From Deltaproteobacteria bacterium (GTDB lineage Bacteria > Myxococcota_A > Polyangia > Polyangiales > Houyiibacteriaceae): 64,000 nucleotides of DNA. Below are positions 1 to 64,000 of the stretch, piece after piece. The DNA lies in contig SHLP01000006.1 in NCBI GenBank assembly GCA_004283055.1, positions 5,131-69,130 of the forward strand, given 5' to 3'. Position numbers and translations under genes: made by a program. Numbering within the stretch: the stretch's first letter is position 1; every line of letters begins with the position of its first letter. The notes beneath the pieces are model-generated. The model ran no database searches. It saw nothing but the letters and a program-made list of their open reading frames with translations, and was not told the DNA's origin.

Positions 1-701
1 CCCGCGCCGTGTATGGGTTCTGGCCGGCAAACCGGGACGGAGACGACATCATCGTTTGGGACGACGAGGAGCGGACCCAACAGAAGCTTCGGTTCCACAT
101 GCTGCGGCAACAAGGGGTGAAGCCCAATGAGCAACCGTACCTATCGCTCGCGGACTTCGTGGCTCCGATCGCGTCTGGCGCTGCGGATTATCTCGGTGCC
201 TTTGCGGTCACGACGGGCATCGGCGCCGATGAGCTGGCCGACGAGTTCGAGCTCGCACACGATGACTACAACGCCATCATGGTGAAGGCGCTTGCCGACC
301 GTTTGGCCGAAGCGTTCGCCGAGCTGATGCACGAGCGCGCGCGCCGCGACTGGGGCTACGAGCCCGACGAGGGATTCAGCAGTGAAGAGCTCATTGCCGA
401 GAAGTACCGCGGCATTCGGCCGGCCTTTGGCTATCCCGCTTGCCCGGACCACACGGAGAAAACGGCTCTCTGGGAGCTGCTTGGGGCCGACGAGATCGGG
501 ATTTCTCTGACCGAGCACTTTGCGATGTATCCGGCTGCGAGCGTCAGCGGGCTTTATTTAGGACATCCCAAAGCCCGCTACTTCGCGGTGGGCCCCGTCG
601 ATCGCGAGCAGGTCGAGGATTACGCGCGCCGAAAAGAAGTGACTGTCTCCGAAGCGGAGCGCTGGCTTCAACCTAACCTCGGCTATCAGCGAGGGAGTTG
701 A
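1..701 (+). CDS. metH: Cobalamin-dependent methionine synthase, C-terminal reactivation (AdoMet-binding) domain; 5' end lies outside the window
   Basis: The frame is open from the window edge to TGA at 699-701. The translation ([60 protein letters not shown]) matches the conserved MetH C-terminus by eye. Confidence 0.85.
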
Positions 702-1969
702 TGCAGCGACCGCGTCTCCGAGACCTGCTGCCGGTCACCGTTCGAACGTTCGACCCAGAAGAGGTCACGACCAGGAGTCACCGGGAAACCGATCCGCGAG
801 GCGTCGGGCTTAGCGCCGAAGATGTCGAAGCCATTTGGGGCGCCGTCGTTCGATTTTACAAGTCGGGCTTGCACCCGGCGATTGCCATCTGCATTCGGCG
901 CAGAGGCGAGATCATTCTCGACCGCGCAATTGGTCACGCCCGCGGAAACAGCCCCCAGGACCCTGAAGGTGCGCCGCTCGTGCAAGCGACGCCGGACACG
1001 CTGTACAACTTCTTCTCGGGCTCGAAGTCCGTTACGGCGATGCTGATTCACCTCTTGCAGCAAGAGGAACAGCTTCACGTCGATGAACCAGTGGCAACGT
1101 TCATTCCGGAGTTTGCGAAACGCCGAAAGCACAGCATCACGATTCGCGACGTTCTCACCCATCGCGCCGGAATCCCGCCGACGCCCGAAGAAGCGATCGA
1201 CCTCGACCTGCTTTCGAGGCCAGAGGAGATCGTTCGGGCCTTTTGCGATCTCGAGCCAACCCACCGACCCGGCAGCGTGCAGGCGTATCAAGCCGTCACG
1301 AGCGGGTACATCTTGGGGGAGATCATTCGACGGGTAACCGGCCAAGAGATACGGGAGTTTTTGACGAAGAAAGTTCGAGAGCCCCTCGGAATGGAGCACT
1401 TCAACTATGGGGTCGCTCCTGAGCTCCTCGACCGTGTTGCGGTCGACGCCTTCACCGGGCCGACGCCAACTTGGCCATACAAGAACCTCGTCCACATCGC
1501 GTTCGGGGCGTCGATGCGTGAGCTCGTCGAGCTCGGCAATGACCCGCGGTTCCGGACCGCGGCCTCCCCAGCTGCCAACGTGATCGCCACCCCTGAAGAG
1601 ATTTCACGCTACTTCGAGACGCTTCTCTGCGGCGGCACGTATCAGGATGTCCGGGTTTTCGATCAGCGCACCGTCGCTCGCGCGGTAGAGCCTCAGGTCA
1701 CAGGGCAGGTCGATAGAGTTTTGATGATGCCGATCCCGCTTTCGATGGGTTTCATGCTTGGCCTGCGAAGCTTTGGGTTCTACGGACCACGTACGGCCAA
1801 CGCTTTTGGACACCTCGGCTTCACGAATGTGCTGGGCTGGGCAGATCCCGATCGAGACATCAGCGTCGCGCTCATGAACACCGGGAAGCCGCTCTTGTCG
1901 GCGCGCATGCTAGCCTGGCTCAACGTCACGCGCGTGATCGGCACACGAATTCCGCGAGACCGGGCATAG
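701..1969 (+). CDS. Serine hydrolase, beta-lactamase/esterase family
   Basis: ORF 698..1969. The ATG at 701 overlaps the metH stop (TGATG). It has an S-x-x-K motif (FSGSKSV) and the overall class C beta-lactamase-like pattern. Confidence 0.7.
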   Translation: MQRPRLRDLLPVTVRTFDPEEVTTRSHRETDPRGVGLSAEDVEAIWGAVVRFYKSGLHPAIAICIRRRGEIILDRAIGHARGNSPQDPEGAPLVQATPDTLYNFFSGSKSVTAMLIHLLQQEEQLHVDEPVATFIPEFAKRRKHSITIRDVLTHRAGIPPTPEEAIDLDLLSRPEEIVRAFCDLEPTHRPGSVQAYQAVTSGYILGEIIRRVTGQEIREFLTKKVREPLGMEHFNYGVAPELLDRVAVDAFTGPTPTWPYKNLVHIAFGASMRELVELGNDPRFRTAASPAANVIATPEEISRYFETLLCGGTYQDVRVFDQRTVARAVEPQVTGQVDRVLMMPIPLSMGFMLGLRSFGFYGPRTANAFGHLGFTNVLGWADPDRDISVALMNTGKPLLSARMLAWLNVTRVIGTRIPRDRA

Positions 1970-2051
1970 GGGCCGAACAACACGAGGCTGCGAGCCGTAT
2001 CCCTGGCGAACACGGCTTTGCCAACGGCTCCCCTATGCTACGCTTCGCCCG

Positions 2052-2927
2052 ATGAAATTCAGTGCGTCCATCGCCATGGCGCCGCCGGAGCAGTACGTGC
2101 CTGTGGCTCGAGAGGCGGAAAGACTCGGCTACCACGCCATCGTCCTCCCAGATTCGATCTTCTTTTCCGAGGAGGTCAGCAAGCCATACCCCTACACTCA
2201 GGACGGCAGTCGAATGTGGGACGGCGAGACACCGTGGATCGAGCCAATCGTCGGTGCGGCCGCGATGGCAGGCGCCACCGAATCGATCTTCTTCTATACG
2301 AGCGTCGTGAAGCTGCCCGTGCGCCATCCGGTTTTGGTAGCGAAGCAAGTCGCTTCTCTTGCGGTGCTTTCGAATAACCGTTTTGGCTTCGGCTGCGGTC
2401 TCGGTTGGTTGCCCGAAGAATTCAAATGGTGCGGCACGGAGTTCGAGACACGCGGAAAGCGCATGAACGAGTGCCTGGACATCCTCCGCCTCATCTGGGG
2501 AGGCGGAATGGTCGAATACCACGGCGAGCACTATGATTTCGGAAAGATTCAGATGAGCCCGGCGCCCAGCAAGCCGATCCCGATCTACATCGGCGGCCAT
2601 AGCAAGCCCGGGCTTCGACGCGCAGCGAAGTACGGCGACGGCTGGTCGTCGGCGATGCTCAAGTCGAAAGAGCTCATCGAGTTAGTGCGCCAGATCGAGG
2701 TCTTTCGAAAGGAGTACGGACGCAGCCATCTGCCGATGGAATATCAGGCGGTCGTTACCGACGTTTGGGACGCGGACGGCTTCAAGCGTCTCGAAGACGC
2801 CGGCGTGACGGACATCATTACCGTGCCATGGCTCATGTACGGGACGCCCATGGTAGGTGGGGACCTACAGGGTCGAATCGATGGCTTGAACCGATTTGCG
2901 GACACCGTGATCGCCAAGATGCAATGA
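2052..2927 (+). CDS. LLM-class (luciferase-like) F420-dependent oxidoreductase
   Basis: 291-aa ORF with a luciferase-like TIM-barrel pattern (LGYHAIVLPDS, RFGFGCGLGWLPEEF, IPIYIGGHS). It lies directly upstream of cofG and is coupled to it by an ATGA overlap. Confidence 0.7.
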   Translation: MKFSASIAMAPPEQYVPVAREAERLGYHAIVLPDSIFFSEEVSKPYPYTQDGSRMWDGETPWIEPIVGAAAMAGATESIFFYTSVVKLPVRHPVLVAKQVASLAVLSNNRFGFGCGLGWLPEEFKWCGTEFETRGKRMNECLDILRLIWGGGMVEYHGEHYDFGKIQMSPAPSKPIPIYIGGHSKPGLRRAAKYGDGWSSAMLKSKELIELVRQIEVFRKEYGRSHLPMEYQAVVTDVWDADGFKRLEDAGVTDIITVPWLMYGTPMVGGDLQGRIDGLNRFADTVIAKMQ

Positions 2928-4066
2928 GCTCGAGGCCTTCGATTCTCGAGAGCGCGCGCGTCGGCCCGGTCACTGAGCCGGCTGCCTATCAGTTGAGCGC
3001 CATGGACACTGGCGCGCTCTGCGAGCTGGCGCGTGAAAGGCGCGATCGCGCGTGGGGCAAGACCTTGACCTACTCGCCCAAGGTGTTTCTGCCGATCACG
3101 AACCTCTGTCGGAACCGCTGCGACTATTGCTCGTTTCGCCGCTCGCCGGGCGATCCCGGTGAATGGACGATGAGCCCGGTGGAGGTTCGCGATTGGCTTC
3201 ATCGCGCACGCGATCGAGGTTGTGTCGAAGCCCTCTTCTGCCTCGGCGACACGCCCGAGACGGGCTTTCGCGATTATCGTGCCTTGCTACGCTCCTGGGG
3301 TCACCAGCAAACCGTCGACTATCTTCGCTGGGCTGCAGAAGAAGCGCTGGCTGCAGGACTACTCCCGCACACCAATGCCGGGATTCTTTCGCGCAAAGAC
3401 ATGATCGCCCTCAAGCCCGTGAACGTTAGCCTCGGCCTGATGCTCGAAAACGTGAGCGAGCGTTTGTGTGAGAAGGGCATGCCGCACCATCGAGCGCCCG
3501 ACAAGCGTCCGGCCAAGCGCATCGAGATGACGCGACAAGCCGGCGAGCTTCGGATTCCCTTCACCTCGGGCATCTTGGTCGGAATCGGAGAGACGCTCGA
3601 AGAGCGAGTGGACACCATCCTGGCGATTCGGCGTCTTCATCGCGCGTACGGGCATATCGGCGAGGTCATCGTTCAGAACTTTCGCTCGCATCCCGAGACA
3701 CCGATGGGGCACAGCCGTGAACCCAGCGCCGATGGGCTCGCTGCCACCGTTGCGTTGACGCGACTCATCCTGGACGACGAGGTCAGCGTTCAGGCGCCCC
3801 CCAACCTCAACCCGGCGTCGACCGCCACTCTGATTCATGCGGGAATCAACGATTTCGGCGGCATTTCCCCGGTGAGCCCAGACTACATCAACCCGCAGCA
3901 TCCCTGGCCGTACCTCGAACGACTTCGCGAGGCTTGCGCGGCTGAAGGGTTTAGACTCGAACCTCGCTTGCCGGTATATCCTCAGCACCTCGAAGCGCAC
4001 GGCTTCGTCGACTCCTCTCTTCGCCCGAGCATCGATCGGCTTCAGATGGAGCTTGCCACGCCATGA
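2924..4066 (+). CDS. cofG: FO synthase subunit 1 (7,8-didemethyl-8-hydroxy-5-deazariboflavin synthase, radical SAM)
   Basis: The internal ATG at 2924 overlaps the upstream stop (ATGA), so the longer 2765 start was rejected. Radical-SAM CxxxCxxC motif CRNRCDYCSF. Confidence 0.85.
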   Translation: MSSRPSILESARVGPVTEPAAYQLSAMDTGALCELARERRDRAWGKTLTYSPKVFLPITNLCRNRCDYCSFRRSPGDPGEWTMSPVEVRDWLHRARDRGCVEALFCLGDTPETGFRDYRALLRSWGHQQTVDYLRWAAEEALAAGLLPHTNAGILSRKDMIALKPVNVSLGLMLENVSERLCEKGMPHHRAPDKRPAKRIEMTRQAGELRIPFTSGILVGIGETLEERVDTILAIRRLHRAYGHIGEVIVQNFRSHPETPMGHSREPSADGLAATVALTRLILDDEVSVQAPPNLNPASTATLIHAGINDFGGISPVSPDYINPQHPWPYLERLREACAAEGFRLEPRLPVYPQHLEAHGFVDSSLRPSIDRLQMELATP

Positions 4067-5328
4067 CAACCGCCCTCGAAACCTGTCTCCAGGGCGTCAC
4101 GGCCGAGATTCGCGCGATCCTCGAGCAAAGCCTCGACGGCGATGAGCTCAGCATCGAGCACGGCGTGAAGCTCAGCGGTGCACGGGGCAGCGATCTACAG
4201 GCCCTGTGCATGGTTGCCGACGAGCTCCGACGACAGCAAGTGGGCGACCGAGTCACCTACGTGATCAACCGAAACATCAACTTCACCAACGTCTGCATCA
4301 AGAACTGTAAGTTCTGCGCGTTCGCACGCAGCGTCCGTTCGGAGCAAGGTTACTTCCTTCCCAAGGAAGAGGTCGTACGGCGTGTAGTTCAAGCCTGGGA
4401 GATGGGCGCCACCGAGGTCTGCCTGCAGGCCGGGCTCTCGCCCAACCTCACAGGCGACAGCTACATCGATCTCTGCCGAGTGGTGAAGGATGCCGCGCCG
4501 GAGATTCATATTCATGCCTTCTCGCCCGAGGAGGTGAAATTCGGCGCTTCACTCAAGCGCGTTTCGTACGCGGAGTATTTGACGGAGCTACTCGATGCCG
4601 GCCTAGGGACCCTCCCTGGCACCTCGGCCGAAATCCTGGACGACCGCCTTCGCAAGACGATTTCACCGACGCGAATCACGACGCGCGAATGGCTCGACGT
4701 TGTTACCGCCGCCCATCGCCTGGGCATCCGAACGACATCGACCATGATGTTTGGGCACGTCGAGTCCGTCGAGGACCGCATTCGCCACATGGACCTTCTG
4801 CGAAGAGTGCAGCGAGAGACAAACGGGTTCACCGAGTTCGTTCCGCTCTCGTTCGTCCACGAGGAGGCTCCGCTTTTCGCAGCGAGCCAGGTGCCCGGGG
4901 TTCGTCCGGGGCCCACGGGTGACGAGGTGCTGCGGCTCTACGCAACGGCGCGCCTCATGCTCGGCCGAGACATTCCAAACCTTCAAGCGTCGTGGGTCAA
5001 AGAAGGCCTTCGGACCTCGCAGCTCTTACTCGGCTGCGGGGTGAACGACCTCGGCGGGACATTGATGAATGAAAGCATCTCCACGGCCGCTGGTGCGCGC
5101 CATGGGCAGCTGATGAGCCCGGCGACCTTGCGCAGAGTCATTCGAGACTCAGGGCGGGTGCCGGTGCAGCGCGATACGAGCTACGGTACGATCCGCGAGT
5201 TCGGGGACTCACCCGATGAGGACCCGATTGAGCCCCTCGATTCGATCCGAGATCCGGATGCAGTGTTTGGCTCGTACGATGCGCTGACCATGGACTCGCG
5301 CTTTCACTACGAGCCGCGCTCGGTCTAG
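4063..5328 (+). CDS. cofH: FO synthase subunit 2 (radical SAM)
   Basis: 421-aa ORF with an ATGA overlap to cofG. Radical-SAM motif CIKNCKFCAF. CofH/MqnC-like pattern. Confidence 0.85.
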   Translation: MTTALETCLQGVTAEIRAILEQSLDGDELSIEHGVKLSGARGSDLQALCMVADELRRQQVGDRVTYVINRNINFTNVCIKNCKFCAFARSVRSEQGYFLPKEEVVRRVVQAWEMGATEVCLQAGLSPNLTGDSYIDLCRVVKDAAPEIHIHAFSPEEVKFGASLKRVSYAEYLTELLDAGLGTLPGTSAEILDDRLRKTISPTRITTREWLDVVTAAHRLGIRTTSTMMFGHVESVEDRIRHMDLLRRVQRETNGFTEFVPLSFVHEEAPLFAASQVPGVRPGPTGDEVLRLYATARLMLGRDIPNLQASWVKEGLRTSQLLLGCGVNDLGGTLMNESISTAAGARHGQLMSPATLRRVIRDSGRVPVQRDTSYGTIREFGDSPDEDPIEPLDSIRDPDAVFGSYDALTMDSRFHYEPRSV

Positions 5329-5354
5329 TCCCTGCGGACTCAGGCGCTAGAAAA

Positions 5355-5951
5355 CTAGCGTCGCCGTAGTCGGTCGAGGTCGGACGGCCGGTCGACGTCG
5401 AATCCGATGGTGCTGCTGATCTGAATGCGAACGGTGAGACCGAGTCTGCACGCGCAGGCATGATGTCGGTCGAGGCTGTCCTCGTGTCCGAGGCAGCTTG
5501 GTAAGGCAGTCGCCGGCTTGACGGCGATGACATTGGTGCCTCGCTGCGCGAGGTCGGGCACCAGCACGACGTCGCTTTCCTCGAGTTGGCGCACCACGCG
5601 AGCAACACCGTCTACCGTCAGCTCCGGGAGGTCGCTCATACAGATCAACACGCTCGTCGCGCCGCGATCCTTCAAATCCTCGAGCGCTCCGTCAACGACC
5701 TCGGCCAAGCCTCGGCTTCCTGGGGCATCCGCGAGCGCTAGCGCACCCAGCCCCTCGGCGAGCTCCCGAGCTTGGGCGGAGTCGCTCACCGCGGCGATGG
5801 CGTCGATGTCCGGGGATGCCCGAAGGACCCGCACCACGTGTTCAAACAATCCGCGCGCCAACTCGGCGCGCTCGGCCTGCCCCAGCACTTCCGAGAGCCT
5901 CGACTTGCCTCGGTCGAAACTCTTGATGGGAACTAACGCCCAGCGGCTCAT
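5355..5951 (-). CDS. cofC: 2-phospho-L-lactate (or PEP/3PG) guanylyltransferase
   Basis: 198 aa. It shows the N-terminal [16 protein letters not shown] motif, SDLPEL and a GTN motif typical of CofC/FbiD. It has a 4-nt overlap with cofD. Confidence 0.75.
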
Positions 5952-6883
5952 TTCAGTTTCCGCGCGAACGCGATCAGCTCGCCGGCAAAGCGTACTCGAT
6001 CATCTATGGTTTGAATGTGTACGTTCGTTTCGAGGGTCGGGTAGGGCGCCTCGAAGGAATCTCCCGGGTGAACAGCGTATCCACCGAGCAGGTCTTCGTA
6101 GTGCGCCGCTACGGCCTCGGCCGAAGGCGGGCGCCCGTCGATCTCCGAAATCATCGCGGCGAGCGGGCCCTTGACCGCCTTGCCACCCAGAATCGGGCTC
6201 ACCGCAACCGTCGGCTTGAGCCGAACCGCTTCTTTTATTCCCGTCAAACCCAGGATGGGATCGATCGAAACGTAAGGGTTCGAAGGGCAAATCACGATCA
6301 AATCGGCGAGGTTCAGGGCATCGACAACCGAGCGGGTCGTTTCACCGCTGCCCCCGTGGCGGACGTTGCTCACCGGAAGCGCCGCCCGCTCCTTCACGAG
6401 CCACTCCTGAAACGCGAGCTCCTCGCCGCGCCTAGTGAGGATGGTCGTAGGACATGGCTCATCGCTCATCGGGAGAATCGGCCGCTCGACTCCGAGGGCT
6501 TTGCACAGGGTTGCAGTCGTTTGCGTGAGCGACTTGCCTCCCGACATAGCTTTCGTTCGGAAGAGGTGCGTGACCAGATCGCGGTCGCCGAGTTGAAACC
6601 AGTCGTCGACGCCGCGGCGCCTCGCTTCGCCCAGGACTTCGAATGTGTCGCCGCCGATTCCCCAGCCGCGGTCTTCGGGAGCAAGACCTGCGAGGGTGTA
6701 CATGACCGTATCGAGATCAGGGCTTATGTGGAGGCCCCAATGCTCGAAGTCATCGCCGGTGTTCACAACGGCCGTGAGCGAGCCTGGGGGGAGCACGCGA
6801 TCGAGCCCGTCGATGAGCCTCGCGCCGCCGACGCCTCCGGCCAGCGCGACGACAGACAGACCGTTCTCAGAACCGCCGGTCAT
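5948..6883 (-). CDS. cofD: LPPG:FO 2-phospho-L-lactate transferase
   Basis: The start was moved to the internal ATG at 6883, which forms an ATGA overlap with the cofE stop. N-terminus [13 protein letters not shown]...[26 protein letters not shown]. Confidence 0.85.
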
Positions 6884-7695
6884 GCGTACAAGTCGTTTTC
6901 CGGATCTCGGAGCAAGACTGCCGCGGAATCGTGTGACGCTTTGAAATGCAGCCCGCGAACCAAAGTCACCGGACGCCCCTCGTTGGCTTGCCCCGCGACG
7001 AGATCTGCTGCGGCCGCCACCGAATCTGCGACGGCCGATTCCGTGGCTTGCAGGACGCGACCATGGCGATCGACCGCACCGCGCCGGTCCCATACGGCGG
7101 GCAGCCCCGCAACTCCAAGCGCAAATCCCACGGTTCCCCGTCGAAATGGGCGTCCCCACGAGTCGGTAACGAGGACCGCGACCTCCGAGCCGTAGCGTTC
7201 GCAGAGTTTGCCGCGAAGCGACGCTGCACTCGCATCGGGATCGCGCGGCAAGGTCAGCACCCAGGGGCCGCTTCCCTGTGGCGCGCCCGAGGGCGCCGCG
7301 TTGCTCGAGTCGATACCAGCGTTGGCCGAAATGAAACCGAGACGGTGCCGGACGATCAGAGCGCCGCTGGTCTTCCTGGAGATGCCTACGCTCTCCCGCA
7401 AGATCAGCTCGACGAGGCGCGGGTCCTTCTCGAGCTCCATGCCGAGTTGAACGGCTGTATCGCCCGGAACGATGCTGCCCAAATCAACGAAACAACCTTC
7501 CGCACGCGAGACGATCTTGCTCGCGACGACGAGCACGTCACCGTCGGCAAGATCGATCTCTGCGCGTTCGAGGCTGGAGACGATCACCTCGTAAAGGTCA
7601 TCACCTACCTCGATCGTTGGTACGCCGGCGACGGTGCGAACCCAGAGCTCCGGCCCGACGCGAAGGTCGCCCGAACCCGGGTCGGCGCGGCTCAT
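6880..7695 (-). CDS. cofE: F420-0:gamma-glutamyl ligase, short form without the FbiB-type C-terminal nitroreductase domain
   Basis: The start was moved to the ATG at 7695, which forms an ATGA overlap with the npdG stop. 271 aa. Pattern [10 protein letters not shown]...[16 protein letters not shown]. Confidence 0.85.
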
Positions 7696-8348
7696 TCGGT
7701 CTCCGGAATGCCCGTAATACGAATCCCCGAGCCCACGCTCTTGTAGCGGCGATTGATGTGCAGGAGCACTGGCGTGATGGACTCGAGGGCGATAGCGTTC
7801 TTCAATACGCCTGCGTCGATGCCACGAAGGCCCAAGTCCGCGACCAGTGAAATCACGATCGCGCGAGCCTCTTTGTCGTTTCCGCAGACCAGCACATCGC
7901 AGTCGAAGGTATGCTCGGGATCGCCGAGGTGTTCGGAGCTTATGTGGTGCAGTGCCGCAACGAGCCGTGCGCCTTCGTTGAGCAAGGCACGGGCTTCCAA
8001 GGCGGCAGCTTGGCCTTCCGGCAAGTTGACGGAACGAACCTTGGGAGGCTGCAGAGGCACTGTGATGTCGACGATGACCTTTTCGCCGACGACATCCTTG
8101 ATCGAGTCGAACGTGGGTCGATGCGCGCTGTACGGCACCGTGACGATGATGAGCTCGGCGTACTCGCACGCTGCGCTGTTGTCGGCACCTTGGATGCTGA
8201 CTCCAAACTCCTCCGAGAACTCAGCGGCCTTTGCCGCTCCCTTTTCCGCTTGGCGCGAGCCGATGAACACGTCGTGCCCTGCCTTGGCCCAGCGAACGGC
8301 CAAGCCACGACCCTCGCGCCCGGTTCCACCTACGATTCCAATCTTCAT
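7692..8348 (-). CDS. npdG: NADPH-dependent F420 reductase
   Basis: The internal ATG at 8348 gives MKIGIVGGTGREGRGLAVRWAKAGHDVFIGSR, a Rossmann N-terminus typical of Fno/NpdG. It lies 7 nt downstream of the LLM gene. Confidence 0.8.
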   Translation of the reverse strand: MKIGIVGGTGREGRGLAVRWAKAGHDVFIGSRQAEKGAAKAAEFSEEFGVSIQGADNSAACEYAELIIVTVPYSAHRPTFDSIKDVVGEKVIVDITVPLQPPKVRSVNLPEGQAAALEARALLNEGARLVAALHHISSEHLGDPEHTFDCDVLVCGNDKEARAIVISLVADLGLRGIDAGVLKNAIALESITPVLLHINRRYKSVGSGIRITGIPETE

Positions 8349-8355
8349 TGCTGCC

Positions 8356-9405
8356 TCACGAGTTGAGCTCAGCCATGAAGCGGAGCGTGTCCATGTCCTG
8401 GGAACCAACCATCAGAGTTCCTACCGGCGAATCCTTCCAGCGCTGAAAGCGATCGCGAATTCGGTCTTTCGAGCCCACGAGGTAGAGCGCGTCGACCAAT
8501 TCGTCGGGGACGGCTGCAATGGCTTCATTGCGCTTGCCGTCGAGGAAAAGCGCCTGGACTTTTTCACAGGCTTCCTCGAAGCCGACGAGGCTTAGGTAGT
8601 CCTTGTAGAAGTTCTTCTTCTTCGACCCCATGCCCCCGATGTAGAGCGCGAGCTGCATCTTGCAAGGCATCATTGCGTGCTCCGGGTCTCCGATGATCAC
8701 CACGACTGTGGGCGCGATGTCGAAGGTGTCCACGCCCTTTCCGTTCCCGGCCTTAGCGAACCCCTCGTTGAAGTTCTTCATTAGAACTTCGGGGCGCTCC
8801 GGGTGCATACAGGTCAGCAAGCAACCATCCGCGATTTCGGCGGACATCGCCTGGGACTTCGGGGCCATCGAGCCCGTGAAGACCGGAATGTCCGCTCTGG
8901 CGCGTATCATGCTGCGAAGCGGCTTGCCCTGACCCGAAGAGCCCGGGCCGTGATACGGAATTTGGTAGCGTATCCCGTCGAACTCGAGCGGAGATTCCCG
9001 CGCGAAGATGTTCTTCACGATGGTGACGTATTCGCGAAGCCAGGTGAGTGACTTGTTGAAGGGCACGCCATGCCAACCTTCTACGACCTGTGGGCCCGAC
9101 GTTCCGAGCCCCATGATGAAGCGCCCGTTCGAGAGGATGTCCATCGTCATTGCCGTCATCGCAGCATTCGCAGGCGAGCGGCCAGGGAGCTGCATGATCG
9201 CGGTGCCCAACTTGATTGTCGACGTCTGAGACCCGACCCAGGCAAGCGGTGTGACCGCGTCGTTGCCCCAGGACTCCGCCGTCCATATCGAGTCGTACCC
9301 AAGCCGTTCGACTTCGGAGATCTTCTCGATGTCTACGAGCCCCTGAACGGTCGTGTTCAACTGAGGGCCCGCATACCCAAGCGTCAGACCAAGCTTCATC
9401 CGCAA
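8356..9405 (-). CDS. LLM-class F420-dependent oxidoreductase; resembles the Rv3520c-type family as I recall it
   Basis: 349 aa. MKLGLTLGYAG...LGYDSIWTAESWGNDAVTPLAWVGSQT...GLGTSGPQVVEGWHG. It is the first gene of the LLM-npdG-cofE-cofD-cofC operon. Confidence 0.7.
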   Translation of the reverse strand: MRMKLGLTLGYAGPQLNTTVQGLVDIEKISEVERLGYDSIWTAESWGNDAVTPLAWVGSQTSTIKLGTAIMQLPGRSPANAAMTAMTMDILSNGRFIMGLGTSGPQVVEGWHGVPFNKSLTWLREYVTIVKNIFARESPLEFDGIRYQIPYHGPGSSGQGKPLRSMIRARADIPVFTGSMAPKSQAMSAEIADGCLLTCMHPERPEVLMKNFNEGFAKAGNGKGVDTFDIAPTVVVIIGDPEHAMMPCKMQLALYIGGMGSKKKNFYKDYLSLVGFEEACEKVQALFLDGKRNEAIAAVPDELVDALYLVGSKDRIRDRFQRWKDSPVGTLMVGSQDMDTLRFMAELNS

Positions 9406-9413
9406 CTCCCACC

Positions 9414-9438
9414 AAAAAAGGGGACAGTCCCCTTTTTG
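9414..9438. other. Perfect palindrome AAAAAAGGGGAC-A-GTCCCCTTTTTG (terminator-like hairpin) in a divergent intergenic region
   Basis: Read directly from the sequence. The GGGGAC/GTCCCC arms are flanked by an A-tract and a T-tract. It lies 8 nt upstream of the LLM start codon at 9405. Confidence 0.6.
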
Positions 9439-9464
9439 AATTCGCGGCCGACCCTACCAGGAAG

Positions 9465-9478
9465 AAGAACGTGTTTCA
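9465..9478. promoter_or_regulatory. KstR-type operator candidate AAGAACGTGTTTCA
   Basis: Fits nnnAACnnGTTnnA. It is intergenic, 60 nt from the LLM start (9405) and 38 nt from the epimerase start (9516). Confidence 0.5.
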
Positions 9479-9515
9479 ATTTGAAGCGGGCGCTGCCGCA
9501 GGTCAGCCTGCCCCC

Positions 9516-10493
9516 ATGCGCGTGCTCGTCACTGGAGCCTTCGGGCGCCTTGGTCGCGAGGGCATGAACCGCCTCTTGCTCGAGGGGGATTCCGTGATCG
9601 CCTTCGACGTTCCGAACCGACGAAATCGAAGGCTCGCGAAGCGCTTCGCCGACCGAGCACGAATCGTCTGGGGCGATATCCGGTCCGCTGCTGACGTCGA
9701 CGCGGCCGTCGCGAGCTGCGACGCAATCATTCACAACGCCGGAGTCCTGGCGCCAGCCTCCGAGCTTCACCCCGAGCTCGCATACGCGGTCAACGTGGAA
9801 GGGACGAAGAACATCATCGCCGCGATCAGGCGCGAAAAGGCCCCACCCATCATCGTTTTCGCATCGTCACTGGCCGTCTGCGGCCCCCGCCTGCCCGGTG
9901 GTCCGCCACTCACCGGCGACCTCCCTGCCATTGCGACCGACAACTACACGTCGAACAAAGCGGAGTGCGAACGACTTCTCCGCGAGTCGGGCCTTCCGTA
10001 CGTCATCCTTCGAATCGGCGTGTCGGTGGGCCTACGGGCAGCCGCCGGTGATCTCTCGCCGGACGTTTTTCGCGTGCTCTTCAGCATCAACCCGGACACG
10101 CGTCTCGAATGGATTCATCCGGAGGATGTCGCCCTTGCGCAGATTCGAGCGATCAAGCGTCGAGGAGCACTTCGAAAGACATTGATGATTGGAGGCGGCG
10201 AAAGGTGCCGGCTCACATTCCGCGAATTCTACGGCGCAATGTTTGAAGCGACTGGGGTAGGGCGTTTTCCGCCCGAAGCGTATGGGAGCGGCGCGTACTA
10301 CTGCGATTGGCTGAACACCGACGAAAGCGAATCGCTATTGCACTACCAGCGCACGAGCTTCGATGAGTTCATCGCGCAAATGCGCAAGGAGTCACGACTC
10401 ACCCGGCCATTCGTTCGGATGCTCGCGCCGCTCATCCGCGCGTACATGCTGCGCTACTCGGATGCTTGGCAAAACAGGAGCAGGCGAGCCTAG
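9516..10493 (+). CDS. NAD(P)-dependent epimerase/dehydratase family protein (atypical SDR)
   Basis: The start was set at the internal ATG giving MRVLVTGAFGRLG (Rossmann motif). YTSNK catalytic motif. Confidence 0.7.
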   Translation: MRVLVTGAFGRLGREGMNRLLLEGDSVIAFDVPNRRNRRLAKRFADRARIVWGDIRSAADVDAAVASCDAIIHNAGVLAPASELHPELAYAVNVEGTKNIIAAIRREKAPPIIVFASSLAVCGPRLPGGPPLTGDLPAIATDNYTSNKAECERLLRESGLPYVILRIGVSVGLRAAAGDLSPDVFRVLFSINPDTRLEWIHPEDVALAQIRAIKRRGALRKTLMIGGGERCRLTFREFYGAMFEATGVGRFPPEAYGSGAYYCDWLNTDESESLLHYQRTSFDEFIAQMRKESRLTRPFVRMLAPLIRAYMLRYSDAWQNRSRRA

Positions 10494-10494
10494 G

Positions 10495-11277
10495 TCAAGC
10501 GCGCTGGCTCGATACTGAGAGCACCTCGCCGGTCATGTACGAGCTGTAGTCGCTGGCCAAGAAGACCATCACGTTTGAGATTTCCCACGGTTCGGCGCCT
10601 CGCCCGAACGCCTCGCGTTTCTGCAGGTCCTCTAATAGGCCCGGCGGAGTGACCTTTTCGAGGAATGGGTGCATCGCGAGCGATGGAGAAACACAGTTGA
10701 TGCGGACGTTGCGTTCAGCGGCCTCGATCGCCGCGCAGCGCGTCAGGGCCATGACGCCTGCTTTTGCAGCCGCGTAGTGCGATTGACCCTCTTGCGCACG
10801 CCAGCCGAGCACCGAAGCGTTGTTGACGATGGCGCCCTTGCCTCGCGGCATCATGTGCTTGAGCGCAGCCCGGGTGCAGCGAAAGCAGCCGTTGAGCGTC
10901 ACGTCCAGCACCACGTTCCACTGATCGTCGGTCATGTCGATGACCTTTGCGTAACCGCCGAGCCCGGCGTTGTTCATGAGGACGTCCACGTGCCCCATCT
11001 TGTCGACTGCGAGCTCGAACATCGTCTGCACTTCGTCTTCCTTGGTGACGTTGCAAAGGACGATTTCGGGGCGCACCCCCGTTTCAGCCTCGACTTTGTC
11101 GGCTGCCTCCCCGAGTCGCCGCTCGTGAATGTCGCTAATCACCAGCCCTGACGCCCCTTCTTCGGCGCAGCGAACGGCTGTCGCAAAGCCGATGCCCGTC
11201 CCCGCCGCGGCAGTGATGAGAACGTTCTTGCCTTTGAGCAGGCCGTGGCCGCCGACATACGTGGGTTTGCTGTTCAT
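10495..11277 (-). CDS. SDR family oxidoreductase
   Basis: 260 aa. TAAAGTGIG glycine motif and YAAAK catalytic motif. It is the last gene of the 16308-to-10495 operon. Confidence 0.8.
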   Translation of the reverse strand: MNSKPTYVGGHGLLKGKNVLITAAAGTGIGFATAVRCAEEGASGLVISDIHERRLGEAADKVEAETGVRPEIVLCNVTKEDEVQTMFELAVDKMGHVDVLMNNAGLGGYAKVIDMTDDQWNVVLDVTLNGCFRCTRAALKHMMPRGKGAIVNNASVLGWRAQEGQSHYAAAKAGVMALTRCAAIEAAERNVRINCVSPSLAMHPFLEKVTPPGLLEDLQKREAFGRGAEPWEISNVMVFLASDYSSYMTGEVLSVSSQRA

Positions 11278-12449
11278 CGCGGCTCCTTCGGCAGCCCGAG
11301 TCCTCGTTCGCCAATGATGTTTCGTTGGATCTGATTGGAACCCGCGTAGATCGTGTCAGCCCGTGAAAACAGGCACCACTTCTGCATGGCGGTAAGCTCA
11401 TACGGCGCCGCATCGAGCAGCTCGGCTTCCGGGCCGAGCACATCCATCGCGAGCTTGCCTAGGTCGCGATGCCAATTCGACCAGTAAAGCTTGCTGATCA
11501 GCGCTTCTCGGTTCAGATCCGCACCTTCGTGTTCCAGCATTCGAAGCGCGTTGACGCGCATGATTCTGAGGCCGATCGCGGCGTTCGCGATTCGCTGCCT
11601 GAGGATGGGGTCCTTTGCAGCTCCCGATTCTCGTGCGGCAGCGACGACCTGCTCGAATTCCTTCTGAAAGAGGTACTGCTGACCGAGCGTTGACGCTCCC
11701 CGCTCGAAGGCAAGCGTGCCCATGGCGACTTTCCACCCGTTGTTGACGCCGCCGACGAGATGATTCTTTTCTGCCTTGGCACCGTCGAAGAAAACCTCGG
11801 CGAACTCCGCGCTCCCGCTCATTTGTCGGATCGGGCGCACTTCGATGCCTTGCTGTTTCATCGGAACGAGAAGGCAGCTGATGCCGCGGTGCTTCGCGGC
11901 TTCTGGGTCGGTCCGGCAAAGAACGAAGCACCAGTCCGAGTACTGCGCACCCGAGGTCCAAATTTTTTGGCCCTCGATGATCCACTCGTCACCGACCAAT
12001 CTGGCTTTGGTCTGGACGTTGGCCAGGTCAGATCCCGCGCCGGGCTCCGAGTAGCCCTGACACCAAATTTCTTCGCCCGAGACAATCGGCGGTAGGAAAC
12101 GTTTCTGTTGCTCCGTCGAGCCAAAATGAATCAGGGTCGGTCCTAGAAGCGTCTCGCCGATGTGGCCAACGTTGCCCGGCCCGTTCGCGCGCACGTATTC
12201 CTCGTTGAACACCGCCTCTTCCTTGATCGAGCATCCGCGGCCGCCAAACGCCTTGGGCCAGCCAATGCAGTTCCAGCCAGCAGCGCCCATGACCCTGCCC
12301 CAGGCCACCCGCTCCTCGACGTAGCGGTCTTGGTCGCCGGAGGCGCCTCGGCCCTGCAGCTCTTTGAAGGGGCCATTGAGCTGCTCTTCCAACCAGGCGC
12401 GCGCCTCCTGACGGAACGCCTCTTCTTCGTCGCTTAGCTGTATCTCCAT
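11274..12449 (-). CDS. Acyl-CoA dehydrogenase family protein (C-terminal IYAGSNQIQRNII)
   Basis: The start was moved to the ATG at 12449, which forms a TGATG overlap with the upstream ACAD stop. N-terminus MEIQLSDEEEAFRQEARAWLEE. Confidence 0.85.
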   Translation of the reverse strand: MEIQLSDEEEAFRQEARAWLEEQLNGPFKELQGRGASGDQDRYVEERVAWGRVMGAAGWNCIGWPKAFGGRGCSIKEEAVFNEEYVRANGPGNVGHIGETLLGPTLIHFGSTEQQKRFLPPIVSGEEIWCQGYSEPGAGSDLANVQTKARLVGDEWIIEGQKIWTSGAQYSDWCFVLCRTDPEAAKHRGISCLLVPMKQQGIEVRPIRQMSGSAEFAEVFFDGAKAEKNHLVGGVNNGWKVAMGTLAFERGASTLGQQYLFQKEFEQVVAAARESGAAKDPILRQRIANAAIGLRIMRVNALRMLEHEGADLNREALISKLYWSNWHRDLGKLAMDVLGPEAELLDAAPYELTAMQKWCLFSRADTIYAGSNQIQRNIIGERGLGLPKEPR

Positions 12450-13594
12450 CACAAACCCATCTGCGCTGCGACTCGCTCGCGGTGAAAGGCGGGGCCCCCG
12501 AAGAGATTCTCGGTCGCCTTGGCTCGCTTGAAGTAAAGGTGTGCGGGGTGCTCCCAGGTGAAGCCAATCCCGCCGTGGATCTGAATCATTTCGGAGGCGC
12601 AGTGAAAGAAGGCATCTGAGCAATACGCCTTGGCGCTCGACGCCGCCTCCTCGAGGCTTTCGCCACCCTGCGTCGCCAGAGCACTCGCGTAGAACGCGGC
12701 GGATCGCGCCGACTCCACCAACGTCAGCATATCCGCACACTTGTGCTTGATCGCCTGGAACGAGCCGATCGGCCTTCCGAACTGCTTGCGCACCTTCGCG
12801 TACTCGACCGACATTTCAAGACACATCTCAGCGGCGCCCACTTGCTCCGCTGCGAGCGCAATTCGGGCGAGGTCCAGTGTCCTTTCGCAAAGCCACCAAC
12901 CTTTTCCTTCGTCGCCGAGCAGGGCGTCGTCGGGCACCGTCACTTCCAAGAGCTCGACGGATGCCATCCGCCGGGTCTGATCCATCGTTGGCAGCCACTT
13001 GCGTTTTAGCCCGTCCGCGTCCTTGGGCACCAGGAACAAGCTTACGCCATGGGGACCCGTGCCCGCGCTCCGCTCCGAGCGCGCTGCGACGATCAAGAGA
13101 TCGGCTGTGTGCCCGTCGAGCACGTAGCTCTTGGCGCCGCTGAGCAGGTAGCCGGCGCCGTTTCGTACGTAGCTCGCTTCGACACCGGCGGCGTCCATTC
13201 GGCCGTTCGTTTCTGCGAAGGCGAGAGTGGCCCGCGTTTCTCCGGCGGCAATGCCCGGGAGATAGAGCTCCTTCTGGGCTTCGCTCCCGCCGATCATGAG
13301 CGCATTGGCACCCAAACCAACGGTCGATAGAAACGGGGCGCAGAGCAGTGCGCGCCCGATCTCTTCCATCAACGGATGCAAGTCGAGGTAGCTCAGGCCG
13401 AGGCCGCCGTATTCCTCAGGAATGGTGAGCGCTGTCCACGCGAGCTCCTCCGAGAGCTGCGCCCAGGTTGCCGGGTCGTAGCCTCGCTCCGTTTCCATTG
13501 CGCTCCGAACACGAGCCTCAGAGGACGCCACCTCCAAGAAGCGTCGAGCGGCTCGTCTGAGCTCGTTCTGATCTTCCGAGAATGAAAACTCCAT
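12449..13594 (-). CDS. Acyl-CoA dehydrogenase family protein (partner subunit type)
   Basis: 381 aa. MEFSFSEDQNELRRAARRF...IHGGIGFTWEHPAHLYFKRA. Confidence 0.85.
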   Translation of the reverse strand: MEFSFSEDQNELRRAARRFLEVASSEARVRSAMETERGYDPATWAQLSEELAWTALTIPEEYGGLGLSYLDLHPLMEEIGRALLCAPFLSTVGLGANALMIGGSEAQKELYLPGIAAGETRATLAFAETNGRMDAAGVEASYVRNGAGYLLSGAKSYVLDGHTADLLIVAARSERSAGTGPHGVSLFLVPKDADGLKRKWLPTMDQTRRMASVELLEVTVPDDALLGDEGKGWWLCERTLDLARIALAAEQVGAAEMCLEMSVEYAKVRKQFGRPIGSFQAIKHKCADMLTLVESARSAAFYASALATQGGESLEEAASSAKAYCSDAFFHCASEMIQIHGGIGFTWEHPAHLYFKRAKATENLFGGPAFHRERVAAQMGL

Positions 13595-13598
13595 CCCC

Positions 13599-14381
13599 TC
13601 AGTCTCCTTGGTTCACGCTAGCGGCCGAAATGAAAGCGGGTGTTTCGCCGCCGCCATGAAGCACGAGATTCGCCCCGCTCACGTACGAGGCAAGAGGCGA
13701 GGCAAAAAACATGCACGCTCCTGCAACGTCGTCGGGCGTGCCGAGACGCTGTAGCGGCACGGTGCGTGCGACGCGCGCGATGCCATCCCCGTCGCCATAG
13801 TGAAGATGCGCCTGCTCGGTTCGAATCAGCCCCGCCGCGATCGAATTGACACGCACTTTGGGCGCCCATTCGATTGCAAGCGTCCCGGTCAGGTTGATCA
13901 GCCCGGCCTTGGCTGCGCCGTAAGCCGCTGTTCCGGGGGAAGGCCGCACCCCGGATACGCTGGCGATGTTGACGATCGAACCGCCTGACTCCTGAGCCTG
14001 CATGATGCGGTTCGCTTGCTGGGCGCAATGAAGGGCGGCGGTGAGGTTGAGCTGAATGATCTTTTCCGAGAACCGCGGAGAGGCCGTCGCTGCTTCCGCG
14101 AAGGGCGCGCCTCCGGCGTTGTTGACTAGCACGTCGAGCTGCCCGAGACGTTCGACGGTTTCGTCAACCATCTTTTCCACTTGTTTCGAATCCCGCACGT
14201 CGGCGCTCACGAACGATACTTTGTTGCCGCCAGCGCTTGGGAGCTCGTCGGGCTCGGTGCGCCCGCACACGGCGACCTTGGCGCCTGCTGCGAGGAACGC
14301 CTCAGCGATGCCCCGGCCAATTCCCCGGCTCCCGCCCGTGACCAGGATGGCTCTACCGACGAAGTCGAAGGGGTTGCTCAT
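13599..14381 (-). CDS. SDR family oxidoreductase
   Basis: 260 aa. VTGGSRGIG and YGAAK motifs. Confidence 0.8.
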   Translation of the reverse strand: MSNPFDFVGRAILVTGGSRGIGRGIAEAFLAAGAKVAVCGRTEPDELPSAGGNKVSFVSADVRDSKQVEKMVDETVERLGQLDVLVNNAGGAPFAEAATASPRFSEKIIQLNLTAALHCAQQANRIMQAQESGGSIVNIASVSGVRPSPGTAAYGAAKAGLINLTGTLAIEWAPKVRVNSIAAGLIRTEQAHLHYGDGDGIARVARTVPLQRLGTPDDVAGACMFFASPLASYVSGANLVLHGGGETPAFISAASVNQGD

Positions 14382-15289
14382 GTTCCGTACACTTTGACCG
14401 GTGGCTGCGCCTTGGATAGAAGCTCATCGACCGCCGTTCCCAGCGCGCCCGCATCCCATCGCTTGCTGATGGTCATCGTCTGCTCACGCCGGTAGCCGTC
14501 GAAGACTGTGACCGTGCCGCCAAAGACCTCCCAGACGCGCCCCGTGACGTCGCGCGACTGCGAGCTTGCAAGCCAGGCGACGAAGGGCGAGACATTGGCT
14601 GGGTCGTTCTCGTCGAAACCCTCGTCGGGCGCTTTCATGGCATCGCCGAACGCGCCTTCGGTCATTCGGGTCCGCGCAATCGGGCAAATTGCGTTCGCCG
14701 TGATGCCGTATCGACCGAGCTCGGCGGCCTGCACGAGAGTCAGCGTTGCGATGCCCGCCTTCGCCGCAGAGTAACTCGACTGACCGACGCTCCCGAGGAC
14801 TCCGGCGCCCGAGCTGGTATTGATGATACGCGCATCGACCTGCTCCCCGGCTTTGACGAGCCCTCTCCAATACGCAGCAGCGTGCCGAGACACACAAAAG
14901 TGCCCCTTGAGGTGAACCCGGATCACCGCATCCCATTCCTCTTCGCTACAGCTCACGAACATGCGGTCCCGGACGAAGCCTGCGTTGTTGACCACTGCAT
15001 CGAGTCGTCCGAACTCGTCGATGGCTTGCCGGACGAGCTCCTTGGTCTGTGCCCAATCCGCGACGTCCGCCCCGTTGGCCACGGCCTCTCCGCCCGAGTC
15101 GCGAATCGTCTGAACGACTTCGTCCGCCGGCCCGTGACCGCCGCCCTCGCCGCTGTTGCTCACGCCGAGGTCGTTCACCACGACTTTCGCGCCTTGTCGC
15201 GCGAGCTCGAGCGCATGCTCACGGCCGATGCCGCGACCTCCGCCGGTTACGATTACTACCCGTCCATCACAAATGCCAGTCATTCTCAA
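14378..15289 (-). CDS. SDR oxidoreductase, MFE-2/Hsd4A-like (3R)-hydroxyacyl-CoA dehydrogenase type
   Basis: 303 aa. VIVTGGGRGIGREHALELARQGAKVVVNDLG and YSAAK motifs. 4-nt overlaps on both sides. Confidence 0.7.
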   Translation of the reverse strand: MRMTGICDGRVVIVTGGGRGIGREHALELARQGAKVVVNDLGVSNSGEGGGHGPADEVVQTIRDSGGEAVANGADVADWAQTKELVRQAIDEFGRLDAVVNNAGFVRDRMFVSCSEEEWDAVIRVHLKGHFCVSRHAAAYWRGLVKAGEQVDARIINTSSGAGVLGSVGQSSYSAAKAGIATLTLVQAAELGRYGITANAICPIARTRMTEGAFGDAMKAPDEGFDENDPANVSPFVAWLASSQSRDVTGRVWEVFGGTVTVFDGYRREQTMTISKRWDAGALGTAVDELLSKAQPPVKVYGT

Positions 15290-16308
15290 ACCTCTGCGTC
15301 GGCCAGCTTGACCAACAGTTTCCCCCGATGTTCACCGCTGAACAGCCGAAGCAGATGAGCTGGAGCCTCGTCCAGACCTTCGACGATTTCATCGCGATAG
15401 CGAATCCTGCCCTCGCGGATCCATCGCGCGAGATCTGCCCGTGCCTCGTCGTATCGGGAAGCGAAATCCAAGGTAGTGAAGCCCTCCATGCGGGCGCTCT
15501 TCGCCAGGAGCCGGAGATAGTTGCTTGGTCCGGGTGGAAGCTTCGCATCGTTGATCTGTGAGATCGCGCCGCAAACCACCACCCGGCCGTGGTGGTTGAG
15601 ACGGGTCAGCGCCGTGTTGAGTATCTCCCCGCCGACGCTGTCGAAGAATACGTCGATGCCGTCTGGGCAGGCCTCATCCATGGCGGGGCGCAGGTTTGTC
15701 GTCTTGTAGTTGATTGCGGCATCGTAACCGAGCTCGTCGGTTAGCCAGGAGCACTTCTCATCGCTGCCCGTCAGTCCGACGGCCCGACACCCCTCGAGCT
15801 TTGCGATCTGGCCGACGATCGAGCCGACCCCACCTGCGGCGGCAGACACCAGCACGGTTTCGCCTTTTGTTGGTTTCCCGACCGCGAGCAAACCAAAGTA
15901 TGCTGTCAGCCCGGTTCCACCGAGGACGCTCAACATCGTAGAGAGGGGGATCCCCTCGATCGTCCTCACATTGCCGTGAAGCATTCGAGAGGAGACGACG
16001 CTGTACGATTCCCAGGCGGCTAACGCCTGCACGACTTGCCCAACCGACCAGCCCTCCGCTTTGGACTCAATGATCTCGGAGAGGGCTCCGCTCCGAATCG
16101 GCTCGCCGATCCCGATCGGAGGCAGGTACGATTTCGCCTCACTCATCCAGCCGCGTATCGCGGGGTCGATCGAAAGGTACAGGTTCTTGAGCAAGACCTC
16201 CCCGGCCGCGGGTACGCCTAGCGGAGCCTCCGCCTCCTCGAAATCCCCAATCGCCGGCACCCCAACCGGTCGCTTCCTCAACAAAATCTGCCGATTAACC
16301 TCCAACAC
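15286..16308 (-). CDS. NADP-dependent medium-chain reductase (YncB/alkenal double-bond reductase type)
   Basis: 340 aa with a GTG start. LYLSIDPAIRGWM and AAAGGVGSIVGQIAK motifs. Confidence 0.8.
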   Translation of the reverse strand: MLEVNRQILLRKRPVGVPAIGDFEEAEAPLGVPAAGEVLLKNLYLSIDPAIRGWMSEAKSYLPPIGIGEPIRSGALSEIIESKAEGWSVGQVVQALAAWESYSVVSSRMLHGNVRTIEGIPLSTMLSVLGGTGLTAYFGLLAVGKPTKGETVLVSAAAGGVGSIVGQIAKLEGCRAVGLTGSDEKCSWLTDELGYDAAINYKTTNLRPAMDEACPDGIDVFFDSVGGEILNTALTRLNHHGRVVVCGAISQINDAKLPPGPSNYLRLLAKSARMEGFTTLDFASRYDEARADLARWIREGRIRYRDEIVEGLDEAPAHLLRLFSGEHRGKLLVKLADAEV

Positions 16309-16320
16309 GCGACCTTAGAC

Positions 16321-16334
16321 TGAAACATGTTTCA
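16321..16334. promoter_or_regulatory. KstR-type operator candidate TGAAACATGTTTCA
   Basis: A 14-bp inverted repeat whose arms TGAAAC/GTTTCA are perfectly complementary around a non-palindromic central AT. It lies 13 nt upstream of the start codon at 16308. Confidence 0.6.
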
Positions 16335-16344
16335 CTTTCTGCAA

Positions 16345-16486
16345 GGGGACACGCTCCCTCTCTAAAACCTGCATGGTTCCCGATGCTTCGGACGCACAGC
16401 GCGAAAACCCGCTCGGACCTGGGTTTTCGCGGTGCGGGCCTTAAGTCCTTGAAAACGTGAGATTATTTGGGGTGGAGCGTGTCCCC
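16345..16486. repeat. REPIN-like element: two inverted ~66-nt REP units (GGGGACACGCTCC ... GCAC.CCGCGAAAACCC)
   Basis: The termini GGGGACACGCTCC (16345-16357) and GGAGCGTGTCCCC (16474-16486) are perfect inverted repeats. An internal hairpin is CGCGAAAACCC/GGGTTTTCGCG. The same unit occurs at 48614, 49342 and 50100-50162. Confidence 0.8.
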
Positions 16487-17451
16487 TAATTCCAGGTGAT
16501 GCCGCGCTGGTAGAGGACGGCGAGGTCCATGGTGAGGGCGATGGACCAGTGGAGGAGGGCGCCTAGGAAGAAGGAGCGGTGCCGGAGCGCGAGGTAGCCG
16601 AGGACGAACCCAGCGAGGATCGAGGCGTTCACCTCGAGGATCGGTTTTCCGTAGTGGCCGATGCTGTACATCATCACCATCCAGGGAAGGGCGCTCACGT
16701 CGAGGTCTCGGCCGAGGCCGAAGGTCATGAAGCCACGCCAAAAGCTCTCGCCCGAGAGAAAGACCATGAAGTAGGCGACCTGGTAGAGGATGAACAAGCG
16801 GATCGATGCCTCGGTGCCGCTGACGATGCCGCGGGTTTGTGGGTAGCTCGCTTGGAACTCGGGCAGGGCCGATGCCCACAAGACCAGCGGGACCATCACG
16901 ACGAAAAGGCCAAGATAGACCCAGCGCATCCGCGTCCCCCCGCGCACGACGTAGCCGTACTCGGCAGGCCGCTGTCGGAGTCTGAAGCGGAGGAGCAGGT
17001 ACGGAACTGCGAGCCGTAGCACTACGCTGCAGGTCGCGAAATACGCAAACCCGAACAACGGAGTTCGCACCCCTACCGGGACAAATCGCTCGAAAAGCAG
17101 TCGGTACGTATTGGAACGACCGAACGCCAAAAAAAGGATGAGCAGGAGCATCGAGCTGATCACGACGAACCGGGCTTCATGAGAAACGTCCGAGAAGCGA
17201 ATGCCCGTGAGCAAGCGAAGTAGACCGAAGTAGAACAGGCTGCCGGCAACGATGTAGAGCGCGATCGAGCTCGGCATCTGCCGCCCCCAGACGTGCCAGC
17301 TCCAGTTCAACGGCAGAAGCACAGCAACCGAAGCGGCCGCTACGCACCAGAATTGCCGGGTTCCAATCTCGATTCTTGCGTGGTCCAAGCGTTCGGCCAG
17401 CTCAGCCAAGCCGTTCGATGACCGCGGCCATGCCCTGGCCGCCGCCAACAC
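16486..17451 (-). CDS. Polytopic membrane protein, possibly CPBP (CAAX protease/Abi) family
   Basis: 321 aa and very hydrophobic. It has weak CPBP-like motifs (GESFWRG, YSIGH, HWSIALTMD). The annotated start overlaps the thiolase gene by 50 nt, so the true start is uncertain. Confidence 0.45.
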   Translation of the reverse strand: MLAAARAWPRSSNGLAELAERLDHARIEIGTRQFWCVAAASVAVLLPLNWSWHVWGRQMPSSIALYIVAGSLFYFGLLRLLTGIRFSDVSHEARFVVISSMLLLILFLAFGRSNTYRLLFERFVPVGVRTPLFGFAYFATCSVVLRLAVPYLLLRFRLRQRPAEYGYVVRGGTRMRWVYLGLFVVMVPLVLWASALPEFQASYPQTRGIVSGTEASIRLFILYQVAYFMVFLSGESFWRGFMTFGLGRDLDVSALPWMVMMYSIGHYGKPILEVNASILAGFVLGYLALRHRSFFLGALLHWSIALTMDLAVLYQRGITWN

Positions 17452-18622
17452 ACATCGTCTCGACGCCGTACCGGCCGTCGCGCGACTGCAGGTTGTGAAT
17501 CAGCGTCGTCATGATGCGAGCGCCGGTTTGGCCAAACGGGTGGCCGAGAGCGATGGCGCCGCCGTTGACGTTGAGCTTGTGGACGGGGATGCCGAGCTCG
17601 CGCGCCGAGGGAACGACCTGTGCGGCGAAGGCCTCGTTGATTTCGACGAGGTCGATGTCTTTGATGCGGAGACCGGCACGGTCGAGCGCCTGATTGGTAG
17701 CGGCGACGGGGCCCAATCCCATGATTTCTGGATTGAGAGCCGAGACGGCGGTCGAGACGATGCGTGCCAAGGGTGTGATGCCCAGCGCCCGTGCGCGGGC
17801 GTCGCTCATGACGATGACGGCCGCGGCGCCGTCGTTGAGCGGACAAGCATTTCCAGCGGTGACTGTCGCCTTCTCACCCAGCTGACCGAGGAGCACAGGA
17901 TTGAGCCCCGCAAGCTTCTGTGCCGTGGTCCCGTGGCGCGGGCAGTCGTCGGTGGCGACCACTTTGCCGCTCGGCGTCGTGACCGGCGTGATTTCTGCGT
18001 CGAAGAAACCGGATTTTTGCGCAGCTTCGGCTCGCTGCTGGGAGAGCGCCGCGAACTCGTCCTGCTCCTGTCGCGAGACGGCCATGTACTGCGCAACGTT
18101 CTCCGCGGTTTGAAGCATCGTGATGTAGACGTCGGGCAGGCCGCTCGCAGGCTCCCAGTAGCCTCCGTCGGTAGACATGAGCGAAGCCATGCGCGCCTCG
18201 GACTCGGCGAACCTGGGGTTCTTGGTGTTGTCCATGCCGTCGGACTTTCCAAGACCAAATCGGCTGACGCACTCGACGCCTGCCGCGATGAACACTTCGC
18301 CTTCACCGGCTTTGATCGCATGAGCCGCCATGCGAATCGTCTGCAACGAGGATGAGCAGTATCGATTGACCGTAGTTCCAGGCGAATCGAGGCCGGAGAG
18401 CAGACTCACGACCCGGCCCATGTTGTAGCCGTGCTCGCCCGCAGGCTGGGCACAGCCGATCATCAGGTCTTCGACGGTCGCAGGGTCGAGGTTCGGCACC
18501 TTCGCCAATGCGGCCTTCACCGCGATGGCAGCTAGGTCGTCGGGGCGCATCTCGATGAGCGACCCCTTGAATGCGCGTCCAATGGGTGTCCGCGCGGTTG
18601 AAACGATCACAGCTTCGGGCAT
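17402..18622 (-). CDS. Acetyl-CoA C-acyltransferase (thiolase)
   Basis: 406 aa. MPEAVIVSTARTPIGRAFKGS, nucleophile motif NRYCSSSLQ, C-terminal CVGGGQG. Confidence 0.9.
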   Translation of the reverse strand: MPEAVIVSTARTPIGRAFKGSLIEMRPDDLAAIAVKAALAKVPNLDPATVEDLMIGCAQPAGEHGYNMGRVVSLLSGLDSPGTTVNRYCSSSLQTIRMAAHAIKAGEGEVFIAAGVECVSRFGLGKSDGMDNTKNPRFAESEARMASLMSTDGGYWEPASGLPDVYITMLQTAENVAQYMAVSRQEQDEFAALSQQRAEAAQKSGFFDAEITPVTTPSGKVVATDDCPRHGTTAQKLAGLNPVLLGQLGEKATVTAGNACPLNDGAAAVIVMSDARARALGITPLARIVSTAVSALNPEIMGLGPVAATNQALDRAGLRIKDIDLVEINEAFAAQVVPSARELGIPVHKLNVNGGAIALGHPFGQTGARIMTTLIHNLQSRDGRYGVETMCVGGGQGMAAVIERLG

Positions 18623-18625
18623 GGC

Positions 18626-20323
18626 TTACTCCTCGATGAACATCAAATTCTGCGCACTGCGCAGAGCGTCCTTTAGCACCTTTCCCGTCGCGTTGCGGGG
18701 AAGCGGGGCGCTGCGGACCTCCCATTCGCTCGGAACCTTGTAGTAGGCGAGAACCTCTGCGACCCAGCGCTGCATTTCTTCGATTCCGAGCCGTTGGTTC
18801 GTCTCCCAGACGACGATAGCCTTGGCCACCTGACCGAGCTCTTCATGGTCGACGCCGATGACGGCTGCCTCTGCAATTGCCGGGTGTGCTTCCAGGCGCT
18901 GCTCGATTTCAAACGGATAGACGTTTTCTCCGCCTCGCAGAATCAAATCGCGCTTGCGTGAAGCGATGTACAGCTTGCCGTCTTGCAACCGTCCAATGTC
19001 GCCGGTACGAAGCCAGCGCCCGGCACCAATGGCGTGACGGGTCGCTTCGGGATCTTCCCAGTACTCACGCATCACCAGAGGTCCGCGCAGATGGATTTCT
19101 CCTTCTTCACCCTCCTCGACGGGCTTTCCTCGTGCGTTCCGGATTTCGACCTCGACGACCGGTACCGGGCGACCCACCGAGGCCGGATCGGCGCTGAGCT
19201 CTTCGCCCACGTTCAGGGTCGCGAAGGCAGTGCCCTCCGTCAGACCGTAGCCGACGCCCATGGTGTGGCTGCACTGGGGAAAGAGCCCGCGCGCCTTTTC
19301 GATCAGCGGAGCCGGGATGGGCGACCCGCCGCCTCCGACCGAGCGAAACGAGCTCAGGTCGTATTGACCGACTTTCGAATGGTTCAGCAGCCGGTGAAGC
19401 ACGGTGGCGGTATAGCCCCAACCCGTAATCTTTTCGCGTTCGATGAGAGCAAGCGTCGTTTCGGGGTCGAAGCGCCCCATGGGCCAAACCGTCTTGGCGC
19501 CTCCCGCGAGCGCCGTGACCGCAGCGCAGTGCAATCCGGAGACGTGAAAAAGCGGGCTCGTCACCAATATGCTGTTGGCAAGCTTCGGAAGCTCGGCTGC
19601 CTTGGGATTGGCCATCATCAGCCGCGCGCCGTGAAAGAAGCTGACCATCAGCATGTTGGTCACGTTGCCGTGCGTGTGAACGACGCCCTTGGCGCGGCCG
19701 GTGGTGCCGCTGGTGTACAGGATGATCGCCGGATCGCTCTCGTCGATGGGCTGCCTGGGGAGCTCTGCGTTTGGATACTCCCCGAGCAGCGCGTCGAACC
19801 CGTCCTCGACGATCAACATCGGTACACCGGGGTCGCCGCTGATTCGGGCGGCCCGCTTCTCGTCCGCGATCAGCAGCTTCGGCTTGCTGTGGCCGAGCGC
19901 ATACCGAATCTCGTCTTCGGTCCACCAACCGTTCAGGCCTACGCAAATGGCGCCGAGGCTCACACTTGCCCAAAACGAAACGATCCATTCCGGGCAGTTG
20001 GCCGCCAAAACGGCCACTCGGTCTCCACGGCCGACGCCGAACCGCTCTGCAAACGCTGCGGCTGCGCTCGCCACGAGTTTTTCATGATCGTCGAACGTGT
20101 AGCGTCGCTCCCGTTCGCCAGATCGAAACACCATGTACTCGGCGCCCGCAAACTCTCGGCCGCGCAGCAGGACGTCACGAAGGGAGCGCGCTCGCTTGGC
20201 GAACACCCGAACGCGCTCCCCAAGCACTTCTTCTTCGGCGAGCTCAAACGGCGCACCCGGCGCGAGCAGCTGTGCTTCGACCGCTGCGAGTCTGCTGGTC
20301 GCGGATGTCGTGGGATCGTTCAA
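18626..20323 (-). CDS. Acyl-CoA synthetase (AMP-forming, ANL family)
   Basis: 565 aa. AMP-binding motif YTSGTTGRAKGV and TGDIG motif. Confidence 0.85.
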   Translation of the reverse strand: MNDPTTSATSRLAAVEAQLLAPGAPFELAEEEVLGERVRVFAKRARSLRDVLLRGREFAGAEYMVFRSGERERRYTFDDHEKLVASAAAAFAERFGVGRGDRVAVLAANCPEWIVSFWASVSLGAICVGLNGWWTEDEIRYALGHSKPKLLIADEKRAARISGDPGVPMLIVEDGFDALLGEYPNAELPRQPIDESDPAIILYTSGTTGRAKGVVHTHGNVTNMLMVSFFHGARLMMANPKAAELPKLANSILVTSPLFHVSGLHCAAVTALAGGAKTVWPMGRFDPETTLALIEREKITGWGYTATVLHRLLNHSKVGQYDLSSFRSVGGGGSPIPAPLIEKARGLFPQCSHTMGVGYGLTEGTAFATLNVGEELSADPASVGRPVPVVEVEIRNARGKPVEEGEEGEIHLRGPLVMREYWEDPEATRHAIGAGRWLRTGDIGRLQDGKLYIASRKRDLILRGGENVYPFEIEQRLEAHPAIAEAAVIGVDHEELGQVAKAIVVWETNQRLGIEEMQRWVAEVLAYYKVPSEWEVRSAPLPRNATGKVLKDALRSAQNLMFIEE

Positions 20324-20337
20324 GGACGTGCCCTGCC

Positions 20338-20742
20338 TCAGCGCGCCATCTTCTCGCGGAGCTGGTCACGCAGCCAAGCCTCGGCCGAAGGCGTATCGCG
20401 AAACATCCGCACGGGGATTGGGCTCGGCGCCACCCAGGAAATGGCCGTCCAGAGGCCTTGTTGAATCGCATTGCTGAAGATCATTGCGCCACCGGCACAG
20501 TTTGCGATGAGATGGCCGCGATCACGGTCGATCCACTCGCTGATGCCTTTGCGCTGCGTTGCAGGCACCCGACCCACATCACGCGCGTCGATGATCACGC
20601 CGTAGACCTGTCCGCGGCGCGCCCATTCACTCATGACGCCGAGGTGCCGTTCCCATTCGGCGTCGTCGCATAGCCCCTTGTACGTCATGCGCATCAGTGG
20701 CTTTTCGGTCTCATCGAAGATCACTTGGCCCATGGCGTTCAT
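20338..20742 (-). CDS. Hypothetical protein, paralog of 23287..23769
   Basis: 134 aa, inside the acyl-CoA synthetase/thiolase operon. It aligns by eye with the 23287 product (ATQRKGISEWI / ARHRQTLAEWL; PSPIPVRMFRDTPSAEAWL / KPPIRTITTPDAASAAEAV). Confidence 0.5.
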   Translation of the reverse strand: MNAMGQVIFDETEKPLMRMTYKGLCDDAEWERHLGVMSEWARRGQVYGVIIDARDVGRVPATQRKGISEWIDRDRGHLIANCAGGAMIFSNAIQQGLWTAISWVAPSPIPVRMFRDTPSAEAWLRDQLREKMAR

Positions 20743-20769
20743 GCTCAGTTTAGTCAGCCTCGAACGGCC

Positions 20770-21534
20770 CTACAACGTGTATCCCCCATCGACGAAAATG
20801 GTTTGCCCGGTAATATAGCGGGCCCGCGCCGATGCGAGAAATACCGCGGCGTCGGCGACCTCCTCCGGAGTCCCAAAACGCCGAAGAGGCGTGTTTCGAG
20901 TCGCCGCATCGATCCATTCCTGGCTAAGCTCACCGCGTTCGACGAGCTTCGGAAACATTCCCGCGTCGACCACGCCCACCGCGACGATGTTGGCGCGGAC
21001 GCCGTTTCGACCCTCCTCTCGTGCGATGCCCCTCATGAGCGCCTCGATCGCGGCCTTGGGTGCAACCGAGAGCACATCTCCTGGCGGAAATCGTTTCAAG
21101 CCCGCCGAGCTGATGAACACGATGGAGCCGCGGCTCTTGCGAAGATGCGGGAGGGCCGCGTGCGCAACATGAAAGAAACCGTTCACATCCCATTCCATCG
21201 TGTTCCGCCACTGTTCCGGCGTGAGCTGGCTGATGTAGGGCTGCTCGATGTGTGTGCCGGCGGCGTGCGCAAGGCTGTGTATCGTACCGTGCTGCTCGAC
21301 GAGCCCATCGAGGCAGGCCTCCACGGAGTCGAGGTCTCCGAGCTCGATCGGGTGTATCGAGCAATGGCCGCCTCCAGCACGGATGCGTTCTGCGACCGCG
21401 ACCGCTGCATCTTCGTGGTGGCGGTACGTGATCGCGAGCGGAACCCCGGCTGCCGCAAACCCAAGCGCGATCGCGCTCCCGATACCACCGCTCCCTCCGA
21501 CGACCAGCGCTACGCCCTCTGGGAAATCAGCCAT
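20770..21534 (-). CDS. SDR family oxidoreductase
   Basis: 254 aa. VVGGSGGIGSAI motif and a classical SDR pattern. Confidence 0.8.
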   Translation of the reverse strand: MADFPEGVALVVGGSGGIGSAIALGFAAAGVPLAITYRHHEDAAVAVAERIRAGGGHCSIHPIELGDLDSVEACLDGLVEQHGTIHSLAHAAGTHIEQPYISQLTPEQWRNTMEWDVNGFFHVAHAALPHLRKSRGSIVFISSAGLKRFPPGDVLSVAPKAAIEALMRGIAREEGRNGVRANIVAVGVVDAGMFPKLVERGELSQEWIDAATRNTPLRRFGTPEEVADAAVFLASARARYITGQTIFVDGGYTL

Positions 21535-23158
21535 GCGCCAGCTCCCGAAGCTTGAATTTCACCACCTTGCCGGTCGCGTTGCGAGGCAGCGCCTCGACGA
21601 TCTCGACGCGCCTAGGGACTTTGAAGTTCGCCATGTTCTTCCGGCTCCAGGAAATCACTGCGTCGGCTGCAAGCGCCTGACCCGGCGCTGGGACGACGAA
21701 GGCCATCCCGACCTCGCCAAGTCGCTCGTCCGGCACCCCGATGACCGCAGCCTCACCCACGCCCGGCATCTGCAGCAAAGTGTTTTCGATTTCCGCGGGG
21801 TAGGCGTTGAAGCCGCCTACGATGAACATGTCTTTGAGGCGGTCGGTGATTTTGAGGTAGCCCCGCTCGTCCATGGTTCCGATGTCGCCGGTATGAAGCC
21901 AGCCCTCTGCATCGATGGCTCTTTTGGTTTCGTCATCCGCATCGAAGTAGCCCTTCATGACGTTGTAGCCGCGAACGACGATCTCGCCGGGCTGGTTCGC
22001 CGGAACGGCCTTGCCTTCCCGGTCGATGATCCGAACCTCGACATCCGGGATCGCCCGCCCGCTGGTCGTCGCGATGGTTTCCGCATCGTCGTCGAGTCGG
22101 CACATGCTCACGACCCCGCAGCTTTCGGTCAGTCCGTAGGCCGTAATCACCGTGTCGAAGCCGAGCTCGTCTTTCATGCGATGGATCAGCTCCACCGGGA
22201 TGACGGCTGCGCCAGTGACCGCCAGGCGTAGGCTCGAGATGTCGAAGCGCGAACGATCGGGGTGGAGCAGCATGGACTGATAGAGCGCAGGAGGCCCCGG
22301 GAGCATGGTGATGGCATCCTGCTCGATGCGTCGAAGCACCACGTTGACGTCGAAGACCGCTTCCGGAAACACCGTAGCGCCGCGCATCAAGGCGGAAAAC
22401 CAGCCCGCCTTGTACCCAAAACTATGAAAGAACGGCAGTACGATCAGATATCGGTCACCCTCGCGAAGCCCGACGATCGAGCTCCATTGATCGAAGGTGC
22501 GCAGGTTCTGTGCGTGCGTGCACATTGCGCCCTTGGGCTTGCCGGTCGTGCCTGACGTGAAAAGGATGTCCGCAAGATCGTCGGGTCGGACCTCGCTCGC
22601 GCGATCGGCCGCCGCGTTCGACGGCGCCTCCGAGGCGAGCTCGAGGAACGCGTCGTAGCTCAGTGTGCCCTCGGGGGCGTTCCCGCGCAGCACGATGATC
22701 TGCGCGAGTTGCGGAAGGTCTGCCCCGGCCTCGCCTAGGAGCGCGACGTAGTCGACGTCGAGGAAGCCGGTCACGGTGAACAGAGCTTTCGCGCCGCTCT
22801 TTCGGAGCAGGTACGCCGCTTCCATTCCTTTGTATCGGGTGTTGACTGGAACCAAGACCGCGCCGACCGTATGAATGGCCAAGGCACAGACGATCCACTC
22901 CCAGCTGTTCGGCGACCAGATGGCGACTCGATCGCCCTTGAGAATGCCCGCGGCGATTAGGGCCCGGGCCGCCTCGTCCACCCGCTCGGCAAGCTCGGCG
23001 AAGCTCAGGGTCATGGCGCCGTCTACGATGGCCGACCGATTACCAAGGGTTTCGGCCTGATTTTCCAACATTTCTGGAATCGTCTCGACCATGGCGCCCG
23101 TGATATCGCCATCCCCGAGCTTGGGCAACAGAGGACAACGGGTCACGGTATATTTCAC
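21527..23158 (-). CDS. Acyl-CoA synthetase (AMP-forming)
   Basis: 543 aa from the GTG at 23158; an alternative ATG is at 23092. FTSGTTGKPKGA and TGDIG motifs. Confidence 0.85.
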   Translation of the reverse strand: MKYTVTRCPLLPKLGDGDITGAMVETIPEMLENQAETLGNRSAIVDGAMTLSFAELAERVDEAARALIAAGILKGDRVAIWSPNSWEWIVCALAIHTVGAVLVPVNTRYKGMEAAYLLRKSGAKALFTVTGFLDVDYVALLGEAGADLPQLAQIIVLRGNAPEGTLSYDAFLELASEAPSNAAADRASEVRPDDLADILFTSGTTGKPKGAMCTHAQNLRTFDQWSSIVGLREGDRYLIVLPFFHSFGYKAGWFSALMRGATVFPEAVFDVNVVLRRIEQDAITMLPGPPALYQSMLLHPDRSRFDISSLRLAVTGAAVIPVELIHRMKDELGFDTVITAYGLTESCGVVSMCRLDDDAETIATTSGRAIPDVEVRIIDREGKAVPANQPGEIVVRGYNVMKGYFDADDETKRAIDAEGWLHTGDIGTMDERGYLKITDRLKDMFIVGGFNAYPAEIENTLLQMPGVGEAAVIGVPDERLGEVGMAFVVPAPGQALAADAVISWSRKNMANFKVPRRVEIVEALPRNATGKVVKFKLRELAHG

Positions 23159-23286
23159 CCGCGTTCTGGGATTGACGCGACGTGTTATGGCTTCATGCTC
23201 CCGCCGTTTCTTAGGAACCCTCAGTTTTATGAGGATTCCTCACTTACGTTTTCGCGACACTTGTTTCTTAGAGATTGGCTTATCGA

Positions 23287-23769
23287 ATGGACTGGGATTG
23301 GCGTGCGCGCCCGACCTACGAGTCGGACCGCCTGGGCGTCGACGGGAGACTCTTCCCCGTCGTTTTCTACAACATGAAGCAGCCGCGGCTCGTCGAGAAC
23401 CACGAGGTTGACCTCATGCTCGACTCGGCGGATTCGCACCTTCAGCGTGAGCTTCCGTTCGTTGCGCTGGTCTTGCAAAGGCGAGGCGCGGGCGTGATCG
23501 CGGCCCGCCATCGTCAAACCTTGGCGGAGTGGTTGGTCACGCGTCGCGAGGCCCTGGTACGCAGCGACCACTCGTTGGTCGTCGTCGTTCCGGAATCGAT
23601 CCACCGGGCTGTGCTTCGGGTCGTGTACCGGTTCCGAAAGCCACCTATTCGCACGATCACGACGCCGGATGCCGCGAGCGCCGCGGAGGCCGTGCGGACC
23701 GAGCTCCGGCGGATGAGACAGCCCGTCAGCGTCGAAATCGAGGGGTTCCTTCAGACACTGGCTCGCTGA
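23287..23769 (+). CDS. Hypothetical protein, paralog of 20338..20742
   Basis: I prefer the plus-strand ORF (23275..23769) over the overlapping minus ORF because of its paralogy to 20338..20742. The ATG at 23287 was chosen, so the start is uncertain. Confidence 0.45.
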   Translation: MDWDWRARPTYESDRLGVDGRLFPVVFYNMKQPRLVENHEVDLMLDSADSHLQRELPFVALVLQRRGAGVIAARHRQTLAEWLVTRREALVRSDHSLVVVVPESIHRAVLRVVYRFRKPPIRTITTPDAASAAEAVRTELRRMRQPVSVEIEGFLQTLAR

Positions 23770-23798
23770 GCGCGCTCTCGTCGGCTTGACCGGCGGAC

Positions 23799-23812
23799 TG
23801 AAACGCGTTTCA
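23799..23812. promoter_or_regulatory. KstR-type operator candidate TGAAACGCGTTTCA
   Basis: Perfect palindrome about 30 nt upstream of the echA GTG. It is preceded by GGCTTGAC (a -35-like element at 23783-23790). Confidence 0.6.
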
Positions 23813-23840
23813 CTTCGGCCCTGCTTCGAAGGGACGCGCT

Positions 23841-24602
23841 GTGGGCATTTCATACGGAATCATTGATGGAATTGCCGAAATCGTCGTCGACTATCCTCCC
23901 GTGAACGCCGTTCCCGTGGCGGGTTGGTTCGAGCTGGCGGAGCGAATCACCGAAGCGGGCAACGACCCCGAGACGCGCGCCGTCATCCTGCGGGCCGAAG
24001 GCAGAGGCTTCAACGCGGGCGTCGATATCAAGGAGATGCAGGAGACCGAGGGGTTCGATGCGCTGCTCGGCGCCAATCGCGGCTGCTGGGAATCGTTCAA
24101 AGCGGTGTACGAGTGCAAGGTCCCGGTCATCACCGCGGTGCACGGCTACTGCGTCGGCGGTGGAATTGGGCTGGCCGGCAACTCCGATATCCTGATCGCC
24201 GCCACGGGGACCAGGTTCGCCTTGCCGGAGGTCGATCGGGGCGCACTCGGCGCGGCGACTCACCTCGCTCGTCTCGTTCCCGCGCTCAAAATGCGAGCCA
24301 TGGTGCTCACCTGTGAGCCTGCGACGGCGGAGGAGCTCCACAGCTGGGGCTCGGTCTACGCCCTGGTCGAAGCCGATCAGCTCGCGGAGAAGGCGAGAGA
24401 CGTTGCGCGCGCGTTTACGAAAAAGATTCCTCGCGTCGTCCGTGCGGCGAAGGAGTGTCTCAACAACATCGATCCCGTCGACGTGAATCGTTCGTATCGC
24501 TTCGAGCAAGGCTTCACATTCGAGCTCAACTTGGCCGGCGTGGCGGACGAGGCGCGTGACGCGTTCGTCGACAAGCGCGACCCCGTCACCGATAAGAAGT
24601 GA
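23841..24602 (+). CDS. Enoyl-CoA hydratase/isomerase (EchA20-like)
   Basis: 253 aa with a GTG start and a crotonase fold pattern (GRGFNAGVDIKEM, HGYCVGGGIGLAG). It is followed by CoA-transferase A/B and NMO genes, as in echA20-ipdABC. Confidence 0.85.
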   Translation: MGISYGIIDGIAEIVVDYPPVNAVPVAGWFELAERITEAGNDPETRAVILRAEGRGFNAGVDIKEMQETEGFDALLGANRGCWESFKAVYECKVPVITAVHGYCVGGGIGLAGNSDILIAATGTRFALPEVDRGALGAATHLARLVPALKMRAMVLTCEPATAEELHSWGSVYALVEADQLAEKARDVARAFTKKIPRVVRAAKECLNNIDPVDVNRSYRFEQGFTFELNLAGVADEARDAFVDKRDPVTDKK

Positions 24603-24614
24603 GGTAGCTTCGTA

Positions 24615-25457
24615 ATGGACAAACGCATGACGGTGGACGACGCCGTTGCCGAGGTCACCGATGGCATGACCATCGGGATTGGGGGATGGGGCTCGCGGCG
24701 CAAGCCGATGGCCTTCGTGCGAGCACTGGTCCGTAGAGGCGTGAAGGATCTGACGGTCGTCTCCTACGGCGGTCCCGATATCGGTATCCTTTGCGCGACC
24801 GGGCAGCTGAAGAAGGCCGTCTACGGTTTCGTGTCGCTGGACTCGATCCCGCTCGAGCCGCATTTTCGAAAAGCGCGGCAGAACGGAGCACTCGAGGCCG
24901 TAGAGCTCGACGAGGGAATGTTTCTGCTTGGGCTCCGAGCTGCGGCCCAGCGGCTGCCGTTTTTACCCACGCGGGCGGGGCTGGGCTCCGATGTCCTCAA
25001 AATCAACCCGCACCTCAGAACCGTCAAGTCGCCCTACGACGACCGCGAAGAGCTCGTCGCCGTGCCGGCGCTCAAGGCCGACGTCGCCTTCATTCACATG
25101 AATCGCGCTGACGCCGCGGGAAACGGCCAGGCACTGGGCCGTGACCCGTACTTCGACAACCTCTTTTGTATGGCGGCGAACAAGGCATTCATGAGCTGCG
25201 AGAAGATCGTATCGACGGAGGAGCTGGTGGCTGGCGGTCCGCTTCAGAGCCTGCTCATCAATCGCATGATGGTGAGCGGCGTGGTCGAAGCGCCGGGCGG
25301 CGCGCATTTCACCGAGTGCCCGCCCGACTATGCGCGCGACGAGAAGCTCCAACGGGAGTACGCGGCGACCGCCAAAGACGAAGAGGCCTGGAAGGCGTTT
25401 CGAGCGAAGTACTTGGAAGTGACCGAGTCCGATTACCAGAACGCGGTGTCCAGATGA
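24615..25457 (+). CDS. CoA-transferase subunit A (IpdA-like)
   Basis: 280 aa. The pattern DGMTIGIGGWGSRRKP is typical of glutaconate/3-oxoacid CoA-transferase alpha subunits. Confidence 0.8.
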   Translation: MDKRMTVDDAVAEVTDGMTIGIGGWGSRRKPMAFVRALVRRGVKDLTVVSYGGPDIGILCATGQLKKAVYGFVSLDSIPLEPHFRKARQNGALEAVELDEGMFLLGLRAAAQRLPFLPTRAGLGSDVLKINPHLRTVKSPYDDREELVAVPALKADVAFIHMNRADAAGNGQALGRDPYFDNLFCMAANKAFMSCEKIVSTEELVAGGPLQSLLINRMMVSGVVEAPGGAHFTECPPDYARDEKLQREYAATAKDEEAWKAFRAKYLEVTESDYQNAVSR

Positions 25458-26218
25458 GCCACGACGAAGTGTCGCGCGCGGACGTCTGCGCGCTCGCCAT
25501 CGCAGAGTGCTTTCGCAATGACGGTGAAATCATGGTCAGCGCGATGGGAACGAGCCCGAGCCTCGGCGCCCGACTTGCGAAGTCGACGTTCGAGCCCGAC
25601 TTGCTGATGACCGATGGGTTCAACTTGCTGCTCCGCAATGTGCTCCCCCTCGGCGCCGCGCCAAGCGATGGTGACGTCGAAGGCTGGATGCCATTTGGAG
25701 CCGTGTTCGACACGCTGTGGTGGGGACGCCGTCACGTCATGATGGGCGCATCCCAAATCGATCAATTCGGCAACCAAAACATCGCGTGCATCGGCCGATG
25801 GGAGAAACCCAAGGCACAGCTTCTGGGCGTACGGGGAGCGCCTGGCAACACGATCAACCACGTGACCAGCTACTGGGTTCCGAATCACAACGACCGCGCT
25901 CTCGTGGCCAAGGTCGACATGGTGAGTGGGGTCGGATACGACCGCGCCGCTGCACTGGGTCCAAACGGGAGGCGCTTCCATGAAATTCGGCGCGTCGTGA
26001 CCAACCTCGGCGTCTTTGACTTCAACACTCCCGATCACCGAATGCGCCTGGTGACGCTGCATCCCGGCGTGGAGCTCGAGCGGGTGCTCGACAACACCGG
26101 CTTCGAGCTGGTCATTCCCGATGGGCTGGACGTGACCCCGGTCCCGACCCCAGAACAAATTGGCGTCCTGCGCGAGCTCGATCCGCAAGGGTACGCCCGG
26201 AAAGAAGTCGTAGAATGA
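25454..26218 (+). CDS. CoA-transferase subunit B (IpdB-like)
   Basis: The start was set at the ATG at 25454, which forms an ATGA overlap with subunit A. 254 aa. Confidence 0.8.
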   Translation: MSHDEVSRADVCALAIAECFRNDGEIMVSAMGTSPSLGARLAKSTFEPDLLMTDGFNLLLRNVLPLGAAPSDGDVEGWMPFGAVFDTLWWGRRHVMMGASQIDQFGNQNIACIGRWEKPKAQLLGVRGAPGNTINHVTSYWVPNHNDRALVAKVDMVSGVGYDRAAALGPNGRRFHEIRRVVTNLGVFDFNTPDHRMRLVTLHPGVELERVLDNTGFELVIPDGLDVTPVPTPEQIGVLRELDPQGYARKEVVE

Positions 26219-27612
26219 GTGCTCAGAAGAGGACGACGAAGCCTCCCGCCAAGAAGCGAAAGCCGGCTGCCCCGAAGAAGCGGAAGTCCGCTGCGCCGAA
26301 GGCAAAACCCAAGCGAACGACGAAGGCTCCCGCCAAGAAGCGCGCTTCGGCCGCGCCGAAAGCGAAGCGGACGACCAAAGCACCGGCAAGATCCGAAGCG
26401 CCGAAGGCCAAACGTACCCAGAAGACCACCCGAAAGAAGCGCGCGTCCGTTGCTCCCAAAGCGAAGCCGAAAGCCAAGGCGCCCAAGAGCAAGCCTCGGG
26501 TCAGGGTCGCCGCTGCGCAGGCAACCAAAGCCACGAACGCGACCAAGCCCAAGACGACGAAGTCGGCTCTTCACACCCGCATCTGCGACATGTTTGGCAT
26601 CGACTATCCGATCATTCAGACCGGCATGGGCTGGGTGTCGGGCGCGAGCCTCACATCAGCGACCAGCGGGGCGGGTGGTCTCGGCATCTTGGCCGCTGCG
26701 ACGATGACATTTCGGGAGCTTCAAGAGTCGATCGCGAAGGTCAAGAGCCGCACCGACAAACCCTTCGGCGTCAACATGCGTGCCGATCAGTCCGATATCA
26801 TGAAGAGGGTCGAGCTTCTCATCCACGAGAAGGTGAAGGTCGCGAGCTTCGCACAGGCGCCCGGTGAGCGTGTCATCAAGACGCTCAAGGACGCAGGCGT
26901 GCTCACCATGCCGACCATTGGCGCTCGTCGCCATGCGGAGAAGGTGCAAGCCTGGGGAGTCGACGCAGTCATCGCCCAAGGCCAGGAGGGGGGCGGCCAC
27001 ACCGGACAAATCCCTACCTCGATTCTGCTTCCAGACGTCTCGGCGGCGGTCGACATCCCCGTCGTGGGCGCCGGCGGTTTCCGCGACGGCCGCGGCCTCG
27101 TTGCAGCCTTGTCACTCGGAGGCGCGGGGATCGCAATGGGAACGCGCTTCTTGCTGACGAAGGAGAGCCAGGTGCCGGAGCACGTCAAGCGGATCTACCT
27201 CGACACCAAGGCCAACGGCACCGTCGTGACGAAGGCAGTAGACGGCTACCCCCAGCGGGTCATTCGAACTCTCCTCATCGACCAGCTCGAAAAGGCCAAC
27301 CCGCTGACTCGGTTCCCGCGCGCGGCGCTCAACGCCTTGTCGCTCATGAGGGTCACCGGCACTTCGCTCCCCGAGCTTCTCGAGGAGGGGCTCGCAATGA
27401 AGCAGAACCAAGAGCTGACCTGGGCGCAGCTAGCCATGGCGGCGAATGCCCCGATGTTGACTAAGGCCTCGATCGTAGATGGGCGCGTCGAGGCGGGCAT
27501 TCTGCCGACAGGCCAGATCACCGGGGTCATCGACGAGATTCCGAGCGTCGCCGAGCTCCTTCGACGCATCATGACCGAGGCTGAGGCAACGCTCGAAGGC
27601 CTGGGCGCCTGA
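26215..27612 (+). CDS. Nitronate monooxygenase/enoyl reductase family protein (IpdC-like) with a ~120-aa Lys/Ala/Pro-rich N-terminal extension
   Basis: ATGA overlap with the subunit B stop. Residues 1 to ~120 are KKRK/APKAK repeats. The NMO domain starts at ICDMFGIDYPIIQTGMGWVS and contains QGQEGGGH. Confidence 0.75.
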   Translation: MSAQKRTTKPPAKKRKPAAPKKRKSAAPKAKPKRTTKAPAKKRASAAPKAKRTTKAPARSEAPKAKRTQKTTRKKRASVAPKAKPKAKAPKSKPRVRVAAAQATKATNATKPKTTKSALHTRICDMFGIDYPIIQTGMGWVSGASLTSATSGAGGLGILAAATMTFRELQESIAKVKSRTDKPFGVNMRADQSDIMKRVELLIHEKVKVASFAQAPGERVIKTLKDAGVLTMPTIGARRHAEKVQAWGVDAVIAQGQEGGGHTGQIPTSILLPDVSAAVDIPVVGAGGFRDGRGLVAALSLGGAGIAMGTRFLLTKESQVPEHVKRIYLDTKANGTVVTKAVDGYPQRVIRTLLIDQLEKANPLTRFPRAALNALSLMRVTGTSLPELLEEGLAMKQNQELTWAQLAMAANAPMLTKASIVDGRVEAGILPTGQITGVIDEIPSVAELLRRIMTEAEATLEGLGA

Positions 27613-27621
27613 GCCGCAGCA

Positions 27622-28782
27622 ATGGATCTCAACTTCACCGATTCGGAGAACGCTTTTCGCCGCGAGTGCCGCTCTTGGCTCGAGGCCAACGTGCCTTCAC
27701 AACGTCTTCCGTCGGGCGACACCAAAGAGGGTTTCGCACTGCACCTGAACTGGGAGAACAAGCTCTTCGACGCAGGCTGGGCCGCGGTGTCCTGGCCGAA
27801 GGAGTACGGCGGGCGGGAGGCTACGCTCTTCGAGTGGCTGATCTTCGAAGAGGAGTACTACCGGGTTGGTGCCCCGAGCCGTGTCACCCAGAACGGCATC
27901 TTTCTCTTGGCGCCGACTTTGTTCGAATTTGGTACCGACGAGCAGAAGAGCCGAATTCTTCGGCCGATGGCGCGCGGTGATGTCACCTGGGGGCAGGCCT
28001 GGTCGGAGCCGAACGCTGGCAGCGACCTGGCCTCGCTCAAGAGCACGGCGCGCCGAGTCGAGGGGGGCTGGCGACTGACCGGCCAGAAGACCTGGTCTAC
28101 CCGCGCGGCTTTCTGCGACATGGCGTACGGCCTCTTCCGTACCGACCCTGACCAGGCGCGTCACCGTGGGCTGACCTATTTCATGTTCCCGCTTCGCGCC
28201 GAGGGCGTCACGGTGCGCGGGGTCGATCGACTCGACGGCGACGAAGGCTTTGCCGAGATCTTTCTCGACGATGTCTTCGTGCCCGAGACGGAGATTCTCG
28301 GCGAAGTGCATCACGGATGGAAGGTCGCGATGGCGACCACCAGCTCGGAGCGAGGTTTGAGCCTTCGGAGCCCCGGCCGATTCATGGCGATCGCATCTCG
28401 TTTGGTCAACCTCTATCATCGGTTCCGCGACCGCTCCGATCCGGTTCTTCGCGATCAAGTGATTCAGGCCTGGATGGACGCGCAGGTCTACCGCTGGTTT
28501 ACCTACCAGACGGTCACTCGCATGGCCGAGGGCGAAGAGATCGGGCCCGACTCGAGCATGAACAAGGTGTTCTGGTCGGAGATGGACGTGCGAACGCATG
28601 AAACCGCGCTCGCGATCATCGGTGATGCCCTCGAGCTCGACGAAGCCTCGCCAAGCGCTGTCGATGCCGGCGATTGGATGAGGGGTTTCCAGTTCGCACT
28701 CGCCGGGCCCATCTATGCGGGCACGAACGAAATCCAACGCAACATCATCGCGGAGCGCGTCCTCGGCCTTCCGCGGAAGTAA
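27622..28782 (+). CDS. Acyl-CoA dehydrogenase family protein (C-terminal IYAGTNEIQRNII)
   Basis: 386 aa. MDLNFTDSENAFRRECRSWLE. Confidence 0.85.
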   Translation: MDLNFTDSENAFRRECRSWLEANVPSQRLPSGDTKEGFALHLNWENKLFDAGWAAVSWPKEYGGREATLFEWLIFEEEYYRVGAPSRVTQNGIFLLAPTLFEFGTDEQKSRILRPMARGDVTWGQAWSEPNAGSDLASLKSTARRVEGGWRLTGQKTWSTRAAFCDMAYGLFRTDPDQARHRGLTYFMFPLRAEGVTVRGVDRLDGDEGFAEIFLDDVFVPETEILGEVHHGWKVAMATTSSERGLSLRSPGRFMAIASRLVNLYHRFRDRSDPVLRDQVIQAWMDAQVYRWFTYQTVTRMAEGEEIGPDSSMNKVFWSEMDVRTHETALAIIGDALELDEASPSAVDAGDWMRGFQFALAGPIYAGTNEIQRNIIAERVLGLPRK

Positions 28783-28786
28783 AATC

Positions 28787-29800
28787 ATGCGTTTTGCATT
28801 CACCGATGACCAAAAGATGCTGCGCGATACCGTTCGCGATGTCCTGCGGCGCGAGTGCTCGCCCGAGGTCGTGCGCGACGCCTGGGAAGGAAAGACCGAA
28901 GGGGCTCGTTCGGCGTGGAATACGCTCGCGCAAACCGGCTTGATCGGGATGACGGCGTCCGAAGGGGCCGGCGGCATGTCGATGAGCGAGCTCGACCTCT
29001 TGCTTCCCTTGGAAGAGACCGGCTACGCGGCGATGCCCGGTCCGATCGTCGATACGGCGGCAGTTGGAATCCCCCTGCTCGAAGCAGCGGGCACCGACGC
29101 ACAGAGGGAGCGCTGGCTTGGACTCGCTGCTGCCGGTGAGGCGCGAATCGTCGTCTCGTTCGAAGATCGAGAGATGGTGCCACACGCGGCATCCGCCGAC
29201 ATCTTGATCGCGGAGCGGGGAGGGGCAGGCTACTGCTTGCCGATCGACGAAGTCTCGGTCGTTCCCGAGCGGTCCGTCGACCGGACACGCGAGGTCGGCA
29301 AAGTCGCCTTCGAGCCGAGCCCGAGCTACCGAATGCGCGAAGACGTGAACACCGTAGCTCTCTTCGCGCTGGGCCGGGAGCGCGCCGCGCTCGCGACAGC
29401 CGCTCAACTCGTTGGGCTGTCGCGCCGCATGCTCGACATGGCCGTGCAGTACGCCAAAGACCGCGAGCAGTTTGGCAAACCGATCGGCGCACAGCAGGCG
29501 ATCAAGCATCGGCTCGCAAACGCCCTCATCGAGCAAGAGTTCGCGCGGCCGACTGTGTACCGCGCCGGCTGGTCGCTCGCGACAGGCGCCCGTGACGCTG
29601 AGGTGGACGTCTCCCTTGCTAAGATCTACGCAGGCCAGGCTGCAAAATTCGTGGCGAAACAAGCTCTGCAAGTGCACGGCGCGATCGGCTACACGATCGA
29701 ATGCGACCTGCATATGTGGATGAAACGCGCCTGGGCGCTGGCCGCGGCACATGGCGACGCAGCGCACCACCGCGAGCGGGTCGGCCGACACGTTCTTTGA
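28787..29800 (+). CDS. Acyl-CoA dehydrogenase family protein (partner subunit type)
   Basis: The internal ATG at 28787 gives MRFAFTDDQKMLRDTV, 4 nt after the preceding ACAD. Confidence 0.8.
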   Translation: MRFAFTDDQKMLRDTVRDVLRRECSPEVVRDAWEGKTEGARSAWNTLAQTGLIGMTASEGAGGMSMSELDLLLPLEETGYAAMPGPIVDTAAVGIPLLEAAGTDAQRERWLGLAAAGEARIVVSFEDREMVPHAASADILIAERGGAGYCLPIDEVSVVPERSVDRTREVGKVAFEPSPSYRMREDVNTVALFALGRERAALATAAQLVGLSRRMLDMAVQYAKDREQFGKPIGAQQAIKHRLANALIEQEFARPTVYRAGWSLATGARDAEVDVSLAKIYAGQAAKFVAKQALQVHGAIGYTIECDLHMWMKRAWALAAAHGDAAHHRERVGRHVL

Positions 29801-29867
29801 GCTCGGGGACCAGCCCCTTGCGGGGCAGTTCCAACCCCTCTAAAACCACCGTAATAGTGAGGATCAA

Positions 29868-31022
29868 ATGCCGGAAGCATACATCGTTGAAGCAGTTCGT
29901 TCGCCCGTTGGAAGAAAGAAGGGCGGCCTGAGCAAAGTCCACTCCGCGGACCTGGGCGCTCACGCCATCAAGGGCCTGATCGAGCGCACCGGGGTCGACC
30001 CGGGCGCCGTGGACGACGTTGTCTTCGGCTGCGTGGACTCGGTCGCGACCCAGGCCGGCGACATCGCTCGGACCTGTTGGTTAGCCGCCGGCTACCCGGA
30101 GCACGTTCCTGGTGTGACCGTCGATCGCCAGTGCGGGTCGTCTCAACAGGCGGTCCACTTCGCTGCGCAGGGCGTCATGAGCGGCACGCAGGACGTCGTC
30201 GTTGCCGGTGGTGTTCAGAACATGAGCATGATTCCGATCGGCGCCTCGATGATCGTCGGCAAGGAGCTCGGAATCCCCGACCCGTTTTCTACGTCGGTTG
30301 GTTGGAGCGAACGCTACGGCGACAGGCCGGTGAATCAGTTCTATGGCGCCGAAATGATCGCCAAGGACTGGGACCTCTCGCGAGAGGAGCTCGAGAAGTT
30401 TGCCCTCGAGAGCCACCGGCGCGCGATACAGGCCCAAAAAGAAGGGCGCTTCGATCGTGAGATCATTCCGTTCGGCGACGTCACGGCCGACGAGGGCCCT
30501 CGGGCCGACACCACGCTCGAGAAGATGGCAGCGCTTCCAATCCTGATGGAGGGCGGGCGGCTGACCGCTGCGGTGGCGAGTCAGATTTCAGATGGCTCCG
30601 CGGCCCTTCTCGTCGTCTCGGAAAAGGCCCTCAAAGAGCACCAGCTCACACCGCGGGCTCGTATCCACCATTTGAGCGTCCGGGGCGAAGACCCGATTCG
30701 TATGCTCTCGGCGCCGATCCCCGCGACCCGCTACGCCCTCGAGAAGTCGGGAATGAGCCTCGATGAAATCGACCTCGTCGAGATCAACGAAGCGTTCGCT
30801 CCGGTCGTTTGCGCGTGGGCGAAAGAGCTGGACGTCGATCTCGCGAAGGTGAACGTAAACGGCGGCGCCATTGCGCTCGGTCACCCACTGGGCGCGACTG
30901 GAGCCAAGCTCATGACGACGCTGTTGCACGAGCTCGAGCGCACCGGCGGCCGCTACGGGCTGCAAACGATGTGCGAGGGTGGTGGTCAGGCCAACGTCAC
31001 CATCATCGAACGACTGGGATGA
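29868..31022 (+). CDS. Acetyl-CoA acetyltransferase/thiolase (FadA5/FadA6-like)
   Basis: 384 aa. Nucleophile motif DRQCGSSQQ and C-terminal CEGGGQA. Confidence 0.9.
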   Translation: MPEAYIVEAVRSPVGRKKGGLSKVHSADLGAHAIKGLIERTGVDPGAVDDVVFGCVDSVATQAGDIARTCWLAAGYPEHVPGVTVDRQCGSSQQAVHFAAQGVMSGTQDVVVAGGVQNMSMIPIGASMIVGKELGIPDPFSTSVGWSERYGDRPVNQFYGAEMIAKDWDLSREELEKFALESHRRAIQAQKEGRFDREIIPFGDVTADEGPRADTTLEKMAALPILMEGGRLTAAVASQISDGSAALLVVSEKALKEHQLTPRARIHHLSVRGEDPIRMLSAPIPATRYALEKSGMSLDEIDLVEINEAFAPVVCAWAKELDVDLAKVNVNGGAIALGHPLGATGAKLMTTLLHELERTGGRYGLQTMCEGGGQANVTIIERLG

Positions 31023-31164
31023 GCCCGGCTGACTCCTCAGGTGGGGACTGAATCTATTTTCGAGTCTCACTCTCGAGCTGTGCTCTGTGATGTGACGCAC
31101 AGGACTCGGTGACTTTGTCGACATACCGCCACCGGCTCGGCATCCTTTGAGAGTCAGGTCGAGC

Positions 31165-31533
31165 ATGAGCTCCAAGCTCCCAAAAAAAGGTTCAGATCCA
31201 CCTCCTCCGCGGCGCAGGCAGTCGCAGGTTCGTCCCGCTGCGCAGCCCGATGAACGGCGCCAGGCTGCCCGATGGGCGTCCGATGCCAAGATCCAAATCC
31301 TCTCGCCAATTCAGACGCAGGCGACGGCGTTGGACGTGAGCGCGATGGGGATCCAAGTGGCTCTCGACCAGTGGCTCTCGACCGGCGCGCTTTGTGACCT
31401 GCGCATCACGACCCACACAGGGCGGGTGATCTTCAAGCGCGCGCGGGTCGTCTGGGCTCGTCGTGTCGGCGAAGAGTGCGTGGCTGGCTTGCACGTGGTC
31501 GGTTCCATCGTGCCGCCTCCCGAACAGCAGTAG
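31165..31533 (+). CDS. PilZ domain protein
   Basis: RxxxR (RQAAR) and DxSxxG (DVSAMG) c-di-GMP-binding motifs at canonical spacing. The N-terminus is basic. The start is uncertain (TTG 31147 or ATG 31165). Confidence 0.55.
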   Translation: MSSKLPKKGSDPPPPRRRQSQVRPAAQPDERRQAARWASDAKIQILSPIQTQATALDVSAMGIQVALDQWLSTGALCDLRITTHTGRVIFKRARVVWARRVGEECVAGLHVVGSIVPPPEQQ

Positions 31534-31562
31534 CCGGCAGTCCGTCCTTCGCTGGGTTTTTT
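31534..31562 (+). terminator. Weak intrinsic terminator candidate after the PilZ gene
   Basis: A short stem CCGGC...GCTGG (one G-U pair) is followed by TTTTTT at 31557-31562. Confidence 0.3.
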
Positions 31563-31606
31563 CGGCTCCGATAGCCAGGCGGCTTGACGCGGAGCCTCGG
31601 GCAAAA

Positions 31607-31620
31607 TAGAACACGTTTCA
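31607..31620. promoter_or_regulatory. KstR-type operator candidate TAGAACACGTTTCA
   Basis: About 40 nt upstream of the scp2 ATG. GGCTTGAC (31581-31588) lies 18 nt upstream, so the site would overlap a -10 position. Confidence 0.6.
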
Positions 31621-31661
31621 CTTCTAGTGGACCTTTTTCTACCCGGAACCGGGAGGTGGAC

Positions 31662-31997
31662 ATGGCCAAAGTAGCCAACACAGCAGAGTACTTCGACACC
31701 CTTGCCGATCGTTTCCTGGCCGACCAGGCCAAGGGTGTGAACGCGACCATCCAGTACACCCTCTCCGGTGAAGGTGGGGGCGAGTGGACCATCACGATCG
31801 CCGACGGCGAGTTCAAAGGCGTCGAGACAGGCGGCGTCGAGAAGCCGACGCTGAACGTGATGATGGACGCTGCGAAATTCGTCGAGATGGCGAACGGCGA
31901 CCTCGACGGCCGCAAAGCGTTCCTCACCCGCAAGCTCAAGGTCAAGGGCAACATCGCCCTCGCGCAAAAGATGCAGAAGTTCTTCCCTCAGGGTTAG
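31662..31997 (+). CDS. SCP2 sterol-binding domain protein
   Basis: The ATG at 31662 is preceded by GGGAGGTGG. 111 aa. C-terminal LTRKLKVKGNIALAQKMQKFF is typical of SCP2 domains. Confidence 0.75.
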   Translation: MAKVANTAEYFDTLADRFLADQAKGVNATIQYTLSGEGGGEWTITIADGEFKGVETGGVEKPTLNVMMDAAKFVEMANGDLDGRKAFLTRKLKVKGNIALAQKMQKFFPQG

Positions 31998-32024
31998 TCG
32001 GCTAGGGCGCAACGGGACAAGACC

Positions 32025-32933
32025 ATGAGCGAGATTCTTTCTGCTCCGTACGTTCTCGAATACACGTACACTCGAAGCACCGGACCGGTGGTTGGCCGCT
32101 TCTTGGAAAGCCTGCGCTACGAAGTCCTCGAAGGCGTCAAGACGGCGGACGGTCGTGTGCTTTGCCCTCCTCTCGAATACGACGAAGAAGGTGAGCCCAC
32201 CACGGACGAGTTCGTCCCGATGCGGCCGTCTGGCACGGTGAAGTCGTGGTCATGGGTGCCGGAGCCACGCAGGGGCCATCCCTTCGAACGCCCTTTCGCG
32301 TGGGCCCTCGTTCAAATCGACGGCGCGGACAATGCGATGGTCCATGCCGTCGACGCGGGAGAGGCCAAGCGGATGCACACCGGGATGCGTGTGCGTTTGC
32401 GCTGGGCCGATGAGAAGCACGGCACCATTCGCGACATCGCCTGCTTCGAGCCCATCGCTCCCTACCTGCCGAGCCCTGTTCATCTCGAGTACGACGTGAA
32501 TCCAGGTAAGCATTACAGCGCGTACCTCCGCGGCCTGCAGGAGGGCAAGCTCATCGGAGGCCGTGATCCGGAGGCGGGGAAGGTGTACGTGCCGCCGCGT
32601 GGAGCCGACCCTATGACCGGCAACCCGACCAACGAGTACGTCGAAGTGGCGGACGTCGGAGTGCTGACCACCTTTGCGATCATTCGGATTCCTTTCGAGG
32701 GCCAGAAGCTCAAGCCGCCGTATTGCTTCGGCGCAATCGTGCTCGATGGCGCCGACTCTCCGATCTATCACCTGGTTAGCGGTGTCCCATACGACGAGAT
32801 TCGCATGGGAATGCGCGTGAAGGCGAAGTGGAAGCCCAAAGAGCAATGGGACACCTCGCTGGAGAACATTCTCTACTTCGAGCCCACCGGCGAGCCGGAT
32901 GCGCCTTTCGATAGCTACAAGGAGCATCTCTAG
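32025..32933 (+). CDS. Tandem DUF35 (OB-fold) protein with degenerate zinc ribbons
   Basis: 302 aa with two OB-fold repeats (GTVKSWSWV...MRVRLRW and GVLTTFAIIRIP...MRVKAKW). It lies upstream of two thiolase-like genes. Confidence 0.65.
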   Translation: MSEILSAPYVLEYTYTRSTGPVVGRFLESLRYEVLEGVKTADGRVLCPPLEYDEEGEPTTDEFVPMRPSGTVKSWSWVPEPRRGHPFERPFAWALVQIDGADNAMVHAVDAGEAKRMHTGMRVRLRWADEKHGTIRDIACFEPIAPYLPSPVHLEYDVNPGKHYSAYLRGLQEGKLIGGRDPEAGKVYVPPRGADPMTGNPTNEYVEVADVGVLTTFAIIRIPFEGQKLKPPYCFGAIVLDGADSPIYHLVSGVPYDEIRMGMRVKAKWKPKEQWDTSLENILYFEPTGEPDAPFDSYKEHL

Positions 32934-33988
32934 TGCGTGACGTCGCCATCGTTTCTTTTTCGCAGCTCCCGTCGGTGACGGCGATCGATGCTACCGACGA
33001 AGCGGAGCTCGTTCAGCCGGTGACCTCGGATGCGATGAACCAGGTGGGTCTCACTCAGGACGACATCGGTTTCACTTGCTCGGGGAGCACCGATTACTTG
33101 CCGGGGCGGCCTTTTTCGTTCGTCGCTGCGGTAGACGGCCTAAAGGCATGGCCCCCGCTTCGAGAGTCCCACGTCGAGATGGACGGAGCGTTTGCGCTCT
33201 ATGAGGCCTGGGTCCGTCTCATGCACGGCGACATCGACACCGCACTGGTGTTTTCCTTTGGGAAGAGCTCGCTCGGCTCCGTCCCCGATATCCTCAACCT
33301 GCAAAACGACCCCTACTACGTTCAGCCGCTCGGGCTCGACTCGATCAGCGCCGCGGCGCTCCAGGCGCAGGCGATGATCGACGCAGGAAAAGCGACCGAG
33401 CGTGATTTCGCCGAGGTCGCGGCTCGCAATCGAAAGAACGCCGTCGACAACCCGAACGCGCAAATCAGGGGCGACTTCAGCGTGGAACAAATGCTCGAGG
33501 AGCCGTACATCAGCTCGCCGTTGCGCAAGAGCTTCTGTTCCCCAGTGTCCGACTCCGCCGCGGCTATCGTGCTTGCCGCGGGCGATCGGGCGCGAGAGCT
33601 GGTGAAGCGGCCGGCCTGGATTCGCGGAATCGATCACCGGACGGAGCCGCATTCGCTTGGCCAGCGTGACCTCACGACATCGCCATCTGCCAAACTCGCT
33701 TCCGAGAAAGCAGGCCTAGTGCAGGGAAGGGTCGACGTCGCCGAGCTGCACGCACCCTTTGCACATCAGGAGATCATACTTCGGGAAGCCATGGGGCTCG
33801 GCGACGAGGTGAGCATCAATCCTTCAGGCGGCGCCCTCGCAGCCAACTCGCTGATGACCGCAGGGCTGATTCGATTCGGCGAGGCGGCCAGCCGCCTTCT
33901 TTCCGGAAATGCGGGTCGTGCTCTGGCGCACACTAGTAACGGTGTATGCCTTCAACACAATCTGGTTGCCGTTTTGGAGGGGGAATAA
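32933..33988 (+). CDS. Thiolase-like protein lacking the nucleophilic cysteine (Ltp-like)
   Basis: The GTG start overlaps the upstream TAG (TAGTG). At the expected nucleophile position it reads VEMDGAFA instead of C-x-S-S/G. Confidence 0.65.
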   Translation: MRDVAIVSFSQLPSVTAIDATDEAELVQPVTSDAMNQVGLTQDDIGFTCSGSTDYLPGRPFSFVAAVDGLKAWPPLRESHVEMDGAFALYEAWVRLMHGDIDTALVFSFGKSSLGSVPDILNLQNDPYYVQPLGLDSISAAALQAQAMIDAGKATERDFAEVAARNRKNAVDNPNAQIRGDFSVEQMLEEPYISSPLRKSFCSPVSDSAAAIVLAAGDRARELVKRPAWIRGIDHRTEPHSLGQRDLTTSPSAKLASEKAGLVQGRVDVAELHAPFAHQEIILREAMGLGDEVSINPSGGALAANSLMTAGLIRFGEAASRLLSGNAGRALAHTSNGVCLQHNLVAVLEGE

Positions 33989-35136
33989 TGGCCGAGCCAT
34001 GTGCCGTCATCGGGATTGGCCAGACCAAGCATCGCGAGAGCCGTCGCGACCTGTCGATTCCGGGCTTGGTCCGCGACGCGGCGATCCGCGCATTGCAAGA
34101 CGCAGACATGACCTGGAAGGACATCGACTCCATCGTGATCGGAACCGCTCCAGACATGTTCGAGGGCGTCATGATGCCGGAGCTTTGGTTGTCAGACGCA
34201 CTCGGCGCAGCCGGAAAGCCGATTCTACGGGTTCACACCGCGGGCTCGGTCGGTGGCTCCACGGCCGTGGTAGCCGCGCATCTCGTTCAAGGCGGCGTTC
34301 ATGAGAAAGTTCTCACTCTGGCGTTCGAGAAGCAGAGCGAGTCCAACGCCATGTGGGCGCTCTCACCGGCGATTCCTTTCCAACCGCAGCTCGTTGCTGG
34401 TGCCGGCGGCTACTTTGCACCGCTCATCCGTTCGTACATCCGCCGAGCCGATGCGCACCCCGATACGGGTTGCGTGGTCGCCGTGAAGGACCGTCAACAC
34501 GGCTTGCTCAATCCGAACGCACACCTCCACCTCGACCAGACCCTAGAGCAGGTGAAAGCGTCGCCGATGCTATGGGACCCGATTCGCTACTCGGAGACTT
34601 GCCCTTCCTCGGACGGGGCGGTGGCGATGGTACTCGTGAGCGCGAAGCATGCAGGACGGGTCAGCAACCCAGCCTGGGTGAAGGGCACCTCGGTCCGGAC
34701 CGAACGCACGTTCTTTGCGGGCCGCGATCAGGTGAACCCCGCAGCCGGCAAGCTTTGCGCCAAGGACGTGTACGACGAGGCCGGCATCAGCAACCCGCTC
34801 CAAGAGATCGACTGCGCCGAGGTCTATGTTCCGTTTTCTTGGTTCGAACCGATGTGGCTCGAGAATCTGGGCTTTGCCGAAGAAGGCGAGGGCTGGAAAA
34901 TGACGATGGAGGGCAAAACCAAACTAGGTGGGGAGATGCCATGGAACATGTCCGGCGGCGTCATGTGTACCAATCCGATCGGGGCCAGCGGCATGCTTCG
35001 ATTCGCGGAGGCTGCGCGCCAGGTGCGTGGGACGGCGGAACGGCACCAGGTCGACGGTGCGAAGGTCGCCGTCGGTCACGCCTACGGAGGCGGTTCACAG
35101 TTCTTCGCGATGTGGGTCGTTGGCTCGGAGCGCTGA
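33988..35136 (+). CDS. SCP-x type thiolase-like lipid-transfer protein lacking the nucleophilic cysteine (Ltp-like)
   Basis: The start at ATG 33988 forms a TAATG overlap. MAEPCAVIGIGQTKH. At the expected nucleophile position it reads VHTAGSVGG. Confidence 0.75.
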   Translation: MAEPCAVIGIGQTKHRESRRDLSIPGLVRDAAIRALQDADMTWKDIDSIVIGTAPDMFEGVMMPELWLSDALGAAGKPILRVHTAGSVGGSTAVVAAHLVQGGVHEKVLTLAFEKQSESNAMWALSPAIPFQPQLVAGAGGYFAPLIRSYIRRADAHPDTGCVVAVKDRQHGLLNPNAHLHLDQTLEQVKASPMLWDPIRYSETCPSSDGAVAMVLVSAKHAGRVSNPAWVKGTSVRTERTFFAGRDQVNPAAGKLCAKDVYDEAGISNPLQEIDCAEVYVPFSWFEPMWLENLGFAEEGEGWKMTMEGKTKLGGEMPWNMSGGVMCTNPIGASGMLRFAEAARQVRGTAERHQVDGAKVAVGHAYGGGSQFFAMWVVGSER

Positions 35137-35148
35137 GCGGGAGGCACG

Positions 35149-36753
35149 ATGGAATATAACCTTGCAGACCTCTACGAGGCGATTGCGGACGCGGTGCCGG
35201 ACAACGTGGCCCTTGCCTCGGGCGACGTTCACCGCAGCTACGCTGAGCTGGACAAGCGGGCGAACCGTTTGGCCCACTACTTCAGTTCGCGCGGTATTGG
35301 TCCAGGCGACCACGTCGGGCTGCATCTCTTCAATGGACACGAGTTCGTCGAAGCGATTCTGGCGCTCTTCAAGATTCGGGCCGTCGGGATCAACATGAAC
35401 TACAGGTTCGTGGGACCCGAGGTACGGTACATGATCGAGAACGCCGACCTAGTCGGGATCATTACCCAGCGACGTTTTCTGCCGGTCATCAACGAGGCGA
35501 TGGAAGGTCGCGAGCCGCTGAGGGCGCTCATCGTGATCGAAGATGGTGCCGACGCCGGCACCGATCATGAGTTCATCGAGTACGAGGCCGCGCTCGCGCA
35601 GGGCTCCGAAGAGCGTGGTTTTGGGACTAGGTCCGGAAAAGACCTCTACATCATCTACACCGGTGGGACGACGGGGATGCCGAAGGGAGTCATGTGGCAG
35701 CATGAGGACCTGTTCTTTACCGGCCTTCAAGGCGGGTCCCCTGGAGGCGATCCCGTCGATTCGCCGGAGCAGCTCATCGAACAAGTCAAAGAGGGCTGGT
35801 ACACGGTCACGATGCTCCCCTGCGCACCGTTCATTCACGGCGCTGCGCAGTGGACCCAGTGGATATGCCACACCACCGGCGGGAAGCTCGTGCTTCAGGA
35901 CGGCCCGAGCTTCGACGCGAAGCGCATTCTATCTCTCATTGCCGAGGAGGAAGTTTCGACCATTTCGCTCGTAGGTGATGCGATGGCCATCCCCCTCATC
36001 GAGGAGCTGCGCCAAGGCGACTACGACGTGTCGAACCTGGCCGTCATTGCATCCGCGGGTGCGATTCTTTCGGCAAGCATCCAGAACGAGCTCGAAGCAC
36101 TCCTGCCCGACGTGATGATCATCAACAGCTTCGGGACGAGCGAATCGGGCGACCTCGGCCGAGCGGCAGGCGATGAGGAAAGCCACGAGAATCGCCCCTC
36201 CTTTTACATGGGTGACGAGGTCACCGTGCTGGACGAGAACGGCGAGCAGATCGAGCCGGGGTCTGGGACGGTTGGTCTGGTAGCCCGCTCGGGCCGACTG
36301 CCCATCGGCTATTACAAGGACCCCGAAAAGACCGCGGAGCGCTTCAAAGAGTTCAAAGGCAAGCGCTGGGTCGTTCCCGGGGACTTCGCCACTATCGAAG
36401 AAGACGGGCGCATCACCTTTCTCGGCCGGGGCAGCAAGTGCATCAACACGGGCGGCGAGAAGGTCTTCCCTGAGGAAGTGGAAGAAGCCTTGAAGGCGCA
36501 TCCGGACGTCATCGATGCGCTCGTCGTGGCCGTTCCCGACCCTCGCTTCGGATCCAAGGTTGCTGCGGTCTTCAATACCCGCGGCAATCAACGGCTCTCC
36601 CTCGAAGACATACAGCAGCATTGCCGCAAACACATCGCCGGGTACAAGGTCCCCCGACAGATCACGATCACAGAAACGGTTTCCCGCATGCCGAGTGGAA
36701 AACCCGACTACAAGTGGGCGGAGGAAATCGCCCGAAGTCACGCGAGCGCCTAG
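35149..36753 (+). CDS. Acyl-CoA synthetase (FadD19-like steroid/medium-chain CoA ligase type)
   Basis: 534 aa. The N-terminal pattern LADLYEAIADAVPDNVALASGD...ELDKRANRLAHYF and YTGGTTGMPKGV match this family. Confidence 0.85.
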   Translation: MEYNLADLYEAIADAVPDNVALASGDVHRSYAELDKRANRLAHYFSSRGIGPGDHVGLHLFNGHEFVEAILALFKIRAVGINMNYRFVGPEVRYMIENADLVGIITQRRFLPVINEAMEGREPLRALIVIEDGADAGTDHEFIEYEAALAQGSEERGFGTRSGKDLYIIYTGGTTGMPKGVMWQHEDLFFTGLQGGSPGGDPVDSPEQLIEQVKEGWYTVTMLPCAPFIHGAAQWTQWICHTTGGKLVLQDGPSFDAKRILSLIAEEEVSTISLVGDAMAIPLIEELRQGDYDVSNLAVIASAGAILSASIQNELEALLPDVMIINSFGTSESGDLGRAAGDEESHENRPSFYMGDEVTVLDENGEQIEPGSGTVGLVARSGRLPIGYYKDPEKTAERFKEFKGKRWVVPGDFATIEEDGRITFLGRGSKCINTGGEKVFPEEVEEALKAHPDVIDALVVAVPDPRFGSKVAAVFNTRGNQRLSLEDIQQHCRKHIAGYKVPRQITITETVSRMPSGKPDYKWAEEIARSHASA

Positions 36754-36787
36754 ACCGGAGCAATCGAGTCAAGTCAGCCGAGGAAGC

Positions 36788-37759
36788 ATGTCAGTAGCAC
36801 AGCAAGAAGAGGAGCTCTTTCCGGGCTATCCGCGTGGCTGGTTCGTGATCGGCGTGTCGGCCGAGCTCGCCGTCGGGGACGTGCGGCCGATCAGGTACTT
36901 CGGCCGGGAAATGGTTCTGTATCGCGCCCAAAGTGGCGCGCCTATCGTGCACGATGCGTTCTGTCCTCACCTAGGAGCACACCTCGGCCACGGCGGCAAA
37001 GTGGTCGGCGAAACGATTCAGTGCCCTTTTCACGCCTGGCGCTTCGATGAAACCGGTAAGTGTGTGGACGTCCCGTACGCCAAACGGATTCCCCCGCGCG
37101 CCTGCGTGAAGAACCGGCCGGTCCAGGAGCACAACGGTTTGATCTTCATGTGGAACGCGAGCGCCGAAGACGAAAAGCCGACATGGGAGATCCCCGACAT
37201 CCCGGAGTATGGAAGCGAAGGCTGGACCGATTGGGGGTCGGCCTTGATCGACATCAAGACGCATCCAAAGGAGATCGTCGAGAATCTGGCAGACAAGGGG
37301 CACTTTGGTCCGGTGCATGGCACCTGGGCCAACGAGTTTGGCAATGAGTTCAAAGGACACATCGGCATTCAGCGCGTAAAGGGGGTCGCGTACCCACGCG
37401 GAGGCGGTGAAGATCACTTCGAGCTCCAGTCGACGTACTACGGGCCAGGTTACATGCTCACCGAGATGCAGAGCGTGCTGCCCAACATCATGCTCTTGTG
37501 CCACACGCCGGTCGACCAGAGCCGGGTTCACGTTCGAATCGGCGCAATGATCGACATCTCGAACGTAAAAGAGGGCAAAGGGAAGTTTCTGGAAGGGTAC
37601 CGCGAAAACATCATCGTCGGCTTCAAGGAAGACATCGCAATCTGGGAGAATAAAAAATACCGAGCGCGACCGATTCTCTGCGATGGTGACGGCGATGTAG
37701 GAGCCCTGCGGCGCTGGTACCAGAAGTTCTACATGCCTCAGGCAGAGGTTGGATATTAG
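36788..37759 (+). CDS. Rieske [2Fe-2S] oxygenase, KshA-like (3-ketosteroid 9-alpha-monooxygenase oxygenase family)
   Basis: The start was set at ATG 36788. Rieske motif CPHLGAHLG...CPFHAWRF. Mononuclear iron motif DKGHFGPVH. C-terminal LRRWYQKFY. 323 aa, shorter than KshA as I recall it. Confidence 0.7.
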   Translation: MSVAQQEEELFPGYPRGWFVIGVSAELAVGDVRPIRYFGREMVLYRAQSGAPIVHDAFCPHLGAHLGHGGKVVGETIQCPFHAWRFDETGKCVDVPYAKRIPPRACVKNRPVQEHNGLIFMWNASAEDEKPTWEIPDIPEYGSEGWTDWGSALIDIKTHPKEIVENLADKGHFGPVHGTWANEFGNEFKGHIGIQRVKGVAYPRGGGEDHFELQSTYYGPGYMLTEMQSVLPNIMLLCHTPVDQSRVHVRIGAMIDISNVKEGKGKFLEGYRENIIVGFKEDIAIWENKKYRARPILCDGDGDVGALRRWYQKFYMPQAEVGY

Positions 37760-37761
37760 CC

Positions 37762-38340
37762 ATGGATGATCGAGCCAAGCGTATCGTTGAAACAGCCGTC
37801 GCACTTGCGGAGCGAGACGGATACCAGGCGGTTCGCCTGCGGGACGTTGCGGCCAGTGCCCAAGTTGCGCTGGGCACCGTCTATAAGCGCTTTGCCAGCA
37901 AAGAAGAGATCCTGATTGCCGCCCTCGAGCAGGAGAGCGAAAAGCTCGTGGCCAAGATTGGCAGAAAGCCCGTTCCCGGCGACGGCCCCCGGGAACGCGT
38001 GCACTTCGTCTTTTCGGCGCTCACCAAGGGGCTCTTGCGGCGACCCAATCTCGCAAAAGCGCTGGTCCGGTCTCTCGCTTCAGGTGACCCGAACATCACG
38101 GAGCGAGTAGCAAGCTTTCATGCGCTCATCACAGCAATGGTCATGGCTGCAATTCGCGGTGAGGCCGCATCAGAGCAGGCAGAATGGGGTGGGGACGTCG
38201 ACGAACGCGAGCGCACGATTGCGTCGATTCTGCAAAACGTTTGGTTTGCTTCGTTCGTTGGCTGGGCCGGCGGCTTGCACGAGGCGTCGCAGCTTCTCCT
38301 GGACATCGACAAGACGACCGAGCTCCTCTTGGCGGATTAG
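37762..38340 (+). CDS. TetR/AcrR family transcriptional regulator (KstR-like candidate)
   Basis: 192 aa. The N-terminal HTH is GYQAVRLRDVAASAQVALGTVYKRFASKEEIL. It starts 2 nt after the kshA-like stop. Confidence 0.85.
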   Translation: MDDRAKRIVETAVALAERDGYQAVRLRDVAASAQVALGTVYKRFASKEEILIAALEQESEKLVAKIGRKPVPGDGPRERVHFVFSALTKGLLRRPNLAKALVRSLASGDPNITERVASFHALITAMVMAAIRGEAASEQAEWGGDVDERERTIASILQNVWFASFVGWAGGLHEASQLLLDIDKTTELLLAD

Positions 38341-38377
38341 GTGAGGGCGCATCGACTCTGCTCTGCGATTTCGATGG

Positions 38378-40483
38378 GTGCTTCCTTGCCCGAAGGGCTG
38401 CGAGAACGCACTGGCGCAGGAAGTCAAAGACCTGGATATCGAGGTTGCGGACGTGCGCCCGACCGCGGTGCACGTTTCGGCGAGCTTGAAGGAGGGCTAT
38501 CGTCTTTGCCTGTGGTCGCGGGTGGCCTCACGTGTTCTGCTTCCGCTTCTCGAGCTCGACGCCGACGATGATACGGCGCTCTATGAGGCCCTGCGAGCGG
38601 TTCCCTGGTGGGAGCATTTCGACGCGAAGCAGACCTTTGCCATTGGCACCTCACAGGCCCCGAAGAGCGCATTCCCCTCGCACTACTGGGTGCAACGCGC
38701 GAAAGACGCGATTGTCGATACCTTTCGCGATCATGGAGGCGCGCGTCCGAGCATCGATAAGAAAGCGCCGGCGATTCGGCTGCACCTGCACATCGGCGAA
38801 CGCCAGCACGAGCTTGCTCTCGATTTCTCGGGGGAGGCCTTGCACCGGCGTGGCTACCGCAGAGCGGGAGGGAAGGCGCCCCTCAAAGAAAACCTGGCCG
38901 CCGCGATTCTCTACGTCGCCGGATGGCCCGAGGCCGCCCGGCAAGGGCTTTCCCTCATGGACCCCACCTGCGGCTCCGGTACATTTCTGATCGAAGGGGC
39001 CCTCATGGCGACCAACGTTGCTCCGGGGCTCCTGCGCGAGCGTTTCGGCTTCGAGCACTGGCGCAAGCACGATGCTTTGGCATTCAGAGCCGAGCGAGAT
39101 GCGGCGCGGATGGCTCGACGGGCTTCGTGTCCGGCTCGAATCTTCGGCTGCGACGCATCCGAGCAGGCGCTGGCTTATGCCCGGGAGAACCTCGCCGCGG
39201 CAGGTGTCGAACAGCACGTATCGCTAACGCTCAAAGAGCTCACCGAGATCCAAAGACCGACCGACGCGGGCATTTTGGTCTGCAATCCACCGTACGGTCA
39301 CCGCTTGGGCGACGAGGGGACTCTCTTTTTGTTTTACCAGTCGCTCGGAGATGCTCTCAAGCGAGCTTTCGACGGATGGACCGCCTACGTGTTTGCCGCT
39401 CATGGAGGCAACCTCAAGCACCTCGGCCTCCGGCCTTCGCGCCGGCACGTTCTCTATAACGGTGCAATCGAATGTCGCTTGGTGGAGATCCCCGTGAGGG
39501 GAGCGACGGCTGGCGAATCTGCCAAGCCACCCGCCTGGAGAAAGCCGAGCGACAAAGCGTCGATGTTCGCCAACCGAATACGGAAGAACAAGAAGAAATG
39601 GGGACGCTGGGCGAAGCGCAACGGAGTCGAATGCTACCGGATCTACGATGCCGACATCCCCGAATACCACGTCGCGGTCGACCTCTACGGCCCCAGGGCC
39701 GTGGTGCACATCTTCCAGAAGGAACGAGACGCAGACGATGATCGGGCCAAGCAGCGGGTGCAGGATGTCCTTCTGACGCTTCCCGAGGCACTAGCGATCG
39801 ACCCCGGCGACCTCGTGGTGAAGGTCCGACGCAAGCACGAGCAAGGCGACCAGTACGCCCGCATCTCCCAAGGGGACAGCGACATGGTCGTGAGCGAAGG
39901 CGAGCTTCGCTTCGTAGTCAACGTGGAGGACCGAATCGATACAGGCCTATTTCTCGATCACCGGACCGTTCGCGCCTACGCGCACGAGCGCTGCGAGGGC
40001 AAGCGCATGCTCAATCTCTTTGCGTACACCTGCTCGGTGAGCGTGGCGGCGGCGGTGGGTGGAGCCAAGCAAACCAGCAGCGTCGACCTGTCCAACACCT
40101 ACTTGGACTGGGGAAAAAAGAACTTCGAAGCCAACGGCGTCGACCCCGCGATGCACCGATTCATTCGCGACGATGCTACCCGCTGGATCGCCCGCGACCG
40201 CAACAGCTACGACTGGATATTCATCAATCCGCCTACGTTCTCGCGCTCCAAGATGAGCAAACGCGCTTTCAACATCCACAAAGACCACAAGAGCTTGCTC
40301 GGCGACGCCATGAGCTCCCTCGACACCAAGGGAGAGCTGCTCTTCACGACCCACGCGCGGGCCTTCGAACTAGACGAAGCGATCAGAAAGCGCTTCCGAG
40401 TCGAGGACGCGACCAAGGAATTCGTGCCGCCCGACTTCGTGAGGTATCCGTTCCAGGCGTTTCGTATCAGGCGTCGAGCTTGA
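38378..40483 (+). CDS. rlmL: Bifunctional 23S rRNA (guanine-N2/guanine-N7) methyltransferase RlmKL
   Basis: 701 aa with a GTG start. The N-terminus is THUMP-like (LWSRVASRVLLPL). Motif VCNPPYGHRLG. A second SAM methyltransferase domain is in the C-terminal half. Confidence 0.85.
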   Translation: MLPCPKGCENALAQEVKDLDIEVADVRPTAVHVSASLKEGYRLCLWSRVASRVLLPLLELDADDDTALYEALRAVPWWEHFDAKQTFAIGTSQAPKSAFPSHYWVQRAKDAIVDTFRDHGGARPSIDKKAPAIRLHLHIGERQHELALDFSGEALHRRGYRRAGGKAPLKENLAAAILYVAGWPEAARQGLSLMDPTCGSGTFLIEGALMATNVAPGLLRERFGFEHWRKHDALAFRAERDAARMARRASCPARIFGCDASEQALAYARENLAAAGVEQHVSLTLKELTEIQRPTDAGILVCNPPYGHRLGDEGTLFLFYQSLGDALKRAFDGWTAYVFAAHGGNLKHLGLRPSRRHVLYNGAIECRLVEIPVRGATAGESAKPPAWRKPSDKASMFANRIRKNKKKWGRWAKRNGVECYRIYDADIPEYHVAVDLYGPRAVVHIFQKERDADDDRAKQRVQDVLLTLPEALAIDPGDLVVKVRRKHEQGDQYARISQGDSDMVVSEGELRFVVNVEDRIDTGLFLDHRTVRAYAHERCEGKRMLNLFAYTCSVSVAAAVGGAKQTSSVDLSNTYLDWGKKNFEANGVDPAMHRFIRDDATRWIARDRNSYDWIFINPPTFSRSKMSKRAFNIHKDHKSLLGDAMSSLDTKGELLFTTHARAFELDEAIRKRFRVEDATKEFVPPDFVRYPFQAFRIRRRA

Positions 40484-41339
40484 ACACGCGCACCGCGTTG
40501 TCGCGAAGGAACTTCGGCCAGACCTCGTCTTTGAAGGGCACCTTCTGCATTTCAGTGAAGATGCGCTCGAGTGAGAGCCCCATCGGGAAATAGCCGGCGT
40601 ACATGATCTTGTCGGCGCCGCGGGTATTCGCGTAGTCGACGATCGCTTTCGGGTAGTGCTTCGGAGCGAACGCGCTCGTGCTGTAGTAGAGGTTGGGGTA
40701 CTTGAGCATGAGCTTGACCGCGAGGTCGACCCAGGGCTCGCCCCCGTGTCGCATCACGAATTTGAGCTCTGGGAAAAACCAGCACACCTCGTCGATGTGC
40801 TCGACCTTTTGCGGCGCCATCGGGATTCTCGGGCCGGGGACGCCCACGCAGAGGCAGATGGGAATGTCTAGGTCAACGCAGGTCGCGTAGATCGGATAGT
40901 ACTTCTTGTCGTTGAGCGGGACCTGTGGGCAGAGGCCCGAGGGAAAGCCCGTCACGGCTTTGAGGCCATGGTCCTTGTGGAGCTGCCGAATCTTGCGGAC
41001 CTCATCCATCCCGTTGTTTGGATTCGCGCCGTACGAGGGGAAAAAACGATCCGGCCGCTTCTGGCAGGCCTCGAGGTTCGCCGAGTTGGGTCCGGAAATG
41101 CCCAGCATGGCTTGCTCGACCCCCCATTTGTCCATTTGGCCAATGGCGTACTGGACATAGTCCTTCTGATCGCCGATCTCCGGGATATCCTTGAACATGT
41201 ACTGGGCCGGCATCTTGAAGGCCTTCCGGCTCTCCTCATCGAGCAGCAGCGGCTTGATGAACTCGTACCAGGCCGTCGGATCCCCGTCCGGGATGTTCAT
41301 CATCAGATCGATTGCTCTGAGACCGGTCGGTATCGGCAT
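40467..41339 (-). CDS. Amidohydrolase-2 family metal-dependent hydrolase/decarboxylase
   Basis: 290 aa with a TIM-barrel amidohydrolase pattern (MRHGGEPW, ADKIMYAGYFP). It overlaps the rlmKL 3' end convergently by 17 nt. Confidence 0.7.
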   Translation of the reverse strand: MPIPTGLRAIDLMMNIPDGDPTAWYEFIKPLLLDEESRKAFKMPAQYMFKDIPEIGDQKDYVQYAIGQMDKWGVEQAMLGISGPNSANLEACQKRPDRFFPSYGANPNNGMDEVRKIRQLHKDHGLKAVTGFPSGLCPQVPLNDKKYYPIYATCVDLDIPICLCVGVPGPRIPMAPQKVEHIDEVCWFFPELKFVMRHGGEPWVDLAVKLMLKYPNLYYSTSAFAPKHYPKAIVDYANTRGADKIMYAGYFPMGLSLERIFTEMQKVPFKDEVWPKFLRDNAVRVFKLDA

Positions 41340-41417
41340 GAAATAGCGTCCTTTCGGTGTCTCCCGCGGAGCCCTATGATGAAAAGCGGCCCACTGGACA
41401 TGTGCCCGCCCGTGGGC

Positions 41418-41431
41418 TAGAACACGTTCTA
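41418..41431. promoter_or_regulatory. KstR-type operator candidate TAGAACACGTTCTA (perfect palindrome)
   Basis: It lies in the divergent intergenic region between the amidohydrolase (start 41339) and the hsaA-like gene. Confidence 0.65.
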
Positions 41432-41464
41432 GTTTATGGACCGGCGCGCAGCACCTGTAAAGCG

Positions 41465-42715
41465 ATGAATGTAGACACCATCACACGCCCGCGGCTCGAG
41501 CCGATGGCCCCTGGAGAAAGCATCATGGACGGAGATCATAGCCCCATCCCGACGCGCGACGAGCTGATTCAGCGTGCCCGAGATTTGGCGCCGAAGCTGC
41601 GCGAGCGCTCCGAGAAGACTTCCGAGCTGCGGCGGCTCCCGGACGAGACCATCGAGGACTTCCATCGCCTCGGGTTCTTCAAAGTCGTCCAACCCAAACG
41701 CTACGGCGGCTACGAGATGGACCCGTCCATCATCTTCGACCTGCAGCTCGAGCTGGGGCGCGGCTGCGCTTCCAGCGCGTGGGTCTACGGTGTGCTGAAC
41801 GTTCACTCTTGGCAGCTATCGCTTTTCCCTCAAGAGGCTCAGGACGAGGTCTGGCGTGCGAATCCGAGAACGCTGATCTCCTCGTCGTACATGCCGGTCG
41901 CCGAGACGGAATGGGTCGACGGTGGCGTCAAGCTCAGCGGTCGATGGTCGTTCTCGAGCGGCTGTGATTTCTGCGAATGGGCGTTCCTCGGCGGCTTCGT
42001 GCCGACGGAAGAAGGCAAGCCCCCCGACATGCGAACCTTCCTCGTGCCGCGCTCGGACTACGAAATCATCGACAACTGGCACGTCACCGGCTTGCGGGGC
42101 TCTGGCAGCAAGGACGTGCTGGTCGACGGCGCCTTCGTGCCTGACCATCGCATGCACAAGTTCTCCGATGGGTTCAGGCAAAAGAGCCCCGGCAACGAAA
42201 TCAATCCATCACCTGTCTACAAGTACCCGTTCGGCCAAATCCACGTGCGTTCCGTGTCGACGCCTGCCGTTGGGGCCGCCTTTGGCGCGCTCGACGCCTA
42301 CGTCGATTTCATGAAGACCAAGGTGTCCCAGGCGACCGGCGGCAAAGCAAAGGACTCGTTTACGAACAGCCTCGTTGCCGCGGAGGCCACGGCCGCGCTC
42401 GACCGTGAGGTTTTGGCCTTGCGGCGTAACTTCCAAGAAATGTTCGGCTATCTCGAAAACGGAGAGAAAATCCCGCTCGATCGACGCGTTCACTTTCGAA
42501 ACGACTCAGCCCGCGCGGTCCGAGTATCGACCGAGGTGGTAGAGCAACTGTTCGTCGCCTGCGGCGCCCGCGCAGCCTTCGTAGACCACCCGGTCAATCG
42601 TCACTTCCAAGACATCCACGCGATTCGCTTGCACCATGCAAACGGGCCCGATGGACCGGCGGCCAACATGGGTGGCGTGCTCTTCGGCCAGAGCAACTCC
42701 GACTTCTTCATCTAG
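41465..42715 (+). CDS. Flavin-dependent monooxygenase, oxygenase component (HsaA/HpaB-C2-like, acyl-CoA dehydrogenase fold)
   Basis: The start must lie downstream of the operator. ATG 41465 was chosen, and later ATGs are possible. Pattern SELRRLPDETIEDFHRLGFFKVVQPKRYGGYEMD. Confidence 0.7.
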   Translation: MNVDTITRPRLEPMAPGESIMDGDHSPIPTRDELIQRARDLAPKLRERSEKTSELRRLPDETIEDFHRLGFFKVVQPKRYGGYEMDPSIIFDLQLELGRGCASSAWVYGVLNVHSWQLSLFPQEAQDEVWRANPRTLISSSYMPVAETEWVDGGVKLSGRWSFSSGCDFCEWAFLGGFVPTEEGKPPDMRTFLVPRSDYEIIDNWHVTGLRGSGSKDVLVDGAFVPDHRMHKFSDGFRQKSPGNEINPSPVYKYPFGQIHVRSVSTPAVGAAFGALDAYVDFMKTKVSQATGGKAKDSFTNSLVAAEATAALDREVLALRRNFQEMFGYLENGEKIPLDRRVHFRNDSARAVRVSTEVVEQLFVACGARAAFVDHPVNRHFQDIHAIRLHHANGPDGPAANMGGVLFGQSNSDFFI

Positions 42716-42720
42716 TAGGC

Positions 42721-43521
42721 ATGAACGATGCGGCGAGACGACAAAAAATCGAGCAACTCGGAGACGAGTTGTTTGAAGCTTTGCGGTCCCGTCGAACGCT
42801 GACCCCACTCACCGAACGCTGGCCGGACATGCGGATCGAGGACGCTTACCACGTGTCTCTGCGCATGTTGAACCGTCGTATCGAGGACGATGGCGAAAGA
42901 GTCATCGGCAAGAAGATCGGCGTGACCAGCCGTGCCGTGCAGGAAATGCTTGGCGTCTTTCAGCCCGACTTCGGTTACCTCACAGACAAGATGCTGGTTC
43001 CGAACGGCGGGCCAATGCCGATCAGCGAGCAGCTCATCCAGCCGCGCGCCGAAGGGGAGATCGCCTTCAGGCTCAAAAAAGACCTCGTGGGCCCCGGCGT
43101 TACCAACGACGATGTCCTGGACGCGACTGACTACGTGATGGCTTGTTTCGAGGTCGTCGACAGCCGTGTTCACGAGTGGAACGTGAAGATCCAAGACACC
43201 GTGGCCGACAACGCCAGCTGCGGCCTATTCGTCCTCGGTGATGAGCACGCAGATCCGCAGGCGCTCGATTTCCCGAATCTCAAGATGCGAGTCTACAAGA
43301 ACGGCGAGTTGCTGAGCGAGGGCGTGGGCTCGGCGGCGCTCGACTCGCCTCTGAACTGCGTGAGCTGGCTGGCCAATACCCTTTCGGAGTTCGGAATCAG
43401 CCTGAATGCGGGCGAGCTCGTGCTCTCCGGCTCGTTGGTGCCCCTCGAGCCCGTGGTCGCAGGCGACGAGATGCGCCTCGAAGTCGAAGGGCTCGGCACT
43501 GCATCGGTGCAGTTCACCTGA
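42721..43521 (+). CDS. 2-keto-4-pentenoate (2-hydroxypentadienoate) hydratase (MhpD/HsaE type)
   Basis: 266 aa. Pattern [19 protein letters not shown]...EGEIAF. Confidence 0.85.
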
Positions 43522-43535
43522 GGGAGCGGGCAGAG

Positions 43536-44432
43536 ATGACGACGAAAGTGAAAGCAGCGATCATCGGTTCCGGGAACATCGGCACCGACCTCCTCTACAA
43601 AGCGCTTCGAAGCGAAATCATCGAACCTGTCTGGATGGTGGGCATCGATCCTCAATCCGAGGGGCTTCGGCGAGCCAAAGAGCTCGGCCTCAAGACGACG
43701 GCCGAGGGCGTGGAGGGCATGGAGCCCCACATCGCTGAGGACAAAGTGCAGATCGCCTGGGACGCGACGAGCGCGTACGTACATGAGTCAAACAATGCCG
43801 CGTTGAAGAAGTACGGCGTGAAAATGGTCGACCTCACGCCTGCCGCCATAGGTCCTTTCTGTGTGCCACCGGTCAACCTCCGCGAGATGGTCGGGCGCTC
43901 CGAGCAAAACGTGAATATGGTGACCTGCGGGGGGCAGGCGACCATCCCGATGGTTGCAGCCGTCAGTCGCGTTCAGCCGGTGGAGTACGGAGAGATCATT
44001 GCTACGGTCTCCTCGAAGTCCGCCGGGCCTGGAACGCGCAAGAACATCGACGAGTTCACGCGCACCACGGCAAAGGGCGTCGAGGTCGTGGGCGGCGCGA
44101 AGCGCGGGAAGGCGATCATCATCATCAATCCCGCGGAGCCGCCTCTCATCATGCGGGACACGATTCACTGCCTCACCGAGGCCCCCCCGAAGCAAAACGA
44201 GATCATCGAATCGGCGAGGCAGATGATCGCAGAGGTCCAGAAGTATGTTCCCGGCTACAAACTGAAGAACGGCCCGGTCTTCGATGGCAATCGCGTATCG
44301 TTCTTCATGGAAGTCGAGGGGCTCGGCGACTTCTTGCCGAAGTATGCTGGCAATCTCGACATCATGACGGCCGCGGGTTTGCGGACCGCAGAGCTCATCG
44401 CTGAGGAAATCCAGCGCGCGGAGGCAGCATGA
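43536..44432 (+). CDS. Acetaldehyde dehydrogenase (acetylating) (MhpF/HsaG type)
   Basis: 298 aa. [14 protein letters not shown] and [14 protein letters not shown] motifs. Confidence 0.9.
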
Positions 44433-45457
44433 ATCTTCAGGGTAAGAGAGTTACGCTCCACGACATGAGCCTGCGCGACGGGATGCATCCCCAGCGCCAC
44501 CAGCTCACGCCCGCGCAAATGGTGGAAGTGGCGACGGCGCTCGACGCGGCGGGTGTACCGCTCATCGAGGTGACGCATGGCGACGGGCTCGGCGGAGCGT
44601 CCGTGAACTACGGCTTCCCGGCGGCGAGCGACGAGGAATACCTCCGGGCGGTCGTTCCGAAGATGAGCACCGCCAAGATTTCGGCCCTGCTGATCCCGGG
44701 TATCGGCACGGTGGATCATCTCCGGATGGCGCGTGATTGCGGGGTGGAAACAATCCGCGTCGCCACACATTGTACGGAGGCAGATGTGTCGGAGCAGCAC
44801 ATCAGCCTGGGCGCCAAAATGGAGATGGACACGGTGGGCTTCTTGATGATGGCGCACATGATCCCGCCTGAGGCGCTCCTCGAGCAGGCCGAGCTCATGC
44901 AAGGCTACGGCGCAAACTGCCTCTACATCACCGACTCAGCCGGGTACATGCTTCCCGACGATGTGACGGCCAGGGTCGGCCTGCTTCGCGAAAAGCTCGA
45001 TGCAGACGTCGAGGTAGGTTTCCATGGCCACCACAACATGCACATGGGGATCGCAAACTCGCTTGCGGCCATCGAAGCTGGCGCCGCACGAATTGACGGC
45101 TCCGTCGCGGGGATGGGCGCGGGCGCCGGCAACACGCCGCTCGAAGCATTCGTAGCCGTCTTGCACCGAATGGGCGTCGAGACGGGCGTCGACATGTGGA
45201 AGTTGATGGATGTGGCCGAGGAGATCGTCTATCCGCTGATGACGCACAAGGTTCGCGTCGATCGTGACTCGCTGACGCTTGGCTACGCGGGAGTCTACTC
45301 ATCCTTCTTGCTTCACGCGAAGCGTGCTGCCGAGAAGTACGGTCTCAAGTCGACCGACATTCTGGTAGAGCTGGGCCGGATGAAGACCGTTGGCGGCCAA
45401 GAAGACATGATCGAGGACGTCGCCCTCGACATGAAGAAGGCCGGAGCCGCAGAGTGA
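44429..45457 (+). CDS. 4-hydroxy-2-oxovalerate aldolase (MhpE/HsaF type)
   Basis: 342 aa with an ATGA overlap to the dehydrogenase. Pattern [11 protein letters not shown]...[10 protein letters not shown]. Confidence 0.9.
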
Positions 45458-45461
45458 CCGC

Positions 45462-46667
45462 GTGACTGATTTGGAAGCATTTCGCGCCGAAGCGCGCGCT
45501 TGGGTCGTCGAAAACGCGCCGAAGTCGCTCTGGGGCACGAGCGCCAGCGGCCCCTTTGAAGGCTACTGGGGCGGGTCCAAGTGCGAGCAGACCGACCCCG
45601 ATCTTCTTCGCTGGCGTGACCTTGGAATCGAAAAGCGATGGACGGCCCCGTCCTGGCCCGAGGAATACGGCGGCGGCGGCCTCAGTCGCGAACAGGAGCT
45701 CATCATCCACGAGGAGATGAAGGCGATCGGCGTGCCGCGTCCTGTCGGGGGGCAGGGACTCGCCATGTTCGGCCCGGTCCTCCTCCAATATGGGAACGAC
45801 GCGCAGCGAGCGCAGCATCTGCCTCCAATTGCGCGAGCCGAGGTGCGTTGGTGTCAGGGCTACTCGGAGCCAAATGCTGGCTCCGATCTAGCGAACCTTC
45901 AGCTCAAGGCGGCGCGCAACGGTGACGAGCTGGTGCTCAATGGCCAAAAAATCTGGACTTCGCACGCCAACCTGAGCGACTGGATCTACTGCCTCGCGCG
46001 AACCGATCCGAGCGCGCCCAAGAAGCAGATGGGCATTTCGGTCATTTTGGTGGACCTCGACACACCGGGGATCACCGTGCGACGAATCGATCTCATCAGC
46101 GGCTACTCGCCCTTCTGCGAAACCTTCTTCGACAACGTCCGTGTGCCGGCGGGTAATCTCGTTGGTGTCGAGAACGAAGGCTGGACAATCGCCAAAGCGA
46201 TTCTCGGCTATGAGCGCTCGTCCATCGGGCGCTCGATCGCCCGCCAGCCCGGGTCGGCGCAGCGCGAAGTCGTGGCCAGGGCACGGAGGCATCTGTCCGT
46301 GCCGGAAGGCGTCATTCCCGATCCATTGCTGCGCGACGAGCTGGCAGCTCTGGGGATGCTCGAAGAGGCGTTCCACCTCACGCTTGCGCGCATTCAACAG
46401 AGCGCCGAGTCAGGCACCCCTGGACCTGAGGGCTCCATCACGAAGATCGTAGGGTCCGAGCTCAAGCAGAGGCGATTCGAGCTCGGAATGAAGGTCGCGG
46501 GTGCGCAGGGGCTCGGCTGGGAAGGGCCGGGCTTCGACGAAGACGACCTTCAGTACACGCGGGACTGGCTGCGATCGCGCGCAAGCACGATTGAAGGAGG
46601 CTCGTCGGAGATTCAAAAGAACATCGTCTCCAAGCGGGTGCTCGGCCTGCCCGAGGGCAAGAAATGA
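45462..46667 (+). CDS. Acyl-CoA dehydrogenase family protein (C-terminal IEGGSSEIQKNIV)
   Basis: 401 aa with a GTG start. Confidence 0.85.
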   Translation: MTDLEAFRAEARAWVVENAPKSLWGTSASGPFEGYWGGSKCEQTDPDLLRWRDLGIEKRWTAPSWPEEYGGGGLSREQELIIHEEMKAIGVPRPVGGQGLAMFGPVLLQYGNDAQRAQHLPPIARAEVRWCQGYSEPNAGSDLANLQLKAARNGDELVLNGQKIWTSHANLSDWIYCLARTDPSAPKKQMGISVILVDLDTPGITVRRIDLISGYSPFCETFFDNVRVPAGNLVGVENEGWTIAKAILGYERSSIGRSIARQPGSAQREVVARARRHLSVPEGVIPDPLLRDELAALGMLEEAFHLTLARIQQSAESGTPGPEGSITKIVGSELKQRRFELGMKVAGAQGLGWEGPGFDEDDLQYTRDWLRSRASTIEGGSSEIQKNIVSKRVLGLPEGKK

Positions 46668-47833
46668 CCCGGGCAGTGACTCGAGAGACGAGCGAGGATA
46701 GGGCCCCTTCTCTCCTTTTGAACGAAGAGCAGAAGATGCTCTCGAAGACGGCCCACGATTTCATTCGTTCCCGAGGCCCTGCTGCGCGGATTCGGAGCTT
46801 TCGAGACTCCGGCGATGAAGTCGGGTTCTCCCGCGAGCTCTGGGGTGAGATGGCGGAGCTCGGCTGGCTTGGTCTACAGATCCCCGAGCGATATCAGGGA
46901 ATGGGGCTTGGCTTTTTCGACCTGGCCGTCGTTCTCGAGGAAAGCGGGCGCGAGCTGATGCCCGAGCCCTTCGTATCGACTTTGTTGCTCGGCGCCCAGG
47001 CGCTTCTTCTTGGCGGCAGCGAGCAGCAGAAGAGGGCGCTGTTGCCTGGGGTTGCTGCCGGGGACACGCTCGTCAGCGTCGGATACGAGGAAGCTGGCCG
47101 CCAAGGAGGCGCGTCTCTCCCCGCGATGCTTGCGAACGAGTCCGGCGATGGCTTCGAGCTCAGCGGTGAGAAGCTGCATGTCCTAGATGGACACATGGCA
47201 GATCGAATCATCGTGTCGGCGGCAACTTCGAGCCATGGATGCACGCTATTTTTGATCGATCCGGCGCAGCCGTCCGTCACCGTCACTCGGCAGTCGCGAA
47301 TCGACGGGTTGAGCTCAGCCATCGTGCGACTTGAAGGTGTGCCGGTGAAGCGCGATGCGATGGTCGGTGAGCTGGATGCCGGCGCAGCTCTCTTGGAAGC
47401 GGTTTTCGATCGTGCGTCTGTGGGCCTTGCGGCGCAGATGCTTGGAGCTTCGGAGCAGGCGTTTGCTGACACCATCGACTACATCAAGGAACGCGAGCAG
47501 TTTGGCGTCCCCATTGGCTCATTTCAGGCGCTTCAGCATCGCGCAGTATCCGTCTATACCGATATCGCGCTGACGCGTTCGGTCGTCCTTGCCGCCGCAA
47601 GGGCGGTCGACGAGTCGCCCGTGGAAGTCCCGCGCCTGGCTTCTCTCGCGCAGGCGATGGCGTCGGACACCTTCATGCACGCGGCAAAAGAAGCGATTCA
47701 AATGCACGGTGGGATCGGAGTCACCGATGCACACGACATTGGTTTCTACATGAAGCGAGCACAAGCAAGCTACATGATGTTTGGAACGCCTGCTCAGCAC
47801 CGGAAGCGTTGGGCAGAGCTCCACGGTTACTAG
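46664..47833 (+). CDS. Acyl-CoA dehydrogenase family protein (partner subunit type)
   Basis: ATGA overlap with the preceding ACAD. C-terminal MHGGIGVTDAHDIGFYMKRA. Confidence 0.8.
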   Translation: MTRAVTRETSEDRAPSLLLNEEQKMLSKTAHDFIRSRGPAARIRSFRDSGDEVGFSRELWGEMAELGWLGLQIPERYQGMGLGFFDLAVVLEESGRELMPEPFVSTLLLGAQALLLGGSEQQKRALLPGVAAGDTLVSVGYEEAGRQGGASLPAMLANESGDGFELSGEKLHVLDGHMADRIIVSAATSSHGCTLFLIDPAQPSVTVTRQSRIDGLSSAIVRLEGVPVKRDAMVGELDAGAALLEAVFDRASVGLAAQMLGASEQAFADTIDYIKEREQFGVPIGSFQALQHRAVSVYTDIALTRSVVLAAARAVDESPVEVPRLASLAQAMASDTFMHAAKEAIQMHGGIGVTDAHDIGFYMKRAQASYMMFGTPAQHRKRWAELHGY

Positions 47834-47861
47834 CGATCAGCAAGAAAGAGCGAGACGTACG

Positions 47862-48614
47862 ATGAAAAGGTTTGAGGGAAAGAACGTGGTGATCACCGGC
47901 GCGGCGGCGGGCATCGGCCAGGCCACCGCTCAGCGCATCGCCGAGGAGGGTGGCAACGTCGCTCTCATCGACATCAATGCGGAGGGGATGTCAGCCACGA
48001 AGCAGCTCGCGGAAGCGCAGGGAGTCAAAGCCTGGGTCTACGAGTGCAACGTCACGGACGGCGCTCGCGTCAGAGAGGTCATCGACCAAGCTTCGCTCGA
48101 CATGGGCGGCTTCGACACTCTGTGTCACTGCGCGGGCATACTTCGCACCTATCATACGCACGAGATGACGTTTGATCAGTGGCATGAAATCATCGATATC
48201 AACCTCAACGGCACGTTCTACGTGAACCACGCCGCGCTTCCACATCTTCTGAAGAATCGATTCAGCGCGATTGTGAACTGCTCATCGACGTCGGCGCTCG
48301 GCAGCCATCCTTGGATGAGCGCGTACGCAGCGTCGAAGGGCGGGATCCTCTCGATGACCCGAGCCCTGTACCAAGAGTACGTGAAGCAAGGCCTCCGAGC
48401 GAACTGCATCGTCCCTGGCGGCATCGCGACTTCCCTGCACGGCGATTTCAAAGCCCCCGACGGCGCCGACATGGAGCTACTCAAAGGCGCGATGCCCTTC
48501 GTAGGCTTTGCCAAACCCAAACATGCGGCATCGGTCATCGCATTCCTAGCGTCCGACGACGCCCGCTACATCAACGGCACCGAAATCCGAGCCGACGGCG
48601 GCGCCCTCTCCTAG
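47862..48614 (+). CDS. SDR family oxidoreductase
   Basis: The internal ATG at 47862 gives MKRFEGKNVVITGAAAGIGQA. YAASK motif. The TAG stop overlaps the first base of a REP unit. Confidence 0.8.
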   Translation: MKRFEGKNVVITGAAAGIGQATAQRIAEEGGNVALIDINAEGMSATKQLAEAQGVKAWVYECNVTDGARVREVIDQASLDMGGFDTLCHCAGILRTYHTHEMTFDQWHEIIDINLNGTFYVNHAALPHLLKNRFSAIVNCSSTSALGSHPWMSAYAASKGGILSMTRALYQEYVKQGLRANCIVPGGIATSLHGDFKAPDGADMELLKGAMPFVGFAKPKHAASVIAFLASDDARYINGTEIRADGGALS

Positions 48615-48677
48615 GGGACACGCTCCCCCTCCAAAACCCTCTTTATTACGGGTGCCTAGGTGGCACACCGCGAAAAC
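48614..48677 (+). repeat. REP unit (solo, left-end orientation): GGGGACACGCTCC...CTAGGTGGCACACCGCGAAAAC
   Basis: It aligns with the units at 16345, 16486 (reverse complement), 49342 and 50162 (reverse complement). Confidence 0.75.
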
Positions 48678-48708
48678 CGCAGGGCTTGTTGTGCGTGCGA
48701 CGACCGGG

Positions 48709-49341
48709 TCAGCTCTTGTCGCGGGCAAGCTCCTGCACGCGGAGAAGAACGCTCGCGTCAACCTTGTGCAGCGCACCGGCATCGTGCGGCGGTTGAGGGT
48801 CGTACTCGATCATTAGCTGCAAAGCTTGAGCGGTCGTTACATCCGTGAGCTGTTCGGCAAGATGCAATGCCATGTCGATCCCGCTTGAGACTCCGGCGGC
48901 TGTGATGATCTTGCCTTCCTGAACTATGCGCTCCTCGGTCGGAACAGCGCCGTACTTCAGCAACATGGGTCGCGCGGAGAAATGGGTCGTGGCCTTCTGT
49001 CCTTTGAGCAGACCGGCAGCAGCAAGGAGCAGGGACCCTGTGCACACAGAGGTCGTAAACCGACTCGTCTCATGGGCCCTTCGAATCCAATCGAGAATCA
49101 CACCATCGTGCACCAGCGCGCGAGTCCCAATCCCACCTGGAATCAAGACTATGTCGGGGGCGGTCACCTCACCGAAGGTGCAATCGACCATCAGGCCCAA
49201 GAATCCATTGTCGGTCCGAACTTCTCCCTTGCGATGCCCGACAAAACGAACTTGGGCCCCGGGAAGACGCTGCAAGACCTCATAGGGCCCAACTGCATCG
49301 AGCGCCGTCACCTGCTCAAATATCGCCACCGCAATTTCCAT
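48709..49341 (-). CDS. DJ-1/PfpI family protein (type 1 glutamine amidotransferase-like)
   Basis: 210 aa. MEIAVAIFEQVTALDAVGPYEVL and the nucleophile elbow SVCTGS. Its start codon abuts the REP unit at 49342. Confidence 0.8.
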   Translation of the reverse strand: MEIAVAIFEQVTALDAVGPYEVLQRLPGAQVRFVGHRKGEVRTDNGFLGLMVDCTFGEVTAPDIVLIPGGIGTRALVHDGVILDWIRRAHETSRFTTSVCTGSLLLAAAGLLKGQKATTHFSARPMLLKYGAVPTEERIVQEGKIITAAGVSSGIDMALHLAEQLTDVTTAQALQLMIEYDPQPPHDAGALHKVDASVLLRVQELARDKS

Positions 49342-50162
49342 GGGGACACGCTATACCCCGAAAAACGAAGAGATAACAAGCAGCTAGGTGGTGCACCGCG
49401 AAAACACAACTTTCGGCGGGCTTGGTCGACAACGATCCCATGCCCCGTCTGCCCCGAAATCTCGCGGTCGCTCCGCACCAGCCACATCATGTCATTTTGA
49501 GAGGCAACAATCGTCGGCGCCTTTTTTCCTACCCTCGCGAGAAGCACTTTTTTCTAAGTCGTCTAATGCAAGGCAGCCACAGACAGAAAGTCCCGGTGCA
49601 CGCCGTCACGTTGATGAGCAATCATGTACACCTCATCGCCACACCGTGTGACCATCTTCAGCTTTCGCGGTTCGTTCGTCACTTTGCTCAACGATACGCG
49701 CAGTTCCGAAACGCGAGTCGTGGAGCGACCGGGAAGCTATTTGAGCAACGGTACAAGTGCGTTCCGATCCTCACCGATGAGCAAATGGCGATTACCACGG
49801 CGTATGTTGAGCTCAATCCAGTACATGCAAGGATTTGCTCAGAGCCAGAAGCGTATCGTTGGTCGACGTATCCGCAGCACGCAGGGTACCGAGCGCACGA
49901 GCCGCTCATTTCACAGCTGTGGAGTCCAAGCGCTTGGTACCAATCCCTTGGGAGCGACCCGAACCAAAGAGCTGCCGCGTTTCGTGATTGGTTTGCCTAC
50001 TACCGTGCGCGCGACGATTGGGCTGAAGTCTATCCAGATCCAGCATCTCCCAGCGACCGCAAGCGGTTCGAACGTCCCGATCGGAGCGGCGCAACATGAG
50101 TTTTCGCGGTGTGCGACCTAAGTGTTGGGAATGAAAGTGGTTTTCGGGCAGGAGCGTGTCCC
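49342..50162 (+). mobile_element. RAYT gene flanked by inverted REP units (REPtron-like, 821 bp)
   Basis: The left unit (49342-49405) and the right unit (50100-50162, inverted) share the terminal GGGGACACGCT/AGCGTGTCCC and the subterminal GCACCGCGAAAAC/GTTTTCGCGGTGTGC. Confidence 0.75.
49440..50099 (+). CDS. REP-associated tyrosine transposase (RAYT; IS200-like Y1 HUH transposase)
   Basis: HUH motif SNHVHLIATP and catalytic Tyr motif TTAYVELNPV. ATG 49440 is preferred over TTG 49422. The stop codon abuts the right REP unit. Confidence 0.8.
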   Translation: MPRLPRNLAVAPHQPHHVILRGNNRRRLFSYPREKHFFLSRLMQGSHRQKVPVHAVTLMSNHVHLIATPCDHLQLSRFVRHFAQRYAQFRNASRGATGKLFEQRYKCVPILTDEQMAITTAYVELNPVHARICSEPEAYRWSTYPQHAGYRAHEPLISQLWSPSAWYQSLGSDPNQRAAAFRDWFAYYRARDDWAEVYPDPASPSDRKRFERPDRSGAT

Positions 50163-51895
50163 TAGGGCAGGTGGCCGCGGACGAAGGGTAGGTACGTTGG
50201 GTGCCAAAAGCGTTCTCGGACGAAGGACTCGATGTCTTCGGGGATATTCGCTCGGCGAGCGACGCCGTCGGCGATGGCTTGTTGGACTACGGCGGTCGCC
50301 ACGCGGACAGAGGTTTCTTGGAGGTCGTTGACCGGTGGGTAGATCAGACCCCCTTCGACGTATTTCTCGATGGTGTAGTCGGCGAGGGCTTGGGCCGCGC
50401 GCAACACCATGTCGTCCGTGATCGACTTGGCGTCGCTCAGGATCGCCCCGAAACCGAGCCCTGGAAAGATGAAGGCGTTGTTGCCCTGGCCGATTGGGTG
50501 AGTGACGCCGCCCATCATGACCGGATCGAAGGGGCTTCCGGTTGCGACGATCGCCTTGCCGTCCGTCCAGCGAAAAATATCGACGGGTTTGGCCTCGGCC
50601 GAGCTCGTGGGGTTGGAGAGCGGGAAGATGATCGGCCTCTTGTGATTTTCGGCCATTGCGCGGACGACTTCCTCATTGAAGGCGTCTGGTCGACCCGACA
50701 GGCCTAGAAGAACGGTCGCTCCAGCATTGCGAATAGTATCGACGAGGTCAGGCGTGTCGCCGTCGAACTTCCACTCTCGGGTGATTGTGCGGTCATGCGT
50801 GAAGTCGCGCTTGTATTCCTCCATGTCGCGGTCGCTCATCAGCAACCCACGGGAGTCGAGCACGAACACGCGTGCTTTCGCTTCCGCGCGGCTCAATCCT
50901 GCCTGAACCAAACCCTCGCGAATCGCCCAGGCGACGCCAACCCCGCCTGCGCCGGCGCCGTGAATGACGAAAATCTCGTCTTTGAGGCTCTCGCTGCGCA
51001 GGTGACAGGCTGCCAGGATGCCTGCGAGAGCCACTGCCCCGGTTCCCTGAATGTCGTCATTGAATGACGGGCCGCGCTCGCGATAGCGTTCGAGGACTGT
51101 GAAAGCCGCGGTCTTCGAAAGGTCCTCCCACTGAATGACAGCGTCGGGCCAACGGGCCCAAACCGCGTCGACGAATTGGTCGAGAAACTTGTAGTAATCG
51201 TCACCACGAAGCCGCTTCTGACGAACCCCCAAGTAGTTTGGGTCATTGATCAGATCCATCCGGTCGGTTCCCACATCGAGCGCCACTGGCATCGTGTGAA
51301 AGGGACTGACGCCGCCGCCAACGGTGTAGAGGGCCATCTTTCCTATCGGTATCGCCAGGCCACCGTAGCCTTGGTCGCCGATCCCGAGAATTGCCGAGGA
51401 GTCCGTCGCCACGATCATGCGGACGTCTTCCATGGGGTAGCATTCGAGCGTTTGATCGGCTCGATCGATGTTCAAGGGCGAATACGAAAGACCCCGGGGG
51501 TTCTGGTATAGCGCGCTGAACTGCTGCACCGCTGCGCCGACGGTCGGCGTGTAGACGATGGGCAGCATCTCGTCGAGGTGCTTTTCGAGTAGCGCGTAAA
51601 AGAGAATCTCTTGCCGCTCCTGGACGGCGCGAAGGTACTGGTACTTGTCGATGTCGGTCGGTGCCTGGACGAAGCCCTCGTAGACGCGTTCGATCTGCTG
51701 TTCGAGCGTGTTGTACTGAGGTGGAAGAAGGCCGCCAAGCCGAAGCGCGACGCGCTCTTCGTAGCTGAAAGCCGTTCCCTTGTTGCTCAGCACCAATCTC
51801 AGAAGCGCGATCCCATCGAGAAAGACCTCCATGTACTGGCGTCCGTGGTCGTCCTCTTTGATATCAAACAGGCGGCTAATGCGTTTACGGGGCAT
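50162..51895 (-). CDS. maeA: NAD-dependent malic enzyme
   Basis: 577 aa with the malic enzyme pattern (VYTPTVGAAV, VTDSSAILGIGDQG, FNDDIQGTGAV, HGAGAGGVG). Confidence 0.88.
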   Translation of the reverse strand: MPRKRISRLFDIKEDDHGRQYMEVFLDGIALLRLVLSNKGTAFSYEERVALRLGGLLPPQYNTLEQQIERVYEGFVQAPTDIDKYQYLRAVQERQEILFYALLEKHLDEMLPIVYTPTVGAAVQQFSALYQNPRGLSYSPLNIDRADQTLECYPMEDVRMIVATDSSAILGIGDQGYGGLAIPIGKMALYTVGGGVSPFHTMPVALDVGTDRMDLINDPNYLGVRQKRLRGDDYYKFLDQFVDAVWARWPDAVIQWEDLSKTAAFTVLERYRERGPSFNDDIQGTGAVALAGILAACHLRSESLKDEIFVIHGAGAGGVGVAWAIREGLVQAGLSRAEAKARVFVLDSRGLLMSDRDMEEYKRDFTHDRTITREWKFDGDTPDLVDTIRNAGATVLLGLSGRPDAFNEEVVRAMAENHKRPIIFPLSNPTSSAEAKPVDIFRWTDGKAIVATGSPFDPVMMGGVTHPIGQGNNAFIFPGLGFGAILSDAKSITDDMVLRAAQALADYTIEKYVEGGLIYPPVNDLQETSVRVATAVVQQAIADGVARRANIPEDIESFVRERFWHPTYLPFVRGHLP

Positions 51896-51908
51896 TTCGG
51901 TCCTTTCC

Positions 51909-52985
51909 TCAGGCTGCTTCGATGGCGGTCACCACGGCGCCCGCCATCTCCGTCGTCCCGAGTGAACGCTGTCCCCCGCTCAAATCGGCCGTCCTGAGGC
52001 CACTGTCGAGAACTTTTTGAACCGCGTTCTCAATCGTGTTGGCATCTTCATCGAGGTTGAGACTGTGCCGAAGCAGCATCGCCGCGCTCAAGATGGTGCC
52101 AAGTGGGTTCGCAATCCCCTTGCCGGCAATGTCCGGCGCCGAGCCGTGGATGGGCTCATAGACGCCCAGAGTGCCTTCGCCGAGCGATGCGCTTGGGAGA
52201 AGCCCGAGCGAGCCCGTCAAGACAGCGCCTTCATCGGACAGAATGTCACCGAACATGTTGCCGCTGACGATGACATCGAACGACGCAGGGTCGGTGACGA
52301 GACGCATGGCGGCAGAATCCACGAGCTGGTGGTCGAGACGAACGTCAGGGTTGGCCTTGCCGACCTCGGTCGCAATCTCCCGCCAGACCTGCATCGTCGC
52401 CAAGACGTTGGCCTTGTCGATCGAAGTGACATGTCCGCCGCGCTTTCTGGCGACCTGGAAGGCCAAGTCGACGATGCGACGAATCTCGTTCTCGTCGTAC
52501 ACCATCGTGTCGAAGCCCGTGCGTAGGCCGTTCCTCGTCTCCTTGCCCTTTGGCTGTCCGAAGTAGATTCCGCCCGTCAGCTCCCGGATGAAAACGATGT
52601 CCACGCCGCGGAGCCGCTCAGCCTTGAGAGGGGACGCGGAGTCTAGCCCTCGGAACAGCTTCACCGGGCGAACGTTGGCGAAGAGCTTCAGGGCTTTTCG
52701 CATCCCGAGCAGGCCTTGTTCCGGACGAACCTTCGCCTTCGGATCGTCCCATTTCGGCCCGCCCACCGCGCCGAGCAGCACCGCGTCCGCACTCCGGCAA
52801 TCAACGATGGTGTCGTCCGGCAGAGGAACGCCCGTTTCGTCGATGGCAATCCCGCCTATGAGCTGCGTCGAATAGCTAAACGTGTGTCCCGATTTGCTCG
52901 CGACGGCTTCCAGCACTTGGCGAGTCGCGTCTACGATTTCGGGTCCAATGCCATCGCCTGGAAGAAGTGTGATCTTGGCTTTCAT
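51909..52985 (-). CDS. leuB: 3-isopropylmalate dehydrogenase
   Basis: 358 aa. MKAKITLLPGDGIGPEI and NMFGDILSDE motifs. Confidence 0.9.
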   Translation of the reverse strand: MKAKITLLPGDGIGPEIVDATRQVLEAVASKSGHTFSYSTQLIGGIAIDETGVPLPDDTIVDCRSADAVLLGAVGGPKWDDPKAKVRPEQGLLGMRKALKLFANVRPVKLFRGLDSASPLKAERLRGVDIVFIRELTGGIYFGQPKGKETRNGLRTGFDTMVYDENEIRRIVDLAFQVARKRGGHVTSIDKANVLATMQVWREIATEVGKANPDVRLDHQLVDSAAMRLVTDPASFDVIVSGNMFGDILSDEGAVLTGSLGLLPSASLGEGTLGVYEPIHGSAPDIAGKGIANPLGTILSAAMLLRHSLNLDEDANTIENAVQKVLDSGLRTADLSGGQRSLGTTEMAGAVVTAIEAA

Positions 52986-53041
52986 GTCCTATTACCTATG
53001 CGGCCGGACATGATGCACGGCGCGCGTCTCGCGGGCAATGG

Positions 53042-54670
53042 CTAAGTCCGGGCCACAGGGGCTTCCGGCTGAGCTTTCTGCCTCGCGCGCTCTAGCGAGA
53101 GTCCATACTCGATGCTGTCGACCAGCGCTTGGAGTGAAGCTTCGATGATATTGCTCGATGCGCCCACCGTGCTCCAGCTGTCGTGAGACGATTGACTGTC
53201 GATGAGCACCCGCGTGGTCGCGCCGGTTCCGCTCCGCCCGTCGAGAATGCGCACCTTATAGTCCGTGAGATGCATGTCGGCGACCTCGGGGAAGAACGGT
53301 CGCAGAGCCTTGCGAATCGCCGAGTCCAGGGCGCTCACCGGGCCGTTGCCTTCACCTGCGGTGTGCACGACTTCATCGCCAATCCGCACCTTTACCGTGG
53401 CCTCGGCGAACATGCCGCCACCGCGACGCCGACCGACGCCGGCCTGAAAGTCCAGCACTTCGAAAGGAGCTTCATAGTCGGCCTGGTGCCGAGCCATCAG
53501 AACCGCAACGGAAGCCTCGGCTGCCTCGTACGCGAAGCCCTTGGCTTCGAGCTCCTTGATCTTCTCTAGAACCAGTCCCCCGCTCGCAGAGCTCACTTCG
53601 AGCCCCAGCTCTTCGGCCTTGCTCCGCAAGTTGCTTCGCCCCGACAGCTCGCTCACGACTACGCGCGACTCGTTGCCAACGAGCGTGGGGTCGACGTGTT
53701 CGTAAGACTCAGGATGACGCCGGATGGCCGAAACGTGGATGCCGCCCTTATGTGCGAATGCACTTCGCCCAACGTAGGCTGCATGCTCGTTGGGGCTCAG
53801 GTTCGCGATCTCTGCGACGAAGTGGCTGAGGTCGTGAAGCTGCTCGAGGCCGCCTTTCGGAAGACATTGAAGCCCGAGCTTGAGCTCTAGATTGGGAATG
53901 ACGGAGCAGAGGTTCGCGTTGCCGCAGCGCTCACCGTAACCGTTGATCGTCCCTTGTACGTGGCGCGCGCCTGCGCGAACCGCAGCAATGGAATTGGCGA
54001 CGCCGCATTCTCCGTCGTTGTGGGCGTGGATGCCGAGGCGCGCGTCGGGAAGCGCAAGCTTGACGGTGTTGACCATCTCTTCGATCGCCCAGGGCATCGA
54101 GCCGCCGTTCGTATCGCAAAGAGTGAGGGTTTCCGCACCAGCGCGGTCAGCGGCCCGCAGAGTCTCGAGCGCATAGCTGGGGTCCGACTTGTAGCCGTCG
54201 AAGAAATGCTCAGCATCGTAGATCACGCGGCGCCCGCTTTGCCTCAGGAACGCGACGCTCTCTTCGATCATTCGCAGGTTTTCCTCGAGGCTGGTTCGCA
54301 GCACCTCAGTGACATGCATGTTCCAGGTCTTGCCGAAGATGGTGCAGACCGGCGTTTCGGCTGCGATCAGTGTTTGAAGCTGAGGGTCGTCCTCCGCGCG
54401 AAGCTCGGCCCGGCACGTCGACCCGAAGGCTGCGATTGTCACGTTTTCCCAGGCCATGTCCTTCGCACGCTCGAAGAACTCGACGTCCTTGGGGTTCGAG
54501 CCTGGCCAGCCGCCCTCGATGAACGTCGCGCCGATGGTATCGAGGTGTTCCGCGATACGAAGCTTGTCGTCACAGGACAGGCTCATCCCTTCCATCTGCG
54601 TGCCGTCGCGCAGGGTGGTGTCATAGACCTCCACGACGGGCCCAGAGACGCTATGGCCGTTGTTGCTCAT
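53042..54670 (-). CDS. cimA: Citramalate synthase (LeuA-family, CimA type)
   Basis: 542 aa. VEVYDTTLRDGTQMEGMSLSCDDKLRIAEHLD and GWPGSNPKD motifs, plus a C-terminal LeuA-dimer regulatory domain. It overlaps leuD by 20 nt. Confidence 0.75.
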   Translation of the reverse strand: MSNNGHSVSGPVVEVYDTTLRDGTQMEGMSLSCDDKLRIAEHLDTIGATFIEGGWPGSNPKDVEFFERAKDMAWENVTIAAFGSTCRAELRAEDDPQLQTLIAAETPVCTIFGKTWNMHVTEVLRTSLEENLRMIEESVAFLRQSGRRVIYDAEHFFDGYKSDPSYALETLRAADRAGAETLTLCDTNGGSMPWAIEEMVNTVKLALPDARLGIHAHNDGECGVANSIAAVRAGARHVQGTINGYGERCGNANLCSVIPNLELKLGLQCLPKGGLEQLHDLSHFVAEIANLSPNEHAAYVGRSAFAHKGGIHVSAIRRHPESYEHVDPTLVGNESRVVVSELSGRSNLRSKAEELGLEVSSASGGLVLEKIKELEAKGFAYEAAEASVAVLMARHQADYEAPFEVLDFQAGVGRRRGGGMFAEATVKVRIGDEVVHTAGEGNGPVSALDSAIRKALRPFFPEVADMHLTDYKVRILDGRSGTGATTRVLIDSQSSHDSWSTVGASSNIIEASLQALVDSIEYGLSLERARQKAQPEAPVART

Positions 54671-55238
54671 ATCTCGCGATCTGATCGTCGAACGAAAGCA
54701 GGTAGCCGAGCTGGTCGATGCCCTCGAGAAGGCAGTGCTTAGAGAACGAGTCGATGGGGAAGGTTGTTTCGAGACTGCCCAGGGCGGTGACGGACTGAGT
54801 CGGAAGATCGATGGTAATCTTGGTGGAACGATCGCCCTGAACGGCTTCCATCAGCGCCTTGTAGACCGGTTCGCTCACCTCGACCGGGAGCAGTCCATTT
54901 TTCAAGGAGTTGCTCTTGAAGATGTCGGCGAACCCAGTCGAAATCATCGCCCGAAAGCCCCAGCCGACCAAAGCCCAGGGCGCGTGCTCTCGCGACGAGC
55001 CGCTTCCGAAGTTGTTGCCTGCGAGAAGAATCTGCGCGCCCTGCGACGCGGGTTCGTTGAGCACGAAGTTGGGGTTGTCGGACCCGTCTTTGAGATAGCG
55101 CCAGTCGCAAAAAAGGCTGTCACCCAGCCCGTGCTTGTCCGTCACCTTGAGAAAGCGGGCAGGGATGATCTGGTCGGTGTCGACGTTCTCTTCGGGCAGA
55201 GGGACAGCGTGAGACGTCAGTGTAGTGAATTTCGCCAT
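54651..55238 (-). CDS. leuD: 3-isopropylmalate dehydratase small subunit
   Basis: 195 aa. DTDQIIPARFLK and GNNFGSGSSREHAPWAL motifs. Confidence 0.9.
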   Translation of the reverse strand: MAKFTTLTSHAVPLPEENVDTDQIIPARFLKVTDKHGLGDSLFCDWRYLKDGSDNPNFVLNEPASQGAQILLAGNNFGSGSSREHAPWALVGWGFRAMISTGFADIFKSNSLKNGLLPVEVSEPVYKALMEAVQGDRSTKITIDLPTQSVTALGSLETTFPIDSFSKHCLLEGIDQLGYLLSFDDQIARYEQQRP

Positions 55239-55249
55239 GACTCAGCCTT

Positions 55250-56659
55250 TCAAGAAAGGAGCAAGCTCCTCGGGTCCGTGACTTCGCCTTTGACCGCAGA
55301 TGCGGCGGCGGTCAGAGGGGAGGCCAGGAAGGTTCGGCCGCCTTTGCCCTGGCGTCCTTCGAAGTTGCGGTTCGAAGTGCTGACGGCATATTGCCCCGGC
55401 TCGAGGTTGTCACCGTTCATCGCGATGCACATCGAGCAACCGGGCTCACGCCATTCTGCCCCCGCGTCTTTGAAAATCTGGTCGAGCCCTTCGGCTTCCG
55501 CCTGCTTTTTGATGTCGTGAGAGCCTGGCACGACGAGTGTTCGCACTCCGTCCGCCACCTTCCGTCCGCTAAATACGCCGGCTGCCATGCGAAGGTCGCT
55601 GATTCGCGAGTTGGTGCAGGAGCCGATGAACACTACGTCGATCCTCTTTCCTAGTAGGGGCTGTCCCGGCTGCAGGTTCATGTACCCCATGGCTTTCTCG
55701 AATGCGGCCTGCTGGGACGCATCTTCGAAACGCTCTCTGGTCGGCACGGGCTCGCTGATCTGCATGCCCATTCCGGGGTTGGTTCCGTACGTGATCATCG
55801 GCTCGAGCTTGTTGGCGTCGATGACGACCGTCTTGTCGAAGGTCGCGCCTTCGTCGGTGCGGAGCTGCCTCCAGCGTTCGACCGCCGCGTCCCAATCTGC
55901 CCCCCGAGGCACGTGGTCACGCCCCTCGAGGTACTCGAATGTGGTTTCATCGGGGCCGATCATGCCAGCACGCGCGCCCGCCTCGATGCTCATGTTGCAG
56001 ACCGTCATCCGACCTTCCATGTCCAAGGACCGGATCGCGGAGCCGGTGAATTCGATCACGTGCCCGGTGCCGCCCCCCGTACCGATTTCGGCGCAAAGCG
56101 CCAAAATAATGTCCTTGGCTGTGACGCCCGGCATGAGCTGACCCTCGACTCGGACTTCGAGGGTTTTCGCCTTCCGCTGCAAGAGGCACTGCGTAGCCAA
56201 AACATGCTCCACCTCGCTCGTTCCGATACCAAACGCCAGGGCGCCAAACGCCCCATGGGTCGACGTATGGCTATCCCCGCAAACGATGGTCTTGCCGGGT
56301 TGCGTGAAGCCGCGCTCCGGCCCGATGACGTGCACGATCCCGTTCCGGCTGTCACCAAGCGCGTAAAGCTCGATGCCAAAGTCCTTGCAGTTGCGCTCCA
56401 ATTGTCCGAGCTGTGCCTTCGCCTGGTCGTCGATGACCCACAGTGCTTTGGGCAGCGTCGGGGTCGAGTGGTCCATCGTTGCAATGGTCTTATCGGGGCG
56501 CCGAACCTCGATGCCTCGCTCTCGAAGGCCGGTGAAGGCCTGCGGCGACGTAACCTCGTGGATGAGATGCAGGTCGATGTAGAGAACAGCCGGACTGTCC
56601 GGCTCCTCGACGACTACGTGCTCGTCCCAGACTTTTTGAAATAGTGTTCTTGGTTGCAT
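55250..56659 (-). CDS. leuC: 3-isopropylmalate dehydratase large subunit
   Basis: 469 aa. [32 protein letters not shown] and GSCTNSR motifs. Confidence 0.9.
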
Positions 56660-56667
56660 GATCTTCG

Positions 56668-58308
56668 TTACGCAGCGCTTCCCGCTGCCTTGCTCTCGGG
56701 TTGCTTGGCTTCTCTGATCGCGAGGATGCGGTTGATGGCCGCCAGGTAGGCCTTGGCGCTGGCGACGATGACGTCGGTGTGCGCGCCGTGGCCGTGAAAC
56801 ACGCGAGCTCGGGTGTGAGCGTACTGAGGATTGATCTTGTCGGGTTCGGCGTCGCTTTGCTCATCGGGCGCTACCCGAACGCTCACTTCGCCGAGGGCGT
56901 CGATCCCCTCCGTCACAGATTGGACGGTGTACTCGATCAACGTGGCGGGGACGTGAACCAGCGACTGGATGGCCTTGTACACTGCGTCGACGGGGCCGGT
57001 ACCCACCTCCGCTGCCGTGTGGCTGACTCCGTCGGGCCCGGTGAGCCTGACCGTCGCGGTCGGCATTCCGGTGCCACAGCCAACCTGGATTGCGTCGAGT
57101 CGCCAGAATTCCTCGGGCTGGTAGAGCTCGTCGCTGACCAGCGCCAACAAATCGGCGTCTGTGATGAGCTTCTTCTTGTCGGCAAGCTTCTTGAAGCGTG
57201 CAAACGCCTTGTCGAGCCCGTCGCCCGAGATCGGGTAGCCCAGCTCCACCAAGCGGTTTGCGAACGCATGCCGGCCGGAATGCTTGCCAAGTACGAGCTG
57301 CGTCTGTCCGGCGCCCACCGTCTCGGGACGCATGATCTCGTACGTCTCTTCGTGCTTGAGCATTCCGTCCTGGTGGATGCCGGCTTCGTGCGCAAACGCG
57401 TTGGCGCCTACGATGGCCTTGTTCGGCTGCACCATCATGCCCGTCACCTTGCTGACCAGACGGCTCGCGCGGGTGAGTTGCGTGGTGTCAACCTTGGTTT
57501 CGATCGAGTAGAGATCGCGTCGCACGTGGAGCGCCATGACGACCTCTTCGAGTGATGCGTTCCCCGCTCGCTCACCGATGCCGTTGATCGCTACTTCGAC
57601 CTGACGTGCCCCGTGCTGGACGGCCGACAAGCTGTTGGCCACGGCCAAGCCGAGATCGTTGTGGCAATGGACGCTGATCACCGCCTTCTCGATCCCAGGG
57701 ACGTTTTCCCGAAGCAATGCGATCCGCCCGCCGAACTCCTCCGGAATCGTATACCCGACCGTGTCCGGGATGTTCAGCGTACGCGCACCGGCCTCGATTG
57801 CGGCCTGCAGGGCTTCGTACAGGAAATCCATCTCCGTTCGGCCGGCGTCCTCGGGGCTGAACTCGACATCGTCACAGAAGCTGCGCGCGTACGCGACCAT
57901 CTCGCCAATCTTGGCGAGCACTTGATCGCGGCTCATCCGCAGCTTGTGCTCACGATGGATCGGAGAGGTCGCGAGGAAAGTGTGGATCCGGCCATGCTTA
58001 GCCGGGGCGACCGCTTCGGCAGCCTTCTCGATATCGGGTTTGTGAGCTCGCGCCAGGCTACAAATCATTGGCGGCTCGGAAGACGCCCGACCCTCGACGC
58101 CGGTCACGCCCACGGCCTCGGCGATTGTCTTCACCGCCCGCAGGTCGTCGGGCGAAGCGGCCGCAAAGCCCGCTTCGATGATGTCCACTCCCAGTCGCGA
58201 TAGGGTCTTCGCCACCTCTAGCTTTTCCGACGAGGTCATCGTAGCGCCAGGTGATTGCTCTCCGTCTCGGAGGGTTGTGTCGAAGATCCGTACGTGATCG
58301 GGTTGCAT
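56668..58308 (-). CDS. leuA: 2-isopropylmalate synthase
   Basis: 546 aa. [14 protein letters not shown] and [13 protein letters not shown] motifs. Confidence 0.9.
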
Positions 58309-58346
58309 GATTCATTCTCCCGACGCCGCCTGAGGCGACGCCTGAC

Positions 58347-59928
<1,582 letters not shown>

Positions 59929-59929
<1 letters not shown>

Positions 59930-61701
59930 TAGCTGTCCTCTCCGGTTTCGAAAATTGGGTTGTGCTCCGGCTCACCCGGTTTGCCGGGCCGCTGAATCAT
60001 CTTGTCGAGGTCGGCTCCGGCCGGCACCATCGGGTACACGGCGTCCTCCTGCTCCACGCGGAAGTCGATGACGACGGTACCCTCCGTGGCCTCCGCCTGG
60101 CGAACGGCTGCTTCGACCTCCGACCGTTTCTCCACGCGAACGCCCGTTAGACCGTGTGCTTCCGCGAGCTTCACGAAGTCCGGGCTGAGTAGGGGCGTCG
60201 CCACGTAGCGTCCGCCGTAGAAGAACTGCTGCCACTGACGCACCATGCCGAGAAAGCCATTGTTGATGATGGCGATGTTGACTTTGACGCCCTCTTGGGC
60301 ACAGGTGGACAGCTCTGCGGCCGTCATTTGAAATCCACCGTCGCCGCAGACTACCCAAACGGACTCGTTGGGCTCGGCGAATTTCGCGCCGATGGCGGCG
60401 GGCAAAGCAAAGCCCATCGTTCCGAGCCCTCCCGAGGTGAGCAACTTCCGCGGGTAGTCGTGCTTGTAGTATTGGGCTTCCCACATCTGATGTTGGCCGA
60501 CGTCCGTGACGACGAGCGCTTTGCCTTCGGTGAACCGGTAGAGGTCGTGGATCACGTGGGCGGCGTAGAGCTTTCCGAGATCGGGAAGGTTCTTGATGTC
60601 CCGGACGGCCGATCCGCCTTTGCTTTCATCGATGTAGGCGAGCCATTCCGGGCGGTCGCAGCGTCCGACGAGAGGCGTGAGTGCCTCGAGGACCTCACGC
60701 GCATCGCCGACGATCGGCACGTCGACGCGAACGTTCTTGTTGATCTCCGCCGGGTCGAGCTCGATGTGAATTTTCTTGGCGTTTTGCGCGTAGGTCTTGA
60801 GGTTGCCCGTGACCCGGTCATCGAAGCGCATTCCGACCGCGATGATCAAATCAGCGTCTTGGATGGCCTGGTTGACCCAGGTCTCTCCGTGCATGCCCAT
60901 CATGCCGAGGTTTCGCTCATGGGTTGCTGGAAAACCACCGAGGCCCAGCAGGGTGCAGGCCACCGGAATGTTCGTCGTTTCGACGAACCTCGTGAGGCTC
61001 TCCGTTGCCTGTGCCTTGATGACCCCATACCCCGAGAACAGAATCGGACGCTTCGCGTTCTTGATGAGATCGACGGCGTCGTCGAGCTGATCCGCCAGCG
61101 GCGCGTAGTCGGGACGGTAGCCCGGGAGCTCGATCTCTTCGTCGCTCCACTCGAATACACAGGATTTCTGCTGTGCGTCCTTGGTGATGTCGACGACGAC
61201 TGGTCCGGGGCGGCCGGAACGGGCGATGTAAAAGGCCTCGCGAATCGTCGGGGCGATTTGCTCGGGTTCGGTCACCAGGTAGTTGTGCTTGGTTACCGGG
61301 ATGGTGCAGCCGGTGATGTCGGTTTCCTGGAATGCGTCGCTGCCGATGAGGTGCGAGGGGACCTGCCCAGTGATGCAGACCATCGGAATCGAATCGAGCA
61401 TGGCGGTCGCGATCCCAGTGACCAGGTTCGTGGCGCCCGGACCCGAGGTTGCGATGCAAACGCCGACCTGTCCCGAGGCGCGGGCGTACCCATCGGCCAT
61501 GTGCGAGGCGCCTTGCTCGTGGCGCGTCAGCACGTGGTGAATGGGGTATTCGGTCATCGCGTCGTAGGCCGGCATGATCGCGCCGCCCGGATACCCGAAG
61601 CAGACCTCGACCCCCTCGCGTACGAGCGCTTCCCAAATGATCTGAGATCCGGAGAGCGATTCGCCGATGCGATTTTTGAGCTTGGGATTGGCGGGTGTCA
61701 C
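59929..61701 (-). CDS. ilvB: Acetolactate synthase large subunit
   Basis: The start was set at GTG 61701, preceded by AAGGAG with a 6-nt spacer. FGYPGG and the ThDP motif GGLGTMGFALPAAIGA...GDGGF. Confidence 0.9.
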
Positions 61702-61893
61702 GAGGTTCTCCTTCGGTGCTGGCTGGCTCCAACTAGTTGATTTGAGGCGGTATTCAAGCGCCAGACGCCCCACGAGAAAGGCGCCGGGTCGATCACCGAC
61801 CGGGCGCCCCTTCCGAAGACGAATTTCGTCGTGCCCGACGGATGCCAGCTCGCTGTAGTTTTGCGTTTTGAGTGTCTATTCATGGGTCTAAGG

Positions 61894-61928
61894 AAACAAA
61901 AAAGCCCCCGCATGCTCGATGCGAGGGC
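61894..61928 (-). terminator. Intrinsic terminator (attenuator) in the ilvB leader
   Basis: The minus-strand RNA is GCCCUCGCAU-CGAGC-AUGCGGGGGC followed by UUUUUUGUUU. That gives a 10-bp stem (one G-U pair) and a 5-nt loop. Confidence 0.75.
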
Positions 61929-61972
61929 CAGAAACGGAGTGGGTTGGTCTGTGGGTTGGTTCTGGTCCCCGC

Positions 61973-62092
61973 CTATGCCTGCGTAACGAGCAGGAGGCTA
62001 ATAATGAGGCCGACTACGACTACAACGGACCCGACGATGCCCGCGCGAAGCGCGTCCACCGGGTGATTGATAGCGATCGACTCACGAACCAT
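61973..62092 (-). CDS. Candidate ilv-leu leader peptide (39 aa): MVRESIAINHPVDALRAGIVGSVVVVVGLIISLLLVTQA
   Basis: Translated codon by codon from the minus strand. 19 of 39 residues are Ile/Val/Leu, with a run IVGSVVVVVGLIISLLLV using GTA, GTT and ATT codons. The stop lies 3 nt before an antiterminator arm. Confidence 0.55.
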   Translation of the reverse strand: MVRESIAINHPVDALRAGIVGSVVVVVGLIISLLLVTQA

Positions 62093-62101
62093 TACCACCC
62101 C

Positions 62102-62130
62102 ATTCTGCGGCCAACCTCCGCCAGGGTCAA
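62102..62130 (-). promoter_or_regulatory. Sigma70-like promoter candidate for the ilv leader (TTGACC-17 nt-CAGAAT)
   Basis: On the minus strand, -35 is at 62130-62125 and -10 at 62107-62102. The leader ATG follows 9 nt after the -10, so the 5' UTR would be very short. Confidence 0.4.
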
Positions 62131-62176
62131 GAGGGGCGCTCGCGACCGCCTCAAGCCAACGGAATCACCTGCTTTC

Positions 62177-63775
62177 TCAGCGTTCGTCCCAGTCGACGGC
62201 GAGGGTCTGCTCGATGGGGCTCGCGATCAGGGGCTCCGAGCGCCGCTCGATTTGGTCGACGAACACGTCCCACCAGGCCTCGGCGTCGGCGCGGGTCCAT
62301 TGGCCGGCCGCAAGTTGATCGAGAGCGTCAGCGAGCTCTTGTGCGGAGGCTGGCCTCTTGGCCTGATCCTTTTCCAAGCAAGCCATGATGAGTGCCTCGA
62401 GCCCTTCGGGGATCTCGAGCGGCGACGCTTCCGAGAGCGGAGTCGGCTTGGTGTGAACGTGGTGAAGGCAGACCTCCATGATCGTCTTCCCATTGAAGAC
62501 GTGGCGGCCTGACAAAAGGTAGTATCCAACTGCACCTAGGGCGTAGATGTCGGTGCGCGCGTCGATGGCCTGCGGTTCCTGGATCGCTTCGGGGCTCAAG
62601 TAGTGAGGCGTACCCTTGATCGACAGGGTGTTGGTTTTCTCGAGGTCGTCGACCTTGCCGAGATTCTTCACGAGGCCGAAATCCAAAACTTTGGTCACAT
62701 CGCGCACGCCGCCCTGGCGCGCGAGCATGACGTTGCTCGGTTTGATGTCGCGATGAATCAAGCCCACCTCGTGCGCTTCATTGAGCGCAAGCGCCGCGTC
62801 TCGAAGGATGCGTACGACCCGCTCGACCGGCTGCGGACCGCCCGCCTGGACCACTTGGGTAAGGGTCGCCCCGTCGAGCAGCTCCATGGCGTAGTAGAAG
62901 AGCCCGTCTGGCGTCCTGCCGTAGTCGTAGATGGTGACGGTGTTCGGGTGGGTGAGCTTTGCGGTTAGCTGCACTTCGCGACGGAAGCGCTCGAGGGCCT
63001 CCGCGTCCGCAATCTCCGGACGCAAGAGCTTGATGGCGGTCGGTCGTTTCAACATGCCGTGCTGCGCCTCGTAGACGACTCCCATCGCGCCCTCGCCGAG
63101 CTTGCGGCGAAGATTGTATTGACCGAGGCTCTGGATGTCGCTCACCTCTTTGCGTAGGCGATGAATGACCCGGGACGCCAGCGCCGCCAGGCCGATGGTG
63201 AGCGTCCACCACATGAGCGTGATCACCGACTGCGCGGAGGCGACGCGCGGTTTCGACTCCGCGGGGTAGCCGAATACTCGCCAGATCCCGAGGTCAATGC
63301 TCAGGTAGTGATAGTACATCGCTGCCACCAGCGGGATCCCGATCAGGATACCGAGAAACGTGGTGCGGAGGGCCGAGCTCGGGACGAAGACGCTCCGGGC
63401 GAACATCACGAGCGCCAAGATGAAGGCTGTGATCGTGTCGGCCCCGACCTCTGGTCGAATCTGCAGTCCCATGCCGATGTAGCAAATGCTGGTGAGGAAG
63501 ATGCCAGCGTTTTCGATTCCGTGAATCGTGTTGACCGAGAGGTTCCCGCGTCGGCAGATCAGCCAAACCGCCAGCATGGGAACGATCCCGGCGGCGTGGA
63601 TCAGGAAGCCGGGGTTGGTGACCTGGTCCTCGATGACCCCAAATAGAAGACCCAGGACCAGGCGAAACGCCAAGGCCGTGCCGCCCAGGGCAGCGCCGAT
63701 GAGGCCAAAGGTCGCAACGCGCCGCTGCAGAAAGGCGCGGGCTTCAGGATTTGCGAAGTAGGTGCTGCTGCTCAT
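62177..63775 (-). CDS. Hanks-type Ser/Thr protein kinase with an N-terminal polytopic membrane domain
   Basis: The start was set at ATG 63775 to avoid overlapping the upstream permease. There are about 6-7 hydrophobic helices, followed by GEGAMGVVYEA...AIKLL, HRDIKPSN and DFGL motifs. Confidence 0.8.
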   Translation of the reverse strand: MSSSTYFANPEARAFLQRRVATFGLIGAALGGTALAFRLVLGLLFGVIEDQVTNPGFLIHAAGIVPMLAVWLICRRGNLSVNTIHGIENAGIFLTSICYIGMGLQIRPEVGADTITAFILALVMFARSVFVPSSALRTTFLGILIGIPLVAAMYYHYLSIDLGIWRVFGYPAESKPRVASAQSVITLMWWTLTIGLAALASRVIHRLRKEVSDIQSLGQYNLRRKLGEGAMGVVYEAQHGMLKRPTAIKLLRPEIADAEALERFRREVQLTAKLTHPNTVTIYDYGRTPDGLFYYAMELLDGATLTQVVQAGGPQPVERVVRILRDAALALNEAHEVGLIHRDIKPSNVMLARQGGVRDVTKVLDFGLVKNLGKVDDLEKTNTLSIKGTPHYLSPEAIQEPQAIDARTDIYALGAVGYYLLSGRHVFNGKTIMEVCLHHVHTKPTPLSEASPLEIPEGLEALIMACLEKDQAKRPASAQELADALDQLAAGQWTRADAEAWWDVFVDQIERRSEPLIASPIEQTLAVDWDER

Positions 63776-63794
63776 GCCGGCATGCCCATCATGA

Positions 63795-64000
63795 CTAACT
63801 CCGGAGGTTGTAGCCACTGCGCAGCAGCGCGCTTGCTGCACCGAGGACTACGAAGAAGGACATCAGCACGACCGCGGCGCTGGTGACGGGAGAGACGTCC
63901 GCCACCCCGAGGAAGCCATACCGAAGCCCGTTGACCATGTAGAGCAGCGGGTTGAGACGACTCACCGTGTTCCAGGGCTCCGGGAGAAGATCGATCGAGT
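63795..64000 (-). CDS. ABC-2 type transporter permease, C-terminal fragment; 5' end lies outside the window
   Basis: The minus-strand translation ...LNPLLYMVNGLRYGFLGVADVSPVTSAAVVLMSFFVVLGAASALLLRSGYNLRS ends at TAG 63795-63797. It resembles YadH/NodJ-type C-termini. It is absent from the ORF track because it is truncated. Confidence 0.5.
   Translation of the reverse strand, partial: SIDLLPEPWNTVSRLNPLLYMVNGLRYGFLGVADVSPVTSAAVVLMSFFVVLGAASALLRSGYNLRS

Follow-up and report, generated by a model that had tools for sequence, protein, structure and literature searches.

The minus strand of the window, i.e., the whole stretch of 64,000 nucleotides that was analysed and that comes from an uncultured MAG, carries an operon with the gene order ilvB-ilvN-ilvC-leuA-leuC-leuD-cimA-leuB, which extends down to position 51909. 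From the Pfam and NCBIfam assignments its products are exactly valine, leucine and isoleucine, with the route to isoleucine running through citramalate synthase. The first gene, ilvB, spans 59929..61714 together with its Shine-Dalgarno sequence GAAGGAGAA (61714..61706) and has GTG as start codon (61701..59929; Pfam and NCBIfam). Between ilvB and a Ser/Thr kinase gene that ends at 62177 on the same strand lie a promoter, a short open reading frame rich in isoleucine, valine and leucine codons (ORF1), two helices that share an arm and, in the 190 nt immediately before ilvB, a second open reading frame (ORF2) containing a second terminator-like hairpin (T2).

The element was present in 24/24 genomes of the same genus and an exact-motif scan located it in 48 species, and because of this conservation it is beyond chance. 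Altogether 49 distinct element sequences were obtained, all from one uncultured genus of the Polyangiales (Myxococcota). In the 8-kb loci that were fetched, ilvB was always directly downstream of the leader ORF, whatever gene was found upstream, and the order ilvB, ilvN, ilvC, leuA followed in those loci extending far enough. In at least six families of the Polyangiales, ilvB or ilvD-ilvB is preceded by analogous leaders that are rich in the same three residues and have terminators; these peptides are also rich in isoleucine, leucine and valine and located upstream of ilvB, but they differ in sequence. Among 14 sampled genomes of Myxococcota outside the Polyangiales, no short ORF of this composition was detected within 600 nt upstream of ilvB, which is a non-detection rather than an absence, as another gene may come before ilvB in those genomes.

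Promoter, leader ORF and control codons

A consensus scan placed a sigma-70-type promoter at 62102..62130 (minus strand), with the -35 element TTGACC at 62130..62125, a spacer of 17 nt and the -10 element CAGAAT at 62107..62102. The same scan returned two promoter-like sites in the region where 0.2 were expected from shuffled sequences. The promoter had been proposed in an earlier note on this DNA, which placed it close to the leader ATG, and the distance from the end of the -10 element to the ATG is indeed 9 nt in the source genome. Across the 49 distinct leaders the promoter reads TTGAC[CG]-17-CA[GC]AAT, with TTGAC invariant and CA[GC]AAT nearly invariant within the genus, and the distance from -10 to ATG remains constant at 6-9 nt. 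A comparable geometry is found in other families of the Polyangiales, and wherever a promoter could be read it likewise implies a leaderless mRNA. As the -10 element lies at a fixed 6-9 nt from the ATG, the predicted transcription start is at the ATG or at most 1-3 nt away, and as this leaves no space for a Shine-Dalgarno site the leader mRNA, and with it ORF1, is probably leaderless.

ORF1 (61973..62092, minus strand) consists of 39 codons followed by TAG and is predicted to encode MVRESIAINHPVDALRAGIVGSVVVVVGLIISLLLVTQA, ending in VVVVVGLIISLLLVTQA; 19 of its 39 residues are isoleucine, leucine or valine, exactly as the earlier note had translated it. In the 49 distinct sequences the ORF is kept with its ATG and its frame at a length of 36-43 codons, and while the N-terminus is variable the C-terminus is nearly invariant, retaining GVVVVVGLIISLLLVTQA before the stop. 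The block of putative regulatory codons, defined from per-position codon counts in 48 species, runs from codon -17 to codon -4 before the stop (61985..62026, minus strand) and reads GTT GTA GTC GTA GTC GGC CTC ATT ATT AGC CTC CTG CTC GTT, i.e., five valines, glycine, leucine, two isoleucines, serine, three leucines and valine, so that 12 of the 14 codons specify valine, isoleucine or leucine. Several of the codons are uncommon in the source genome, where GTA, GTT, ATT and CTA have shares of 5%, 13%, 20% and 3%, in line with the suggestion in the earlier note that the first three were unusual. In the 48 species, rare codons are enriched within the block relative to the genome, with GTA at 32% vs. 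5%, ATT at 94% vs. 20% and CTA at 23% vs. 3%. A Monte Carlo calculation on the 12 regulatory codons gave p = 0.027 for the source sequence and p = 0.0008 for the genus consensus. The entropy by codon position within the block is 0.17/0.08/0.45, i.e., variation is found mostly at third positions. The leu leader of enterobacteria uses CUA control codons, and the rare control codons found here recall them.

ORF1 might conceivably specify a small hydrophobic peptide of the membrane that has its own role, toxin-like or regulatory for instance, and the hairpin downstream would then simply be the terminator of that gene. In length, the conserved C-terminus GVVVVVGLIISLLLV would suffice for a membrane helix, and a variable N-terminus is seen with many small membrane proteins. 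Nevertheless, the five valines, two isoleucines and three leucines are kept as blocks of identical residues and not swapped among hydrophobic ones, the rare codons are preserved along with them, and the ORF is always found directly upstream of ilvB. The peptides of the other families, different in sequence yet of the same composition and also located before ilvB, argue in the same direction, as does a conserved helix (see below) that competes with the terminator and whose 5' arm begins at the stop codon. A membrane peptide is on these grounds highly improbable.

The hairpin could also be nothing but the terminator of the Ser/Thr kinase gene, which ends on the same strand about 250 nt upstream of it, in which case ORF1 would be a chance open frame. 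This is hardly credible, as the kinase stop codon and the ORF are separated by a conserved promoter, 49 sequences retain the ORF and its regulatory block varies in the manner of coding sequence, and many species have the leader before ilvB even where their kinase ortholog lies at a distance of more than 3 kb or was not seen in the 8-kb locus fetched. The earlier note had raised the case of a hairpin kept in relatives without its ORF; when peptide and hairpin were compared, both were found to be kept, and this case is excluded by the nearly invariant C-terminal block with changes mostly at third positions.

In a genome-wide scan for short ORFs next to terminators (ATG ORFs of 10-70 codons whose stop is no more than 90 nt from a hairpin followed by T5) the ilv leader ranked first for runs of single residues, counting isoleucine, leucine and valine as well as other candidate regulatory residues, apart from an arginine-run ORF that was removed by the residue filter. 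Candidates rich in cysteine, histidine, phenylalanine, threonine or asparagine elsewhere in the genome were rejected, having no credible gene downstream. Within the reach of this crude scan, which required an ATG and at least five T, no further amino-acid leader peptides were found in the source genome, and this was counted against an attenuator.

Terminator T1 and the competing antiterminator

Directly 3' of the TAG lies GCGGGGACCAGAA (61960..61972, minus strand; region 2), which pairs with UUCUGGCCCUCGC at 61921..61933 (region 3) to form an antiterminator whose 12 pairs are interrupted by a single A.C mismatch and whose free energy is -17.4 kcal/mol. The loop between the two arms (61934..61959, minus strand) is C/A-rich and G-poor, and in the alignments this composition is kept while its sequence varies between species. 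The intrinsic terminator T1 (61898..61928, minus strand) has a stem formed by 61928..61919 and 61913..61904, a loop CGAGC and a U-tract at 61903..61898. Its G+C-rich stem of 10-11 bp, followed by U6, has a free energy of -19.1 kcal/mol, and the consensus scan located it as an 11-pair hairpin with U-tract at 61929..61903. The two helices share the 8 nt at 61928..61921, which serve both as part of region 3 and as the 5' arm of the terminator, and are thus mutually exclusive. In the earlier note a canonical terminator and an antiterminator overlapping its 5' arm had been described; the terminator, the pairing and the overlap all hold, and the best-supported register of the antiterminator is slightly longer than the one given there (61972..61960 with 61933..61921).

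Both helices are conserved with compensatory changes. Over 47 distinct sequences 99.8% of the antiterminator cells are paired, and T1 is 100% paired, with four pairs altered on one side and one on both sides; T1 appears as a canonical hairpin with U-tract in every species examined. At the antiterminator pair 63:113 three independent compensatory changes from G-C to A-U were found, which in the ilvB tree fall in separate, well supported clades, and in one species, from one of these clades, the terminator 3' arm (region 4) has been altered to match. On the other hand, most helix positions are invariant and covariation is limited to a few columns, which was counted against the attenuator reading. 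In folding predictions for 48 species, RNA that ends at region 3, as a nascent transcript would, forms the antiterminator in 45, and the full-length RNA forms the terminator, likewise in 45. Region 2 starts at the nucleotide after the TAG in 48/48 sequences, and 12 nt separate it from the end of the last control codon. With a ribosome footprint of assumed size, we infer that a ribosome at the stop codon would cover the antiterminator arm, and that one located at the control codons would leave this arm free.

A hairpin within the 3' end of ORF1, P1 (61971..61998, minus strand; 61998..61990 with 61982..61978 and 61974..61971), has a free energy of -12.8 kcal/mol, with helix 1 paired in 100% and helix 2 in 94.5%, and the pair 39:55 occurs as CG in 36 sequences, UG in five, GC in two and UA in one, with three unpaired. 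Its overlap with the antiterminator is 2 nt only, and it could serve as a pause hairpin or as a weak anti-antiterminator. A pairing of the 5' AUGGUUC with GAACCA/GGACCA of region 2 was predicted in 30 of 48 species, where the weak association amounts to 1-2 events, and RNAalifold proposed a pairing of GGCCUC (62011..62006) with the terminator 3' arm, for which two-sided changes were absent. A strong anti-antiterminator was thus not evident from the overlap of P1, from RNAalifold or from the folding of 48 species, and this too was counted against the attenuator. Since no convincing anti-antiterminator was found, a naked, i.e., untranslated, transcript might read through by default.

Taken together, the promoter, the ORF, the block of control codons and the two alternative helices, all conserved in the sequence comparison, make it highly likely that the element is a leader-peptide (ribosome-mediated) transcription attenuator of ilvBNC-leuA-leuCD-cimA-leuB, set by the supply of charged valine, isoleucine and leucine tRNAs. 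Classical attenuation was also the reading of the earlier note, and it is supported by an ORF with isoleucine, leucine and valine codons, a terminator, an overlapping antiterminator and a stop codon beside the antiterminator arm, all of them conserved. In the proposed mechanism transcription would begin at the ATG or within 1-3 nt of it, giving a leaderless mRNA. With valine, isoleucine and leucine plentiful, the ribosome would reach the TAG and cover the next 13 nt, which are the antiterminator 5' arm; with region 2 covered, region 3 would pair with region 4, the T1 hairpin and its U-tract would form and RNA polymerase would halt about 200 nt upstream of ilvB. If any of the three amino acids is scarce, the ribosome would stall within VVVVV-G-L-II-S-LLL-V, a block most of whose codons are rare, and because region 2 begins no less than 12 nt downstream of every control codon it would stay free and pair with region 3 once this is made. 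No terminator would then form and transcription would enter the operon.

It is possible to imagine that a translated and conserved ORF1 exerts control by means other than attenuation at T1, whether by Rho-dependent termination on untranslated stretches rich in C and A or by an effect on mRNA stability, or that it has no effect specific to the three amino acids. The conserved C/A-rich, G-poor loop of the antiterminator and the A/C-rich start of ORF2 speak for this reading, as does the failure to find an anti-antiterminator. Similar leaders have moreover been predicted by comparative genomics upstream of ilvB in Mycobacterium and Streptomyces, where ORFs with isoleucine, valine and leucine runs lie beside terminator hairpins with a U-run, and when the candidate codons of the similar-looking ilvB leader of S. 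coelicolor were mutated there was no effect (PMC1262725). This result calls for caution with every prediction of the kind and was counted against the attenuator reading as well. The actinobacterial ORFs are also short and located upstream of ilvB near a terminator; they overlap the terminator hairpin, however, whereas ORF1 ends before a separate antiterminator. Regions 2, 3 and 4 covary three-way, which argues for selection acting on each of the two alternative helices, and neither the canonical hairpin and U-tract of T1 nor the stop codon adjoining region 2 is lost in any species. Control other than at T1 is for these reasons improbable.

The second reading frame and hairpin T2

ORF2 (61698..61883, minus strand) comprises 61 codons and a TGA and would encode MNRHSKRKTT...QHRRRTS. 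It starts 14 nt past the T1 U-tract, and its stop overlaps the ilvB start codon as GTGA. Of the 43 species parsed, 37 have this frame open, the other two frames being open in 1 and 13, and in three more species inspection by hand placed the ORF2 stop five codons before the end. Insertions and deletions are in frame (-78, -57 and +24 nt), and codon periodicity is present in codons 2-10 and absent in the middle. The frame is fused to that of ilvB in one species of the genus and in a sister genus, and ORF2 may be what is left of an N-terminal extension of IlvB. A programmed frameshift from ORF2 into ilvB was rejected, there being no slippery heptamer at CCC UCG UGA.

T2 is located within ORF2 (61772..61808, minus strand), where 61808..61797 pairs with 61791..61780 ahead of a weak U-tract, UUUCUCGU. 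Covariation was observed in its stem (CG/UG/UA, GC/AU and UA/CG; RNAalifold on 37 ungapped sequences), and in 26 of 28 species the 8 nt that follow contain at least five U. No structure alternative to T2 was found in the ORF2 region with RNAalifold on the same 37 sequences.

Classical attenuators distinguish a starved from an untranslated leader by means of the 1:2 hairpin. It is tempting to speculate, though it is on the whole doubtful, that the leader described here is a device with two checkpoints, in which an attenuator responsive to the three amino acids, lacking an anti-antiterminator, reads through by default as long as the leader carries no ribosome and is followed by T2 inside a translated ORF2 that is coupled to ilvB through the GTGA. 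T2 would then melt only if a ribosome trails the polymerase: when ribosomes are present and starved for isoleucine, leucine or valine both checkpoints would be passed, and when there is no translation at all transcription would stop at T2. If functional, ORF2 and the second terminator would be an alternative to an anti-antiterminator for untranslated leaders. In E. coli pyrBI the leader ORF spans the terminator, and a ribosome following closely prevents termination that an absent or lagging one allows. ORF2, with its putative translation, resembles it in extending through a terminator-like hairpin, the putative T2, and this likeness applies to ORF2 and T2 only; unlike the pyrBI leader, ORF2 has a GTGA overlap with the structural gene.

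Relation to known attenuators

The element resembles the leaders of ilvGMEDA (ilvL) and ilvBN (ivbL) of E. coli and Salmonella in having a short ORF with clustered valine, isoleucine and leucine codons before a branched-chain operon and a terminator 5' arm common to the antiterminator. As proposed here, a ribosome that has reached the end of the ORF would favour termination and a stalled one read-through, similarly to ilvL and ivbL, and all three amino acids would be sensed, as with ilvL. Unlike these leaders it has no Shine-Dalgarno space, and its mRNA is predicted to be leaderless; it has no clear 1:2 anti-antiterminator, its stop codon directly adjoins the antiterminator arm, its operon combines ilvBNC with leuA, leuCD, cimA and leuB, and it is followed by ORF2 and T2. 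There is no sequence or Rfam relationship to ilvL or ivbL either: a search of 61000..63000 at E-values up to 10 gave no match to an amino-acid leader, T-box or riboswitch, only three matches at chance level. The element is a functional analogue of the amino-acid leaders in Rfam (Leu_leader RF00512, His, Thr and Trp) and not a member of them.

A further parallel is offered by the attenuator of ilvBNC in Corynebacterium glutamicum, which has a leader of 292 nt with isoleucine, valine and leucine control codons and a terminator/antiterminator pair, and in which transcription of IlvL, MTIIRLVVVTARRLP, starts one nucleotide from the leader start codon, with no ribosome binding site (PMC11857589). 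Both elements precede ilvBNC, have long leader regions (about 390 nt here), carry the same kinds of control codons with a terminator and an antiterminator, and, by prediction in our case, are leaderless. They are found in different phyla with no detectable sequence similarity, the leader ORF has 39 codons here vs. 15 in C. glutamicum and many more control codons, and nothing evident in the present leader corresponds to the three-hairpin model with its anti-antiterminator. Mutational evidence backs the attenuator of C. glutamicum, whereas the present one is known from comparing sequences.

A literature search returned no paper joining leader peptide, attenuation, and myxobacteria or deltaproteobacteria, and Lopatovskaya et al. 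(2010) may cover more phyla. The textbook mechanism of attenuation is left unchanged by the element. It offers clear, testable signals for a family, i.e., about 50 species in one genus with variants in six families, a probably leaderless leader peptide, rare control codons and covariation of regions 2, 3 and 4. These signals recommend it for a new RNA family model and for annotation correction. ORFs of 39 and 61 codons are near or below the usual limits of gene calling. Leader-peptide attenuation of branched-chain amino acid synthesis, known experimentally from enterobacteria and Corynebacterium, would with this element be extended to the Polyangiales within the Myxococcota.

Leader ORF, promoter and operon

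Between a Ser/Thr kinase gene (63841..62177, minus strand) and ilvB, which starts with GTG at 61701 on the minus strand and has GAAGGAGAA just 5' of its start, a consensus scan recovered a sigma-70-like promoter, TTGACC-17-CAGAAT (62130..62102, minus strand). It is followed by an ORF of 39 codons ending in TAG (ORF1; 62092..61973, minus strand), which translates to MVRESIAINHPVDALRAGIVGSVVVVVGLIISLLLVTQA* and has its ATG nine bases past the -10 hexamer. Isoleucine, leucine and valine make up 19 of the 39 residues, in agreement with the earlier note, which had described both this Ile/Val/Leu-rich ORF and the promoter close to its ATG. When the whole genome was searched, by a crude scan, for short ORFs with a terminator behind them, this one came out on top once an Arg-run ORF had been removed by a residue filter. 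A short ORF elsewhere in the genome (MTCCTACCTLRACE..., contig C102, minus strand, approximately 12337-12522 in reverse-complement coordinates) specifies cysteine at four of its first nine codons, and some 40 nt beyond it comes a hairpin with a T-run. It superficially resembles a cysteine leader, but no credible gene was seen downstream of it.

The genes downstream of the leader are ilvB, ilvN, ilvC, leuA, leuC, leuD, citramalate synthase and leuB. Because of this gene content the operon makes valine, leucine and isoleucine (via citramalate), which are the three amino acids encoded in the leader run. The citramalate synthase gene (53042-54670, minus strand; TIGR00977, 751 bits) lies downstream of leuD and ahead of leuB, within the operon that also contains leuA, and the putatively attenuated operon therefore also holds a threonine-independent route to isoleucine, which fits the presence of isoleucine codons in the leader.

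The leader is conserved upstream of ilvB in relatives: in 49 distinct sequences of the element the ORF frame, the promoter and both helices are kept. The -35 TTGAC is invariant, the -10 hexamer is CA[GC]AAT, and the gap from it to the ATG is fixed at 6-9 nt. The peptide is 36-43 residues long; its N-terminus varies, and its C-terminus, GVVVVVGLIISLLLVTQA, is almost unchanging. In the Val/Ile/Leu codon run (62026..61985; the control block) the entropy is 0.17/0.08/0.45 by codon position; variation concentrates at third positions, as is characteristic of a frame that is translated. For a genome of 63% G+C the codons of the run are unusual, as had been noticed for GTA, GTT and ATT: GTA makes up 32% of valine codons in the leaders and 5% in the genome, GTT 40 and 13%, and GTG 1 and 33%, while ATT makes up 94 and 20% of isoleucine codons and CTA 23 and 3% of leucine codons (Monte Carlo p = 0.027 for the window sequence and 0.0008 for the consensus). 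Rare control codons of this kind would be expected to make the response sharper; the CUA codons in the leu leader of enterobacteria are a known example.

It was also considered that the hairpin ahead of ilvB is simply the terminator of the upstream kinase gene. This is ruled out by the variable position of the kinase, whose ortholog adjoins the leader only in some species and elsewhere is more than 3 kb away or not seen within the 8-kb locus, and by a conserved promoter that separates the end of the kinase gene from the ORF. Where the 8-kb loci extend sufficiently far downstream, the leader is followed by ilvB, ilvN, ilvC and leuA in that order.

Alternative pairing of the leader RNA

Directly 3' of the TAG lies region 2, the antiterminator 5' arm (GCGGGGACCAGAA, 61972..61960, minus strand), separated by a C/A-rich spacer of 26 nt from region 3 (UUCUGGCCCUCGC, 61933..61921, minus strand), which overlaps the terminator 5' arm. 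Folded alone, these arms form 12 pairs with one A.C mismatch at -17.4 kcal/mol. The antiterminator proposed earlier is thus present, in a changed register, with two more pairs best added at the base of its helix. The scan also recovered the canonical terminator with U-tract that had been described (T1, minus strand; stems 61928..61919 and 61913..61904, then U6), at -19.1 kcal/mol alone; a hairpin within the end of ORF1 (P1) folds at -12.8 kcal/mol.

Helix statistics come from 48 aligned sequences. In the terminator 100% of cells are paired, with four pairs varying on one side and one on both, and in the antiterminator 99.8%. Most helix positions are invariant, so that the case for covariation consists of few but informative columns. 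Antiterminator pair 63:113, which corresponds to G61970-C61923 of the window, reads G-C in 43 sequences, A-U in three and G-U in one. When placed on a maximum-likelihood ilvB tree, the three A-U species fall in three separate, well supported clades with G-C sisters, and three independent compensatory events have therefore taken place. In one of these species (L041) the partner in the terminator 3' arm (region 4) has also changed from G to A, thus regions 2, 3 and 4 covary as a triple, the pattern to be expected were region 3 required to be capable of pairing with region 2 as well as with region 4. In P1 a single pair covaries (CG 36, UG 5, GC 2, UA 1, three unpaired). When each leader was folded, RNA ending at region 3 took the antiterminator fold and RNA extended through the U-tract took the terminator fold, each in 45/48 species.

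These parts fit ribosome-mediated attenuation. When valine, isoleucine and leucine are plentiful, a ribosome at the TAG would cover 61972..61960, the usual footprint reaching about 12-15 nt 3' of the decoding site, so that region 3 would pair with region 4 and the polymerase would terminate at about 61898. When they are scarce, a ribosome stalled in 62026..61985 would have a footprint ending at or before the stop codon, leaving region 2 free to capture region 3 as it emerges. A convincing anti-antiterminator, part of the classical design, was not found among the leader folds and alignments. P1 shares only two bases with region 2. Pairing of the 5'-terminal AUGGUUC with GAACCA/GGACCA of region 2 is predicted in 30/48 species; AUGGUUC co-occurs with GAACCA, and AUGGUCC with species whose region 2 has GGACCA alone, an association that amounts to one or two evolutionary events.

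The observation is real, and classical attenuation upstream of ilvB, as first proposed, is supported by strong comparative evidence, namely a conserved ILV ORF, a promoter and two exclusive helices with compensatory changes.

Distribution and resemblance to known leaders

By DNA search the element was found in 24/24 other genomes of the same genus, and by DNA similarity in 0/16 genomes from other families of the order. A degenerate motif from the ORF end matched 48 species genomes, all of them uncultured MAGs, which with few exceptions carry the label Polyangiales, Myxococcales, Myxococcota, delta proteobacterium or Sandaracinaceae. When ilvB upstream regions were inspected and a covariance model (R1) built from the alignment was applied, analogous leaders came to light in further genera and families of Polyangiales (f1, f5, f8, f15, f17 and f19), with peptides ending in, for example, ...VQLVVVLLGILLISGGAG, ...SALISIVVLDSTLLLITEGAY, ...VTIVGNRVGVLILGILETRAEA, ...SILLSLVVVLGLIGPGAVAV and ...GGLVLILGLVLGLLISSRCEAPRI*, each followed by a GCCCC...GGGGC hairpin, a U-tract and ilvB (in one case ilvD-ilvB). 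Where the promoter is readable it has the same geometry (TTGAC[CGT]-17-CAnnnT, start codon 6-9 nt on), and in several of these leaders the antiterminator arm sits inside the last ORF codons. Fourteen genomes sampled from other orders and classes of Myxococcota yielded no ILV-rich short ORF up to 600 nt from ilvB. The Polyangiales ilv leader is also carried by a MAG labelled 'uncultured Coxiellaceae bacterium' (L048, CAXMND010000127.1); its ilvB is nested inside the myxobacterial genus with 100/98 support, and the label is probably wrong.

The functional logic is the same as that of E. coli ilvL/ivbL and C. glutamicum IlvL. By sequence the leader fits into no leader family of Rfam, and an Rfam search returned no relevant hit, not even with E allowed up to 10; Ile/Val attenuators are absent from Rfam according to a review of RNA regulons, which also suggested that amino-acid attenuators may have arisen in gamma-proteobacteria (PMC3766115). 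Comparative predictions of such leaders exist for proteobacteria and Actinobacteria, and the ilvB leader of Streptomyces coelicolor, similar in appearance, calls for caution here as it did not respond to codon mutations (PMC1262725). No paper on such leaders in myxobacteria was found.

The fixed and very short distance from the -10 hexamer to the ATG implies that the message is leaderless or nearly so. There is a demonstrated precedent in C. glutamicum ilvL, where transcription starts one nucleotide from the start codon and there is no ribosome binding site (PMC11857589). In the source genome TTGAC-16..18-[CT]Ann[AT]T stands 5-10 nt before an ATG or GTG at 22 sites (e.g., C100:45275+, C57:2130-, C238:16596-, given by contig); an ORF of at least 100 codons opened at 13/22 of these vs 5/19 control triplets, which makes leaderless genes plausible and hints that leaderless mRNAs could be fairly common in this organism.

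The region between the terminator and ilvB

The approximately 190 nt from the terminator to ilvB are also conserved. An ORF of 61 codons (ORF2; 61883..61698, minus strand) begins 14 nt beyond the U-tract, where the sequence is rich in A and C and unstructured; it ends in GTGA, in which its stop codon overlaps the start codon of ilvB. This frame is open in 37/43 species parsed (the other two frames in 1 and 13), and three more species have a stop five codons before the end. In 37 species the ilvB GTG lies precisely 182 nt from the ORF2 ATG, and the larger insertions and deletions preserve the frame (L014, -78 nt; L051, -57 nt; L024, +24 nt). One species, L025, differs: by manual reading of the frames in the alignment, ORF2 is fused to ilvB. 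Codons 2-10 have periodicity (0.53/0.49/0.90), and the middle has none (1.22/1.27/1.22).

Within ORF2 lies a second terminator-like hairpin (T2; 61808..61797 with 61791..61780, minus strand) with covarying pairs (CG/UG/UA, GC/AU and UA/CG). At least five U occur in the eight nt after it in 26/28 species, and the U-tract of the window is weak (UUUCUCGU). As in pyrBI-type coupling control, ORF2 runs through a terminator-like hairpin; that T2 would stop transcripts past T1 that carry no translating ribosome is conceivable, if rather unlikely. ORF2 may be a translation-coupled second checkpoint, or it may be the remnant of an N-terminal IlvB extension; in a sister genus (L120) an ATG-started frame continues into ilvB. 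In three other Polyangiales genera (L116, L119, L122) an ORF of 46-50 codons with the common motif EVLRxARxExLG (e.g., MTKENVKSPDDPRRAEPPRSAWQSQPFDLREVLRKARAEALGALAPNSF) lies just downstream of the ilv leader terminators, and possibly encodes a small protein conserved in this part of the ilv locus. The points of note in the leader described here are its lineage, its apparently leaderless design, the clean three-way covariation and the second ORF with its terminator-like hairpin.
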